64,000 nt of DNA from Candidatus Poribacteria bacterium (GTDB lineage: Bacteria; Poribacteria; WGA-4E; JAJDTR01). Of the stretch, positions 1-64,000 are shown one piece after another (the first letter of the stretch is position 1; each line of letters begins with the position of its first letter). The stretch lies in contig CBDCTK010000002.1 in the NCBI GenBank assembly GCA_965222225.1, positions 4,352,001 to 4,416,000 of the forward strand. Direction: 5' to 3'. The notes under the pieces were generated by a model. That model did no database searches and had not been told where the DNA came from. It worked only from the letters and a program-made list of their open reading frames with translations. The position numbers and the translations under genes are program-made.

Positions 1-223
1 TTGCACGCACCGCCGTCCGATGAATGACCCTCGTTGTACTCACTGACACGATTGAAACACTCCCTTTCGGACTGGTGGCAAGCCCCGACGGCTATTCCGA
101 GTTTCATCAAGTGGCTACAGGAGAACGCACGCTTTCGCGCGGATATGAAATACAAGGGCGGATCGCTTCGATTAACCGAGCCGGATATTCAAGTCCAACT
201 ATAGAAGGTAAGGAGATTTTCCG

Positions 224-745
224 ATGAAACTACTTTTACTCATTGCCGCTTTGATAAGCCTGTCGTCCTGCGCTTCAATTGAAAATCTTGGTCAAGCCCT
301 TGGTGGTGGCGGGGTGGAACCCGTCGACGGCAAATACTACATAGAATTGACGTATTTTAAAGAATCGACGACCAAACACCACTTCAAGGGGAAGTCCCCC
401 GCACAGGTTATGAAGAATCTCTCTGAAAATGCCTTTCTTAGAGAACAGCCGAAATATCTTTCTCGTGGTCGCGCCCAGGCGTATTATTACTGCCTTGACT
501 CACCCCGGTTTGTTCGCTATGTCCAGCTACATACGGCAGCCCCGATAAAGAACATCGATGTCTATGTCTGGGAGGGGGAGAACTGGGTGATTGTCCGTCA
601 ACTGTCAAAACCGATTAGCGCTAAAACTCGTATCGGCATCAATAGGCGCACGAGCGCTATTCGTGTTGTCCAAAAGACCGTGGACCTGGGACGAAAGCCG
701 ATGGACAGGATTACGGACTTTGATGTATACGTCCAGAAAAAGTGA
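224..745 (+). CDS. Putative lipoprotein, hypothetical (C-terminal beta-sandwich-like region)
   Basis: 173-aa ORF, SD AAGGAG upstream, signal peptide with lipobox LSSC. Confidence 0.7.
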   Translation: MKLLLLIAALISLSSCASIENLGQALGGGGVEPVDGKYYIELTYFKESTTKHHFKGKSPAQVMKNLSENAFLREQPKYLSRGRAQAYYYCLDSPRFVRYVQLHTAAPIKNIDVYVWEGENWVIVRQLSKPISAKTRIGINRRTSAIRVVQKTVDLGRKPMDRITDFDVYVQKK

Positions 746-833
746 GGATAGGCAAAAGGAACAACATCGATGAGTAAACTTCAAGACCTCGCCGCTCTCA
801 TGCGCGATTCATCCGAACAACGAAGAAAAGGAG

Positions 834-1052
834 GTGATGATCGGTCTCCGTTCTCAGAGCGTCAGACGCCAAGACAAGCGCCGCGGTCGAGAGAAAGACG
901 TTGACCTCACCGCCGTGTGCGATCACTGTCACGCCATGCTCCACCGAAAGTACGATCAACGCCGGTTGCGTTCTTTCTCGACTCACCCTCCCCTTTTGCT
1001 AACTTATACCGATGTTACTTCGATACCCTTGTCAGGGAGCGCAAGGATATAA
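834..1052 (+). pseudogene. Possible HNH endonuclease C-terminal remnant
   Basis: GREKDVDLTAVCDHCHAMLH resembles the HNH C-terminal CxxCHxxxH motif; the N-terminal CxxC/His half is absent. Confidence 0.4.
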
Positions 1053-1229
1053 TCGGACGGATCTTTGTCGTCGTCCGTCCGTGTCGATCCGTTCGCTTTG
1101 CTTATAGTCCGCCAAAAAAGTCTCAATGATTCGCCGCATCGTTTGACCAACGGTCCTGTCGGTTTGCTCGGCAACCTCGCGTAACTCCTCGAGCACTTGC
1201 GGCGGCAATCGAAGAGAGCACACTTTCAT
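1032..1229 (-). CDS. Ribbon-helix-helix (CopG-like) DNA-binding protein
   Basis: MKVCSLRLPPQVLEELREVAEQTDRTVGQTMRRIIETFL fits the beta-alpha-alpha RHH pattern; the open in-frame upstream sequence reads RGRPKK. Confidence 0.6.
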   Translation of the reverse strand: MKVCSLRLPPQVLEELREVAEQTDRTVGQTMRRIIETFLADYKQSERIDTDGRRQRSVRLYPCAP

Positions 1230-1482
1230 TACCTCGTCCTTTTCCTTTTTCGGGCGTCCGCGTATTGGCTCGCTCGTTTTTTCCCCCGCGTCTCCGTTGC
1301 CGGCTTTACCGCCCTTCCATTTTACCCTATCCCTCGCTCCAGTGCAAACCGTTAGAATTAACGTAATTTTTCGTATACTTTTATGTTGACGCTCTCAACC
1401 ACCATTACTTATAATTCCCGTTGAGCCAACAAAACTTCCCCGACAATACACTACTAACATTTTGCGACTATAATGAATCTCC

Positions 1483-1531
1483 TCTCCTTTACTTCCCATC
1501 TTTGAAACGGGCGATTGCGCCCCGTTCCGCC
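1483..1531. repeat. 49-bp direct repeat copy 1 (recombinase 3' end, stop and downstream SD); candidate att core
   Basis: 47/49 identical to 2888..2936. Confidence 0.85.
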
Positions 1532-2421
1532 ATTTCCGCCTTCGCGTAATGCGCCGGCATGTCCGCAGACTTCCATCTGCCCGCCGTCTGCATGTCCACA
1601 ACCGACGCCCCCGCCCGTGCCAATGATACCGCAGACCCTACACGGAGCGAGTGTCCACTGATGAATCCTTCCACGCCGGCTTCGGCAGACCACCGCTTGA
1701 TTGCGTCTCTCGCTCCGTTTGCCGTCAATCTGCCTTTGCCCAGGTGTTGCTGGTATCGCACTCTCCGGAACAATGCGCCGCGATCGATTCCCGACTTCCG
1801 CAGGTAACGCTTAATCACCCGCCGCGTGGATTCGCAGATATACAACGCCTCGCCGCGACCTTCCTGATCGGTCTTACTAGACTTGATCCGGAGCGTACTC
1901 CCCTTGATGTCCCCGACATTGACCGCAACCACTTCCGAGATACGCAACAGGCAATCGCTCATCAGGTTAATCAGCACAGAATCCCTCAGCCCCGCCAACG
2001 TCCGAGACGCTTCTGCGAAACTGGAGACCCGCTCCACATCCTTCCATGTCAACCCGTCCACTTGACCGCGACCGCGTTCCTTGCCTTCGCGCCGTATCCC
2101 CGCCAGTGTCCGCAAGGTGATTGCCCCTACCACATCCGGACGATCGATATTCTTGGCTTGCCACTTGACCGCCGCCACAACTTGAGCAATCGTGCTAGGG
2201 GCTTTGCCGCACTGGTGGAGTTGCGTGATGTATTCGGCAACCACGGCGTCTTTGAGAGGTTCGCTATTCGCTCGCTTCATTGCATACAGCCATGCGTTCA
2301 ACTCCACTAACGCCCTTCGATACGCTTTGAGCGTGTTATCCGATACGCCGGCTTTGATCAACTCCTTCGTGTCCACACTGATTGCGACTGCGTTCTTTTG
2401 CCCGATTGCCAATGCGTCCAT
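1489..2421 (-). CDS. Tyrosine recombinase/integrase (Cre-like)
   Basis: 310 aa; LRISE (Arg), SKTDQ (Lys), GHSLRVG (HxxR), GRW and HY (catalytic Tyr). Confidence 0.92.
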   Translation of the reverse strand: MDALAIGQKNAVAISVDTKELIKAGVSDNTLKAYRRALVELNAWLYAMKRANSEPLKDAVVAEYITQLHQCGKAPSTIAQVVAAVKWQAKNIDRPDVVGAITLRTLAGIRREGKERGRGQVDGLTWKDVERVSSFAEASRTLAGLRDSVLINLMSDCLLRISEVVAVNVGDIKGSTLRIKSSKTDQEGRGEALYICESTRRVIKRYLRKSGIDRGALFRRVRYQQHLGKGRLTANGARDAIKRWSAEAGVEGFISGHSLRVGSAVSLARAGASVVDMQTAGRWKSADMPAHYAKAEMAERGAIARFKDGK

Positions 2422-2437
2422 GATCCACCCCCCCCCG

Positions 2438-2881
2438 TTAATCCGACAACCAGATTTGTCCGTTCTTGCCGTTCAGCATGACAAACCCGTTATTCTTGTC
2501 AACGCCCATCAATGCGCCGCGGTCGATCGATGGGTTCTTGTCATTAACCGCGACGAACCCGCCATGCCCTCCGATCGACATCCGAGCGTCGCCTTTGTGT
2601 CCCGCGACATTGATTCGCCCTCCGGTTTTATCGATGGTCATGATCGCGACGCCCTTCTCGCCATATACTACGACACTCCCGCCGTGTTCTTCGCTATTGA
2701 TGACAACGCTGGCGTAGCCGTCCGCACCTCGCACTCTAACCTCATCACAGGTTATCGTCCCAAACTCCGCATCCTTCACATCGTTTTGCGCTCCGAGTGG
2801 CGCGAACGAACCCGCCGCCATCACCAGAACCGCCCCGACAACGCCACCAATTATCGCCGCATAGATCGCGTCTTGTTTCAT
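2438..2881 (-). CDS. Secreted/membrane-anchored Gly-rich beta-repeat protein (FGxITC paralog 1)
   Basis: N-terminal hydrophobic helix, FGTITC motif, repeated xxGGxVxV units, C-terminal KNG; paralogous to 3625..4212 and 6087..6776. Confidence 0.75.
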   Translation of the reverse strand: MKQDAIYAAIIGGVVGAVLVMAAGSFAPLGAQNDVKDAEFGTITCDEVRVRGADGYASVVINSEEHGGSVVVYGEKGVAIMTIDKTGGRINVAGHKGDARMSIGGHGGFVAVNDKNPSIDRGALMGVDKNNGFVMLNGKNGQIWLSD

Positions 2882-2887
2882 CTGTTT

Positions 2888-2936
2888 TCTCCTTTACTTT
2901 CCATCTTTGAAACGGGCGATCGCGCCCCGTTCCGCC
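2888..2936. repeat. 49-bp direct repeat copy 2; candidate att core
   Basis: 47/49 identical to 1483..1531; encodes AERGAIARFKDGK*. Confidence 0.85.
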
Positions 2937-3556
2937 CGCTCTATTATTTTAGCTAATCGCCGTGTTACCCACACCATCAGCAGCACAATGGCGAGCAAGC
3001 CAAATGCTTGTCCGCCACTTTCTCGTCCTTCCACTATCTTCGGTACCGCTTCGGTCACGGCTCGGACACTGCTGACGAGTATATCCCCCATACCGATCAC
3101 GGCGGCGCCGACCATACCGCTCCTGCCGGCACGTTTCTCTTGGGTCTCCCACCACTCTTTCGTTACCGGTCTCCAATCCCCCTCGATGGCAGACTCGCCG
3201 AACCGCTTGGGCGCGTCGGCGTAACGGCGCAGCCTAGCCGTGCCTTGCCCAATCCGCTGTCGCGCTTCGTTGTAGGTATGCCCTTCGCCCATCTCGTCGA
3301 AGATGAACTCCGCATCGCCGATAGAGAGTTCGCCCGATATCAGACGGCTCGCCAAGTCCTGTCCGTCCGGGTGTTCGTCCCACCACTTGTCAAGGTCCAT
3401 ATCCGCAAAGTTCTTGCCGGTGGTATCCGATTCTGGCATTGGATTTACTTGCTCAACTGCGCTCGGTTCGTTGAGCAGCGAAATGCAGGTCCCGATGATT
3501 ATTCCGACCAGCACGCCGCCTGCTATCCTGTAATACAGTCGCACTCTTGGCTTCAT
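2894..3556 (-). CDS. Hypothetical membrane protein ending in the recombinase C-terminal peptide
   Basis: 220 aa, SD GGAGGTG, N- and C-terminal TM segments, last 13 aa identical to the recombinase. Confidence 0.65.
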   Translation of the reverse strand: MKPRVRLYYRIAGGVLVGIIIGTCISLLNEPSAVEQVNPMPESDTTGKNFADMDLDKWWDEHPDGQDLASRLISGELSIGDAEFIFDEMGEGHTYNEARQRIGQGTARLRRYADAPKRFGESAIEGDWRPVTKEWWETQEKRAGRSGMVGAAVIGMGDILVSSVRAVTEAVPKIVEGRESGGQAFGLLAIVLLMVWVTRRLAKIIERAERGAIARFKDGK

Positions 3557-3624
3557 GATTCCATCACCTCCATGCAGCGTGTTATTTCCTCGATAGTCTC
3601 GTTAGTTTTAAGAGCTAGATTTTT

Positions 3625-4212
3625 TCAGTCCAACGTAGCCAACTTCCCGTTCTTGTCCGTCGTCGTCACCTCTCCGTTGCCGTCTTCTTTAACACCCATT
3701 GCAGCGCCGGATTTTCCATCCTCGCCAACCACGCGGACGACACCACCATCTTTATCAACGAACATCGACGCGCCGGATATTCCTCCAGACACGCTGACAG
3801 CGCCGCCATATTCATAGATTCGCATCGACGCGCCGCTGGTTAGTGTATCCTTGTCAGCCACGTGGATGTAACCGCCGCCATAAATTCCCATTTCTGCCCT
3901 GGCTTTTCCCTCCTCGCCAACCACGCGGATGCGCCCGCCATGTTCATCAACGACCATTGACGCGCCGGTTTTTCCATCCTTGCTATAAACGCGGACGACA
4001 CCGCCCTTGCCGTATTCATCACCGCGCATTTCCGCGCCGAGCTCTCCCTCCGCGTCAACCACCTTTATCTCCCGACAGGTTATCGTTCCGAACACCGCAT
4101 CCGGAGCGTTATTAAACGCCCCGCTCGGAGAGGTCAACCCCGCCGCCAACATGCCAACCAACATCAAGAACCCACCCAACGCGATATATCCCAATTTCTC
4201 TCGGTATTTCAC
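3625..4212 (-). CDS. Secreted Gly-rich beta-repeat protein (FGxITC paralog 2)
   Basis: 195 aa, SD AAGGAG, FGTITC, ~22-aa internal repeats (DEYGKGGVVRV, DEHGGRIRV, DKDGGVVRV), ends DKNGKLATLD. Confidence 0.8.
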   Translation of the reverse strand: MKYREKLGYIALGGFLMLVGMLAAGLTSPSGAFNNAPDAVFGTITCREIKVVDAEGELGAEMRGDEYGKGGVVRVYSKDGKTGASMVVDEHGGRIRVVGEEGKARAEMGIYGGGYIHVADKDTLTSGASMRIYEYGGAVSVSGGISGASMFVDKDGGVVRVVGEDGKSGAAMGVKEDGNGEVTTTDKNGKLATLD

Positions 4213-4225
4213 GATGCTTCTCCTT

Positions 4226-4365
4226 TCATTTCAGCGTTTCCAAGCGATAGCCGTTCTTGTCCCAAGTATTTACCGCACCGTTCCCAAACCCATTAACGCC
4301 TGTTGCGGCTCGGTTTGGTGTACATGGCAAAAGACCTGGACGCGCCCGCCATGTGCATAATCAAT
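4226..4365 (-). pseudogene. 3' remnant of a fourth FGxITC-family paralog
   Basis: Hand translation gives GVNGFGNGAVNTWDKNGYRLETLK*, close to the end of 6087..6776 (AVNEYGNGAVGTWDKNGYRLATLK); frameshifted, no 5' part. Confidence 0.75.
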
Positions 4366-4401
4366 CTTCTTAGCTCTTCAGAGCGCTCAATCCAAGCCGC
4401 G

Positions 4402-4671
4402 TTATCGCGTTATCTTGTAATACCCTGTGGCTGGCGACTCCAGTAGCCCGCGCCTGACAAGAGATCTACATGGGGCATTGCAGAGATGGTAGAAAACGTT
4501 GTCCCCATTCGGGTAACGCCTATTCCTCTGTTCCGTGGTAAGGGTAAACTGCTCTGCCAACGCATCCACAATTTTCTTACATCTGTGTTCTCCACCCCTT
4601 GCAACGTACCGAACGATAGCCTCTTCAATGTCACTATCCTCAGGCATATCAGGGTGTACCATCCTTTCCAT
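4402..4671 (-). CDS. Stand-alone Mrr N-terminal (winged-helix) domain protein
   Basis: GGEHRCKKIVDALAEQFTLTTEQRNRRYPNGDNVF...GLLESPATGYYKIT matches the Mrr_N pattern; ATG 4671 follows SD AAGGAG. Confidence 0.75.
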   Translation of the reverse strand: MERMVHPDMPEDSDIEEAIVRYVARGGEHRCKKIVDALAEQFTLTTEQRNRRYPNGDNVFYHLCNAPCRSLVRRGLLESPATGYYKITR

Positions 4672-4855
4672 AATGAATCTCCTTGTTTTAACATGATGAT
4701 GCTCCTGGGCGAACGATGGCATTACCAACCCCCAGCGAGTCAGCCGACAACCTAAAATTGCGATTGTCTAAAGTAATAATTGACTATCTACGGTATCGAA
4801 GAACATAAAGCAATACCGAAAACTTTTATCCATTGCTACTTTTCACTAAAGAACC

Positions 4856-4976
4856 AATCAAGCGGCTGAATAAGGAGCAACCGAGTGAATAACGAGGGAT
4901 CAAAGGAATGAATAATGACTGCGATAGAAAGTCTTGATAGTGATCCCAATGAGATAGAACTCCCATAGAGGTTCCC
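4856..4976 (-). repeat. Nested cluster of the GGATCTCTATCGC-N18-YGAT micro-element
   Basis: On the minus strand: four left halves, one full core (agtc att attc attc ctt) and two further right halves, next to the host motif TAGAGACTGGTGCGCA. Confidence 0.75.
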
Positions 4977-5268
4977 TGCGCACCAGTCTCTAGATAGCCT
5001 TCTTCCTAGACAAGCCTGCGAACTATACGCCGGGAGCAAGCGAAATGACCAGACACTAGACTTCCCGGTTTACGCGCCGACAAAGTGAAAATGTTCTGTG
5101 AGAAATGAAAATTGAAAAAATTCTGTGTGAATTTATGTGCAGGCAAGGCTTAATATCGCAAGGGTACCCAGATCGGGGATCGCATCTCTTGGCGCGACAC
5201 GGTTGATGCTCTGAGATTGCCGACTGGGAAAAGGGAAGGCAAAGATACTGGGAAACCATCACCCATCA

Positions 5269-6073
5269 TCACTTCCCATAGAAGAACCGAGCCACCGCCC
5301 CCCGTTCCGCCAGCTCCGCCCGCGCATAATGCGCCGGCATCTTTGGACCCTTCCATCTCCCCGCCGTCTGCATATCCACCACCGAGGCCCAGCTTGCGCC
5401 AACGACACCGCAGCCCCCACACGAAGCGAGTGTCCGGAGATGAATCCCGCAACACCCGCTTCGGCAGCCCGGCGCTTAATCGCGTTCCGAGCTCCGTTCA
5501 CCGAAAGCCTATCTGGTGTGATATGCTTCTGCCAGCGCACTCTCCGGAACAGAGCGCCCTCCTCTATCCCGGCAGCTTTACGATACTTCCGAATTACTTT
5601 GTGAGTCGGAGCTCCGACATACAACGCCACGCCTTCGCCCTCCTGATCCGCCTTACTGGCGCGAACCGTGAGCACCTTGCCGATATCCTCGACGTTGACC
5701 GCGACCACCTCCGAGATTCGCAACAAGCAATCGCTCATCAGCCGCATCATCGCCGAATCCCTCAGCCCCGCCAATGTCTTGCTCGCTTCCGCAAACGAAC
5801 ACACGCGCTCCATGCCCACCCGCGTTAGCCCGTCCACCTGACCGCGGCAACCGCTTGAGCGATAGTCGCCGGCGATCTCCCCGCAGTATGCAGCTCTGCA
5901 AAATATTCCGCCAACAGCCGATCATCAAGACCCCGACCCCCCAGCCAGTTTTCCAGCTTCTTCAGTGCGTGCCGATACGCTTTCAGCGTGTTATCCGACA
6001 CACTCGCCCGAATCAGATGTGCCGTACCTACCGATACCGGCATGTTTGCTTCTACTCGTGTTAGTTGATTCAT
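5269..6073 (-). pseudogene. Second Cre-like tyrosine recombinase, inactivated
   Basis: Paralog of 1489..2421; internal deletion/frameshift near 5840 and a second frameshift near 5385; the original end reads ...HYARAELAERGAVARFFYGK*. Confidence 0.88.
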
Positions 6074-6086
6074 AATTCGCCCTCTT

Positions 6087-6776
6087 TTACTTCAACGTTG
6101 CCAATCGATACCCATTCTTATCCCAGGTGCCAACCGCGCCGTTCCCGTACTCATTCACGGCCATCATCGCTTGTCCTTCTGAATCTCCCTTGCCTTGAAC
6201 GGAGACGAATCCACCATTGTCATTGACGCCAATAATCGCCCCGCCGGTGTCCATCTCTTTGCCCACAGCACCTAGGAAACCGCCCTGCTCGTTGATTTCC
6301 ACCGATGCCTTTCCTCTGTTCTCTCCCTTGCCATAAACCGAGAGATGTCCACCGTGCTCATTAACCCCTATAACTACATGCTTTCTTAGAAGGTTGCCGT
6401 AAATTTCGACTGTTCCATCGCGCGTTTGTCCGTTCATAAATCCCAATTGTACGCTTTTAACAGAGGCGGCATCACGATTCTCCATACGGGGAAAGCACAT
6501 TATATGCCCTCCATACTCACCAGCCTCCATAAACACACCGCGGAGATACGTAGGCGTGTTCGACCAGATTCCAACAATGCCACCAGTTTCCCCAGAACCG
6601 AGCTCAACCATCGGACGCCCCGCAGGATTAATCACCTTCAACCCCGTACAAGTTATTTCCCCAAACCTATCCGATTGACCTTGCACTCCAAGCGGGAAAA
6701 ACGAACACACCACCATCGTCAACACCGCTCCAACACATCCGCCTATTACCGCATACAACCGCTCTTTTGCTTTCAT
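6087..6776 (-). CDS. Secreted Gly-rich beta-repeat protein (FGxITC paralog 3)
   Basis: 229 aa, signal helix, FGEITC, repeated VNExGG units, ends TWDKNGYRLATLK. Confidence 0.8.
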   Translation of the reverse strand: MKAKERLYAVIGGCVGAVLTMVVCSFFPLGVQGQSDRFGEITCTGLKVINPAGRPMVELGSGETGGIVGIWSNTPTYLRGVFMEAGEYGGHIMCFPRMENRDAASVKSVQLGFMNGQTRDGTVEIYGNLLRKHVVIGVNEHGGHLSVYGKGENRGKASVEINEQGGFLGAVGKEMDTGGAIIGVNDNGGFVSVQGKGDSEGQAMMAVNEYGNGAVGTWDKNGYRLATLK

Positions 6777-6891
6777 GCGTTTATCCTTTCATGCGAAAAC
6801 AATAATTCTTCAACTATAAATAACCGTAATCACCTAGACTCCAACTAGATGCGGTCTATTAAGAACTTTGCCCTGGCATACTACCTGCGCT

Positions 6892-7752
6892 TTAGCTGTT
6901 TAGCACGCCAATCGCCTTAAAACAAGTCAGCGCTAACCTTCGAAATTGACTTAGGTAACACTCTTGCTCATCTCTCTGCCAGTCTTGTGGTACATTCGCT
7001 GGATGGCCCGCTTCGTTCCGATTTAGGCGGTATATGTTAGCCAATCCCTCCAACTTCCCCTTGAGTTCACTTCGCAATGTTGGATCCAAGGATTTGAATA
7101 AGTCGGTTGCCTTATCCACTAAGTGACGTGTTAATGCGGATATATTGGGCTTGCTGTCAATATCGCCCTTGCATTGCGGATTGCATAGAATTACCGCTTC
7201 CGCAAGACACTTTATAGTTCTCTCGGACGCTGCTCCGAGACAGATAACCGAGGAAATATAATTTCCGTTTTGGCAAGTACGCAGACTCTCCAAGTAATAC
7301 TGCTCCACAACCCCATCGAGATTGGGAATCTCCTTTTTCAGTGATTGCACAATCTCAAGTGATTGCACAATTTCATAGGGATCATCCACTAAAATCATTA
7401 TCCCGTCATCAAACTCCGACTTTTCACCGACGGACGTGAGACGAACACTACCATGTACAGTGGGAACATAACCTTCGCAACACCACTAATTTGCCTCCAT
7501 CAGCAATCCCCGTTGCTTGAGCCGCCCAATTGCTTCGTAAAACTTAAAAAGAAACGACTTATTTTTTTTGATATAACTACCATCGTCATCCTCCTTTCCA
7601 TACCTAGACTTCCGGGGGCAAAGTTGATTCTGCAAATCCTCTAAGCCGATACAGGGTAGATGCCGCTCTTTTTTCAAAAAGCAAAAAATAACTCGTGTAA
7701 GTTCCTCTATAGTGCACTGCTCCCTCTGTGTCTTATCCAACGCAAAATTCAT
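6892..7752 (-). pseudogene. Putative HEPN-like (RNxxxH) protein interrupted by one in-frame TAG
   Basis: ORFs 7486..7752 and 6892..7398 share a frame with only TAG 7486-7488 between them; C-terminal RNEAGH motif; 18-bp tandem duplication at 7340..7375 (EIVQSL x2). Confidence 0.6.
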
Positions 7753-7886
7753 AACATTTCTCCTTCTAATCGTGCGAACTTAGTTTGGTTGTCGTTCTTT
7801 ACTGAAATTGACGGAATGTCAATCCAGCAATAAACAAACCTCGCAAAACCATCGTATTGTGTATAAGGGAAATACAACCAAGTGAA

Positions 7887-8669
7887 TTACTTCTCACTCT
7901 CCTTTGCCTTATCCCAGATTTCGTCGAGGCCTGCCAAATCGTAATCCTTGAATGAATCGCCGCGGCGTTCCAGTTCCTTCTCCATCGCCTTGAAACGACC
8001 GACAAACTTGCGATTTGCCTTCCGTAGCGCCTCCTCCGCCTGCACATCCAGAAATCGACACAAATTGACAATCGAAAATAGGAGGTCGCCAATCTCCAAC
8101 TCAATCTCTTTAGGGTTACTATCTTGGATGCTCGCCTTCAATTCGGCAATTTCTTCGTCGATTTTTGGGAGCACGTCTGAAATGTCGTTCCAGTCGAATC
8201 CCACGCGGGCGGCTTTGCGCTGAAGCTTCTGCGCTCGTTGCAGGTTCGGCAAGTGGTCAGGAACCCCGTCAAGAACGGATTTGCGATCTTCATAGCCCGA
8301 TTCACTTCGCTTAATCCGTTCCCAGTTCTTAAAAACCTGATCCGTATTGTTCGCGTCTTGGTCGCCGAAAACGTGCGGATGGCGGCGGATGAGTTTCTCT
8401 GTAAGTATCTTGATGACATCGCCGATGTCAAATTCTCCCTCATCTCTTGCGATTTGTGCGTGCAGCATGACATTGCCAAGGAGATCGCCGAGCTCTTCCC
8501 GTAGTTTCGTTGAATTTCCGGCGTCAATCGCTTCAACAACTTCATAGGTTTCTTCAATGAGATCTGGTTTAATCGATTCGTGAGTCTGTTCGCGGTCCCA
8601 CGGACAGCCGTTTTCACTTCGCAGCGTGGCAAAGACTTGCACCAGTTGATTGAAAAGTTCTTTGTGCAT
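7887..8669 (-). CDS. mazG: Nucleoside triphosphate pyrophosphohydrolase MazG
   Basis: GCPWDREQTHES, EETYE, EELGDLL, RRHPHVFG, GFDW, EIGDLLF. Confidence 0.95.
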   Translation of the reverse strand: MHKELFNQLVQVFATLRSENGCPWDREQTHESIKPDLIEETYEVVEAIDAGNSTKLREELGDLLGNVMLHAQIARDEGEFDIGDVIKILTEKLIRRHPHVFGDQDANNTDQVFKNWERIKRSESGYEDRKSVLDGVPDHLPNLQRAQKLQRKAARVGFDWNDISDVLPKIDEEIAELKASIQDSNPKEIELEIGDLLFSIVNLCRFLDVQAEEALRKANRKFVGRFKAMEKELERRGDSFKDYDLAGLDEIWDKAKESEK

Positions 8670-8713
8670 AATGAAACTATCCTTATGAATTGAGTGTTGA
8701 GAATTTCGGGGTT

Positions 8714-8783
8714 AGTTTACTACCGCCACCACTGTCTGTCAAGTCGGAAAACCTTTGACAGGCTAGGGACAAGGTGATATGAT
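8714..8783. promoter_or_regulatory. Back-to-back sigma70-type promoters
   Basis: Plus strand TTGACA(8755)-17-TATGAT(8778); minus strand TTGACA(8742-8737)-17-TAAACT(8719-8714). Confidence 0.7.
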
Positions 8784-8845
8784 TCGCTAGGCTAGGACTG
8801 TTTATAGAGAGCGCATTTTATGATTCTAGTTTCATAGAGGATGAA

Positions 8846-9199
8846 ATGGAGTATACACTCAAGAATTGCCAAGAATTAGTAGATGAATGGATTCAAACCA
8901 TCGGTATCCGATATTTCTCCGAGTTGACGAATATCGCCATCTTAATGGAGGAGGTAGGAGAGTTGGCGCGGATTGCGGCTCGCGAGTACGGCGATCAGAG
9001 CTATAAGGAATCTGACAAGTCGGTCAACTTGGCTGAGGAGATGGCGGATGTGCTGTTCGTGCTCGTCTGTTTGGCGAATCAAACGGGGGTGGATTTGGAA
9101 GAGGCGTTTCGTAAATCAATTGAAAAGAAGACCAAGCGTGACAAGATCCGACATCGGGAAAACACAAAACTCTTTTCAGCGAAAGCCTCCGAGGGTTAA
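8846..9199 (+). CDS. MazG-like nucleotide pyrophosphohydrolase (YpjD family)
   Basis: YFSELTN, EEVGELAR, EEMADVLFV, ANQTGVDL. Confidence 0.9.
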   Translation: MEYTLKNCQELVDEWIQTIGIRYFSELTNIAILMEEVGELARIAAREYGDQSYKESDKSVNLAEEMADVLFVLVCLANQTGVDLEEAFRKSIEKKTKRDKIRHRENTKLFSAKASEG

Positions 9200-9208
9200 G
9201 TTTCCATT

Positions 9209-9787
9209 ATGAGCATGTTCCGCGAGCATTACATCGGCGGATTAATTGCCTACACGCTGTTCTTCGTACTTTCGTTCGGCGCTTCAATCTTCGGTCAGTT
9301 CGCGATGCAGGTGCCGCTTGAGCGAAATCCCACAATCCCTTTCAATCCGTGGGGCATTGGAGCGTGTTTTGTGGTTGCGGTGCTCTCGGGACTTTGGCCC
9401 GACGTGGACATCAAAAGCCGGAGTCAGCAGATTTTTTATCGAATTTTCCTCATATTTAGCACCATATTGATTCTTCGAAAGCAGTACTTCCAATCGGCAG
9501 TCTTGGGGATTTTTGCCATGCTGCCACTTCTCGGTAAACACCGCGGTTGGACACATTCCCGACTAACGATGCTGCTTTTGCCTGCCGTATTCCTCATACT
9601 ACCATTTTATTTTGAGGGCACTGTGGTCAGTTTCGACAACTTGAAGTCGTCCCAGAATCTGGATCTTTTTCGGTCAGGACTCCCTTTCTACACGGCGAGT
9701 TTGGTTGGGTATGCGACACATTTGCATTTGGACGGCATCCTATTGCACGCTCGAAAATCGCAGCAGCGGATGGCGAGATCCCGGTAG
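9209..9787 (+). CDS. Membrane-bound metal-dependent hydrolase (YdjM-like)
   Basis: Early His, PDVD, HRGWTHS and HLxLD motifs; several TM helices. Confidence 0.85.
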   Translation: MSMFREHYIGGLIAYTLFFVLSFGASIFGQFAMQVPLERNPTIPFNPWGIGACFVVAVLSGLWPDVDIKSRSQQIFYRIFLIFSTILILRKQYFQSAVLGIFAMLPLLGKHRGWTHSRLTMLLLPAVFLILPFYFEGTVVSFDNLKSSQNLDLFRSGLPFYTASLVGYATHLHLDGILLHARKSQQRMARSR

Positions 9788-9894
9788 CAGAGCCCAAACA
9801 CAATCGTTCTGGGCGAGTCTGACTCAGATAGTGGAATCTGGGCTTTTTCCGGTTTTCAAACTCAATTTTCAAACTCGGAAGGAGAGGCGGAATT

Positions 9895-10494
9895 GTGTTT
9901 GATTTTTGCCGCAGTATTTTACCCATCGCTACCGCGTTTGTCATCGCCGGGTGTGCCGATAATTCGGATCGGATGGATCTGAGGGTAGGGTTTTTTTTCA
10001 CTGAAGGCACTCGATCTCTAATAATGCCCTTTGAGCCCTATCACTATCCTGTCATGGATGTGAAAGACGATTTACGCGTGGGCAAAGACGTAGTATTAGC
10101 ACTTGCTAGGGCGTCTCGGCGCATTTTCGCTTCCGTTGAGGTGTTAGATTCATGTCCAACGCCGGAGTTGATAGTCGATAGACGGCTTAACCTTGTCATC
10201 ATAGCGCACGCTTTGCCGGGAGGAGGATCGCTTGGCTATCGGGGAGACGGTGTCCAAAATAGCAGCGAGGCTAGCAGGTCTCTGACTGCCAAACTGGCAT
10301 TTTACAGTCCTGAAATGATAGAAATCGCCGCTGTTACGGCGTCTGGAGAAGGGAAAGCTACGGCTAAAGGGATTCTGTTTGACTCCAGAAGGAGAGCTTT
10401 TGTCGGTGCGGTGAAGGCAGCCATCCGGAATCTTGGAGACGATGTGGCGCTGCAGATGTCTTCCAATCCTGAGATTCGCAAAACGGTGAAGTGA
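9895..10494 (+). CDS. Putative lipoprotein, hypothetical
   Basis: 199 aa, lipobox IAGC, purine-rich SD upstream. Confidence 0.6.
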   Translation: MFDFCRSILPIATAFVIAGCADNSDRMDLRVGFFFTEGTRSLIMPFEPYHYPVMDVKDDLRVGKDVVLALARASRRIFASVEVLDSCPTPELIVDRRLNLVIIAHALPGGGSLGYRGDGVQNSSEASRSLTAKLAFYSPEMIEIAAVTASGEGKATAKGILFDSRRRAFVGAVKAAIRNLGDDVALQMSSNPEIRKTVK

Positions 10495-10731
10495 ATGGAC
10501 ATGATTATTGGTTTGTAGTCCAAACATAAAATGAGGAAGGTATCAAAGGAAACCAAGGGGGCGGTTCTTCTACATATTTATCAGCGGTGTGATAGGCGTC
10601 GTCGGCTTGATTGCCATCATCAGGTGTGACGGCTTGGATAAAAAGGAGAGCGTATTCTCACGTAGATAGGTTTGTTCTAATTCCTGCCTCCGTAAGAGTG
10701 ATTTCCGAATTGCGTCCTGTCTGGAATCAGA

Positions 10732-10756
10732 GTCGCGATCAGGAGATCGCTCCTAC
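10732..10756. repeat. GTAG-type REP family (GTCGCGATCGGGAGATCGCTCCTAC); other copies ~16799-16823, 29608-29632, 34663-34686, ~44426-44450, 47271-47295, 51023-51047
   Basis: Imperfect palindrome ending CCTAC, repeated in intergenic regions, often inside ~100-150 bp composite elements. Confidence 0.8.
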
Positions 10757-10913
10757 AGAAGACGCGTGTTAATTGCGCTACTACAAACTGAACAACGTAA
10801 GTCCTATATGTAAAATTCTTAGTTTGTAATGACTTATAGACAGTCTTCTATTGTGCCCTGGAAAGGTACAAGAAGCGGAGGACGCGATCTATGAACCATT
10901 CTGAAAAAAACAG

Positions 10914-10942
10914 TTGAACGCTTAACACATATATAGTATAAT
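10914..10942 (+). promoter_or_regulatory. sigma70-type promoter of the tcmP/DUF5131 pair
   Basis: TTGAAC-17-TATAAT. Confidence 0.65.
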
Positions 10943-10959
10943 TAGGGCAAGAAAAAGTA

Positions 10960-11826
10960 ATGGCTCAACATAAATTTGGTGGTGGTTGGACGAATGTAAA
11001 ACTAGAGCACGTACGCAAGTATCTCCGTGCTTACACAACTATAATGAATAGCTTTCATTTCCGTTTTGCCTATATTGATGCGTTTGCCGGGACGGGGTAT
11101 AGGACACTCAAAGAGAGTGACAATGCTACGGAATTGATGCTACCTAAAATGTTTGAGGAAGAGGTGCAGGAATTCCTTAATGGTTCCGCGCGGGTTGCGC
11201 TTGAGGTTACCCCTCGATTTGACAAATACATATTTATCGAGAAAGACGAAACTCACTTTAGCGAACTGCAGCAGTTAAAGGAACAGTTTTCAGATCTGCA
11301 AGCGGACATTGAACTCGTTCAGGATGAGACGAATACCTACCTTCAAAAATTGTGTGGTCACAATTGGCTCCGTGGGCAACGGCGAGCCGTGTTGTTCCTT
11401 GATCCCTATGGAATGGAGGTTAAGTGGAAAACAATAGAAGCAATCGCGAATACCCAAGCCATTGATTTGTGGCTACTTTTTCCCCTCGGAATTGCTGTAA
11501 ACAGGCTGCTGCGGAATGATGGCCAAATTGATCTAGCTGTACAGAATACACTCAACGAGTTTTTTGGAGCCGAAGACTGGTTTGAAGAGTTCTACAGGGA
11601 GGATGAAACACCCTCCCTTTTTGAAAACCTTCCGGGACAACAGAAGGTTGCAGATTTCAATTCAATTGAAACTTATTTCATTAGGCGTCTAGAATCAGTC
11701 TTTACGGAAGTTGCGAAGAATCCCCTGCGCCTATACAATAGCCGGAATAATCCACTGTACCTGCTCTGCTTTGCGGCGGGCAACTCAACTGCTGTAAAAA
11801 TTGCTCAAGACATCTTGAAACCGTAA
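10960..11826 (+). CDS. tcmP: Three-Cys-motif partner protein TcmP (methyltransferase-like fold)
   Basis: WTxxKL, YIDAFAGTG, GSARVAL, FLDPYG; adjacent to a DUF5131 gene. Confidence 0.85.
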   Translation: MAQHKFGGGWTNVKLEHVRKYLRAYTTIMNSFHFRFAYIDAFAGTGYRTLKESDNATELMLPKMFEEEVQEFLNGSARVALEVTPRFDKYIFIEKDETHFSELQQLKEQFSDLQADIELVQDETNTYLQKLCGHNWLRGQRRAVLFLDPYGMEVKWKTIEAIANTQAIDLWLLFPLGIAVNRLLRNDGQIDLAVQNTLNEFFGAEDWFEEFYREDETPSLFENLPGQQKVADFNSIETYFIRRLESVFTEVAKNPLRLYNSRNNPLYLLCFAAGNSTAVKIAQDILKP

Positions 11827-11832
11827 TCAAAA

Positions 11833-12663
11833 ATGGCATCGGAATCAAAAATAGAGTGGACGGAATCGACATGGAATCCGGTACGCGGCTGTGCTCGTGT
11901 CTCGGAAGGCTGCCGTTTCTGCTACGCGGAACGTATCGCCCAACGTTTCGCCGGCAAGGGTTTAGCCTATGAGGGACTTGCTATTCAAACGAAGGCTGGA
12001 CCGCGCTGGACAAATCGCATTAAGTATGTACCACACCTCTTAGAACAGCCGTTGAAATGGAAAAAACCCAAATTGATTTTCGTCAATTCTATGAGCGATC
12101 TTTTCCATGATGCAGTGCCTGTTGCCTATATCCGTAAAGTCTTTGACGTGATGCGCCAAGCGACTTGGCATCAATTCCAAGTGTTGACGAAACGCGCAGA
12201 GCGTTTACTGGAACTAAACCGTAAACTGGAGTGGTCCGACAATATTTGGATGGGTGTGAGCGTCGAAAATGGCGATTATCAGTTTCGCATAGATTTGCTG
12301 CGTCAGAGCAAGGCGCGCTTCAAGTTTCTCTCGCTTGAACCCTTACTTGGCCCCCTTCTGGAATTGGATCTTACGGGAATCGACTGGGTGATTGTTGGAG
12401 GCGAGTCGGGGCCCGGTGCGAGGCCGATGAAGGAGGATTGGGTGCTGGAAATCCAAGATAACTGCAAAGCGTCCGGTGTTCCATTTTTCTTCAAACAGTG
12501 GGGCGGCGTGCGCAAAAAACGAGCGGGACGGGAACTTCAGGGACGGACATGGGACGAATTGCCTGTAGCGATGAGGGATAGACCCCAATCGAGTAGAGGA
12601 GAAGATGAGAAATCACCTTCGCTGTTTCCTTATTCTATCCGAGTAGAAGGAGTGGTAACTTGA
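11833..12663 (+). CDS. DUF5131 / phage Gp37Gp68 family protein (Cx6Cx2C)
   Basis: SKIEWTESTWNPVRGC, CARVSEGCRFCYA, FVNSMSDLFH, LTKR, WVIVGGESG, FFFKQWGG. Confidence 0.92.
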   Translation: MASESKIEWTESTWNPVRGCARVSEGCRFCYAERIAQRFAGKGLAYEGLAIQTKAGPRWTNRIKYVPHLLEQPLKWKKPKLIFVNSMSDLFHDAVPVAYIRKVFDVMRQATWHQFQVLTKRAERLLELNRKLEWSDNIWMGVSVENGDYQFRIDLLRQSKARFKFLSLEPLLGPLLELDLTGIDWVIVGGESGPGARPMKEDWVLEIQDNCKASGVPFFFKQWGGVRKKRAGRELQGRTWDELPVAMRDRPQSSRGEDEKSPSLFPYSIRVEGVVT

Positions 12664-14273
12664 GAAGAATTCAAATCGCTAGATTCAGTGAGTTGGAAGA
12701 TCGACAGCCCATTCACGCGCTGGTCGGCGTTGTGGATCTGGTAGTCGTCAAGTATAATGATGACATCTCGGTACTGTACGGCAGATGCCTTCATCGCGGT
12801 GCGCTACTTGCCGACGGTCACATTGATGGACACAATCTAATTTGCGGGGTACACAACTGGGACTATCGCTACGACACGGGAATCAGCGAATACCATAACG
12901 AAGAGCGGTTGGAGAAATTCACAACGTGGGTTGAGGATGATAGGGTTCTAGTTGATGAAGATGAGATTCTCAGGTGGGAGAAGAATAATCCTCAGCCGTA
13001 CAAGCGTGACGAGTATCAGGGGGAATATCAGGATATACATGGTACGCCCGACGAGCCGTATGTAGATTATATCCGTCACCTCGCAAGTCACGGCTTATCC
13101 AAGGTGGGGCATCACGGCCGGGTGGATGCGATGGGCGTTCCACGGGACCAACTTCCAAAATGGGATGGCCTGCAATTCGTTACCGCCCAACTTCACAAGT
13201 TTCCGCAGTTGGATGATGTCGAGGTTGGTACCGAGCTTGTCATTGGGCCAAGAGCAGGGAAACCGCTCACTCTTGACATACCGATTTTTGTGTCGGACAT
13301 GAGTTTTGGCGCGCTGTCTGCCGAGGCGAAAACCGCCTTAGCACGGGGCGCAGAGATGGCGGGTACAGGGATATGTTCCGGCGAGGGTGGTATGCTCCCG
13401 GAGGAACAGGCTGAGAACAGCCGTTACTTTTACGAGTTGGCTTCGGCCAGGTTCGGTTTTTCGTTCGATAAACTAAACCTTGTGCAAGCCTTTCATTTCA
13501 AAGGGGGGCAAGGTGCCAAAACAGGTACCGGCGGTCACCTGCCGGGTGAGAAGGTGCAAGGGAAGATTGCCGAGGTGCGTGGTCTGATTGTCGGGCAACC
13601 GGCGGTCTCGCCCGCTCGATTCCCGGATTGGGATAGTTTGGATGATTTCAAGGGATTTTCCAGCGAGGTTCGCAAGGAGACAGGCGGCATCCCAATCGGT
13701 TTCAAGTTGTCGGCTCAGCACATTGAAGCAGATATCGAAGCGGCTCTCCAAGTCGGGGCCGATTACATCATTCTCGATGGTCGCGGCGGCGGGACAGGGG
13801 CAGCGCCGCTCATTTTCCGGGACAACATCTCGGTGCCGACAATGCCCGCCATCGCGCGCGCGCGGAAGTATTTGGATGAAACTGGGAACAGCGATGTTAC
13901 CTTGATTGCAACGGGCGGGCTGAGGAGTCCCGCGGACTTTTCGAAGGCGCTCGCACTAGGCGCGGACGGGGTGGCAATCGCAAATTCGGCAATGCAGGCG
14001 ATCGGTTGTGTGGGCATGAGAGCTTGCCATACCAACAATTGTCCGGTAGGGATCGCGACGCAGAAGGAGAGTCTTCGGGCGCGCCTCATCGTGGACGAGG
14101 CGGCTGCGCGGCTCAACCGCTTTCTCGGCGCGGCAACCGAATTGATGCAGACGCTTGCCCGTGCCTGTGGGCACGTGCATCTAAATCAGTTTTGTGCGGA
14201 CGACCTTACCACTTGGAATCGCGATATGGCTTATTTGACGGGCGTGAAATACGCCGGCGTGGTTGCGTTATAA
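12660..14273 (+). CDS. Rieske [2Fe-2S]-fused FMN-binding glutamate synthase family protein
   Basis: CLHRG..CGVH Rieske motif; MSFGALS, GEGG, GQGAK, DGRGGGTGA, CVGMRACHTNNCP. Confidence 0.9.
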   Translation: MRRIQIARFSELEDRQPIHALVGVVDLVVVKYNDDISVLYGRCLHRGALLADGHIDGHNLICGVHNWDYRYDTGISEYHNEERLEKFTTWVEDDRVLVDEDEILRWEKNNPQPYKRDEYQGEYQDIHGTPDEPYVDYIRHLASHGLSKVGHHGRVDAMGVPRDQLPKWDGLQFVTAQLHKFPQLDDVEVGTELVIGPRAGKPLTLDIPIFVSDMSFGALSAEAKTALARGAEMAGTGICSGEGGMLPEEQAENSRYFYELASARFGFSFDKLNLVQAFHFKGGQGAKTGTGGHLPGEKVQGKIAEVRGLIVGQPAVSPARFPDWDSLDDFKGFSSEVRKETGGIPIGFKLSAQHIEADIEAALQVGADYIILDGRGGGTGAAPLIFRDNISVPTMPAIARARKYLDETGNSDVTLIATGGLRSPADFSKALALGADGVAIANSAMQAIGCVGMRACHTNNCPVGIATQKESLRARLIVDEAAARLNRFLGAATELMQTLARACGHVHLNQFCADDLTTWNRDMAYLTGVKYAGVVAL

Positions 14274-14478
14274 GCAGAACATCCGGGATGGAGCGAGTAA
14301 TCAACGGATATTCTTCTTGAGCGCTTGTCGGCGCGAAGCGTAGAGATCCACTTGCGCTCGCTGGCCTCTCTGGTCGCTAACAGGATTTCTCGCTATCAAT
14401 ATATGACATTGAACTTGCGCGTTTCGGACTCTTGAAGCCAGTATGACTTTTGGAAGAAACCGAGTTTTCAAGAAAAAA

Positions 14479-14517
14479 GGCATTTCTATCGCGCTCCCTG
14501 TCCGGTCGCTTGATCCC
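14479..14517 (+). repeat. GGATCTCTATCGC-N18-YGAT micro-element; further copies at 16927, 20772, 24183, 26484, 34320, 34387, 34600, 34746, 40783, 44271, 45836, 50876, 62279 (+) and 63345..63382 (-)
   Basis: Conserved flanks and fixed TC/T/C spacers in an 18-nt core; variation concentrated in five dinucleotides. Confidence 0.85.
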
Positions 14518-14707
14518 ACTCTGGGGCTTGTGATGTTCGTGCAAAGAGTGTAAGGGACAAATCAGGGCTACGACAATCATATATCGGTTTCAAGGCCAGT
14601 ACTGTTACGGCGAATGGAAATTAAATCGAATGACCTCCCGATTCTGCCTGAACAATCTTTACTTTGCAGAAAAAGCGGGTTTTTGTCATCCGTGGGCGTA
14701 ATTCTTA

Positions 14708-16594
14708 CTAATAATGGAAGCGTTGCAGGCGAAGTCCCTTCTCGTACTCACGCCGTCGTTCTTGCGTCTCGGGATCGTCGCTCACCTCTGCTGCCGCGAT
14801 GTCCCACCACACGCCAGAATCCGGTAGGTAGTGATGGGGCTCAACATCTGCGACTATCACACAGGTTTGACGCTCGCCGCGGGCTTCCCGCAAGGCATGG
14901 CGCATGCCATCCGGTGTTGTTACATGCCATGAGCGCGCACCAAAACTCGCCGCGTTTTGCGCGAAGTCAATCTTCGTGTATTCGCCTTCAAGCCGATTCT
15001 TCTCACCATCCCGTGCCCGGAACTCATTGCCAAACCTGCGCCCTGCGCGGAGCATCTGCAAAGCGCTGATGGATTGGAAACCGTGATTTTCGGACACAAT
15101 CACGGTAAGCTTCAAGCCCTCTTGCATCGCCGTTACCAATTCCGTGGGGTTCATCAGATAGGTGCCGTCACCGATAAACACATAAACTTCCCCTTCCGGC
15201 TGTGTCATGCGGACTCCGAGTCCCGCAGGCATTTCGTAGCCCATACATGAATAGCCAAATTCAAGATGGCACTTCCGACCGCCTGTGGCATCCCACATCT
15301 TGATTAAATCTCCGGGCGTCGTTCCGGCGGCAGCGACAATCGTGTCCCCCGGCTGAGCCTGCTCGTTTACTACTTGGATTAACTTGCCTTGGCTCATTGC
15401 CTCGCCGGCGACTTCCTCCGACACAGCGGCGCCGAGTTGTTCTGTCCACTCCCGATTCAGGCGTTCTATTTCGCTAGTGTACGCCGTGTCAGGCTGAATC
15501 CCCACGCCCTCAGCGGCTTGCGTTAATGCCACTAGCGCCTCTCGCGCATCTGCGACTATGGGCACTCCGCTCTGCTTGTAGGCGTCGTGTCCTCCAACAT
15601 TGATATTGACAAATTTCACCCGAGGGTGATTGAACGCCGTTTGAGAGCCGGTCGCAAAATCCATCATGCGGCATCCGACGCTGATAACCAAGTCTGACTG
15701 ACTCGAGATTTTGGCTGCGGCAGGTGTGCCACTGACGCCCTGCCCTCCCAGAAGCAGCGGAGATGGGTTGCGCATTGCTCCTTTTCCGGCAAAGGTCTCG
15801 CTAACAGGGACACCGAATTTGGTGGAGAAGTCCTCAAGTGCCTTCCACGCCTCCGAATAATGGACGCCGCCGCCGGCAATTATCATCGGGCGTTCCGCCG
15901 CCCGTAACAGTCTCACAGCTTCGATAATGCGCTGCGGATCTGGTACGCGCCGTTCTACTCGCCATTCGCGTCGTTCAAAGAAATCCACGGGGTAATCGTA
16001 TGCATGAGCCTGCACGTCCTGCGGCAGTGAGATGGTGACGGGGCCCGTGTCGGCAGGATCTGTCAGTACCCGCATGGCTTCGGGAAGCGCGGTCAGGAGT
16101 TGCTCCGGTCGGGTGATGCGATCGAAAAACCGACTAACAGGTCGAAAACAGTCGTTGACGCTGACGTCGGCGGAGACAGGGTGTTCGAGTTGCTGCAACA
16201 CAACTCCCTGATATCGCGTGGCGTAGTAGTCGGATGGCAACAGTAGAACGGGCAGCCGGTTGGTGGCAGCCGTGGCTGCTCCGCTAATCATGTTCGTTGC
16301 TCCGGGGCCTATGGACGAGGTACAAGCGAGGGTAGCGAGTCGATAGTTAGCCTTCGCGAAACCGAGAGCAGTGTGCACCATGGACTGTTCGTTTCGGGGC
16401 TGGCGATACGGCAAGTCTTCGCCGTATTCGTACAGTGCTTGACCGAGACCGGCGACGTTGCCGTGCCCAAATATACCGAAGATGGATGGTATCAGTCGAC
16501 GGGATTTGCCATCGCGTTCACTGAATTGTACTTGTAGGTATTTGACGAGTGCCTGTGCCATTGTCAAACGAATGGATTCTTGTGATTGTGACAC
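14708..16594 (-). CDS. iolD: 3D-(3,5/4)-trihydroxycyclohexane-1,2-dione acylhydrolase (ThDP enzyme)
   Basis: IRLTMAQAL, IFGHGNVAG, SSIGPGATN, LQQLEHP, EFGYSCMGYE, GDG...N ThDP motif. Confidence 0.93.
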   Translation of the reverse strand: MSQSQESIRLTMAQALVKYLQVQFSERDGKSRRLIPSIFGIFGHGNVAGLGQALYEYGEDLPYRQPRNEQSMVHTALGFAKANYRLATLACTSSIGPGATNMISGAATAATNRLPVLLLPSDYYATRYQGVVLQQLEHPVSADVSVNDCFRPVSRFFDRITRPEQLLTALPEAMRVLTDPADTGPVTISLPQDVQAHAYDYPVDFFERREWRVERRVPDPQRIIEAVRLLRAAERPMIIAGGGVHYSEAWKALEDFSTKFGVPVSETFAGKGAMRNPSPLLLGGQGVSGTPAAAKISSQSDLVISVGCRMMDFATGSQTAFNHPRVKFVNINVGGHDAYKQSGVPIVADAREALVALTQAAEGVGIQPDTAYTSEIERLNREWTEQLGAAVSEEVAGEAMSQGKLIQVVNEQAQPGDTIVAAAGTTPGDLIKMWDATGGRKCHLEFGYSCMGYEMPAGLGVRMTQPEGEVYVFIGDGTYLMNPTELVTAMQEGLKLTVIVSENHGFQSISALQMLRAGRRFGNEFRARDGEKNRLEGEYTKIDFAQNAASFGARSWHVTTPDGMRHALREARGERQTCVIVADVEPHHYLPDSGVWWDIAAAEVSDDPETQERRREYEKGLRLQRFHY

Positions 16595-17179
16595 TTTCTA
16601 GCTGCCTCCTTTTTGGTTGTTCACGGTTTAATTATTCTTGGCTGAATCTATCTCGAGTTACGCATGTCAAAGGAAGTTCCAGGGGAATCGCATCCAATTT
16701 TTGATTGTAGAGGCCTCCTCTGCCATGCTTTAGACAGGACGTGCAATGAAAAGAGAAGGGGGAAATCGACGATTTAATGAGCGCCGATTCCACAAGAAAT
16801 CGTGACCGGGAGATCGCTCCTACCAGGACCTACACCTGTCGCCCGCTAAGGCTTGGGAGCGTGGGGTATCGGGATTCCTACACACCTTTGATAATCCCCG
16901 ATCGCCTTCGATTTGATTATTGAAGAGGGATTTCTATCGCACTCGCTATCCGCTCATTTTGATCCCCTACAATCAGGTGCGATTGCCCTGAAGGAAGTTC
17001 TCGATCAACCTGAGATAATATGATATACTGTTATGGCGTTGGATGCAACACTTCTCTAAACGAAATCAATTGCATTTGATGTGCGTGTGGGGTACACCAC
17101 GCCGCATTGCAGACTTACGGGCAATCGCAAGCCGTTTATGGGAAATCACCTAGTGCAAAACAGGTGAGTTAGGAGACTA

Positions 17180-17644
17180 ATGATGGCGTTTGATTCAAAA
17201 CTGCAACGACAGATCATGGGCCGCTTTGCAACCGGCGTCACACTTTTGACCGCGCGGTTTGACGAAGAGATCTTGGGTATGACGGCGAACGCGGTAATGT
17301 CACTTTCGCTTGAGCCGCCGCTGATTGTTGTCGCCGTTGACAAGGAGAACTCCATGCACGAGTGCCTGATTCAGGGTAAATGCTTCGCCCTAAATATGCT
17401 GCGTACGGACCAGGAAAAGATTTCGCGTCGATTTGCCATCTCCGGTCCCAAGGATTTTTCGGGGTTGAATCTGACCACGGCAGGCACCGGCGCTCCGATT
17501 TTAGTGGATGCAATTGCTTTTGTAGATTGCAAACTGGTTGAAATCCTTCCCGGCGGGGATCACGACATGTTTGTCGGTGAGCCGGTCGCCGGAGAAACAC
17601 GGGACGGAGAGCCACTGATATTTTACGGCGGCGAATATATGTAA
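17180..17644 (+). CDS. Flavin reductase-like protein (HpaC/RutF family)
   Basis: MGRFATGVT, GMTANA, SLSLEPP, GGDH, PLIFYGG. Confidence 0.92.
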   Translation: MMAFDSKLQRQIMGRFATGVTLLTARFDEEILGMTANAVMSLSLEPPLIVVAVDKENSMHECLIQGKCFALNMLRTDQEKISRRFAISGPKDFSGLNLTTAGTGAPILVDAIAFVDCKLVEILPGGDHDMFVGEPVAGETRDGEPLIFYGGEYM

Positions 17645-17675
17645 TCGTTAATGCGGTTTCTATAGCGACTTGTAG

Positions 17676-20636
17676 CTATTTTGAAGTACTATCGGGACTA
17701 AGCAAGTAACTAAAGGCGCCTGGCACAGGTTCCACATACGTAAGGCCATCTGACCTCAGGAGTTTCGCTGGCCCTATCTCCTTCCTATCTTCATCTAGCG
17801 CCGTAGCTTGACTCACATCGATTGCAAAACCGCACTCAGAACCATCCACCAGAATCACCTCGTATTTTTTTTCTGGAAGAATCCGGCAGATTCCGACTCC
17901 ATTTCCTGCCGCTTTAGCGAACCGTATAGTCCTACCGCGACTGTCAATGAAGATATATGCGGGCGTGACCGCATAATCGGCTCGGTGCCCCTCAATCTCA
18001 CCGCTAAAGACCTCAATTGCCCCATCCTCAGTCCAGCCAGCGTAACCGTTCGGGGACAGTTCTACTTCCCTTCCGTAGGCGGTTACGACCATAGGTTCGT
18101 TATTTGCGTTGCCGTTTACCACGGTGATGCATCCGTTCCGGTAGCGCGTCACAATCTGGGAGCGCTTGTAGGCGCCGGATGCCACGGCGGTCGTCGTATC
18201 CAACAGATTTCCTGCCGCGTCTGCATATCGTATTTCCGCCACGCTTGAAAGCGTATAGCGGCTCTGCAATTGCTGTAGCATGTAGTAGATGCGCAAGGTG
18301 CGGCGTAGGTCGTCTTCGTACTGGAGAATGCCGACGTGTCCAAACGCAATCGTCGCGGCAATGTGCCGATCGCTGCGTGGATCTTCACCCGAGCGCCCAC
18401 TAGGTTCCGGCTCCTCTCCCCGATAGAACATGCCGTACTCTCCCATGCCGATATTGGAGCAGAGATCGTGGGTTTTCCGAAGCTCAAAGTCCACTAACCA
18501 CGGTCCCCACGCCAACTTCACCTCGCCTGCACGGTCCTGAGCGTAATTCCCATCAATGATACCGCTAAAGATGAAGTGGTGGCCGCCCTCGGAGAATACG
18601 GGGCCGCTGTATACTTCCTTTTGAATCAGCATGGTTTCTCCGTAGGCGTAGAAGGTTGCAGCGAAGGTCGCAGCGCCGGGCACTCGGTAGTCGTAATCTA
18701 CAAAATCCAGAGTGTGGAGTGTGTGCACGTCGAGGTAACTCGCGTTGAATCCGAATTTTTCTTGGATAATTGGCGACAACATCTCACAATATTCGGGTGA
18801 CCGAGCGGGCTTGGCTCGGTAACAGCGACGCCAGCCCCCGTGCATCCGATTGTCCGGCGTACGCGTGATGAGATCAGTGTCCCAGTATTCATTGACGGCC
18901 GCGATATCAAGGAACTGTGTGTAAGGTCCGTAAAGGTAACCGATTTCGTTCCGTAAAGCGCGGGAATAAGCCGCCCATCCGTCATCTCCGCCTTTTTCCG
19001 GGGCGCCGTGGGTTCGGAAGGTGAAACTTTCACCGCTATCGCGCCAGCCGCCTTCATGGTCAGCGATGGTCATTTCGGTTATGCCATAACGGTGGAGCCT
19101 CCTAAAGAAGCGGATGCCGTCTTCTCGCGGTTTTTCGGATTGATGCGACTTCCAGAGTCGGGTTCCCACATCCTTTAGCCACGGGGACTTCGGATTTGGG
19201 ATAGTGGGTAACATCTCCTCGTAACGCGGGGAAACCGTGATAAAGAACCGCTCGTAGCAATCAACCCGCACACCGTCGGTTTTGGGGATGTACCGCGTTC
19301 CCGTGTTGTAGATAACGCCGTCAGGCGTTAGTGCAGGCGAGGGCAGCAGCATTGAGGCGTTGGATAGATACCAATCCGTGTTTCCGGTCAAGAACAATGG
19401 GGCATCTTGTGATCCGGCGACGACGACCGCCGGTCGTCCATCCGGAAGGTAGCCGTTGTAGGTGTAAAACGGATTGGACACCAAGCGTGGATTCTCCAAG
19501 CCGACAGCCTTACCGTATCTTACTTCGGCAACGTTGCCACCGGGGGCAAGCGTGTCAATTACAAGCGACTTATTCCAAAGTCGATACAGATAAATTACGT
19601 CCTGGGTTACCCCTTTGGCTTTCAACCGCCATCGGGAGACCACCTTCTCATCGTGGATGGTGGTGCCTAGATGCTCGGCGGACTCCGCCGGGGAGGGCGA
19701 ATCCGCGTCGGTTGCCAAATATACGCCACCATCGACGCACGGCTGAATTGGACCGCCTCGCCCCTCCCATTCGGCGCTGATGTCACCCAATGTGCCGGTA
19801 CGAGGCTCAAGCCGGTAGATGAGGGTGCCGTCCACGCCCTCATAACGAAACGTGAAACCGTCGCCCTCGGCTTGGACGCTCGTCGTGAACTTGTCCGTCA
19901 GGTTGTCGGGCAAGATGGTTTGCTCGCGTGTTGGAAACGGGAGTTCCCCGGGTCCAGTATTCGTGCCTATTCCTTGTCCGGGGAACATCGGGATACCGCG
20001 TCGAGGACGCGGCTTGAAATACAGCGGTTTGAAGTCTTCAGTGAAGACCGCTAGATTGTCAAAGCAGATTAACCGATCTTCCGGATCGTTGGAATCGTGA
20101 ATGGTGAGCCCGATGAAAGTGGAACCGTTGGCGACGAGTTTGATTTGATCGGGACACAAGCGATAATAGGAGAGAAACCACCCCCAGCTATCCCAATCCG
20201 CACGCATGGGAAAACGCATCTCACTTCCATCCGAAGCATTGAACAGTGCGGTAATCTTTGGGCGATGGCGTTCTTTGCCGTAAAGCCAGCAGGAGACGAC
20301 CTCAAAGCCGTTTTGGATTGGGATGGGGGCTGGCGGACTGGTACGGATTTCGGGATCAGCTCCAGTTTCGCGGTAAGTGAGTTTGGCAACGTATTTTCCC
20401 CAGAGTTGTTGCTCTCGCGAGCGCTTGAATTGGGCATTCGCATTGGTCGTTTCAACCTGCCATCCTGTCAAATCCTCAAAATCGATTAGAGGCGGGTGGG
20501 TATCCTCGGTGCGATTTGCCCATTCCATCTCATAAGGGCGTTGACCGATGACCTCTTCATCCTCTCCCCAGCTTACATTGCTGGTAGCTAGGACGGTTGC
20601 CATAAACATGGTTGTGCATAGGATTTCTGTTGTCAA
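17676..20636 (-). CDS. Large secreted protein, possible glycoside hydrolase (GH101/GH129-like barrel)
   Basis: 986 aa, SD AGGAGG with TTG start, signal peptide, CBM-like N-terminus, YLDVHT and VFSEGG motifs. Confidence 0.55.
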   Translation of the reverse strand: MTTEILCTTMFMATVLATSNVSWGEDEEVIGQRPYEMEWANRTEDTHPPLIDFEDLTGWQVETTNANAQFKRSREQQLWGKYVAKLTYRETGADPEIRTSPPAPIPIQNGFEVVSCWLYGKERHRPKITALFNASDGSEMRFPMRADWDSWGWFLSYYRLCPDQIKLVANGSTFIGLTIHDSNDPEDRLICFDNLAVFTEDFKPLYFKPRPRRGIPMFPGQGIGTNTGPGELPFPTREQTILPDNLTDKFTTSVQAEGDGFTFRYEGVDGTLIYRLEPRTGTLGDISAEWEGRGGPIQPCVDGGVYLATDADSPSPAESAEHLGTTIHDEKVVSRWRLKAKGVTQDVIYLYRLWNKSLVIDTLAPGGNVAEVRYGKAVGLENPRLVSNPFYTYNGYLPDGRPAVVVAGSQDAPLFLTGNTDWYLSNASMLLPSPALTPDGVIYNTGTRYIPKTDGVRVDCYERFFITVSPRYEEMLPTIPNPKSPWLKDVGTRLWKSHQSEKPREDGIRFFRRLHRYGITEMTIADHEGGWRDSGESFTFRTHGAPEKGGDDGWAAYSRALRNEIGYLYGPYTQFLDIAAVNEYWDTDLITRTPDNRMHGGWRRCYRAKPARSPEYCEMLSPIIQEKFGFNASYLDVHTLHTLDFVDYDYRVPGAATFAATFYAYGETMLIQKEVYSGPVFSEGGHHFIFSGIIDGNYAQDRAGEVKLAWGPWLVDFELRKTHDLCSNIGMGEYGMFYRGEEPEPSGRSGEDPRSDRHIAATIAFGHVGILQYEDDLRRTLRIYYMLQQLQSRYTLSSVAEIRYADAAGNLLDTTTAVASGAYKRSQIVTRYRNGCITVVNGNANNEPMVVTAYGREVELSPNGYAGWTEDGAIEVFSGEIEGHRADYAVTPAYIFIDSRGRTIRFAKAAGNGVGICRILPEKKYEVILVDGSECGFAIDVSQATALDEDRKEIGPAKLLRSDGLTYVEPVPGAFSYLLSPDSTSK

Positions 20637-20965
20637 GGTAGGTTCCTCCTGAACCGGGTGAATAAATTAACAATTTTTGGCGGTAAGTTTCTTATGAGCG
20701 TTCTCTATCACGACAGGATTTCTTTTGGGGGTAACGGTTGTTATTCCATTGCGTTCGAGTCGCAATCGGGAGGGGATCTCTATCGTAGTCCATTGTCCAT
20801 TCCCTTCATCTCAGTAAAAGGGAAGATTAGGGGGATTTGATGATTGTTAACCGCACTCCACAAAAAATGGTGGGCAGTGCCCACCCTACAAAAGTGCGAG
20901 GTCGTAGTGCCAATGACTATGACAATCGTTATTCCCTTACCTTCGTCAGGCTTGGGGAATTGCCG

Positions 20966-21934
20966 TTATTTCGACGTAGCGAGTTTGGCGGCGAGGTTAA
21001 ATGCGCATAAGAAATTCTGTGTGGACGCAATTCCTTTGTAGGCGATGTCGAATCCCGTGCCGTGATCGACAGAGGTCCTGATTATGGGTAAGCCGAGCGT
21101 CACGTTTACGGTGTCGTGGAAGCCGAGCAGTTTCATCGGGATGTGACCTTGGTCGTGGTACATGCACACCACGGCGTCATAGTCTCCTGCCAGGGCTTTC
21201 ATGAAAAGTGTGTCTGGGGAGATCGGACCGTGCGCATCAATGCCTTGGCACTGCGCCTCTTGGATGGCGGGTACAATTTCCTCTATCTCCTCTTTACCGA
21301 AAGCGCCACCCTCGCCCGCGTGGGGATTGAGTCCAGCGACGGCGATCCTCGCGCGGGGGAATAGCTTCCCAGCGGCTGCGCGGGTCATGTGGAGCACTGA
21401 ATGCACACGCTCGCGATTCACGAGGTTTACCGCCTCTTTCAACGAAACGTGGGTTGACACGTGCGTGACAATCAGTTTGGGCGCTACCAGGCTTAACACG
21501 TAATCTGCCACGCCGCACATGTCGGCGATGAGCTCCGTGTGCCCTTGAAAATTCGGGAAGGTATGGCGGCAGGCTGCCTTGTTGATCGGGAGTGTGACAA
21601 TGGCGTCGATTTTCTCTTCTAGTGCGTGTTCGGTAGCGACCTGAACGTAGTTAACCGCGGCAGCCCCAGCTTTCGCCGATATTTTGCCTATTGTGACCTC
21701 CGTCCGTTGGAGTTGTCGGCAGTCAAAGACATTCAGGTGTTCAGGTTTGATGTCTTCCAGTGAGGTAATGGGATTAAGAGCGAGATTGAGGTTAAATTTG
21801 CCGAGGGCGAATTCCAGCACCTCCAGATCACCGAAAACAACGAATGGCTGGGGCAGACTATTGCTCGCAACTGAGCGCAAGAGGATTTCGGGGCCCAGTC
21901 CGCAGGCATCTCCCATGGTTATCCCGATTAGCAC
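20966..21934 (-). CDS. pdxA: PdxA-family dehydrogenase (4-hydroxythreonine-4-phosphate or D-threonate-4-phosphate)
   Basis: ITMGDACGLGPE, GHTE, GLNPHAGE, MYHDQGHIP, RTSVDHGT. Confidence 0.9.
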   Translation of the reverse strand: MLIGITMGDACGLGPEILLRSVASNSLPQPFVVFGDLEVLEFALGKFNLNLALNPITSLEDIKPEHLNVFDCRQLQRTEVTIGKISAKAGAAAVNYVQVATEHALEEKIDAIVTLPINKAACRHTFPNFQGHTELIADMCGVADYVLSLVAPKLIVTHVSTHVSLKEAVNLVNRERVHSVLHMTRAAAGKLFPRARIAVAGLNPHAGEGGAFGKEEIEEIVPAIQEAQCQGIDAHGPISPDTLFMKALAGDYDAVVCMYHDQGHIPMKLLGFHDTVNVTLGLPIIRTSVDHGTGFDIAYKGIASTQNFLCAFNLAAKLATSK

Positions 21935-21997
21935 ACTATTGAGACCTCCATGAATAATCGTGCAGGAAATCTGCCAATTCTATTTGTAGACTGCCAG

Positions 21998-23962
21998 TTA
22001 TTCTCCGGAAACATCCCACAACAGAATCGTCCCGTCATGACTCCCACTTGCGAGTGTCGTTCCATCCGGGCTGAAAGCGACGCTCTCAACCCAGCTTGTG
22101 TGCCCAGTGAATGTGCGCTTGTGCTCTCCCGTTGTGGCATCCCAAAGCCGGATGGTTTTGTCCAAGCTCGCACTGGCGAAGATTCCACCATTCGGACTAA
22201 ATGCCACACTCTTGACTAGGTCTTCATGACCAGTGAGTATATGCTTATGGACACCCGTGGCGCTATCCCGCAAACGGACAGTACCGTCGCCACTGCCAGT
22301 GGCAATCGTCCGCCCATCCGGACTGAATGCCACGCTGTTCACATCGTCGATATGCTCGGTGAATATTCGGGGCACATCTGTGTCAAGACCGGTTTTGCTA
22401 CCGGTATACCCGGTGAGTACTTGCTTGGATTCACCCGTTGCTGTATTCCACAGTCGGACGGTACCGTCGGAACTCCCAGTGGCAATCGTGCCTCCATCCG
22501 GGCTGAAGGCAATGCTTTCTATGCTGTCTGTATGCCCGGTAAGGATTAGCCTGCGTATACCTGTTGCTGCATCCCACAGTCGGATAGTATAGTCGTAGCT
22601 ACTACCGGCAATCGTGCCTCCGTCTGGACTGAATGCCTCGCTTTCATTGTCGTCGGAGGACGCGTAAAGTGTCCGCTTGTGTGCGCCTGTGACAGAGTCC
22701 CACAACTCAATGCCTCTCCTACCACGAGTGGCAATCGTGCCTCCATCTGGACTGAATGCCACGTTTTCAAAGTCATGAGAAAAACCGGGAAGCTTCAGCT
22801 TGCGCGTGCCGGTGATAGCGTCCCACAAGTGGATAGAACCACCCCAACCATCGCCATTACCGCTGGCAATCGTGCCTCCATCCGGACTGAATGCCACGCT
22901 CCCGACACTCTGTAAATAACCGGAAAACGTCTGTTTCTCGGCACCGGTGGTAACATCCCATTGGCGAAGGGCGCCGCTGGTATTCACACCGGCAATCATG
23001 CCTCCATCCAGGGTGAATGCCACGCTCTCAACACTATTTAAAAGACCGGAAAGCGTTTGTCTCTGAGCGCCTGTGTTAGCATCCCACAAGCAGAAGGTAC
23101 TCCTCCCACTCGCACTGGCAATCGTTCGTCCATCCTGGCTGAATGCCACGCTCCTAACACTACCTGAATGCCCTGCAAGAGTCATTTTGTGTGCACCTGT
23201 GTTAGCATTCCACAAGCGGAGGGTTCCATCCAAACCGCCACTAGCAATCGTGTCTCCATCCGGGTTGAATGCAACGCTTAAAACGCCGGGTGAATGCCCT
23301 GCAAGAGTCATTTTGTGCGCACCTGTGTTAGCATCCCACAGGCGGGTGGTCTCGTCCCAACTCGCACTGGCAATCGTGCTTCCATCAGGGCTGAAAGCAA
23401 CGGAGTAAACGCGGTCTGAGTGGCCAGTAAGCGTTTTCTTGTGAGCGCCTGTGTTAGCATCCCACAGGTGGACGGTACCGTCCCAACTCCCACTTGCAAT
23501 CGTGTCTTCATCCGGGCTGAATGCAACGCTTAAAACGCCGGGTGAATGCCCTGCAAGAGTCATTTTGTGTGCACCTGTGTTAGCAATCCACAGGCGGATG
23601 GTACCGCCTTTAGTTCCACCAGCAATCGTGTCTCCATCTGGGCTGAATGCAATGCCGTTTGTGTGTCCGGTGCAAAGTGTGACTTCGGCGCCAGTGTGTG
23701 CATCATAAATCCAGATTCCGATTGTACTTGCAACCGCTAACCGTGCCCCATCTGGAGAATAGGTGATTTCGGATGCGTAACCTTTGCCTAGACGCATCTT
23801 GGCGCCTTCCGGCAAACCCCATTGATTGGGTGGATTGTGTTGGTCGGACGCTTTCTGATATTCGGATGCGCTCTGTTTAGGCGAGTCTTGAGAGCAACCG
23901 CTTTGTAGAAGGAGTGCGATAACGAGCGCAAGGCTAAATTTTGAGGAGCGAGTTTTTTTCAT
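21998..23962 (-). CDS. WD40-repeat lipoprotein
   Basis: About 13-14 GH...VAFSPDG...LWD repeats; signal peptide ending QSGC; WGLPEGAKMRLGKG N-terminal motif. Confidence 0.93.
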   Translation of the reverse strand: MKKTRSSKFSLALVIALLLQSGCSQDSPKQSASEYQKASDQHNPPNQWGLPEGAKMRLGKGYASEITYSPDGARLAVASTIGIWIYDAHTGAEVTLCTGHTNGIAFSPDGDTIAGGTKGGTIRLWIANTGAHKMTLAGHSPGVLSVAFSPDEDTIASGSWDGTVHLWDANTGAHKKTLTGHSDRVYSVAFSPDGSTIASASWDETTRLWDANTGAHKMTLAGHSPGVLSVAFNPDGDTIASGGLDGTLRLWNANTGAHKMTLAGHSGSVRSVAFSQDGRTIASASGRSTFCLWDANTGAQRQTLSGLLNSVESVAFTLDGGMIAGVNTSGALRQWDVTTGAEKQTFSGYLQSVGSVAFSPDGGTIASGNGDGWGGSIHLWDAITGTRKLKLPGFSHDFENVAFSPDGGTIATRGRRGIELWDSVTGAHKRTLYASSDDNESEAFSPDGGTIAGSSYDYTIRLWDAATGIRRLILTGHTDSIESIAFSPDGGTIATGSSDGTVRLWNTATGESKQVLTGYTGSKTGLDTDVPRIFTEHIDDVNSVAFSPDGRTIATGSGDGTVRLRDSATGVHKHILTGHEDLVKSVAFSPNGGIFASASLDKTIRLWDATTGEHKRTFTGHTSWVESVAFSPDGTTLASGSHDGTILLWDVSGE

Positions 23963-23984
23963 TAGTGAGTCGGAGGCTACGTGA

Positions 23985-24113
23985 AAGCCTGCGTGAAAAG
24001 TTGGTGGTAAAGCTATTGTTTGGTCATTTGGGGGACAAAATCATCGGATTTTCAAGACATTTTCCCCAAAATGGCCTCTCTCAAAGACGGATTCGGACTT
24101 TTCAAACAGGCTC
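23985..24113. mobile_element. MITE (GAGCCTGTTTGAA-type TIR), TGA target duplication
   Basis: AAGCCTGCGTGAAAAG...CTTTTCAAACAGGCTC flanked by TGA/TGA; left interior similar to the 29846 and 34227 copies. Confidence 0.7.
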
Positions 24114-24288
24114 TGAATAATAGATGGCAAGTTATTGTTGCCATTCACCCTTCGCCCCTCTGGGGCTTGTAAGAGGGTGGTGGGGTCTTTATCGTTCTCA
24201 CTATTCATTCGCTTAATCGCAGTAAGGGGATTAAGCGTTGATTTGACAATTGTCGATCGCACCCTACAAAATTACGCAAGCGCAAGAA

Positions 24289-24322
24289 AGAAACCGAGTT
24301 TTGCGGAAAAAACTCGGTTTCT
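24289..24322. repeat. Palindromic repeat family AGAAACCGAGTTTT-N-AAAACTCGGTTTCT; also 25443..25475, 47530..47562 and a half copy at 14455..14478
   Basis: Perfect 14-bp inverted repeat here; it may also terminate the gene ending at 24344. Confidence 0.75.
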
Positions 24323-24343
24323 AGTTGCCTGAAGCGCAAATCA

Positions 24344-25423
24344 CTACTCTTTCAACCACACGTCTAGGGGGTGTCTCCGTTCCGTTAACGGGATTGCTAC
24401 CCTCGCGCCGAGTCGATGGGATTCGTAGGTGCCGAGAATGAGTTCAAGCGCTTTTACCGCTTGGACGCCGCTTAACGGATGCTCGTCGCCGGTTTCGATA
24501 CACCGAATGAATTCTTCAACGGCGATTCGGTAGACCGAATCCCAACTACCGGGGCTTCGACCGGCGAGTTCAGTCGTCGATAGTTCTATCGGTCGCCAAA
24601 TATTGTCCTCAGGGTTGGCGGACCACAGCGCATCCGTACGATGCATCAGCGGACAGGGGGACTCCGGGACTCGTAACCCCAAGGCTCCCTTTGTTCCAAT
24701 CAATTCAATGCCGAAGTAATCGGGTTCCGCCCTCCAGAACTCGACCGTCGCGGTAACGCCGTTCTTGAATCCCAGAATGGTCGTCGATTTGTCGCCTGTC
24801 ATGGGTCCCATTCCGCCGGGATGGGGTTGAATGTCTTTCGTCGTCGCCGCTTTTCCCTCGGTTGTCACGTAACCATCAAGCCACTCCACATCTCCGGCGA
24901 AAAAACGAGCAGTGTCAAAAAGGTGAGTGCCGAGATTGATTAGACCGTGTCCCGCTGGATACGAATTCCGCAATATCGCCCGAATCGCCAAGAGGTCGCC
25001 GATGTATCCTTCCTCTAGGAGGGTTTTCGCTCGGATGTGGTAAGGGTCGCATCGTCTGATATTGTAGATAGCAAATTGGATTCCCGCTTGATCGCATGCC
25101 GCAACCATTTCGTCGGCATGGCTCAATGAAGTGGCAATGGGTTTTTCGCCCAAGACGTGGATGCCCCGCTCGGCTGCCGCAAGCGTCATGTCGTAACGTT
25201 GGATGGGATTGGTGTCTATTTCGACAATATTCAGATCGGCGTGGGCTAACATTTCTTCGTAGCTTGAGTAAATCGTAGAAACGCCGTGCTCTTGAAACAG
25301 GTCTCTTTCGGTGTCGGTATGGGCGGCGGCTGCGACCAGTTCCACTCGTGGCGCAGCCTTCAAGGCGGAGACATGGGAACTTAGATGTGTTGTTCCGACA
25401 ATACCTATGCGGTAAGTTTTCAT
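24344..25423 (-). CDS. Gfo/Idh/MocA family oxidoreductase
   Basis: YRIGIVG, HVLGEKPIA, NLGTHLFD. Confidence 0.9.
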   Translation of the reverse strand: MKTYRIGIVGTTHLSSHVSALKAAPRVELVAAAAHTDTERDLFQEHGVSTIYSSYEEMLAHADLNIVEIDTNPIQRYDMTLAAAERGIHVLGEKPIATSLSHADEMVAACDQAGIQFAIYNIRRCDPYHIRAKTLLEEGYIGDLLAIRAILRNSYPAGHGLINLGTHLFDTARFFAGDVEWLDGYVTTEGKAATTKDIQPHPGGMGPMTGDKSTTILGFKNGVTATVEFWRAEPDYFGIELIGTKGALGLRVPESPCPLMHRTDALWSANPEDNIWRPIELSTTELAGRSPGSWDSVYRIAVEEFIRCIETGDEHPLSGVQAVKALELILGTYESHRLGARVAIPLTERRHPLDVWLKE

Positions 25424-25537
25424 CGTGGGGGTCCTAGAATTAAGAACCCAAGTTTTGAAGAAAAAACTCGGTTTCGGTACAAATAGTTCTATTCGAAATG
25501 AATTCTTAAACGGGATTTAAATGTGCGCGGGAGCAAA

Positions 25538-26245
25538 TCAGCGGTTGGGTTTTCCGGAACTCCAGTTCCAATTGTCGGGGGGCCAAAGATTGGTGCCGAC
25601 AACTTTGTCCTTGTTATCCGCTAGTGAGAAACCAGGGGCGTACCAGTCTTTGACTTCCTCAACCCATCGTTTTATGTGAGGGGTGCCTCTGTGATATTCA
25701 AACGCCGCCTTGTTAACATAAACCTCATAAAGATAGAGTGCGGATCGATCTTCTTGGTTTTGGTAGATGTCGAATCTTAGGCATCCCTGTTCTTCGTTGA
25801 CCGATCCAATCGCATCACGACGCAGGGAGTCAATGAAATCGGACACATGATCTTCTTTGATTTTTAGCGGCGCATGGATTACAAACAGGCCTCCGTTAAA
25901 GGCTTCGTCTTCCACTGCGAAGGCACGTTGTGAATCCCAACATGCGTCGCCAACAGGAAATACGGGGCGATACTTTGCATACTGGGGAGGCACGGCTGTC
26001 CAGTTCTTTGTGGTTTGTGAAAACCCTTGGTAGTGAGGAAGGCTCAGATGTTCGTAAAATGCGCCCATATCGTTGTAGATTTGGCACAGACCAAGCTTTG
26101 TCGGGTCGTTCTCATCTTGAATGACATCGTAGCGACGACATCCGGGTTCGCTTTTTACCGTAGTCTTGGCGTTTAGTATTGCCTCGCGGATTACATCGTC
26201 CACGTGTTGCTCTTTCGCATGGAGGGGTATCATTAGAACTTCCAT
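25538..26245 (-). CDS. Tandem ABM-domain protein (LsrG/quinol monooxygenase-like)
   Basis: Two domains: EPGCRRYDV..H...PH and EQGCLRFDI..YEVY..H..TPH. Confidence 0.85.
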   Translation of the reverse strand: MEVLMIPLHAKEQHVDDVIREAILNAKTTVKSEPGCRRYDVIQDENDPTKLGLCQIYNDMGAFYEHLSLPHYQGFSQTTKNWTAVPPQYAKYRPVFPVGDACWDSQRAFAVEDEAFNGGLFVIHAPLKIKEDHVSDFIDSLRRDAIGSVNEEQGCLRFDIYQNQEDRSALYLYEVYVNKAAFEYHRGTPHIKRWVEEVKDWYAPGFSLADNKDKVVGTNLWPPDNWNWSSGKPNR

Positions 26246-26672
26246 AGTTTTCCTCTTTTCTCGCAGTTGATTTTACTGCATCCGCAGCGGGGAAGCCGCT
26301 TTCAGAGCAGACCACTATTTTCGTATTTTATCAAGGAGTGATGAAATGGTCAAGACAATTCCTGTTGAGGGAAATCGCATCAGATTTTTGGTTGTAGAGG
26401 TATTTCTGTCTGGTTCTAGACGGAGCGTGTATATAGGGTGAAAACGTGATGTGTGAAACGTCAACAAATGGACGATTCCTGAAGGAATTCTATCGCAGTC
26501 GCTAATCGCTCCTTTGATCGTTCCCTATTTGGTCACTTGATCGGCCAGTTGATTCTTTTGGAGTGAAAGATTTGAAGCTAATGCAGGTTTGAAGCTAATG
26601 CAGGCATGAAATCTGCCGGATTTGCCAATCCAGCAGGACGGGTCAGGACGCAATCGGCAAGTAAGTTTATTC

Positions 26673-26701
26673 TTGAAAATTGAATAAGGGCTTGCTATAA
26701 T
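26673..26701 (+). promoter_or_regulatory. sigma70 promoter with extended -10, near-leaderless transcript
   Basis: TTGAAA-17-TATAAT with TG; ATG 11 nt downstream and no SD. Confidence 0.6.
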
Positions 26702-26712
26702 CGATTAGTCTT

Positions 26713-27930
26713 ATGTCAATTGCTATTCAACCCTACTCATTGAACGTCCCGCAGGACGTGTTGGACGATCTTCGCGAGCGATTGGAACGCACACGCTTGC
26801 CGGGTTCGGTGTCGGGGACCGGCTGGAGTCGAGGTGTGGACTTCGACTACATGGAAGATTTGATTGACTACTGGATTCAAGAATACGACTGGCGTGAACA
26901 GGAAGCAAGACTCAATCGGTATCGACATCTCAAAGCGGACGTTGACGGGCTCGGTATCCATTTCATTCATGAAGAGGGCAAGGGGCCAAATCCCATGCCG
27001 TTGTTCATGATGCACGGGTATCCATGGTCTTTAATTTTGTTGTTGAGAATCCTCCCGATGCTCACCGATCCCGCCTCATACGGCGGGGATCCGGCAGACG
27101 CTTTCACTGTAGTGATCCCGTCCATTATCGGTTTTGGATTCTCGGATTATCCCAATGAGCGGGGTTTTGGGTTCCAGCATCACCCGAGCATATACGACAA
27201 ACTGATGACAAAAGGGCTAGGTTACGAGCGCTACGGAATCGAAGGCGGGGATTGGGGCGGTTTCATTACCGCTCCGTTTGGATACCACCATCCTGAGAAC
27301 TTGATTGGGATTCACCTCAACTGCCTGTTTCCGCGGCTGGGAGATGAACGAGAACCGGAAGACAAAGATCCGGATATCCTGCGCGGACTTGGCATGAAGT
27401 GGGCGCCCGTCAAGCCAAAAGATCCCGATATGCTCCGTTATTGGAAGAACGTTGAGAGGTACTGGATCGATGAAGGCGCCTACTGTCACCAACAGATGAC
27501 GCGCCCTCAAACTCTTGCCATCGGTATGACCGATTCGCCAGCGGGCCTTGCAGCGTGGATTATTGAAAAATGGCGTGCATGGTGTGGCTGGGGCGACGAT
27601 TTCGAGAAACTATTTCCGCGTGATATGCTTATTACCAATGTCATGCTCTACTGGGTGACCAACTCGTTCTGGTCAGCGATACGGCTCTATAGCGAGTCGT
27701 ACTATCACCCGTGGGAGCTTCCGCCGGGTGAGCGAATCGAAGTGCCGACAGCAGTTGCCGCCTATCCTCACGAGTTGGCGCCGATTGTCCGAAAGCGTGC
27801 GGAACGATACTATAACGTAGTGCATTACAACGAGTATCCGGAAGGCGGACACTTCGCGATTCACGAGCGTCCGGAGGAGATGGCGGCGGATCTGCGGGAG
27901 TTCTTCCGACCATTGCGCACGCATAACTGA
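26713..27930 (+). CDS. Epoxide hydrolase (microsomal type, EHN + alpha/beta hydrolase)
   Basis: YDWREQE, HGYP, GGDWG nucleophile, DSPAGLAAWIIEK, GGHF. Confidence 0.93.
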   Translation: MSIAIQPYSLNVPQDVLDDLRERLERTRLPGSVSGTGWSRGVDFDYMEDLIDYWIQEYDWREQEARLNRYRHLKADVDGLGIHFIHEEGKGPNPMPLFMMHGYPWSLILLLRILPMLTDPASYGGDPADAFTVVIPSIIGFGFSDYPNERGFGFQHHPSIYDKLMTKGLGYERYGIEGGDWGGFITAPFGYHHPENLIGIHLNCLFPRLGDEREPEDKDPDILRGLGMKWAPVKPKDPDMLRYWKNVERYWIDEGAYCHQQMTRPQTLAIGMTDSPAGLAAWIIEKWRAWCGWGDDFEKLFPRDMLITNVMLYWVTNSFWSAIRLYSESYYHPWELPPGERIEVPTAVAAYPHELAPIVRKRAERYYNVVHYNEYPEGGHFAIHERPEEMAADLREFFRPLRTHN

Positions 27931-28061
27931 GCGGCATCGCCCACATACATTCCCTTAAATCGCTTTTCCATTACAATCTTCAATGAATGAAGATTAGCTT
28001 GGCTCCGAGAGAATTACGTTTCACGCATCACGTATTTCGTGATGGCGGACAAGGCGGGTTC

Positions 28062-38340: not shown

Positions 38341-39177
38341 ATGAACATGATTATTGCTAGATTCACACTTTTCGCTATCAGTTCTTTATTCGTAAGCTTA
38401 ACCTTAACGGATGTCGCTCATTCCCAGCCTTTTTTGAAAAATGCGGTGGCAATCTGGCTTTTCGACGAAGGCAGGGGCAAAGAAGTTACCGATTTTGCCC
38501 GCAATGACCACGACGGGGAGTTCGCTGGAAAACCCGAATGGGTTCCTGCCAAATTTGGGACAGGTTTGAAATTCCTCGGCGCAGACCAAAATACGTGGGT
38601 AGACATTGAACGTCCGGTCGTCGTGAACTCGGTTGATTTGAGTATCGGATGCTGGATGCTTCCAAGCAACCCGCAAGAGCGGTTCCAAAATGTACTTTCC
38701 GGTCGAGACGGAGAGATATCGGACGCCGGAATCGCCCTTCTGCAATACGAAAATACCACCAATAATTATCGGATTGCTATTGGAGGCGTGTTCAATTGGC
38801 AGGGGTTGGGAAATCCCAGGCATACTGCCAAGGTAGTTAAAGATGAATGGACGCATCTGGTTTTCGTGCGCGAAGGTAGGAACGGGATATGGTATATAAA
38901 CGGCGAACCCGATCGCCCGAAACGCGGGAACTTTCATATTGATACAGGTTCCAATAGACCTGCGAAACCTACCGATACGAATTTCCGCATAGGAGCCGCC
39001 GCATTTGATGAAAACCGGCGCTACCGAGGCGTTCTTGACGAGGCGTTTATATTTGAAAGAGCGCTGAGTCAAGAGGAGGTTCAACTCATCATGAACGAAG
39101 GATTCCTAGAAGCGCAAAATGTGGACGCCAAGGGCAAAGCCGCAACTGTCTGGGGCAGAATAAAATCGTCGCGTTAG
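38341..39177 (+). CDS. Secreted LamG-like protein 4
   Basis: Tandem paralog of protein 3; ends VDAKGKAATVWGRIK. Confidence 0.9.
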   Translation: MNMIIARFTLFAISSLFVSLTLTDVAHSQPFLKNAVAIWLFDEGRGKEVTDFARNDHDGEFAGKPEWVPAKFGTGLKFLGADQNTWVDIERPVVVNSVDLSIGCWMLPSNPQERFQNVLSGRDGEISDAGIALLQYENTTNNYRIAIGGVFNWQGLGNPRHTAKVVKDEWTHLVFVREGRNGIWYINGEPDRPKRGNFHIDTGSNRPAKPTDTNFRIGAAAFDENRRYRGVLDEAFIFERALSQEEVQLIMNEGFLEAQNVDAKGKAATVWGRIKSSR

Positions 39178-39437
39178 GCAGATGTTTCCGTGCTCAAGTC
39201 TGCGGTTAAGAATCCTCGAAATCTGAAGTCGACATTAATTATTAACTGGTAACAGGAAATCGGGATAGTTTATGTGTTACGTCTGTTCCGTTGACCTATC
39301 AGTTGATATGTCTTGCCTCACGGAAGAAGCGTATCTTGACATTATTGGGTTTCCGTGGAAGCGCCCACCTATTTCTGAATCTTCCCCTCAAAAAATTCAT
39401 GAAGACTATATTGCTAAGCGCCCGCTTAAATAATCGG

Positions 39438-40710
39438 TAGTAATGTTATTGGGACTTAGTAGTTAACTGCTTTTTGGTCGATTTGCTTGCTTTTCTCTTC
39501 TTAATGTACAATCATTTTAGACAGTGTTCGGAATCTTGATTCACACTAAAATACATCTCTATAAGAGAGAAATGGAGGCATATCATGTTGACCAAGCGTT
39601 TGTACATGCTCGCGGGAGCATTGCGGGTTATCTGCGGGATTTTAATTTCCAACACTATGGGATTTTCAGCACACCATGATGTTGTCGTTGACAGAATATA
39701 CCGATAGCCAAACAATTCATGTGGCTCAGGTGAAGCATTCATCAAAAAATCTTATGAAAATCTCATCATCTTTTCTGCGATTATATTTCCAGCAAGACTC
39801 CATGATATACAGTGGCAGCCACTTCTTGCTGTAGTGATGATGCGTTCCGTAGAATGACCTCTTGACACAAGCCCAAAACGACTCGATGGTGTTGGTGTGA
39901 GTTACGCCGTCCTCAGAAACATATCTCTCTTGGTGATGGATAACATGTCTTTCGATATCTTCGTCCAGACTATTGTAAGAGCGAAATTCATCAGTCATAA
40001 GAATAGACTCATCGGGTGAGACATTGCTAAGGATGAATTCTCTGATATTTTCACCAGATAGAACCTTCATGAATTTAGCAACCACCCGACCGCCTCTCTC
40101 GACTACGCCGATGACGGGAGATTTATTTGTGCCTCTACCTCTCTTAGATTTTGCTCTGGGTTTGCCGCCGACATAGGTTTCGTCCGCTTCAACTATCCCT
40201 TTCAGCAATTCATCACTATCACTCATTTTCTCACGGAGGCGCATTGCCATATACCAAGCGGACTTTTGATTCATGTCCAAGTCACGAGCAAGCTGACAAC
40301 TCGATATGCTTTTCTTGGCATTGGAAAGAATTGAGATAGCCAAAAACCATTTCTGGAGAGGTATCTTGGTACCATGGAAGATGGTTCCTGCTGTAGCCGA
40401 AAAGCTAGATTCACAATCGTAGCAATTCCAACCAGTAGTAATGTCGTTTTTGTTCTTGCGTCCAACTTTTTCACTGCCACAGTGGATACAGCAAACACCG
40501 TCCTTCCAACGTTTTTCCTCTATAAATCTGAGACAAGATTCTTGATTTGGAAACTCTTTCATAAGATTCAAAATGTCCATAGCAAACTCCTACGAGAAGA
40601 ATAGTCACTATGGACATCTACGTGTGACGAAAAGATTTACGACAGGGTACCAAGTTTTATGTTTGTCGTCAGTCTAAAAGCTACAAGCTACTAATTCCGA
40701 TGTTATTACC
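39438..40710 (-). mobile_element. IS1595-family insertion sequence (ends approximate)
   Basis: Imperfect terminal IRs containing TTAGTAG around the transposase; low GC. Confidence 0.65.
39726..40580 (-). CDS. IS1595-family (ISXO2-like) transposase
   Basis: Zn ribbon CxxC..CxxC, GTIF, VEADETYVGG, LMTDE, HTNTIESFW, HHYSKK. Confidence 0.95.
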   Translation of the reverse strand: MDILNLMKEFPNQESCLRFIEEKRWKDGVCCIHCGSEKVGRKNKNDITTGWNCYDCESSFSATAGTIFHGTKIPLQKWFLAISILSNAKKSISSCQLARDLDMNQKSAWYMAMRLREKMSDSDELLKGIVEADETYVGGKPRAKSKRGRGTNKSPVIGVVERGGRVVAKFMKVLSGENIREFILSNVSPDESILMTDEFRSYNSLDEDIERHVIHHQERYVSEDGVTHTNTIESFWACVKRSFYGTHHHYSKKWLPLYIMESCWKYNRRKDDEIFIRFFDECFT

Positions 40711-40922
40711 GGTGGTTTGAGGGTGGGCGTTTTTATGTTTTTTCAGTCGCCTCCGATTTACCTAGAAGATATCTATCGCATTGGGATCTCAATCACATTC
40801 CTTGTTCGGTCATGTGATTCATTCGCACGCTTAATTGCAGGGGTCACTATCCATTCCTTTGATCGCGCGCTTCAAGAGTGCTGATGATAAACTTGGTTTT
40901 AAGCGAATGGTGATAAAAGAAG

Positions 40923-41762
40923 ATGTTTCTTCGATCAGGCTCTAAAGTAACGCTTTTCGGCATCAGTTTTTTATTCGTTTGCTTGATATTTACGAGCACC
41001 GCTCATTCACAGCCGTTTCTGAGAAAAGCCGTGGCAATCTGGCTTTTTGACGAAGGCACGGGTAAGAAAGTAAACGATTTTGCCCGCAATGGCCACGATG
41101 GCGAGTTTACTGGAAAGCCCGAATGGGTACCTGGTAAATTTGGAACAGGATTGAAATTCGCAGGTGCGGATGACAACCAGTGGGTAGACATTGAGCGTCC
41201 GGTCGTCGTAGACTCCGTTGATTTTAGCATCGGATGCTGGATGCTCCCGGGTGCCCCGCAGCACTGGCACCAAAATCCGCTTTCCGGTCGGCCCGCGGAT
41301 GCGTCGGACGAAGGCATTGCTATTGCACAGTACGAAAACGCTGTCAATAGCTATCGAATGGTTATCGGAGGAGTGTTCAATTGGGAGGGGTTGGGCAATC
41401 CGAGAAACTCTGCCAGGCTTAATCAGGATGAATGGACTCATCTGGTTTTCGTGCGCGAGGGCAAAGGAGGGACATGGTACAAAAACGGCCAGCCCGATCG
41501 CCCAAAGCGCGGCAATTTTTACATTAATATTGGAAATGACAATCCCGTGAATGCTACCGAGACGAATTTCCGCATCGGAGCCGCGTCATTTGATGAATTA
41601 CGGCGTTACCGAGGTATACTTGACGAAGCGTTTGTATTTGAAAGGGCGCTGAGTCAAGAGGAAGTTCAACGAATCATGAACGAAGGATTTGAGGAAGCGC
41701 AAGACGTCGATTCCAAGGGCAAAACCGCAACGGTATGGGGGAGGATAAAGACCTCGCGTTAA
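40923..41762 (+). CDS. Secreted LamG-like protein 5 (native start at 39399 separated by the insertion; alternative ATG inside the element end)
   Basis: Paralog of proteins 3 and 4 from KVTLF onward; ends VDSKGKTATVWGRIK. Confidence 0.75.
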   Translation: MFLRSGSKVTLFGISFLFVCLIFTSTAHSQPFLRKAVAIWLFDEGTGKKVNDFARNGHDGEFTGKPEWVPGKFGTGLKFAGADDNQWVDIERPVVVDSVDFSIGCWMLPGAPQHWHQNPLSGRPADASDEGIAIAQYENAVNSYRMVIGGVFNWEGLGNPRNSARLNQDEWTHLVFVREGKGGTWYKNGQPDRPKRGNFYINIGNDNPVNATETNFRIGAASFDELRRYRGILDEAFVFERALSQEEVQRIMNEGFEEAQDVDSKGKTATVWGRIKTSR

Positions 41763-41835
41763 CATAGCTTTATCGTTCCGAGGTTTGCCGTTAAAACTCC
41801 GAGAAAACTGAAGTCGAACTATCAGCCTATAACAG

Positions 41836-41882
41836 AATAAAATAACCCCATCTCGACACATTTGAGATGGGGTTATTTTATT
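41836..41882. terminator. Bidirectional intrinsic terminator
   Basis: AATAAAATAACCCCATCTC-9-GAGATGGGGTTATTTTATT, perfect 19-bp IR. Confidence 0.8.
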
Positions 41883-41912
41883 TGTCCGACGATGACAAGG
41901 GGGGTGATTTGG

Positions 41913-43799
41913 ATGCTTATCATAGCTCGGGGCAATTTCCGGAGGGGCAGGAATGCCAGCAAACGCCCCACTAGGGCGCCGCACGGGACGCAAGATATTC
42001 CTTTTAAGTTCTTTCTACTGCTTCTCCTCTTTCTGCTTCACGCTGTCGCAATTGCCCAAGCGAATGAGTTGCTTGATTTCAATGAACTCGTTCCACGATA
42101 TGAAAAGGCTGTCAGGAAGGGCCAGTCATCAATTGCCGCACACATGAATCTCGGTTTCGTCTATCTTGCGTTGGCAGCGATGGACCAAGCGATACTTGAG
42201 TTCGAGGAGGCGCTCCGTCTGGATGTCATGCCCGCGGAGCAATACTATTGGCTTGGGCGGCTTGATTACCTTCGAACGAAATCTGACGACGCCATACCTT
42301 CTTTTCAGTCAGCGATACAACTGCTGCCAACCTGGGGAGAGGCACACGCAGAATTGGGATTGTGCTACTATCAGCTTCACCGTTATGATGAGGCGGAAAC
42401 CGCTTTCGAGCAAGCTCTTTCGCTAATTGCGTCGTCACCGCCCCACCGCTACAAATTTGCTCCACCTACAATTCTCGCGAAAGATCCGGACTGGAAAAAT
42501 AAGGTAGCCCCGCTGTCTCAGGCAAATATCGCATACTACCTGAGTTTAATCGCTTTTTCACGAAGTCATTTTGCCAAAGCCGCCGAATACTGCCAACAAG
42601 CGATTGCCTTGGATCCTGAAATTGCCGAAGCGCACATGCAACTCGGGTTAGTCTACCTCCAAAAGAAGGAGTGGGATGCAGCCGAGAACTCGATCCTAGA
42701 GGCAATTCGGATTACCCCCAAGTTGGCGAGTGCGCATTATCAATTGGGGTTACTCTATTTCAAACGCGGCAAGGTGCAGGAGGCAACGGAATCGATGGAA
42801 CAATCCCAGCAGATTAACAAGGCTGAAGAGCAACTTCTCGAACAACGCGTCGGCACGATGCGTAACAAGAAAAAGGGACCTGTACTCTCTAACCTTGGCC
42901 AAATATACTTGAATGAAAAGAAATTCGATGCTGCAATCCGAGAATATAGGAAGGCTCTGTGGCATGAACCGAATCTTGCCGAAGCACACAACGGACTCGG
43001 ATTTGCCTATGCGATGCGCGGACAGTTTGAGGAAGCGATAGCCGCTCAGCAACGAGCGCTTGAATTGAAGCCGGGGATGGCGGAAGCCTATATCGGTCTT
43101 GGAATGGCCCGGCTGAAGCAGGCAGAAATCTCTCAAAGTGAGGATGACTATGAATCGGCCCTTTCAGCCTATCGCAAGGCGGCGGAGTTGAAGCCCGATC
43201 TTCCGGAAGCGCTACGGAACATCGGCAATATTGCCTCAACGTTATCACGGGATAAAGAAGCCGAAGTTGCGTATCAGAAATTGTCAGAACTCCAGCCAAA
43301 TCTTCCCAGTGCGCACATGGCTCTCGGGCAAATCTATAAACGGAAAGAAGAATTCCAAAAGGCGACTTACCATTTTTGGGAAGCACTCAAGCGAAATTCC
43401 AACCTCATCAAAGCGCATCACAATCTAGGATTCATCGCTGCCCACCACAAGAAATATGATGAAGCCATCGAACATTTCGAAGCGGCGCTCAAGATCCGAT
43501 CCGAAAGAGCGGATACGCATTACTTTCTTGCGGAAGTCTATTTTGAACAGGAGGAGTTTGAAAAAGCGGACCGGATGTACAGGCGCGCGCTTGAACTTCA
43601 ACCTTCCTTTGCCAAAGCATCAGAGCGACTCGCACATCTTTACAATACACTCTCGCGTACGGCGTATCTCAAGAAAGATTATGTCAGCGCTGAACGTGCC
43701 ATGAAACAGGCTTTGGCATTGCAACCCGAGAAGCCACTGTATCGGGAAGTTCTAAAGGCCATTCAGAAAGCCATCAGTGACGAGGAAGAAGTGAAATAA
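41913..43799 (+). CDS. Tetratricopeptide repeat protein, probably exported
   Basis: Many AH.NLG..Y..G...EA...Y..AL...P repeats; N-terminal hydrophobic segment; start uncertain. Confidence 0.9.
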   Translation: MLIIARGNFRRGRNASKRPTRAPHGTQDIPFKFFLLLLLFLLHAVAIAQANELLDFNELVPRYEKAVRKGQSSIAAHMNLGFVYLALAAMDQAILEFEEALRLDVMPAEQYYWLGRLDYLRTKSDDAIPSFQSAIQLLPTWGEAHAELGLCYYQLHRYDEAETAFEQALSLIASSPPHRYKFAPPTILAKDPDWKNKVAPLSQANIAYYLSLIAFSRSHFAKAAEYCQQAIALDPEIAEAHMQLGLVYLQKKEWDAAENSILEAIRITPKLASAHYQLGLLYFKRGKVQEATESMEQSQQINKAEEQLLEQRVGTMRNKKKGPVLSNLGQIYLNEKKFDAAIREYRKALWHEPNLAEAHNGLGFAYAMRGQFEEAIAAQQRALELKPGMAEAYIGLGMARLKQAEISQSEDDYESALSAYRKAAELKPDLPEALRNIGNIASTLSRDKEAEVAYQKLSELQPNLPSAHMALGQIYKRKEEFQKATYHFWEALKRNSNLIKAHHNLGFIAAHHKKYDEAIEHFEAALKIRSERADTHYFLAEVYFEQEEFEKADRMYRRALELQPSFAKASERLAHLYNTLSRTAYLKKDYVSAERAMKQALALQPEKPLYREVLKAIQKAISDEEEVK

Positions 43800-43924
43800 A
43801 CAGTTTTAGGTGGTCGAAATTCAACTGCTTGATGCGAATAAGGGATAAAAGGCCAAATGGACTTCCCTGAATATCTGACGAGGATGAATTAGCTTTAGCC
43901 GCGCGATAATGCAAAAGACAGTCG

Positions 43925-44193
43925 TCACAAGACGTGCAGTATTGTAGGGGCTTGTACTGATTCCCAGCAACTCCTACTGGATTGTGCAAATGGAATCCGT
44001 GTGTTACTCCGCGCATTCGACCCATTATTCACTGTTTTACAGCACAATTTGCAATCTCCTCGTTTTGACGGCGGCAAATGTTCCGCTGAAGAAGCTCTCT
44101 TCCAAGTTCGCATTCGGTCAAGCCGAGTTGCTCACCATCTATATTATGCTGAACCTGTCGGCGGCTTTAGTGGTCTATTCGCTAAAAGAATAA
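43925..44193 (+). pseudogene. Remnant of a DUF6785-like polytopic membrane protein N-terminus
   Basis: RAVL*GLVLIPSNSYWIVQME...LKKLSSKFAFGQAELLTIYIML; internal stop and early truncation. Confidence 0.55.
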
Positions 44194-44229
44194 TGTATAA
44201 GGTAGGGGTATTTTGGTAATTGTCTGAAT

Positions 44230-44405
44230 GGAATCTCTATCAGGATTTTCTATGGGAACTCTAGCGCGTGGGAACTACTATCGCACTCCCTATTCGGCCG
44301 TTCGATCCTATCCGGTCAGTTGCTCCTTCGTTAACCACTCAGTCGATCGCACCTTTGTCAGTCGCTTGATTTATTCGCTCAGTCGATCTTATTCGGTCAC
44401 TTGAT
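44230..44405 (+). repeat. Nested cluster of the micro-element
   Basis: Four stacked left halves, then about six right halves, ending at a REP arm CCACCCTAC. Confidence 0.75.
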
Positions 44406-44631
44406 TCCACCCTACAAGTATTATTGTCGGCAATCGGAATTCCCTCCTACAAGCGACACCCGTGGGAGCCATCTCCCGCAGAGGACGCGCAGTGAGTGGC
44501 GCTATTGCAAACCGAACTGCGTAACTCCTTTAGGGGAGAATCAATTTTTTCCTTCCATTATCGCGCGGAATGCGATAGAATCTATTTCTAAATTATATCC
44601 GAGAATCAGAGTCTGCACAAAGAGTCCTACA

Positions 44632-44913
44632 GTGCTTCAATTGAGACAAAAAATCCTTGTACTTTATCTAAATACCCCGGACTTGAAGAGTCGCGTCGTT
44701 GCATGGTCAATCTTTGATGGAACAGGCAAAGAACGACATATGACAGGCGACAGCGATGAACCGCCTTACGGTTCCGTTCTTGATGCCATGAAAGACGGCT
44801 GGAGAGTGATTCAATTTCCCCAACAATTTCCGGCTTATCCGGGTATGGAATACCAAACGGCTTATCTCAGATTTGAGTACATTCTCGAAAAATTGGAGGA
44901 GATTGATGGCTGA
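44632..44913 (+). CDS. Small hypothetical protein coupled to the PhyH gene
   Basis: LRQKILVLYL...PPYGSVLDAMKDGWRVIQFP...EYILEK; overlaps the next start; start uncertain. Confidence 0.7.
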   Translation: MLQLRQKILVLYLNTPDLKSRVVAWSIFDGTGKERHMTGDSDEPPYGSVLDAMKDGWRVIQFPQQFPAYPGMEYQTAYLRFEYILEKLEEIDG

Positions 44914-45724
44914 CGAAAAGAACTTGCTCAATTCCAAGCAGATGGCGAATTTCGTGGCAGACGGGTACCTTCGTTTCGATGAGCTGGTGCCAACAGAGTT
45001 GAACGAAGCCGCCCACGCCGAGATGGAGTCTGGCAGCATCACCACGAAGGGGGCCGGAACTGTTCTGGATGAGACATGGTCCGAAAATTCCGCTGTCGGC
45101 GATGTCTTTCGTCTACCTGAAATTCGCGGCATAATAAATAGCCTGGTTGGCCCAAAACCACTTTACGATCACCATGCTGTTCATATCGTACAGCCTAATC
45201 ACAAGATAGGTCAGATATGGCATGCCGATGCCATAATTGACCTTCGACTGCACTTTGACGTTCAGTTCTTCTACTTTTGTCACAATACACCACGCGAGAT
45301 GGGAGGCACTATGATACTTCCCGGCAGTCATTACCGTCGTGTGTGCGAAACCGATGTGGCACGATATCAGAATTTCTTGGGGCAGTTGCCAGTCGTCTGC
45401 AAAGCCGGGACACTTGTTGTTGTTCACCACGGCATTTGGCACTGCGCCCAGCCGAATCTAACCAATCAAACGCGGTACATGTTCAAACTCAGGCTCAATC
45501 CAACGTCAAGGCAGCTTTGCTTGTGGGACACTGCCGATATTGATGACCCGTCAATATCCGGTATTCTCAGTCGCAATCACGAATGGTACGGCAATGAGGT
45601 GCGGCTGGAGATTGTCAATCGAATCAAGTTCTGGCGATTTTTGACTGGAGATGACAAGTTCGATGTCAGTTATTGGCTTTCCCGTCTTGAGAATCTCCCA
45701 GAGAATGTACTTGAAGCGGCTTGA
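44906..45724 (+). CDS. Phytanoyl-CoA dioxygenase (PhyH) family Fe/2OG enzyme
   Basis: FVADGYL, WHAD (HxD), LPGSH, IWH, N...RY; SD GGAGGAG. Confidence 0.9.
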   Translation: MADEKNLLNSKQMANFVADGYLRFDELVPTELNEAAHAEMESGSITTKGAGTVLDETWSENSAVGDVFRLPEIRGIINSLVGPKPLYDHHAVHIVQPNHKIGQIWHADAIIDLRLHFDVQFFYFCHNTPREMGGTMILPGSHYRRVCETDVARYQNFLGQLPVVCKAGTLVVVHHGIWHCAQPNLTNQTRYMFKLRLNPTSRQLCLWDTADIDDPSISGILSRNHEWYGNEVRLEIVNRIKFWRFLTGDDKFDVSYWLSRLENLPENVLEAA

Positions 45725-45857
45725 AGTAGGGACGTAGGTTTGATAGTCGATCAATTTGATTGGGTTTACCAGTACGTCGTTCAAATCCACCCAGTTCGGC
45801 GATTTCGCCGTAGGGAATGACGAGGGATGTCTACGGGAACTCTATCACGCTCCGTTT

Positions 45858-46892
45858 TCAGTCGATTTCGATTCGATCCCCCTCTGACAAGAGCCCAGCC
45901 TCATACACTTTCATGACCTCAAGCGCGAATTCCAAGGAGCCCTTTTCAGCAGGTGTCGAAGCGAGAACACAGTCGCAAAAATACCGCATCTCGTTATAGA
46001 AACCTTGCTTGAACAGCGCTTTATTTTCTAGGGTGGCAACACAATTTTGCGCCTCCCAGACGATGGCGCCGCTGTCGAAACCCTCCGGCGCGTAGGTTGT
46101 CGTCCGTCCAAGGTCTGGGATGATGCCCCGTTGAAGGGTCACGCTCAAATTGCTATCAATGACAACATGGCAGCTATTTCCGAAGAAACTGTAGTTTTCT
46201 AGGGGCTGTGAGTCAGCCAGGTGGAAGTTACCGATGGCGCCGCCGGAAAACTCCAGTACGCACACACCTCCGGAGGAGTTTCCACGGTGAACGGTCACCG
46301 CGGACACTTTGCCACCAACAGCGAGAAGCAGGGAAAGAGGATGGCAACCATTTTGCAACCAGTTGGTGTGTTGAAACTCTCGGAGAATTTGTACCCCATT
46401 TTCGGGTAGGGTCATGGGATAAACTGCCAAAAGGCTTAATAGCGGCGCATAGGCTTTGGTCGAGAAGACCTCAATGACCTTTTCAGTAGATGGCATGAAG
46501 GCTTTTTTGAATCCAACAACAGCGATGTTGTCTTTGCGGCAGCGAATTATCTCCTCGACCTCTGAAACGCTCAAGCCGGGAGGTTTTTCAAGCCAGACAT
46601 CCAGACCTGCGTCAAACGCGTCGCACGTCAAATTCAAGAATGTTTGAGGCGGTGTGCACAGAAAGACGGCATCCAAATTCTCATTGGCGTACATTTTCCT
46701 AGCATCGGCGTAATATCCCGATGCGCCGTATTGTGAAGCGGTCAATTTTGCCCGCCGCAAATCGATATCGCACACCGCTACAAGTGACACGGGCAGGAAG
46801 GTCATCGTCGGTAGGATATTGCGGTAGGCGTGCGAACCTACTCCGACGAGACCGACGTTTAGTTTCTTTTCGAATTCTCGTTGCTCATTCAT
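45858..46892 (-). CDS. Gfo/Idh/MocA family oxidoreductase
   Basis: VGLVGVGSH, VWLEKPP, NGCH. Confidence 0.9.
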   Translation of the reverse strand: MNEQREFEKKLNVGLVGVGSHAYRNILPTMTFLPVSLVAVCDIDLRRAKLTASQYGASGYYADARKMYANENLDAVFLCTPPQTFLNLTCDAFDAGLDVWLEKPPGLSVSEVEEIIRCRKDNIAVVGFKKAFMPSTEKVIEVFSTKAYAPLLSLLAVYPMTLPENGVQILREFQHTNWLQNGCHPLSLLLAVGGKVSAVTVHRGNSSGGVCVLEFSGGAIGNFHLADSQPLENYSFFGNSCHVVIDSNLSVTLQRGIIPDLGRTTTYAPEGFDSGAIVWEAQNCVATLENKALFKQGFYNEMRYFCDCVLASTPAEKGSLEFALEVMKVYEAGLLSEGDRIEID

Positions 46893-47636
46893 TTTTCAAA
46901 CTCCGAGGTCTTAGTCCAAATGAAGTTGGCGTGATTTATTCGTCGGGATGCGCATTGTACCGCTGGAGCCCCCGATAGGCATATTGACTGAGCTAGTAGG
47001 AAAAGCAGAGATATTATAGTATCACGAAACCGACCAGAATGTTCAATCCAAATATGTGGATTACTTAAGCGAGGTCTGAAACTCAAATCAACCGTTAGAT
47101 AAGCAAGATAATAGAGATCGGAATGAACGAATCCCATATCATCTCTCCAACTTATAGTCATTTAGTCATTGCAATTAAGAATTGTACACGTGAGATCAAC
47201 TTGGTTCGGTTCGTAGTAGCGCAATTTATTACGCGACTTCTGTCGGAGCGAGCTTTGCGTGCTACAGGAGGTCGCGATCGGGAGATCGCTCCTACAAAAA
47301 TCTTTCGTAATAACTTTCAATCATCACATCGACAGCAAGTGTGTGTAAATATGAATCTAAATGACTATAGTGGTTTATTTTCTAAGAATATTTGGTAAGT
47401 GTTTGGGGTCGGTAGTTAACATTGTCTGAACTGTGATTCATAAGATTTTGGGATTACCTTGATTGTCAGTGTTTAGTTGCCAGTGATGAGCCGACTAAAC
47501 CGTACTTTGAAGCCACTAGGATTTAGGGAAGAAACCGAGGTTTCAAGAAAAAACTCGATATCAATAAGTTTCCATAAATAACAAATATTTAGCGAATGAA
47601 CTACTTAGGGAAGGAACACAAGGAGACGGAGGTCAC

Positions 47637-48026
47637 ATGAAGACAGTAACGCTCACAGACGTTAACGAAGGCGAGTCGCTTCAATTTCCTTGGGGCGCGA
47701 TCAAATGGCTCTGCAACGATGAAATTGATTCGCAGGCTGAAATGACCTTCGGATTGGTTTTTCTGAACGTGGGTGAAACGAACCCCTTGCATTTTCACCC
47801 GAATTGTGAAGAACTCTTATATCTCCTATCAGGGGAGTGCAATCACCGACTTGGCGAAGATACTTTTCCGATGAAGGCGGGAACGATGATACGCATACCG
47901 CGCGGCGTGAAACACAACGCGGTGAATACCGGGTGGCAACCGGTAACCATGATCGTGTGCTATTCCGCCGCAGATCGGCAAACCGTTTTTTGCGATGAAG
48001 ACGAAATCACGCAAGATAATGGATGA
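47637..48026 (+). CDS. Cupin domain protein
   Basis: HFHPNCEE..Y and IPRGVKHNAVN; SD GGAGG. Confidence 0.92.
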   Translation: MKTVTLTDVNEGESLQFPWGAIKWLCNDEIDSQAEMTFGLVFLNVGETNPLHFHPNCEELLYLLSGECNHRLGEDTFPMKAGTMIRIPRGVKHNAVNTGWQPVTMIVCYSAADRQTVFCDEDEITQDNG

Positions 48027-48277
48027 TAGAGAGATAACCGGATTCTGTTGATTTTTCTCCTGTTTCGCGAAAAAGGTCTCAGTCGCCGAGATATTCTACA
48101 TGACGTACTGCTCTGGCAGGTCGACAACCTCGTCGGCCAAGGCTTCGAAATCCAAGCCGATCGAGACGCAACTATGATTGCCTCACATCTGCTTGACCAT
48201 TTCAGCGTTTTGGGAAAGGCATTGATGGTCGCTCAATCCATGGTTTGAATGAGATTGAGAATAAAAAGGGTGTTACA

Positions 48278-50698
48278 ATGCGAATCTTTCGAGCTATTCT
48301 AGCAGTTTTCTTGATTGTGTTAATTGTCCTTTTAGGAGCGATGTTTTTTGGGATTGGCTTCGTTGGCGGGGTAGTGCTTAAATCTTGGGAAGTCGTCAAG
48401 AACGTCAATCTACAGCAACTTGAATACCGCAAAGATGTTGACACATGGCAGCAGCATCTTGAAATATACTCTTCAATCTGCACTGTACAACGGGAAGATT
48501 CGATCGATTTTCTGCTAAGGAAACTGCAGCGCTTGAGCTATGAAGAAACACAGCAGGGCTATATTAAACCCAGCCTTCCAGGGCAATATACCAAGACTTT
48601 CGGTTCATCGCAGTATTCCGGTATCATGTGGATATATCTCTTGGGTTTCCATTACCCTTATGCGGATCGGAAGCCGTATAGGGTAGAAATCGCGGTACGA
48701 GATCGAAAGGTTGAATCTATCCGCAACGATTTGGGCGAATATCTGCCCAGCTTTGATTTACAGCCGGAATTAATTAGTGAGCTTTACGGCGAGGATGATG
48801 AAGCACGCGAACTTATTTCGCTATCGGCGATGCCGGACACACTATTGAAGGCGTTCCTTGCCGTGGAGGATAAGCGGTTTCACCAACATTGGGGTGTTGA
48901 CATAATAGCTATTGGCCGCGCAGTACTCCGAAACATACAGGATGGGACGCTACAAGGCGCTAGCACAATTACACAGCAACTTACTCGGAATATTTATCTC
49001 TCGCGAGAGAAGCGGATTCTACGAAAAATCAAAGAGGCGCTTCTTGCCCTGCGAATTGAGAAGGCTTTTTCCAAAGACGAGATATTTGAACGGTACCTTA
49101 ATCTGATTAACTTCGGACGCTACGGCTCCCGCGAAGTGTTCGGTGTGCAAGAAGCCGCGAACAGTTACTTCGGAAAACCCGTTTGGGAGCTTGAAGTTCA
49201 AGAATGCGCGACGCTTGCCGGCATTCCCAAATCCCCAACGCTTTACTCACCCATCCGCAACCCCAAGGAGTCAATGAACCGCCGCAATCTTGTTCTCGGA
49301 CTGATGCGGAACGCGAATTGCATTTCGCAAGATACCTATGAAGTAGGCTTGGCTACACCCCTCGCCATTGATGCGCCCGAGGACAAGCAAGGGCGGGAAG
49401 CCCTGCATTTTATCGAATACGTGCATCAACAACTGGAGGACATGGAGCACCTTAAAGATCAGTTGTACAACCAGGGGTTGAAGGTCTATACGACACTTGA
49501 TATGTCCATGCAGGAGGTCGCTGAACAAGCGGTGGCTGATCATTTGCGTCAGCTGGATAAGGGTTTTTCAAATCTGCCCGACTACGATGGCAACAAACTT
49601 GATCCCAACGGAATCGATCCGAAAGAAAATTATTTGCAAGCGGCGCTGGTTGCCATTGAACCCCAAACAGGATATATTCGATCGATGGTAGGAGGACGTG
49701 ACTACTACATCACTCGTCGAAAGATAAACTTTTATAATCGCGCGGTAAATTCCCTCCGTCAGCCCGGATCCGCATTTAAACCGATTGTACTTGCAGCTTT
49801 CTTCAACCTCCCGGTCCCCTTGGCAACCCCTGCAACCATTGTCCGAGATGAGGCGTGGTCTTCCATTAGCGAATCATGGAGGAAATGGACTCCACGAAAT
49901 TACACGGATACGTACCACGGGGATGTCACATTACGCACAGTTCTCGAAAAGTCAATTAATGTTGCAACCGCAAAGTTGATGAATGATCCCGAAACCGTTA
50001 AACTCGGTGACGAGAAGGATGGGATTAAGCGGACAATTGCTTTCGCCAAACGCTTGGGCATTGAAAGCAAACTGCCGGAATATCCGTCGCTCTCCCTCGG
50101 CGCAGGGGATGTAACGCTGTTGGAACTCACCTCAGCCTACTCGATTTTTGCCAACGGTGGAATGCGAGCGCAGCCACGCAGCATTCAATATATCGAAAAC
50201 CGTAACGGCGAACTTCTATTTGAGAATGAAATGAAACCCAAAAGGGTTGTTGCGGAGAGCCTAGCCTTTGTAATTACCAATTTAATGAAGGGTGTCATCG
50301 AGAATGGTACCGGCAATAGAGCAATTCGAAGTGGTTTAAAGCGTCCGGCGGCTGGCAAAACCGGAACGACTGATGATTACAAAGATGCTTGGTTTGTCGG
50401 TTATACGCCACGGCTTGCTGCCGGCGTTTGGGTAGGGTTTGACGAATCCAAAAAGAAGAACAAAAGAAGTCAGGGGGAAGGCGCCAAAGCCGCTTTACCA
50501 ATCTGGGCAAGATATATGATTGAAGGGGCAAGGGGGCCCATTGAGGATTTCCGTGAACCTGCCGGGGTTGTATTCCATGAAATTGATAAAGAAACAGGCT
50601 TACTCAAGTACCCCGGCAAGTGCGATCCCAAGAATATCATCCGTGAGGCGTTCCTTGAAGGCTATGCACCGGCTATGCTTTGTACAGCGCACGACTGA
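48278..50698 (+). CDS. Class A penicillin-binding protein (transglycosylase/transpeptidase, UB2H-like region)
   Basis: EDKRF, GASTITQQL, RKIKE, SAFK (SxxK), SIN, KTGT; N-terminal TM. Confidence 0.93.
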   Translation: MRIFRAILAVFLIVLIVLLGAMFFGIGFVGGVVLKSWEVVKNVNLQQLEYRKDVDTWQQHLEIYSSICTVQREDSIDFLLRKLQRLSYEETQQGYIKPSLPGQYTKTFGSSQYSGIMWIYLLGFHYPYADRKPYRVEIAVRDRKVESIRNDLGEYLPSFDLQPELISELYGEDDEARELISLSAMPDTLLKAFLAVEDKRFHQHWGVDIIAIGRAVLRNIQDGTLQGASTITQQLTRNIYLSREKRILRKIKEALLALRIEKAFSKDEIFERYLNLINFGRYGSREVFGVQEAANSYFGKPVWELEVQECATLAGIPKSPTLYSPIRNPKESMNRRNLVLGLMRNANCISQDTYEVGLATPLAIDAPEDKQGREALHFIEYVHQQLEDMEHLKDQLYNQGLKVYTTLDMSMQEVAEQAVADHLRQLDKGFSNLPDYDGNKLDPNGIDPKENYLQAALVAIEPQTGYIRSMVGGRDYYITRRKINFYNRAVNSLRQPGSAFKPIVLAAFFNLPVPLATPATIVRDEAWSSISESWRKWTPRNYTDTYHGDVTLRTVLEKSINVATAKLMNDPETVKLGDEKDGIKRTIAFAKRLGIESKLPEYPSLSLGAGDVTLLELTSAYSIFANGGMRAQPRSIQYIENRNGELLFENEMKPKRVVAESLAFVITNLMKGVIENGTGNRAIRSGLKRPAAGKTGTTDDYKDAWFVGYTPRLAAGVWVGFDESKKKNKRSQGEGAKAALPIWARYMIEGARGPIEDFREPAGVVFHEIDKETGLLKYPGKCDPKNIIREAFLEGYAPAMLCTAHD

Positions 50699-51148
50699 TG
50701 CGTGTGGACAACGCTTTCAGTTTGGGGCGATTTCTTGCGTTCAAGAAAGGCGCAGGAGATTTTAACCATTCGGTCTTTTTGGTAGACCATTGGAAAAGAC
50801 GCTAGCGGTTTTCGGTATCATGCAGATGACGTGTTGGGTTTCACTTGAATTTTGGTGTGGAACGACGGGGCAAGGAGATCTCTATCGCGGTCGTTATTCA
50901 CTCCCTTGATCCCCGCCTACGGGATTGGTATTGCGCGGCTTTCAGTTCAACCCAACCGTTTTACGTATGTACAAAGTCAAGCTTACAGAGTTCGCTATTT
51001 GTAGAAAACAGACATTCCTATGGTCGTGAATCGGAGTTCGCTCCTACAGGGAGTTACGCCAATTGAAATCGCATCTTCGATTTGACGATCCGCGAACCGA
51101 ACTGTGTGAGTCCCATATGTAAGATTTTCTGTTGGAGTGGCTATAAAT

Positions 51149-51514
51149 CTAATTCTCCTTGTTTTTGTTACTTCGGCGATTGCTTGCAGCGTTCTTGTGG
51201 TGGAGAAATTGATAAAACTCGAACATTGTCTCTTTGTCTTTTTCGGGTAGTTCGGTTATGCCTCTAAGCATCATGCCGACTTTGGGATCTGCCAATAGAT
51301 CGTCGTAACGATTGCGCGGCTTGCCAAATAGGTAGTCGGTCGTCACTTTCAGGGCGTCGGCTAAACTCGGAACTGTGTCAAATGCGGGCTTTCTTGCACC
51401 CGATTCAAATTGTGAAATCGCCGCGGGCGTAATATTAGCTGCCTTCGCAAGTCCTGTCTGCGTCAAGTTAAGTTCGCGACGACGTTTTCTAATCCGTGAA
51501 ACAACAGTTTCCAT
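51149..51514 (-). CDS. XRE-family HTH transcriptional regulator
   Basis: RIRKRRRELNLTQTGLA...AISQFESGARKP...LADALKVTTDYL. Confidence 0.92.
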   Translation of the reverse strand: METVVSRIRKRRRELNLTQTGLAKAANITPAAISQFESGARKPAFDTVPSLADALKVTTDYLFGKPRNRYDDLLADPKVGMMLRGITELPEKDKETMFEFYQFLHHKNAASNRRSNKNKEN

Positions 51515-52092
51515 CGGAAGTTCCTTTCGCGGAGAACATCAATCCATTCGTCCGCAATCGGACTTAATGCTAACGGATGTGATGTAAATTCAAACATGCC
51601 AACTTTTTCTTATTACAACGTTAAAATTGGGCAAACGATACGAGGAATTCGTACGGGGCCCACCCGCCACCGTGTTTATTCCTCAGCAAAAGTCAGTAGG
51701 TTTCAATAAACAAGCGTCCATGTGCTAGCATGCGAATGTTAGCCTCGCACCGCAGAGCGGTTTCAATAGTGCTCGGTGCGGGTTCAAATTTCTGACGGCG
51801 AGTCGAGATTTTCGCGCGGTCGATTCCGGTGGATTCTTCGTGGATGTAGTCTTTAGTCGACGGAGTCGAGAGGCATTGGTCGGCATGGTGTATTCGTCAA
51901 CAAAATGGTTTACACACCGTACTGCTCCTACAGATTGAGAATCTCATCGGTCAAGGCTTGGATTTGTCAATCCAAGCCGAGCGGGAATAGTCATGGGTGT
52001 CTAACATCTTCCGTGCCAATGCGGCATGGGCTACAGTATTCGTCTTGAGTGGGCCTTTTGTGAAATCTTTGCGTGCCCATCACTTTTGTGTC

Positions 52093-52121
52093 TTGACAAG
52101 GCTTAACGACTATGATAAAAT
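52093..52121 (+). promoter_or_regulatory. sigma70 promoter of the terminal operon
   Basis: TTGACA-17-TAAAAT with extended TG; SD GGAGGAGG before ATG 52188. Confidence 0.75.
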
Positions 52122-52187
52122 CTGAATAACTCGGAAAAAGCGAATCAAAATCCTTACCGCGTTCAGAGTGTTTTTGGAGGAGGCTAG

Positions 52188-55100
52188 ATGGTCAGAGTAG
52201 CAACAGTTTGTGCAATGTTGTCATTTTGTTTATTAACCCTATTTGCCTTTGCGCCCGCCGGCGTTTCCGCTGATGGGCAGCAGACACTCGGACTCTTCGA
52301 GACAGCGGTGGAAATTCGTGGCGAAGTTTCTGTGGGCGGCATGCGGAAAGACATCGCTCGACTTTCCAGTCTCTCCACTCGAGTTACCGGCTATGACGAG
52401 GCAGCGAACGGTGCCAAATATGTTTTCGATCGTTTTGTTGAAATCGGCTTGCAAAATATTGAGGCACGCGGATTTGAAATAACCGTGCCGATTGACGCAG
52501 AGGATGGAAAACTTGAGTTACTCTCGCCGGATGGAACGGTTTCCAAGAGCGTCAAAATATCTCCCTGTTGGCCCAACCTCGTACGGACCTCCCTTCTCCC
52601 TAACGGAATCAAGCATCTTGTCAATTCCGATGAAACTCTCGAAGAGATTGCTCAATCCTACCAAGTCGACGTTCAATCTATATTCACCAATCCCCACAAT
52701 CAGTATCTACAAGATCAGGGTGCTGACGGTCGTGACAATGACAGTGACGGCGACATTGATGAAACAGGCGAATTTGCACTAATTGAGGGGAATACCGTTT
52801 TCGTTCCTACGGGCGGGTTAACGGCGCCGTTGCTATACGCTGGTGATGCCGAGCTTGTTGATTTTAACGGGTTGGATGTTGGTGGAATTTGGTACGATGT
52901 ACAACCCGGCGACACGCTCGAAAACATCTCGCACCGGTTCCGAGTGAGTCGAGGAAGCATTACCGATGACGTTTTGAATGGTCACCTCCAGAAGACGGAA
53001 GACGGAATTGACAATGACGAAGACACAGAAGTCGACGAATATGGAGAAATTCCGCCGCTTGAAGAAATCGTCCGTTGGGGCAACGACGGGATTGATAATG
53101 ACGGTGACGGGTACGCGGACGAGGTCCCCGGTGATGACGAAGACGCTATAGACAATAATAGAGACGGGCAAATCGATGAGCCGGGCGAGTTTGTGGCAGC
53201 TGGTGAATCCAGCATCTTTATTCCACAAGGCAGTATTGTCCTAGTCGACTTTAATTCTGGCACCCGCTGGATTAACGCCGCGATGTTGGGAGCCAAAGCG
53301 GTGATTTTCATCGAACCGGAGGCCACTATCCGCGGTGAAGCAGAGAACAAATTCCTGACTGTTCCTGCCAATATACCTCGCTTTTGGATTTCCAAGGAGG
53401 ACGCAGAGGAACTCAAAGCGATGATGGCGCAGGAAAATATCTCCGCTCGATTAACCTGTACCATGACTTGGCAACGCCGTATTGGCCAGAATATCCGCGG
53501 CTTCCTTGAAGGCAACGACCCCGTATTAAAAGACGAATTAATAGTCCTTACCGCTTACTACGATTCAATGTCTATCGTTCCCGCGATGGCTCCCGGTGCC
53601 GATCCGACGGGCGGCATTGCCGCACTGCTTGAATTGGCGCGTATATTCAGCAACGAAGAATTCCGCCCCGGACGTTCCATGCTATTTGTTGCGACCGATG
53701 GACACTTCCAAGGCTTGGCCGGTATGCGGTCTTTCATGGAGGGAATTGGCCAAGATACCGTCGGCGGTGCTACGGATTCGCCGGGGACTCCCACGATGCA
53801 TGGTCTACGGCGCGGGCTGTCCGCAGACCTCTTTGAATTTCAGGAACTAGGGCGGAAGTTGTTACTCTCCATTGACCGGAGCGTTTTGGTCGACTTGCCT
53901 CCGGATTTCTATTACGATGTCCACAAAATTGATGCAGACCTTGATTCACTGGCGACAACCCTGGCGGCTCTGTCCGACACTCGGGGGAAAATCAGTTCTC
54001 TCCGTGATGCCCAGCGCGACTTCAAAGAGAAACAGAAGAAGAAAATTGAAACAACGAAGAAACGTGAGAAACAGGGATTTACCGCGGAGGAAAAGTCGCG
54101 TCTTGAAACAAATCTGACTTCGTTCAAAAAAGATTCCTTGCAAACAACTCACTTTCTGCGAGACCTCGTAATACGGGTAGATCGACTTCGTTCACAGGCC
54201 TTGAAGGAATCTCGGAAAGCCCAGCGGGAGTTGCTTGAAAATATGGCACTACCTATGGCGCATCTGGACATTTGGGCGCTTCGGCAGCTGAGAAACGACC
54301 TTGAGGCAAAGCGGATTGCGGACAGTTTTTCGCGAGAACCCTCAGAATCCTACGTTTTGCCTAGAATGGTGGGCGACGGGTACGAAATTCCAATCGATGC
54401 CGAAGCCGGGGATACGCACCTCGGGGAGCAAGTCAAGATTCTATCAGAGTATCTTGAAAACTGGGAACTGGGCGATTCGCGAAAATTTGCACTCCAATTT
54501 ACTCCGGAAAAATTGCTTGACCGCCACCTAGATTTTCACGGTCTCCAGCGCATAAATAGATCTCGGAAGGTTGTCAATCGAGCCACTCAACCGTTGGCTA
54601 ACTATATCGCCCTTGAGCAACAGATGCTTGAACGCGCATTGGCGAAAATTCCCGAAAGCAGTGACGCTGAAAACCTAATTAAATCAGCAATTACAAAACT
54701 TGCTACCGACCCGTCATACTATCCACCGTCTATTGTTTCAGAACTAAAACAATATTTAAGTCAACCGTCCGTTGAGCGCTTGGATCACACACAGACCGGG
54801 CTTCAGCAAAAGCTCAGAGAAGCCAAAACGACCGAAACAGATGATGCCTCGCATGCGATTCTAGTCGCGGACTTCGTCAAGGACAAACAGTCCATCTTTG
54901 AGGCGGCACTGCGAAATGCGCGATTGGAGAGGAACCGGATCCGGAATTTACTGCGAAATCACGGGGAACTGGTTCGTGTGTATCTCGCAGAAGAGGAACT
55001 GGTGCTTCGTCACTATTTATCGAAGAATGAAGTGGATCAGGCGGTTGAAGCGCGTTCTCAAATCTTTGCCCACTTGTCCGAAGAGATGCTTCTTTCTTAC

Positions 55101-58100
55101 GTGCAGAGGAAGGCTGCGAATGACGTTGTTGAACTAAACAACCTTTTGAACCGATTGGATACGCTTGATCGTGACCTGAGCGAGGAAACAAAGATTCTTC
55201 TGCGCGACAACATGCTCACGCTCAGGAATTCCCGATTTCGTAACCTTCAAAGTCGCATCGAAAAGATAACCCGAATCAGTAAGTTCGAGTACAACCGCAA
55301 GATTTCCCAGATGGAGCAATCCATAACCCTTCAAGATCTCTTCAATCGTTACTACACTTCCCTATTCATCTCAATAGACCTTTCTACCCAGAGCGACAAA
55401 TTCGGTGTTTTCAATAAAGGTTGGTTCTACAATCAACAGCCTGAATTTGTTCTGCGACGAGAGTTTGCGTCCATCGGCAACAAACTCGCCGAGTATGCGG
55501 AAGACGCGGATTTCGGCGCGCGCGTCCGGAATCTGTGGACTTTCACCGATGATCAGATTCGTCAAGGCGTCCTGAACAATCAGTGGACTGTTGCGGGAAC
55601 AATTGAATCCAAAGCGGCGGTTGAAGGCAAGACGCTGGAGACGCTCATCAGTGAGCACTTTGACACGTTCACGGCGCTTTCCGGAGTATCGCGCTTGATG
55701 AAGTTGCAGTTTGAGCAGATGCGAGATCGCGGGGAACCGTCCGAGGATATGGTCAAGGATATGGACTACATTCGCCAGGAGGTAGAGCGATTTATCCGCA
55801 ACGATGTTCGGACGGCGAGAAAGGATCGAAAAAATAGCATCCGATTGTTGAATCGGCTTAACGCAATGCTGCAACTCAGGTGCGAAGATGCTTCAACGTT
55901 ATCGCAGGATGAGATTGAAGACATTAAGACCCTAATTGGACTCGTAGGTCTCGGCGGGGAGACAAACTTCGTGAATGCAATCTCTGCTAGCGGCGGAAAA
56001 ACTTGGCAGACTTACATACCCGGCAAGATAGCTTTTGACAGCGAAGTTGCCACGTTGACCGGCAAAACGGGTATTGCCATTGCCACCGTGGAAGATGCGC
56101 GTATCCTCACTGATACCCCCTTGGATACAATCGATCGAATGCATGTAGAGGAAGATGGGAATCTGCACCAACAGGTCAAAACACTGGCGGCCATATTGGT
56201 ACAAGCGATGCGCGACCCGAAGATGCCAACAGCCGCGAAGGTCGGAAACTTTTACTGTAATCTATTCGGCGATGTAGTAGAGTTTGATGCGCGTGAGAGC
56301 GCTCTGCCCAATAAACCGGTTCCTTATCCGATCTTGACATTGCGACGTAAGCACAAAACGATGATGGGGGTAAGAGGCGACCTATTCACCATGGGAGACA
56401 ACAAGGGGAACTTTGAGGTCGCCGGACTGGCAATGGAGGGGCGTGCGACGAATCGAATCGCGGGTACGCAGGAGGTAGAGGCATATCTTCTTGATCCCGA
56501 TTCCGGGGACATTGTTTACGCGCCGGACCTTGGCAACTACGGAGCCAAGTTACTGCCCAATAAAGTGCCGATTGACACTCGCCGCCGCGGTTGCCGCGTC
56601 GTGGTGTTTCCTTGTGTTTCAACAACGATTTACGATTTAGTCGATCAACGCTATCTGCGCACCTTACGTGAACTTCAAGTCTACGAAGCCACATCGGATA
56701 GCGCTCCGGAGAAATATGGGATTTCCAAACCTTGGCAGCAGGAGGGCGTTTCCGCTGCCGAACCAATTGCGCTCGTCTATTCCGAGCCACATGAACGCAT
56801 CAAAATCGGTATGGCGTATGGGCAGATTGGGAAACGCTTGTTATTGATTAAAGCGACAAAAAGCGGGATGAAAAATCCGACGCTATACACGGGTGAGGGT
56901 TTCGTTGTACGAGAGAACGGCAGCATTCGGGTGACGCCTTACGTCGTTGTGCGGGATATGTGGTGGCTTGATGAGAATCGATCGCGCCTCTACAAGCGGT
57001 TCGGCATTTCGAGCGATAGACTTGACAAGCTTCACGAATTTGCCCACGAATATCTCGAGCAGGCAGAGTTGGCGCTCCAGCAGAAGGACTATCAGCAGGC
57101 GTTGAAACTCGCTCGTGCGGCGTGGGGCTATGAATCCCGCGCTTATCCCGATGTAAAGAAGACCGGTAACGATGTGGTTAGTGGCGTGATGTTCTACCTC
57201 GCACTCCTGATTCCGTTCGCCTATTTCTTGGAACGTTTGCTATTTGCCTCCCCAAGCGTGAATAAACAGATTATGTGGACAGGGGTTATCTTCCTAACCG
57301 TCTTTTTCTTCCTCTCTCGGGTGCATCCCGCCTTCCAAATTACGACCACCCCGATAATCATATTGGTTGCCTTTATCGTGCTTGCTCTAACAGTGATTGT
57401 TATCTCAATCATCATCCGCAAGTTTGAGGAGCAACTTGAGAAGATTAAACAGGAAGGCAGCAACGTATATAAGGCTGATGTGGGAAGGTTATCGGCATCA
57501 GCGGCGGCGTTCAGCCTCGGAATTTCGAATATGAGGAAGAGGGGCGGACGGACAATCTTGACGTGCGTGACATTGGTCATTCTGACGTTCACCGTTATCT
57601 CATTCACGTCGGTCCGAACCTTTATGCACCCTAACAAGACTAGCCTGCCTGCCGTCACACCACGTTATACCGGATTGTTGATTCGTGACCAATATTGGCG
57701 TCCACTAGAGGAGCCCGTATTAACTTCCGTCATGAACGACATGCGCAAGACTAAGATACCCGAGAAAGATGCACGGCTTCTGTTCAAGAGGAGAGGAAAG
57801 ACCGATGCCGAGATTGATTCGCTTTTGGATTCATATATTGAGACGGCTGAGGAGTCCCCGAAGCTTGGGGCGGCCTCGGGCAGTGCGACAACTATACGAG
57901 CATCTGTTGCGGGAAGCCAGCGGCGGGAAGTTGCGGCGTCTACGAGTGTGGGCGAGCGCTCACGATTTTTCGCCGTTCACAATGTAGTAGCACCCCGCGC
58001 ATGGTATCAATCTTCCGGTACAGGCGACCAATCGTTCGTGCAGTTGACGCGCACACCAAATCCGGCGGATCCTGTGCCACCGCTAGATCCGAAGACCGGT

Positions 58101-64000: not shown

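Follow-up and report, generated by a model that had tools for sequence, protein, structure and literature searches.

How does a very small repeat come to lie several times over inside copies of itself? The question is raised by a tract at positions 4856-4992 of a 64,000-nt window (the whole stretch of Candidatus Poribacteria DNA that was analysed), in which the halves of a repeat are stacked around a single core. Repeated entry of new copies into a previous copy would leave all left halves in a row, followed by all right halves. An earlier note, made from the letters of the window, had proposed this origin for the tract. In the analysis described here, a probability of about 0.6 was given to the reading that copies of a dispersed 37-nt hairpin element, specific to Candidatus Poribacteria, are truly nested in the tract.

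Layers of the Stack

Read on the minus strand from 4992 down to 4856, the tract opens with the left half of a REP, continues with a left half that has no partner, and then holds one intact unit inside two interrupted ones. The order of host, left halves, core and right halves is the one given by the earlier note, and re-reading the sequence bore it out exactly. The host context is the left half of a GTAG-type REP (REP-B; 4977..4992, minus strand) which ends in TGCGCA. The empty form of REP-B reads ..GGCTGGTGCGCA-G-TGCGCACCCTACAA, and its right half (GCACCCTAC) is missing at the stack locus. The layers that follow all lie on the minus strand and are numbered with the C of CTATCGC as position 1 of the unit. 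The outermost is the orphan left half L1 (4965..4976), which begins with the left arm and stops after CTAT (unit position 4). Inside it are the left part of U2 (4948..4964), interrupted after about position 10, and the left part of U3 (4935..4947), interrupted after CTATC (position 5/6). The innermost layer is U4 (4898..4934), an intact 37-nt unit with an AG..CT core. On the far side, the right part of U3 (4875..4897) contributes positions 8-30 and keeps the CC/GG and GT/AC pairs intact, and the right part of U2 (4856..4874) contributes positions 12-30 and keeps its CT/AG pair intact. The pair 8,9 / 23,24 of U2 (AT vs GC) is complementary in part only.

No right half of L1 was recognised; the sequence from 4855 downward (GGTTC..) does not fit one, and the parse restored no fourth level. 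The stack is therefore counted as four lefts and three rights, that is, three nested units and one unmatched left. All lefts precede all rights as had been described, while the outermost left lacks its partner. In a parse which excises each unit and rescans the sequence with a position matrix, U4 scored 49.2 bits, the restored U3 42.7 bits and the restored U2 35.3 bits, compared with a top score of -1.4 in 2 Mb of shuffled genome. According to these layers, U2 would have entered the unit of L1, then U3 would have entered U2, and finally U4 would have entered U3.

A reference copy is found elsewhere in the window, at 34386..34422 on the plus strand, where a single AG..CT unit interrupts the centre of a REP-B that is otherwise complete. 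Another unit, at 34319, lies in the foot of a REP-A within the same repeat cluster. The note had also linked the inner core of the stack to the copy near 34400 and to a shared host context. Indeed, the 23-nt core and right end of U4 are identical in the copy at 34386-34422, and the host contexts differ at 1 of 16 bases (TAGAGG.. vs TAGAGA..). No orthologue of the region 4200-5700 was found in 12 relatives, in which only repeats and a multi-copy recombinase-like gene gave matches, and at Rfam gathering thresholds there were zero family matches anywhere in the window.

Public contigs cover the stack in pieces. Contigs of run X7 match 4628-4926, 4911-5019 and 4990-5229 with 0 differences, and contigs of runs X1 and X10, which come from other studies, cover 4475-4915 and 4472-4925, again with 0 differences. 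A contig of run X2 covers 4952-5119 with 2 differences, and the left side in X10 likewise has 2 differences. Overlapping contigs from independent runs thus agree on the assembly, while none of the public contigs examined bridges the entire stack. The alleles of differing depth that the note had suggested looking for did not turn up in reliable form among these contigs. A joint in run X1 that skips 4929-4972 was rejected as a depth allele, as it has 20 nt on one side and probably represents a paralogue. A diverged contig of the same run, which replaces 4814-4877, was unusable as an allele of the stack locus. Just outside the stack, in the host repeat, there is an 8-base indel polymorphism at 4989/4990, where public contigs (X7 at low depth, X10 and X1) carry 8 extra bases behind 4989.

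The 37-nt Unit and Its Hairpin

The unit has the 37-nt consensus GGGATYT-CTATCGC-NN-TC-NN-TATYC-NN-TC-NN-TTGATC. Its architecture is rigid and comprises a left arm (GGGATYT), a box (CTATCGC), a hairpin (NN-TC-NN / TATYC / NN-TC-NN) and the end TTGATC. The left arm occurs in 7-nt and 8-nt forms, which are correlated with the entry class. In the genome (5.70 Mb on two contigs, GC 0.50), 1105 contiguous units were found with a 39-column matrix at a threshold of at least 22 bits. The spacing is equally fixed, as CTATCGC-N17-TTGAT occurs 812 times, compared with at most 9 occurrences at any other spacing from 10 to 25, and the commonest 12-mer of the genome is GATCTCTATCGC. The units are extragenic, with 143 of 1102 midpoints falling in ORF proxies vs 913 expected.

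Further genomic analysis revealed the pattern in every other genome of the genus that was scanned (9/9; 281-768 copies each), in the one sister-genus genome scanned (1/1; 2 copies) and in 4 of 4 genomes of a genus from another family (108-128 copies). It was absent from all 16 genomes scanned from six other genera of the order, and the reversed pattern, used as a control, gave 0 matches in all genomes scanned. When one genome of each prokaryote species was scanned, 80 of the 80 matches listed belonged to Poribacteria. Among the matches listed, the unit was found only in Poribacteria MAGs. A PBP1a-like gene of the genome has matches of 86-90% identity, all of them in Candidatus Poribacteria MAGs, and a cyanobacterial origin was rejected.

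The variable positions of the unit are tied to one another. Watson-Crick pairs are found at positions 8-24, 9-23, 12-20 and 13-19 in 766, 990, 1015 and 902 of the 1105 units, respectively, compared with 333, 428, 390 and 533 after shuffling. Three pair types are in use at three covarying pairs and two at 13-19, and the 1105 units contain 540 distinct cores. Between these pairs, the invariant positions 10-22 and 11-21 are T.C and C.T, which form a tandem G.A mismatch on the complementary strand. This bottom strand reads as two 2-bp helices around the tandem G.A mismatch, with a 5-nt loop, and the sequence in front of its hairpin starts with GATCAA. Moreover, the cells which are not Watson-Crick are mostly of the A.C type (496) and seldom of the G.T type (87), and this excess points to wobble pairs on the bottom strand. 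The same covariation and the same strand preference were seen in 217 units from other Poribacteria genomes. With RNA parameters, the exact hairpin was predicted for 4 of 5 bottom strands and 1 of 5 top strands. DNA folding parameters gave no significant structure for single units or for the whole stack, with z-scores of about +1, so that support for the hairpin comes from covariation and not from thermodynamics.

The AG..CT core of U4 is the commonest variant, with 51 of the 1105 copies. Eight AG..CT units lie inside another unit and only 3 are themselves interrupted, counts which fit a recently active variant and the reading that the innermost unit is the youngest.

Nesting Across the Genome

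The stack is one of many. A total of 258 of the 1105 contiguous units (23%) lie inside another unit, and a count restricted to junctions inside the unit gave 847 single units and depths of 2, 3 and 4 for 217, 38 and 3 units, respectively. These counts place the stack among the deepest 41 of 1105. They leave out a tandem array of variant units, from which stacks of depth 5 and 7 had been parsed; these were rejected as parser artefacts and are not nests. The array itself lies outside the window, at about 1578300-1578650 of the contig G000:C2, and contains at least six 38-nt units with the left arm CTACAAGA instead of GGGATYT. It was not considered a product of slippage, since every unit has a different variable core.

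Two other origins of the stack were weighed here, namely local slippage or tandem duplication of half-units, and misassembly of a repeat-rich spot. Misassembly would be in keeping with the lack of a single public contig across the whole stack, but the overlapping contigs of several runs match the stack with 0 differences. Slippage would leave halves that alternate head to tail, and tandem clusters do exist, both as the variant-unit array and as (LR)n clusters. In the 200 clusters with at least two lefts and at least two rights, however, the L+R+ order was found in 127, five times the 24.3 expected at random, and (LR)n in 24; by type, 85 clusters are LLRR and 20 are LRLR. The genome-wide parse of left and right halves suggested by the earlier note therefore speaks for a non-alternating arrangement. 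Moreover, neighbouring layers have different cores and so are not duplicates of each other, and the two parts of split units pair with one another. For positions 8,9 vs 23,24 both pairs are complementary in 92 of 149 split units, whereas permutation gave a mean of 54.6 and a maximum of 69. The same architecture is also present in other Poribacteria genomes, where 62 of the 217 units are nested. Slippage was rejected, and slippage and misassembly together were judged hardly credible as the source of the stack.

Nesting by insertion into a resident copy is thus upheld by the L+R+ order, by pairing across the interruption, by the agreement of contigs and by the variety of the nests. When inner core, outer core and junction are taken together, the 258 nested pairs fall into 252 different combinations, so the nests are not copies of a few composites and represent independent events. 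New copies enter resident copies at a few fixed points and mostly in the same orientation, as outer and inner units agree in 276 cases and are inverse in 41. The entry points fall into three groups. In 115 pairs the junction is at about position 4-6, before the stem (just 5' of the hairpin, after CTAT/CTATC); in 82 pairs it is at 9, 10 or 12, the TC of the internal loop; and in 17 pairs it is at position 16, in the apical loop. If inner copies are younger, divergence from the consensus would rise outward. The junction-masked score, as a fraction of the maximum, falls from 0.746 at level 0 to 0.724 at level 1 and 0.711 at level 2, so that the outward rise which the note had suggested testing for was found but is weak.

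Entry Into Other REP Families

Besides its own copies, the unit is found at precise points in other hairpin repeats, where paralogous copies of a site can be compared in filled and empty form. At the centre of REP-B, 75 sites are empty and 17 are filled with one unit, which replaces TGC. At the foot of REP-B, 84 are empty and 19 are filled, with GC replaced. The corresponding numbers are 25 empty and 8 filled at the foot of REP-A (CGC replaced), and 100 empty and 7 filled at REP-C (TC replaced), again with one unit per filled site. The filler is 37 nt long in 46 of 51 filled sites. The orientation is the same in every case (52:0 with strict flanks and 72:0 with loose flanks). Inserted cores differ among the units at three of the four site families, which argues for recurrent insertion events. 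Filled and empty paralogues show, as far as sequence comparison goes, that the unit has fixed entry points in at least three other REP families and a single orientation at each.

No target-site duplication was found at the four site families or in self-nests. Instead, 2-3 bases are replaced at the REP sites, and in self-nests the outer unit is likewise without 2-3 bases. Insertion is therefore not a clean addition, as 2-3 target bases give way to the 37 nt of the unit. Assigning the final TC of the unit to the target makes the entries at REP-C and after positions 9 and 16 exact, but CT(A/G)T-CGC sites still lose one or two bases. The left flanks are variable (CTAT, GCAC, GGAGA, CTGGT, GCGCAG, CCTGT), and the left junctions have no consistent microhomology. 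A covariation between guide and target of the IS608 type was not seen; the mutual information of variable positions and flanks shows only the register of the 7-nt vs 8-nt left arm. Four related species were compared in orthologous intergenic regions, which vary in whether units are present, in how many there are and in which direction they point. These regions are too diverged for base-level empty sites between species, and none were obtained.

These junctions can also be read as the result of copying without a transposase. A nascent strand stalled at a hairpin would switch template to another unit, copy it and switch back, leaving a templated 37-nt insertion with a few target bases lost. This agrees with the replacement of 2-3 target bases without duplication, and with the fact that every target is a hairpin. 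Moreover, the last bases of the unit (TC or C) are often the bases lost by the target. At REP-C, TC is lost (95 of 100 empty sites), and the entries after 9 and 16 are exact if TC is shared. The tracking of replication direction by unit orientation and the failure to find a cognate enzyme, both described below, would also follow. Against template switching, the entry points are precise and recurrent, with 52:0 at four unrelated sites, which is more like sequence-specific enzymology; the left junctions lack consistent microhomology; and the inserted block has a constant length in nearly all filled sites. Template switching was considered rather unlikely on this balance.

Orientation and Replication

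The orientation of the units is linked to GC skew. Where the skew is positive, 307 units are '+' and 181 '-', and where it is negative, 174 are '+' and 369 '-'. Overall, 676 units agree with the sign of the skew and 355 disagree, with replichores inferred from skew only. The strand on the lagging-strand template in about 65% of copies is the top strand, whereas covariation favours folding of the bottom strand, a mismatch that counts against the single-strand mechanism considered below. No link was found between unit orientation and the direction of flanking genes (r = -0.07), as '++' intergenic regions contain 152 '+' and 210 '-' units and '--' regions 125 '+' and 151 '-'. Adjacent units at most 400 nt apart have the same orientation in 292 cases and are inverted in 82, with no preferred spacing. 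Within the window, the GC skew of positions 1-10000 changes sign near 8 kb, with the cumulative minimum at about 8000. Synteny with relatives is lacking in the first 8 kb of the window, and the end of this segment coincides with the change of sign.

The independence from gene direction bears on another explanation, in which the unit is a structural or RNA motif selected by the host, such as a transcript-end hairpin or a protein-binding site, and the stacks are a by-product of recombination between copies. Such a motif would account for the strong compensatory covariation kept in hundreds of copies with 540 cores, for the extragenic location and for the folding of the bottom strand under RNA parameters. 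However, its orientation should not be independent of the flanking genes. Filled and empty sites, together with the differences between species, speak for gain at precise points, and an inserted copy would destroy a functional hairpin, yet 23% of units are nested. Selection by the host was judged an improbable source of the family and its stacks.

Candidate Enzymes

In HUH/Y1 transposition as it occurs in IS608, DNA is added 3' of a fixed short target without loss. A single-strand HUH mechanism for the unit is suggested by insertion without duplication and in a fixed orientation, by targets that are hairpins and by the way in which orientation follows GC skew. It is possible, and was put forward tentatively from sequence features, that the unit is mobilised as single-stranded DNA handled by one of the HUH/Y1 transposase-like proteins of the genome. 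The loss of 2-3 target bases and the lack of a conserved left flank are points against involvement of a Y1 enzyme, and the failure of DNA folding parameters to predict the hairpin also weighs against the model.

The genome has 5 matches to Y1 (PF01797), with units within 200 bp of 3 of them. At two Y1 loci inverted units lie on both sides, an arrangement that 21 of 4177 proxy genes have. The intact IS200-like gene encodes 157 aa (NF033573, 65.8 bits) and is located at L091:656-1129 on the minus strand, which corresponds to G000:C2:3080255-3080728. Its homologues (in L088-L104) are 65-91% identical across four genera and lie in a different genomic context in each genome, and the relative G001 has two copies 3 kb apart. 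Between genomes, only the gene and about 60 bp per side align. It is always flanked by inverted REP-A hairpins, with ..GCCCCAGCGGGGCGACAGGT upstream and its complement downstream, and the unit beside it is an insertion into the flanking REP-A.

The RAYT-like genes form at least five paralogue groups, each with its own flanking family of GTAG-tagged REPs (L230-L249; L092 and L093, which are G000:C2:3559700-3561100 and 3088300-3090800). These GTAG REPs sometimes carry inserted units. Of the RAYT-like copies in this genome, one is truncated (73 aa) and one has an in-frame TAG. Both Y1 families are also present in genera without units. The inverted units around two Y1 loci had pointed to a Y1 gene as the unit's own RAYT, but this proposal lost weight, since the immediate flanks are REP-A or GTAG REPs which carry unit insertions. 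No RAYT flanked primarily by the unit was found, and no cognate enzyme was assigned.

A further proposal was that the unit is a MITE, shortened from a parent insertion sequence (DDE or IS110-type) that would move it in trans. The unit does have 6-nt terminal inverted repeats (GGGATC..GATCCC). Insertion sequences of the IS110/IS1111 family enter REPs in a specific orientation and without duplication, as the unit does. A DDE origin is opposed by the lack of target-site duplication, and the IS110-family transposase (PF01548) gave 0 matches in the genome although the controls were positive, so the idea of an IS110 enzyme with a bridge RNA was dropped. Moreover, no longer element bounded by unit ends was found. 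There are 47 pairs of left and right ends with a distance of 300-5000 nt, but they do not agree on any one length, and no homology was seen among the 14 of them that were compared. The MITE explanation was rejected as very unlikely.

Comparison With Known Small Repeats

Like the REPs of REP/RAYT systems, the unit is a short, abundant, extragenic and lineage-restricted hairpin repeat without target duplication, in a genome which holds several RAYT-like genes flanked by GTAG REPs. REPs have been described with sub-families that use alternative complementary stem residues, with G.T pairing and with unpaired G-A residues (PMC3733652). The criteria of a further study require a GTAG/GTGG tetranucleotide 0-2 nt 5' of the hairpin foot, a basal stem of 7-20 fully paired GC-rich bp and a loop of 2-5 nt (PMC6006769). 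By comparison, the unit has no GTAG/GTGG tag 5' of its hairpin, and its stem of 2+2 bp around a tandem G.A is not fully paired and GC-rich. Of 813 standalone units, about 170 are followed by CCTAC, all of them hosted by a GTAG REP, and empty GTAG REP sites already carry it. The unit also differs from REPs in that it enters other REPs and itself. It thus lives like a REP but falls outside the REP anatomy defined in PMC6006769, and an assignment as a canonical REP was rejected. The word 'nested' is absent from PMC3733652 and from the text of Bertels and Rainey 2011. In the literature searched on REPs, RAYTs, REPINs and nested MITEs, no description of the unit or of self-nesting REPs was found. 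In REPINs, as they have been defined, two inverted REPs form a hairpin of roughly 100 bp which is the replicating unit (bioRxiv 10.1101/2021.07.10.451892). The unit differs, as it occurs mostly as singlets or same-orientation nests and not as inverted doublets (292 vs 82 neighbours).

The SDR1-8 repeats of Nostocaceae are likewise very small and mobile, and compensatory changes occur in their predicted hairpin, which is conserved. Some SDRs are said to lie inside other copies. They are 21-27 nt long, whereas the unit is 37 nt long, belongs to Poribacteria and has a different sequence. Two studies state that SDR5 inserts precisely between the third and fourth base of the palindrome HIP1 (PMC4390886, PMC5861425). 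HIP1 is scarce here, with GCGATCGC present only 120 times in the genome, and a link to it was rejected. Set beside the unit by description, the cyanobacterial SDR family would be the nearest conceptual precedent.

Elements of the IS200/IS605 type resemble the unit in the lack of target duplication, in orientation-specific entry and in a replication-linked orientation bias (676 vs 355 for the unit), and an IS200-like gene is present in the genome. By analogy, the imperfect, mismatched hairpin of the unit could serve as a recognition feature, as in IS200/IS605. However, the unit has a single hairpin and not one at each end, it lacks a conserved tetra- or pentanucleotide on its left flank and 2-3 target bases are lost, and the flanks of the IS200-like gene itself are REP-A and not the unit. 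A further likeness concerns the targets. IS1397 reportedly inserts into palindromic units, and other insertion sequences are said to target REPs, so that REP hairpins are preferred, position-specific targets of a mobile element there as well. Those elements are full-size insertion sequences that carry genes, whereas here the invader is itself a 37-nt hairpin repeat.

Implications and Neighbouring Features

What is unusual in the unit is the combination of nesting in itself at defined hairpin positions, colonising other REP families and replacing target bases. A bolder reading, which was regarded as somewhat unlikely as a whole, is that of a 'hyper-parasitic' hairpin of 35-37 nt which would home with strand specificity and base precision into single-stranded hairpins, both those of other REP families and those of its own copies, replacing 2-3 bases. 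Within this reading, homing may perhaps occur by mimicry of a RAYT/Y1 processing site, as suggested by sequence resemblance. The unit box CTATCGC resembles CTGTCGC at the foot of REP-A, which is a target of the unit.

If true, the unit would rank as the smallest mobile DNA that nests in itself outside cyanobacteria and, with respect to REP-RAYT systems, as a second-order parasite. Independently of this reading, the family shows that a still smaller element can colonise REP hairpins. The multiplication of REP-like repeats is still largely inferred, and the family provides unusually clean natural data, with hundreds of independent insertions, filled and empty sites at base level, a fixed orientation and defined entry points. 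The replacement of 2-3 bases, the fixed orientation and the small number of entry points constrain the chemistry, which would be single-stranded, sequence-specific and not of the DDE type. These features make the chemistry testable with the organism's own Y1 proteins. In metagenomes of sponge symbionts, such stacks are also places where assemblies tend to break and where strains can be typed.

Other repeated sequences are present in the window. By eye, two adjacent ORFs at 5259-6073 on the minus strand (192 aa and 82 aa) resemble a tyrosine-recombinase gene that has been split, and the DNA of 5271-5700 has many copies of 66-86% identity in this and related genomes. At 35500-41800 there is a block of mutually similar genes (67-84% DNA identity), which is also expanded in the relatives G001-G003.
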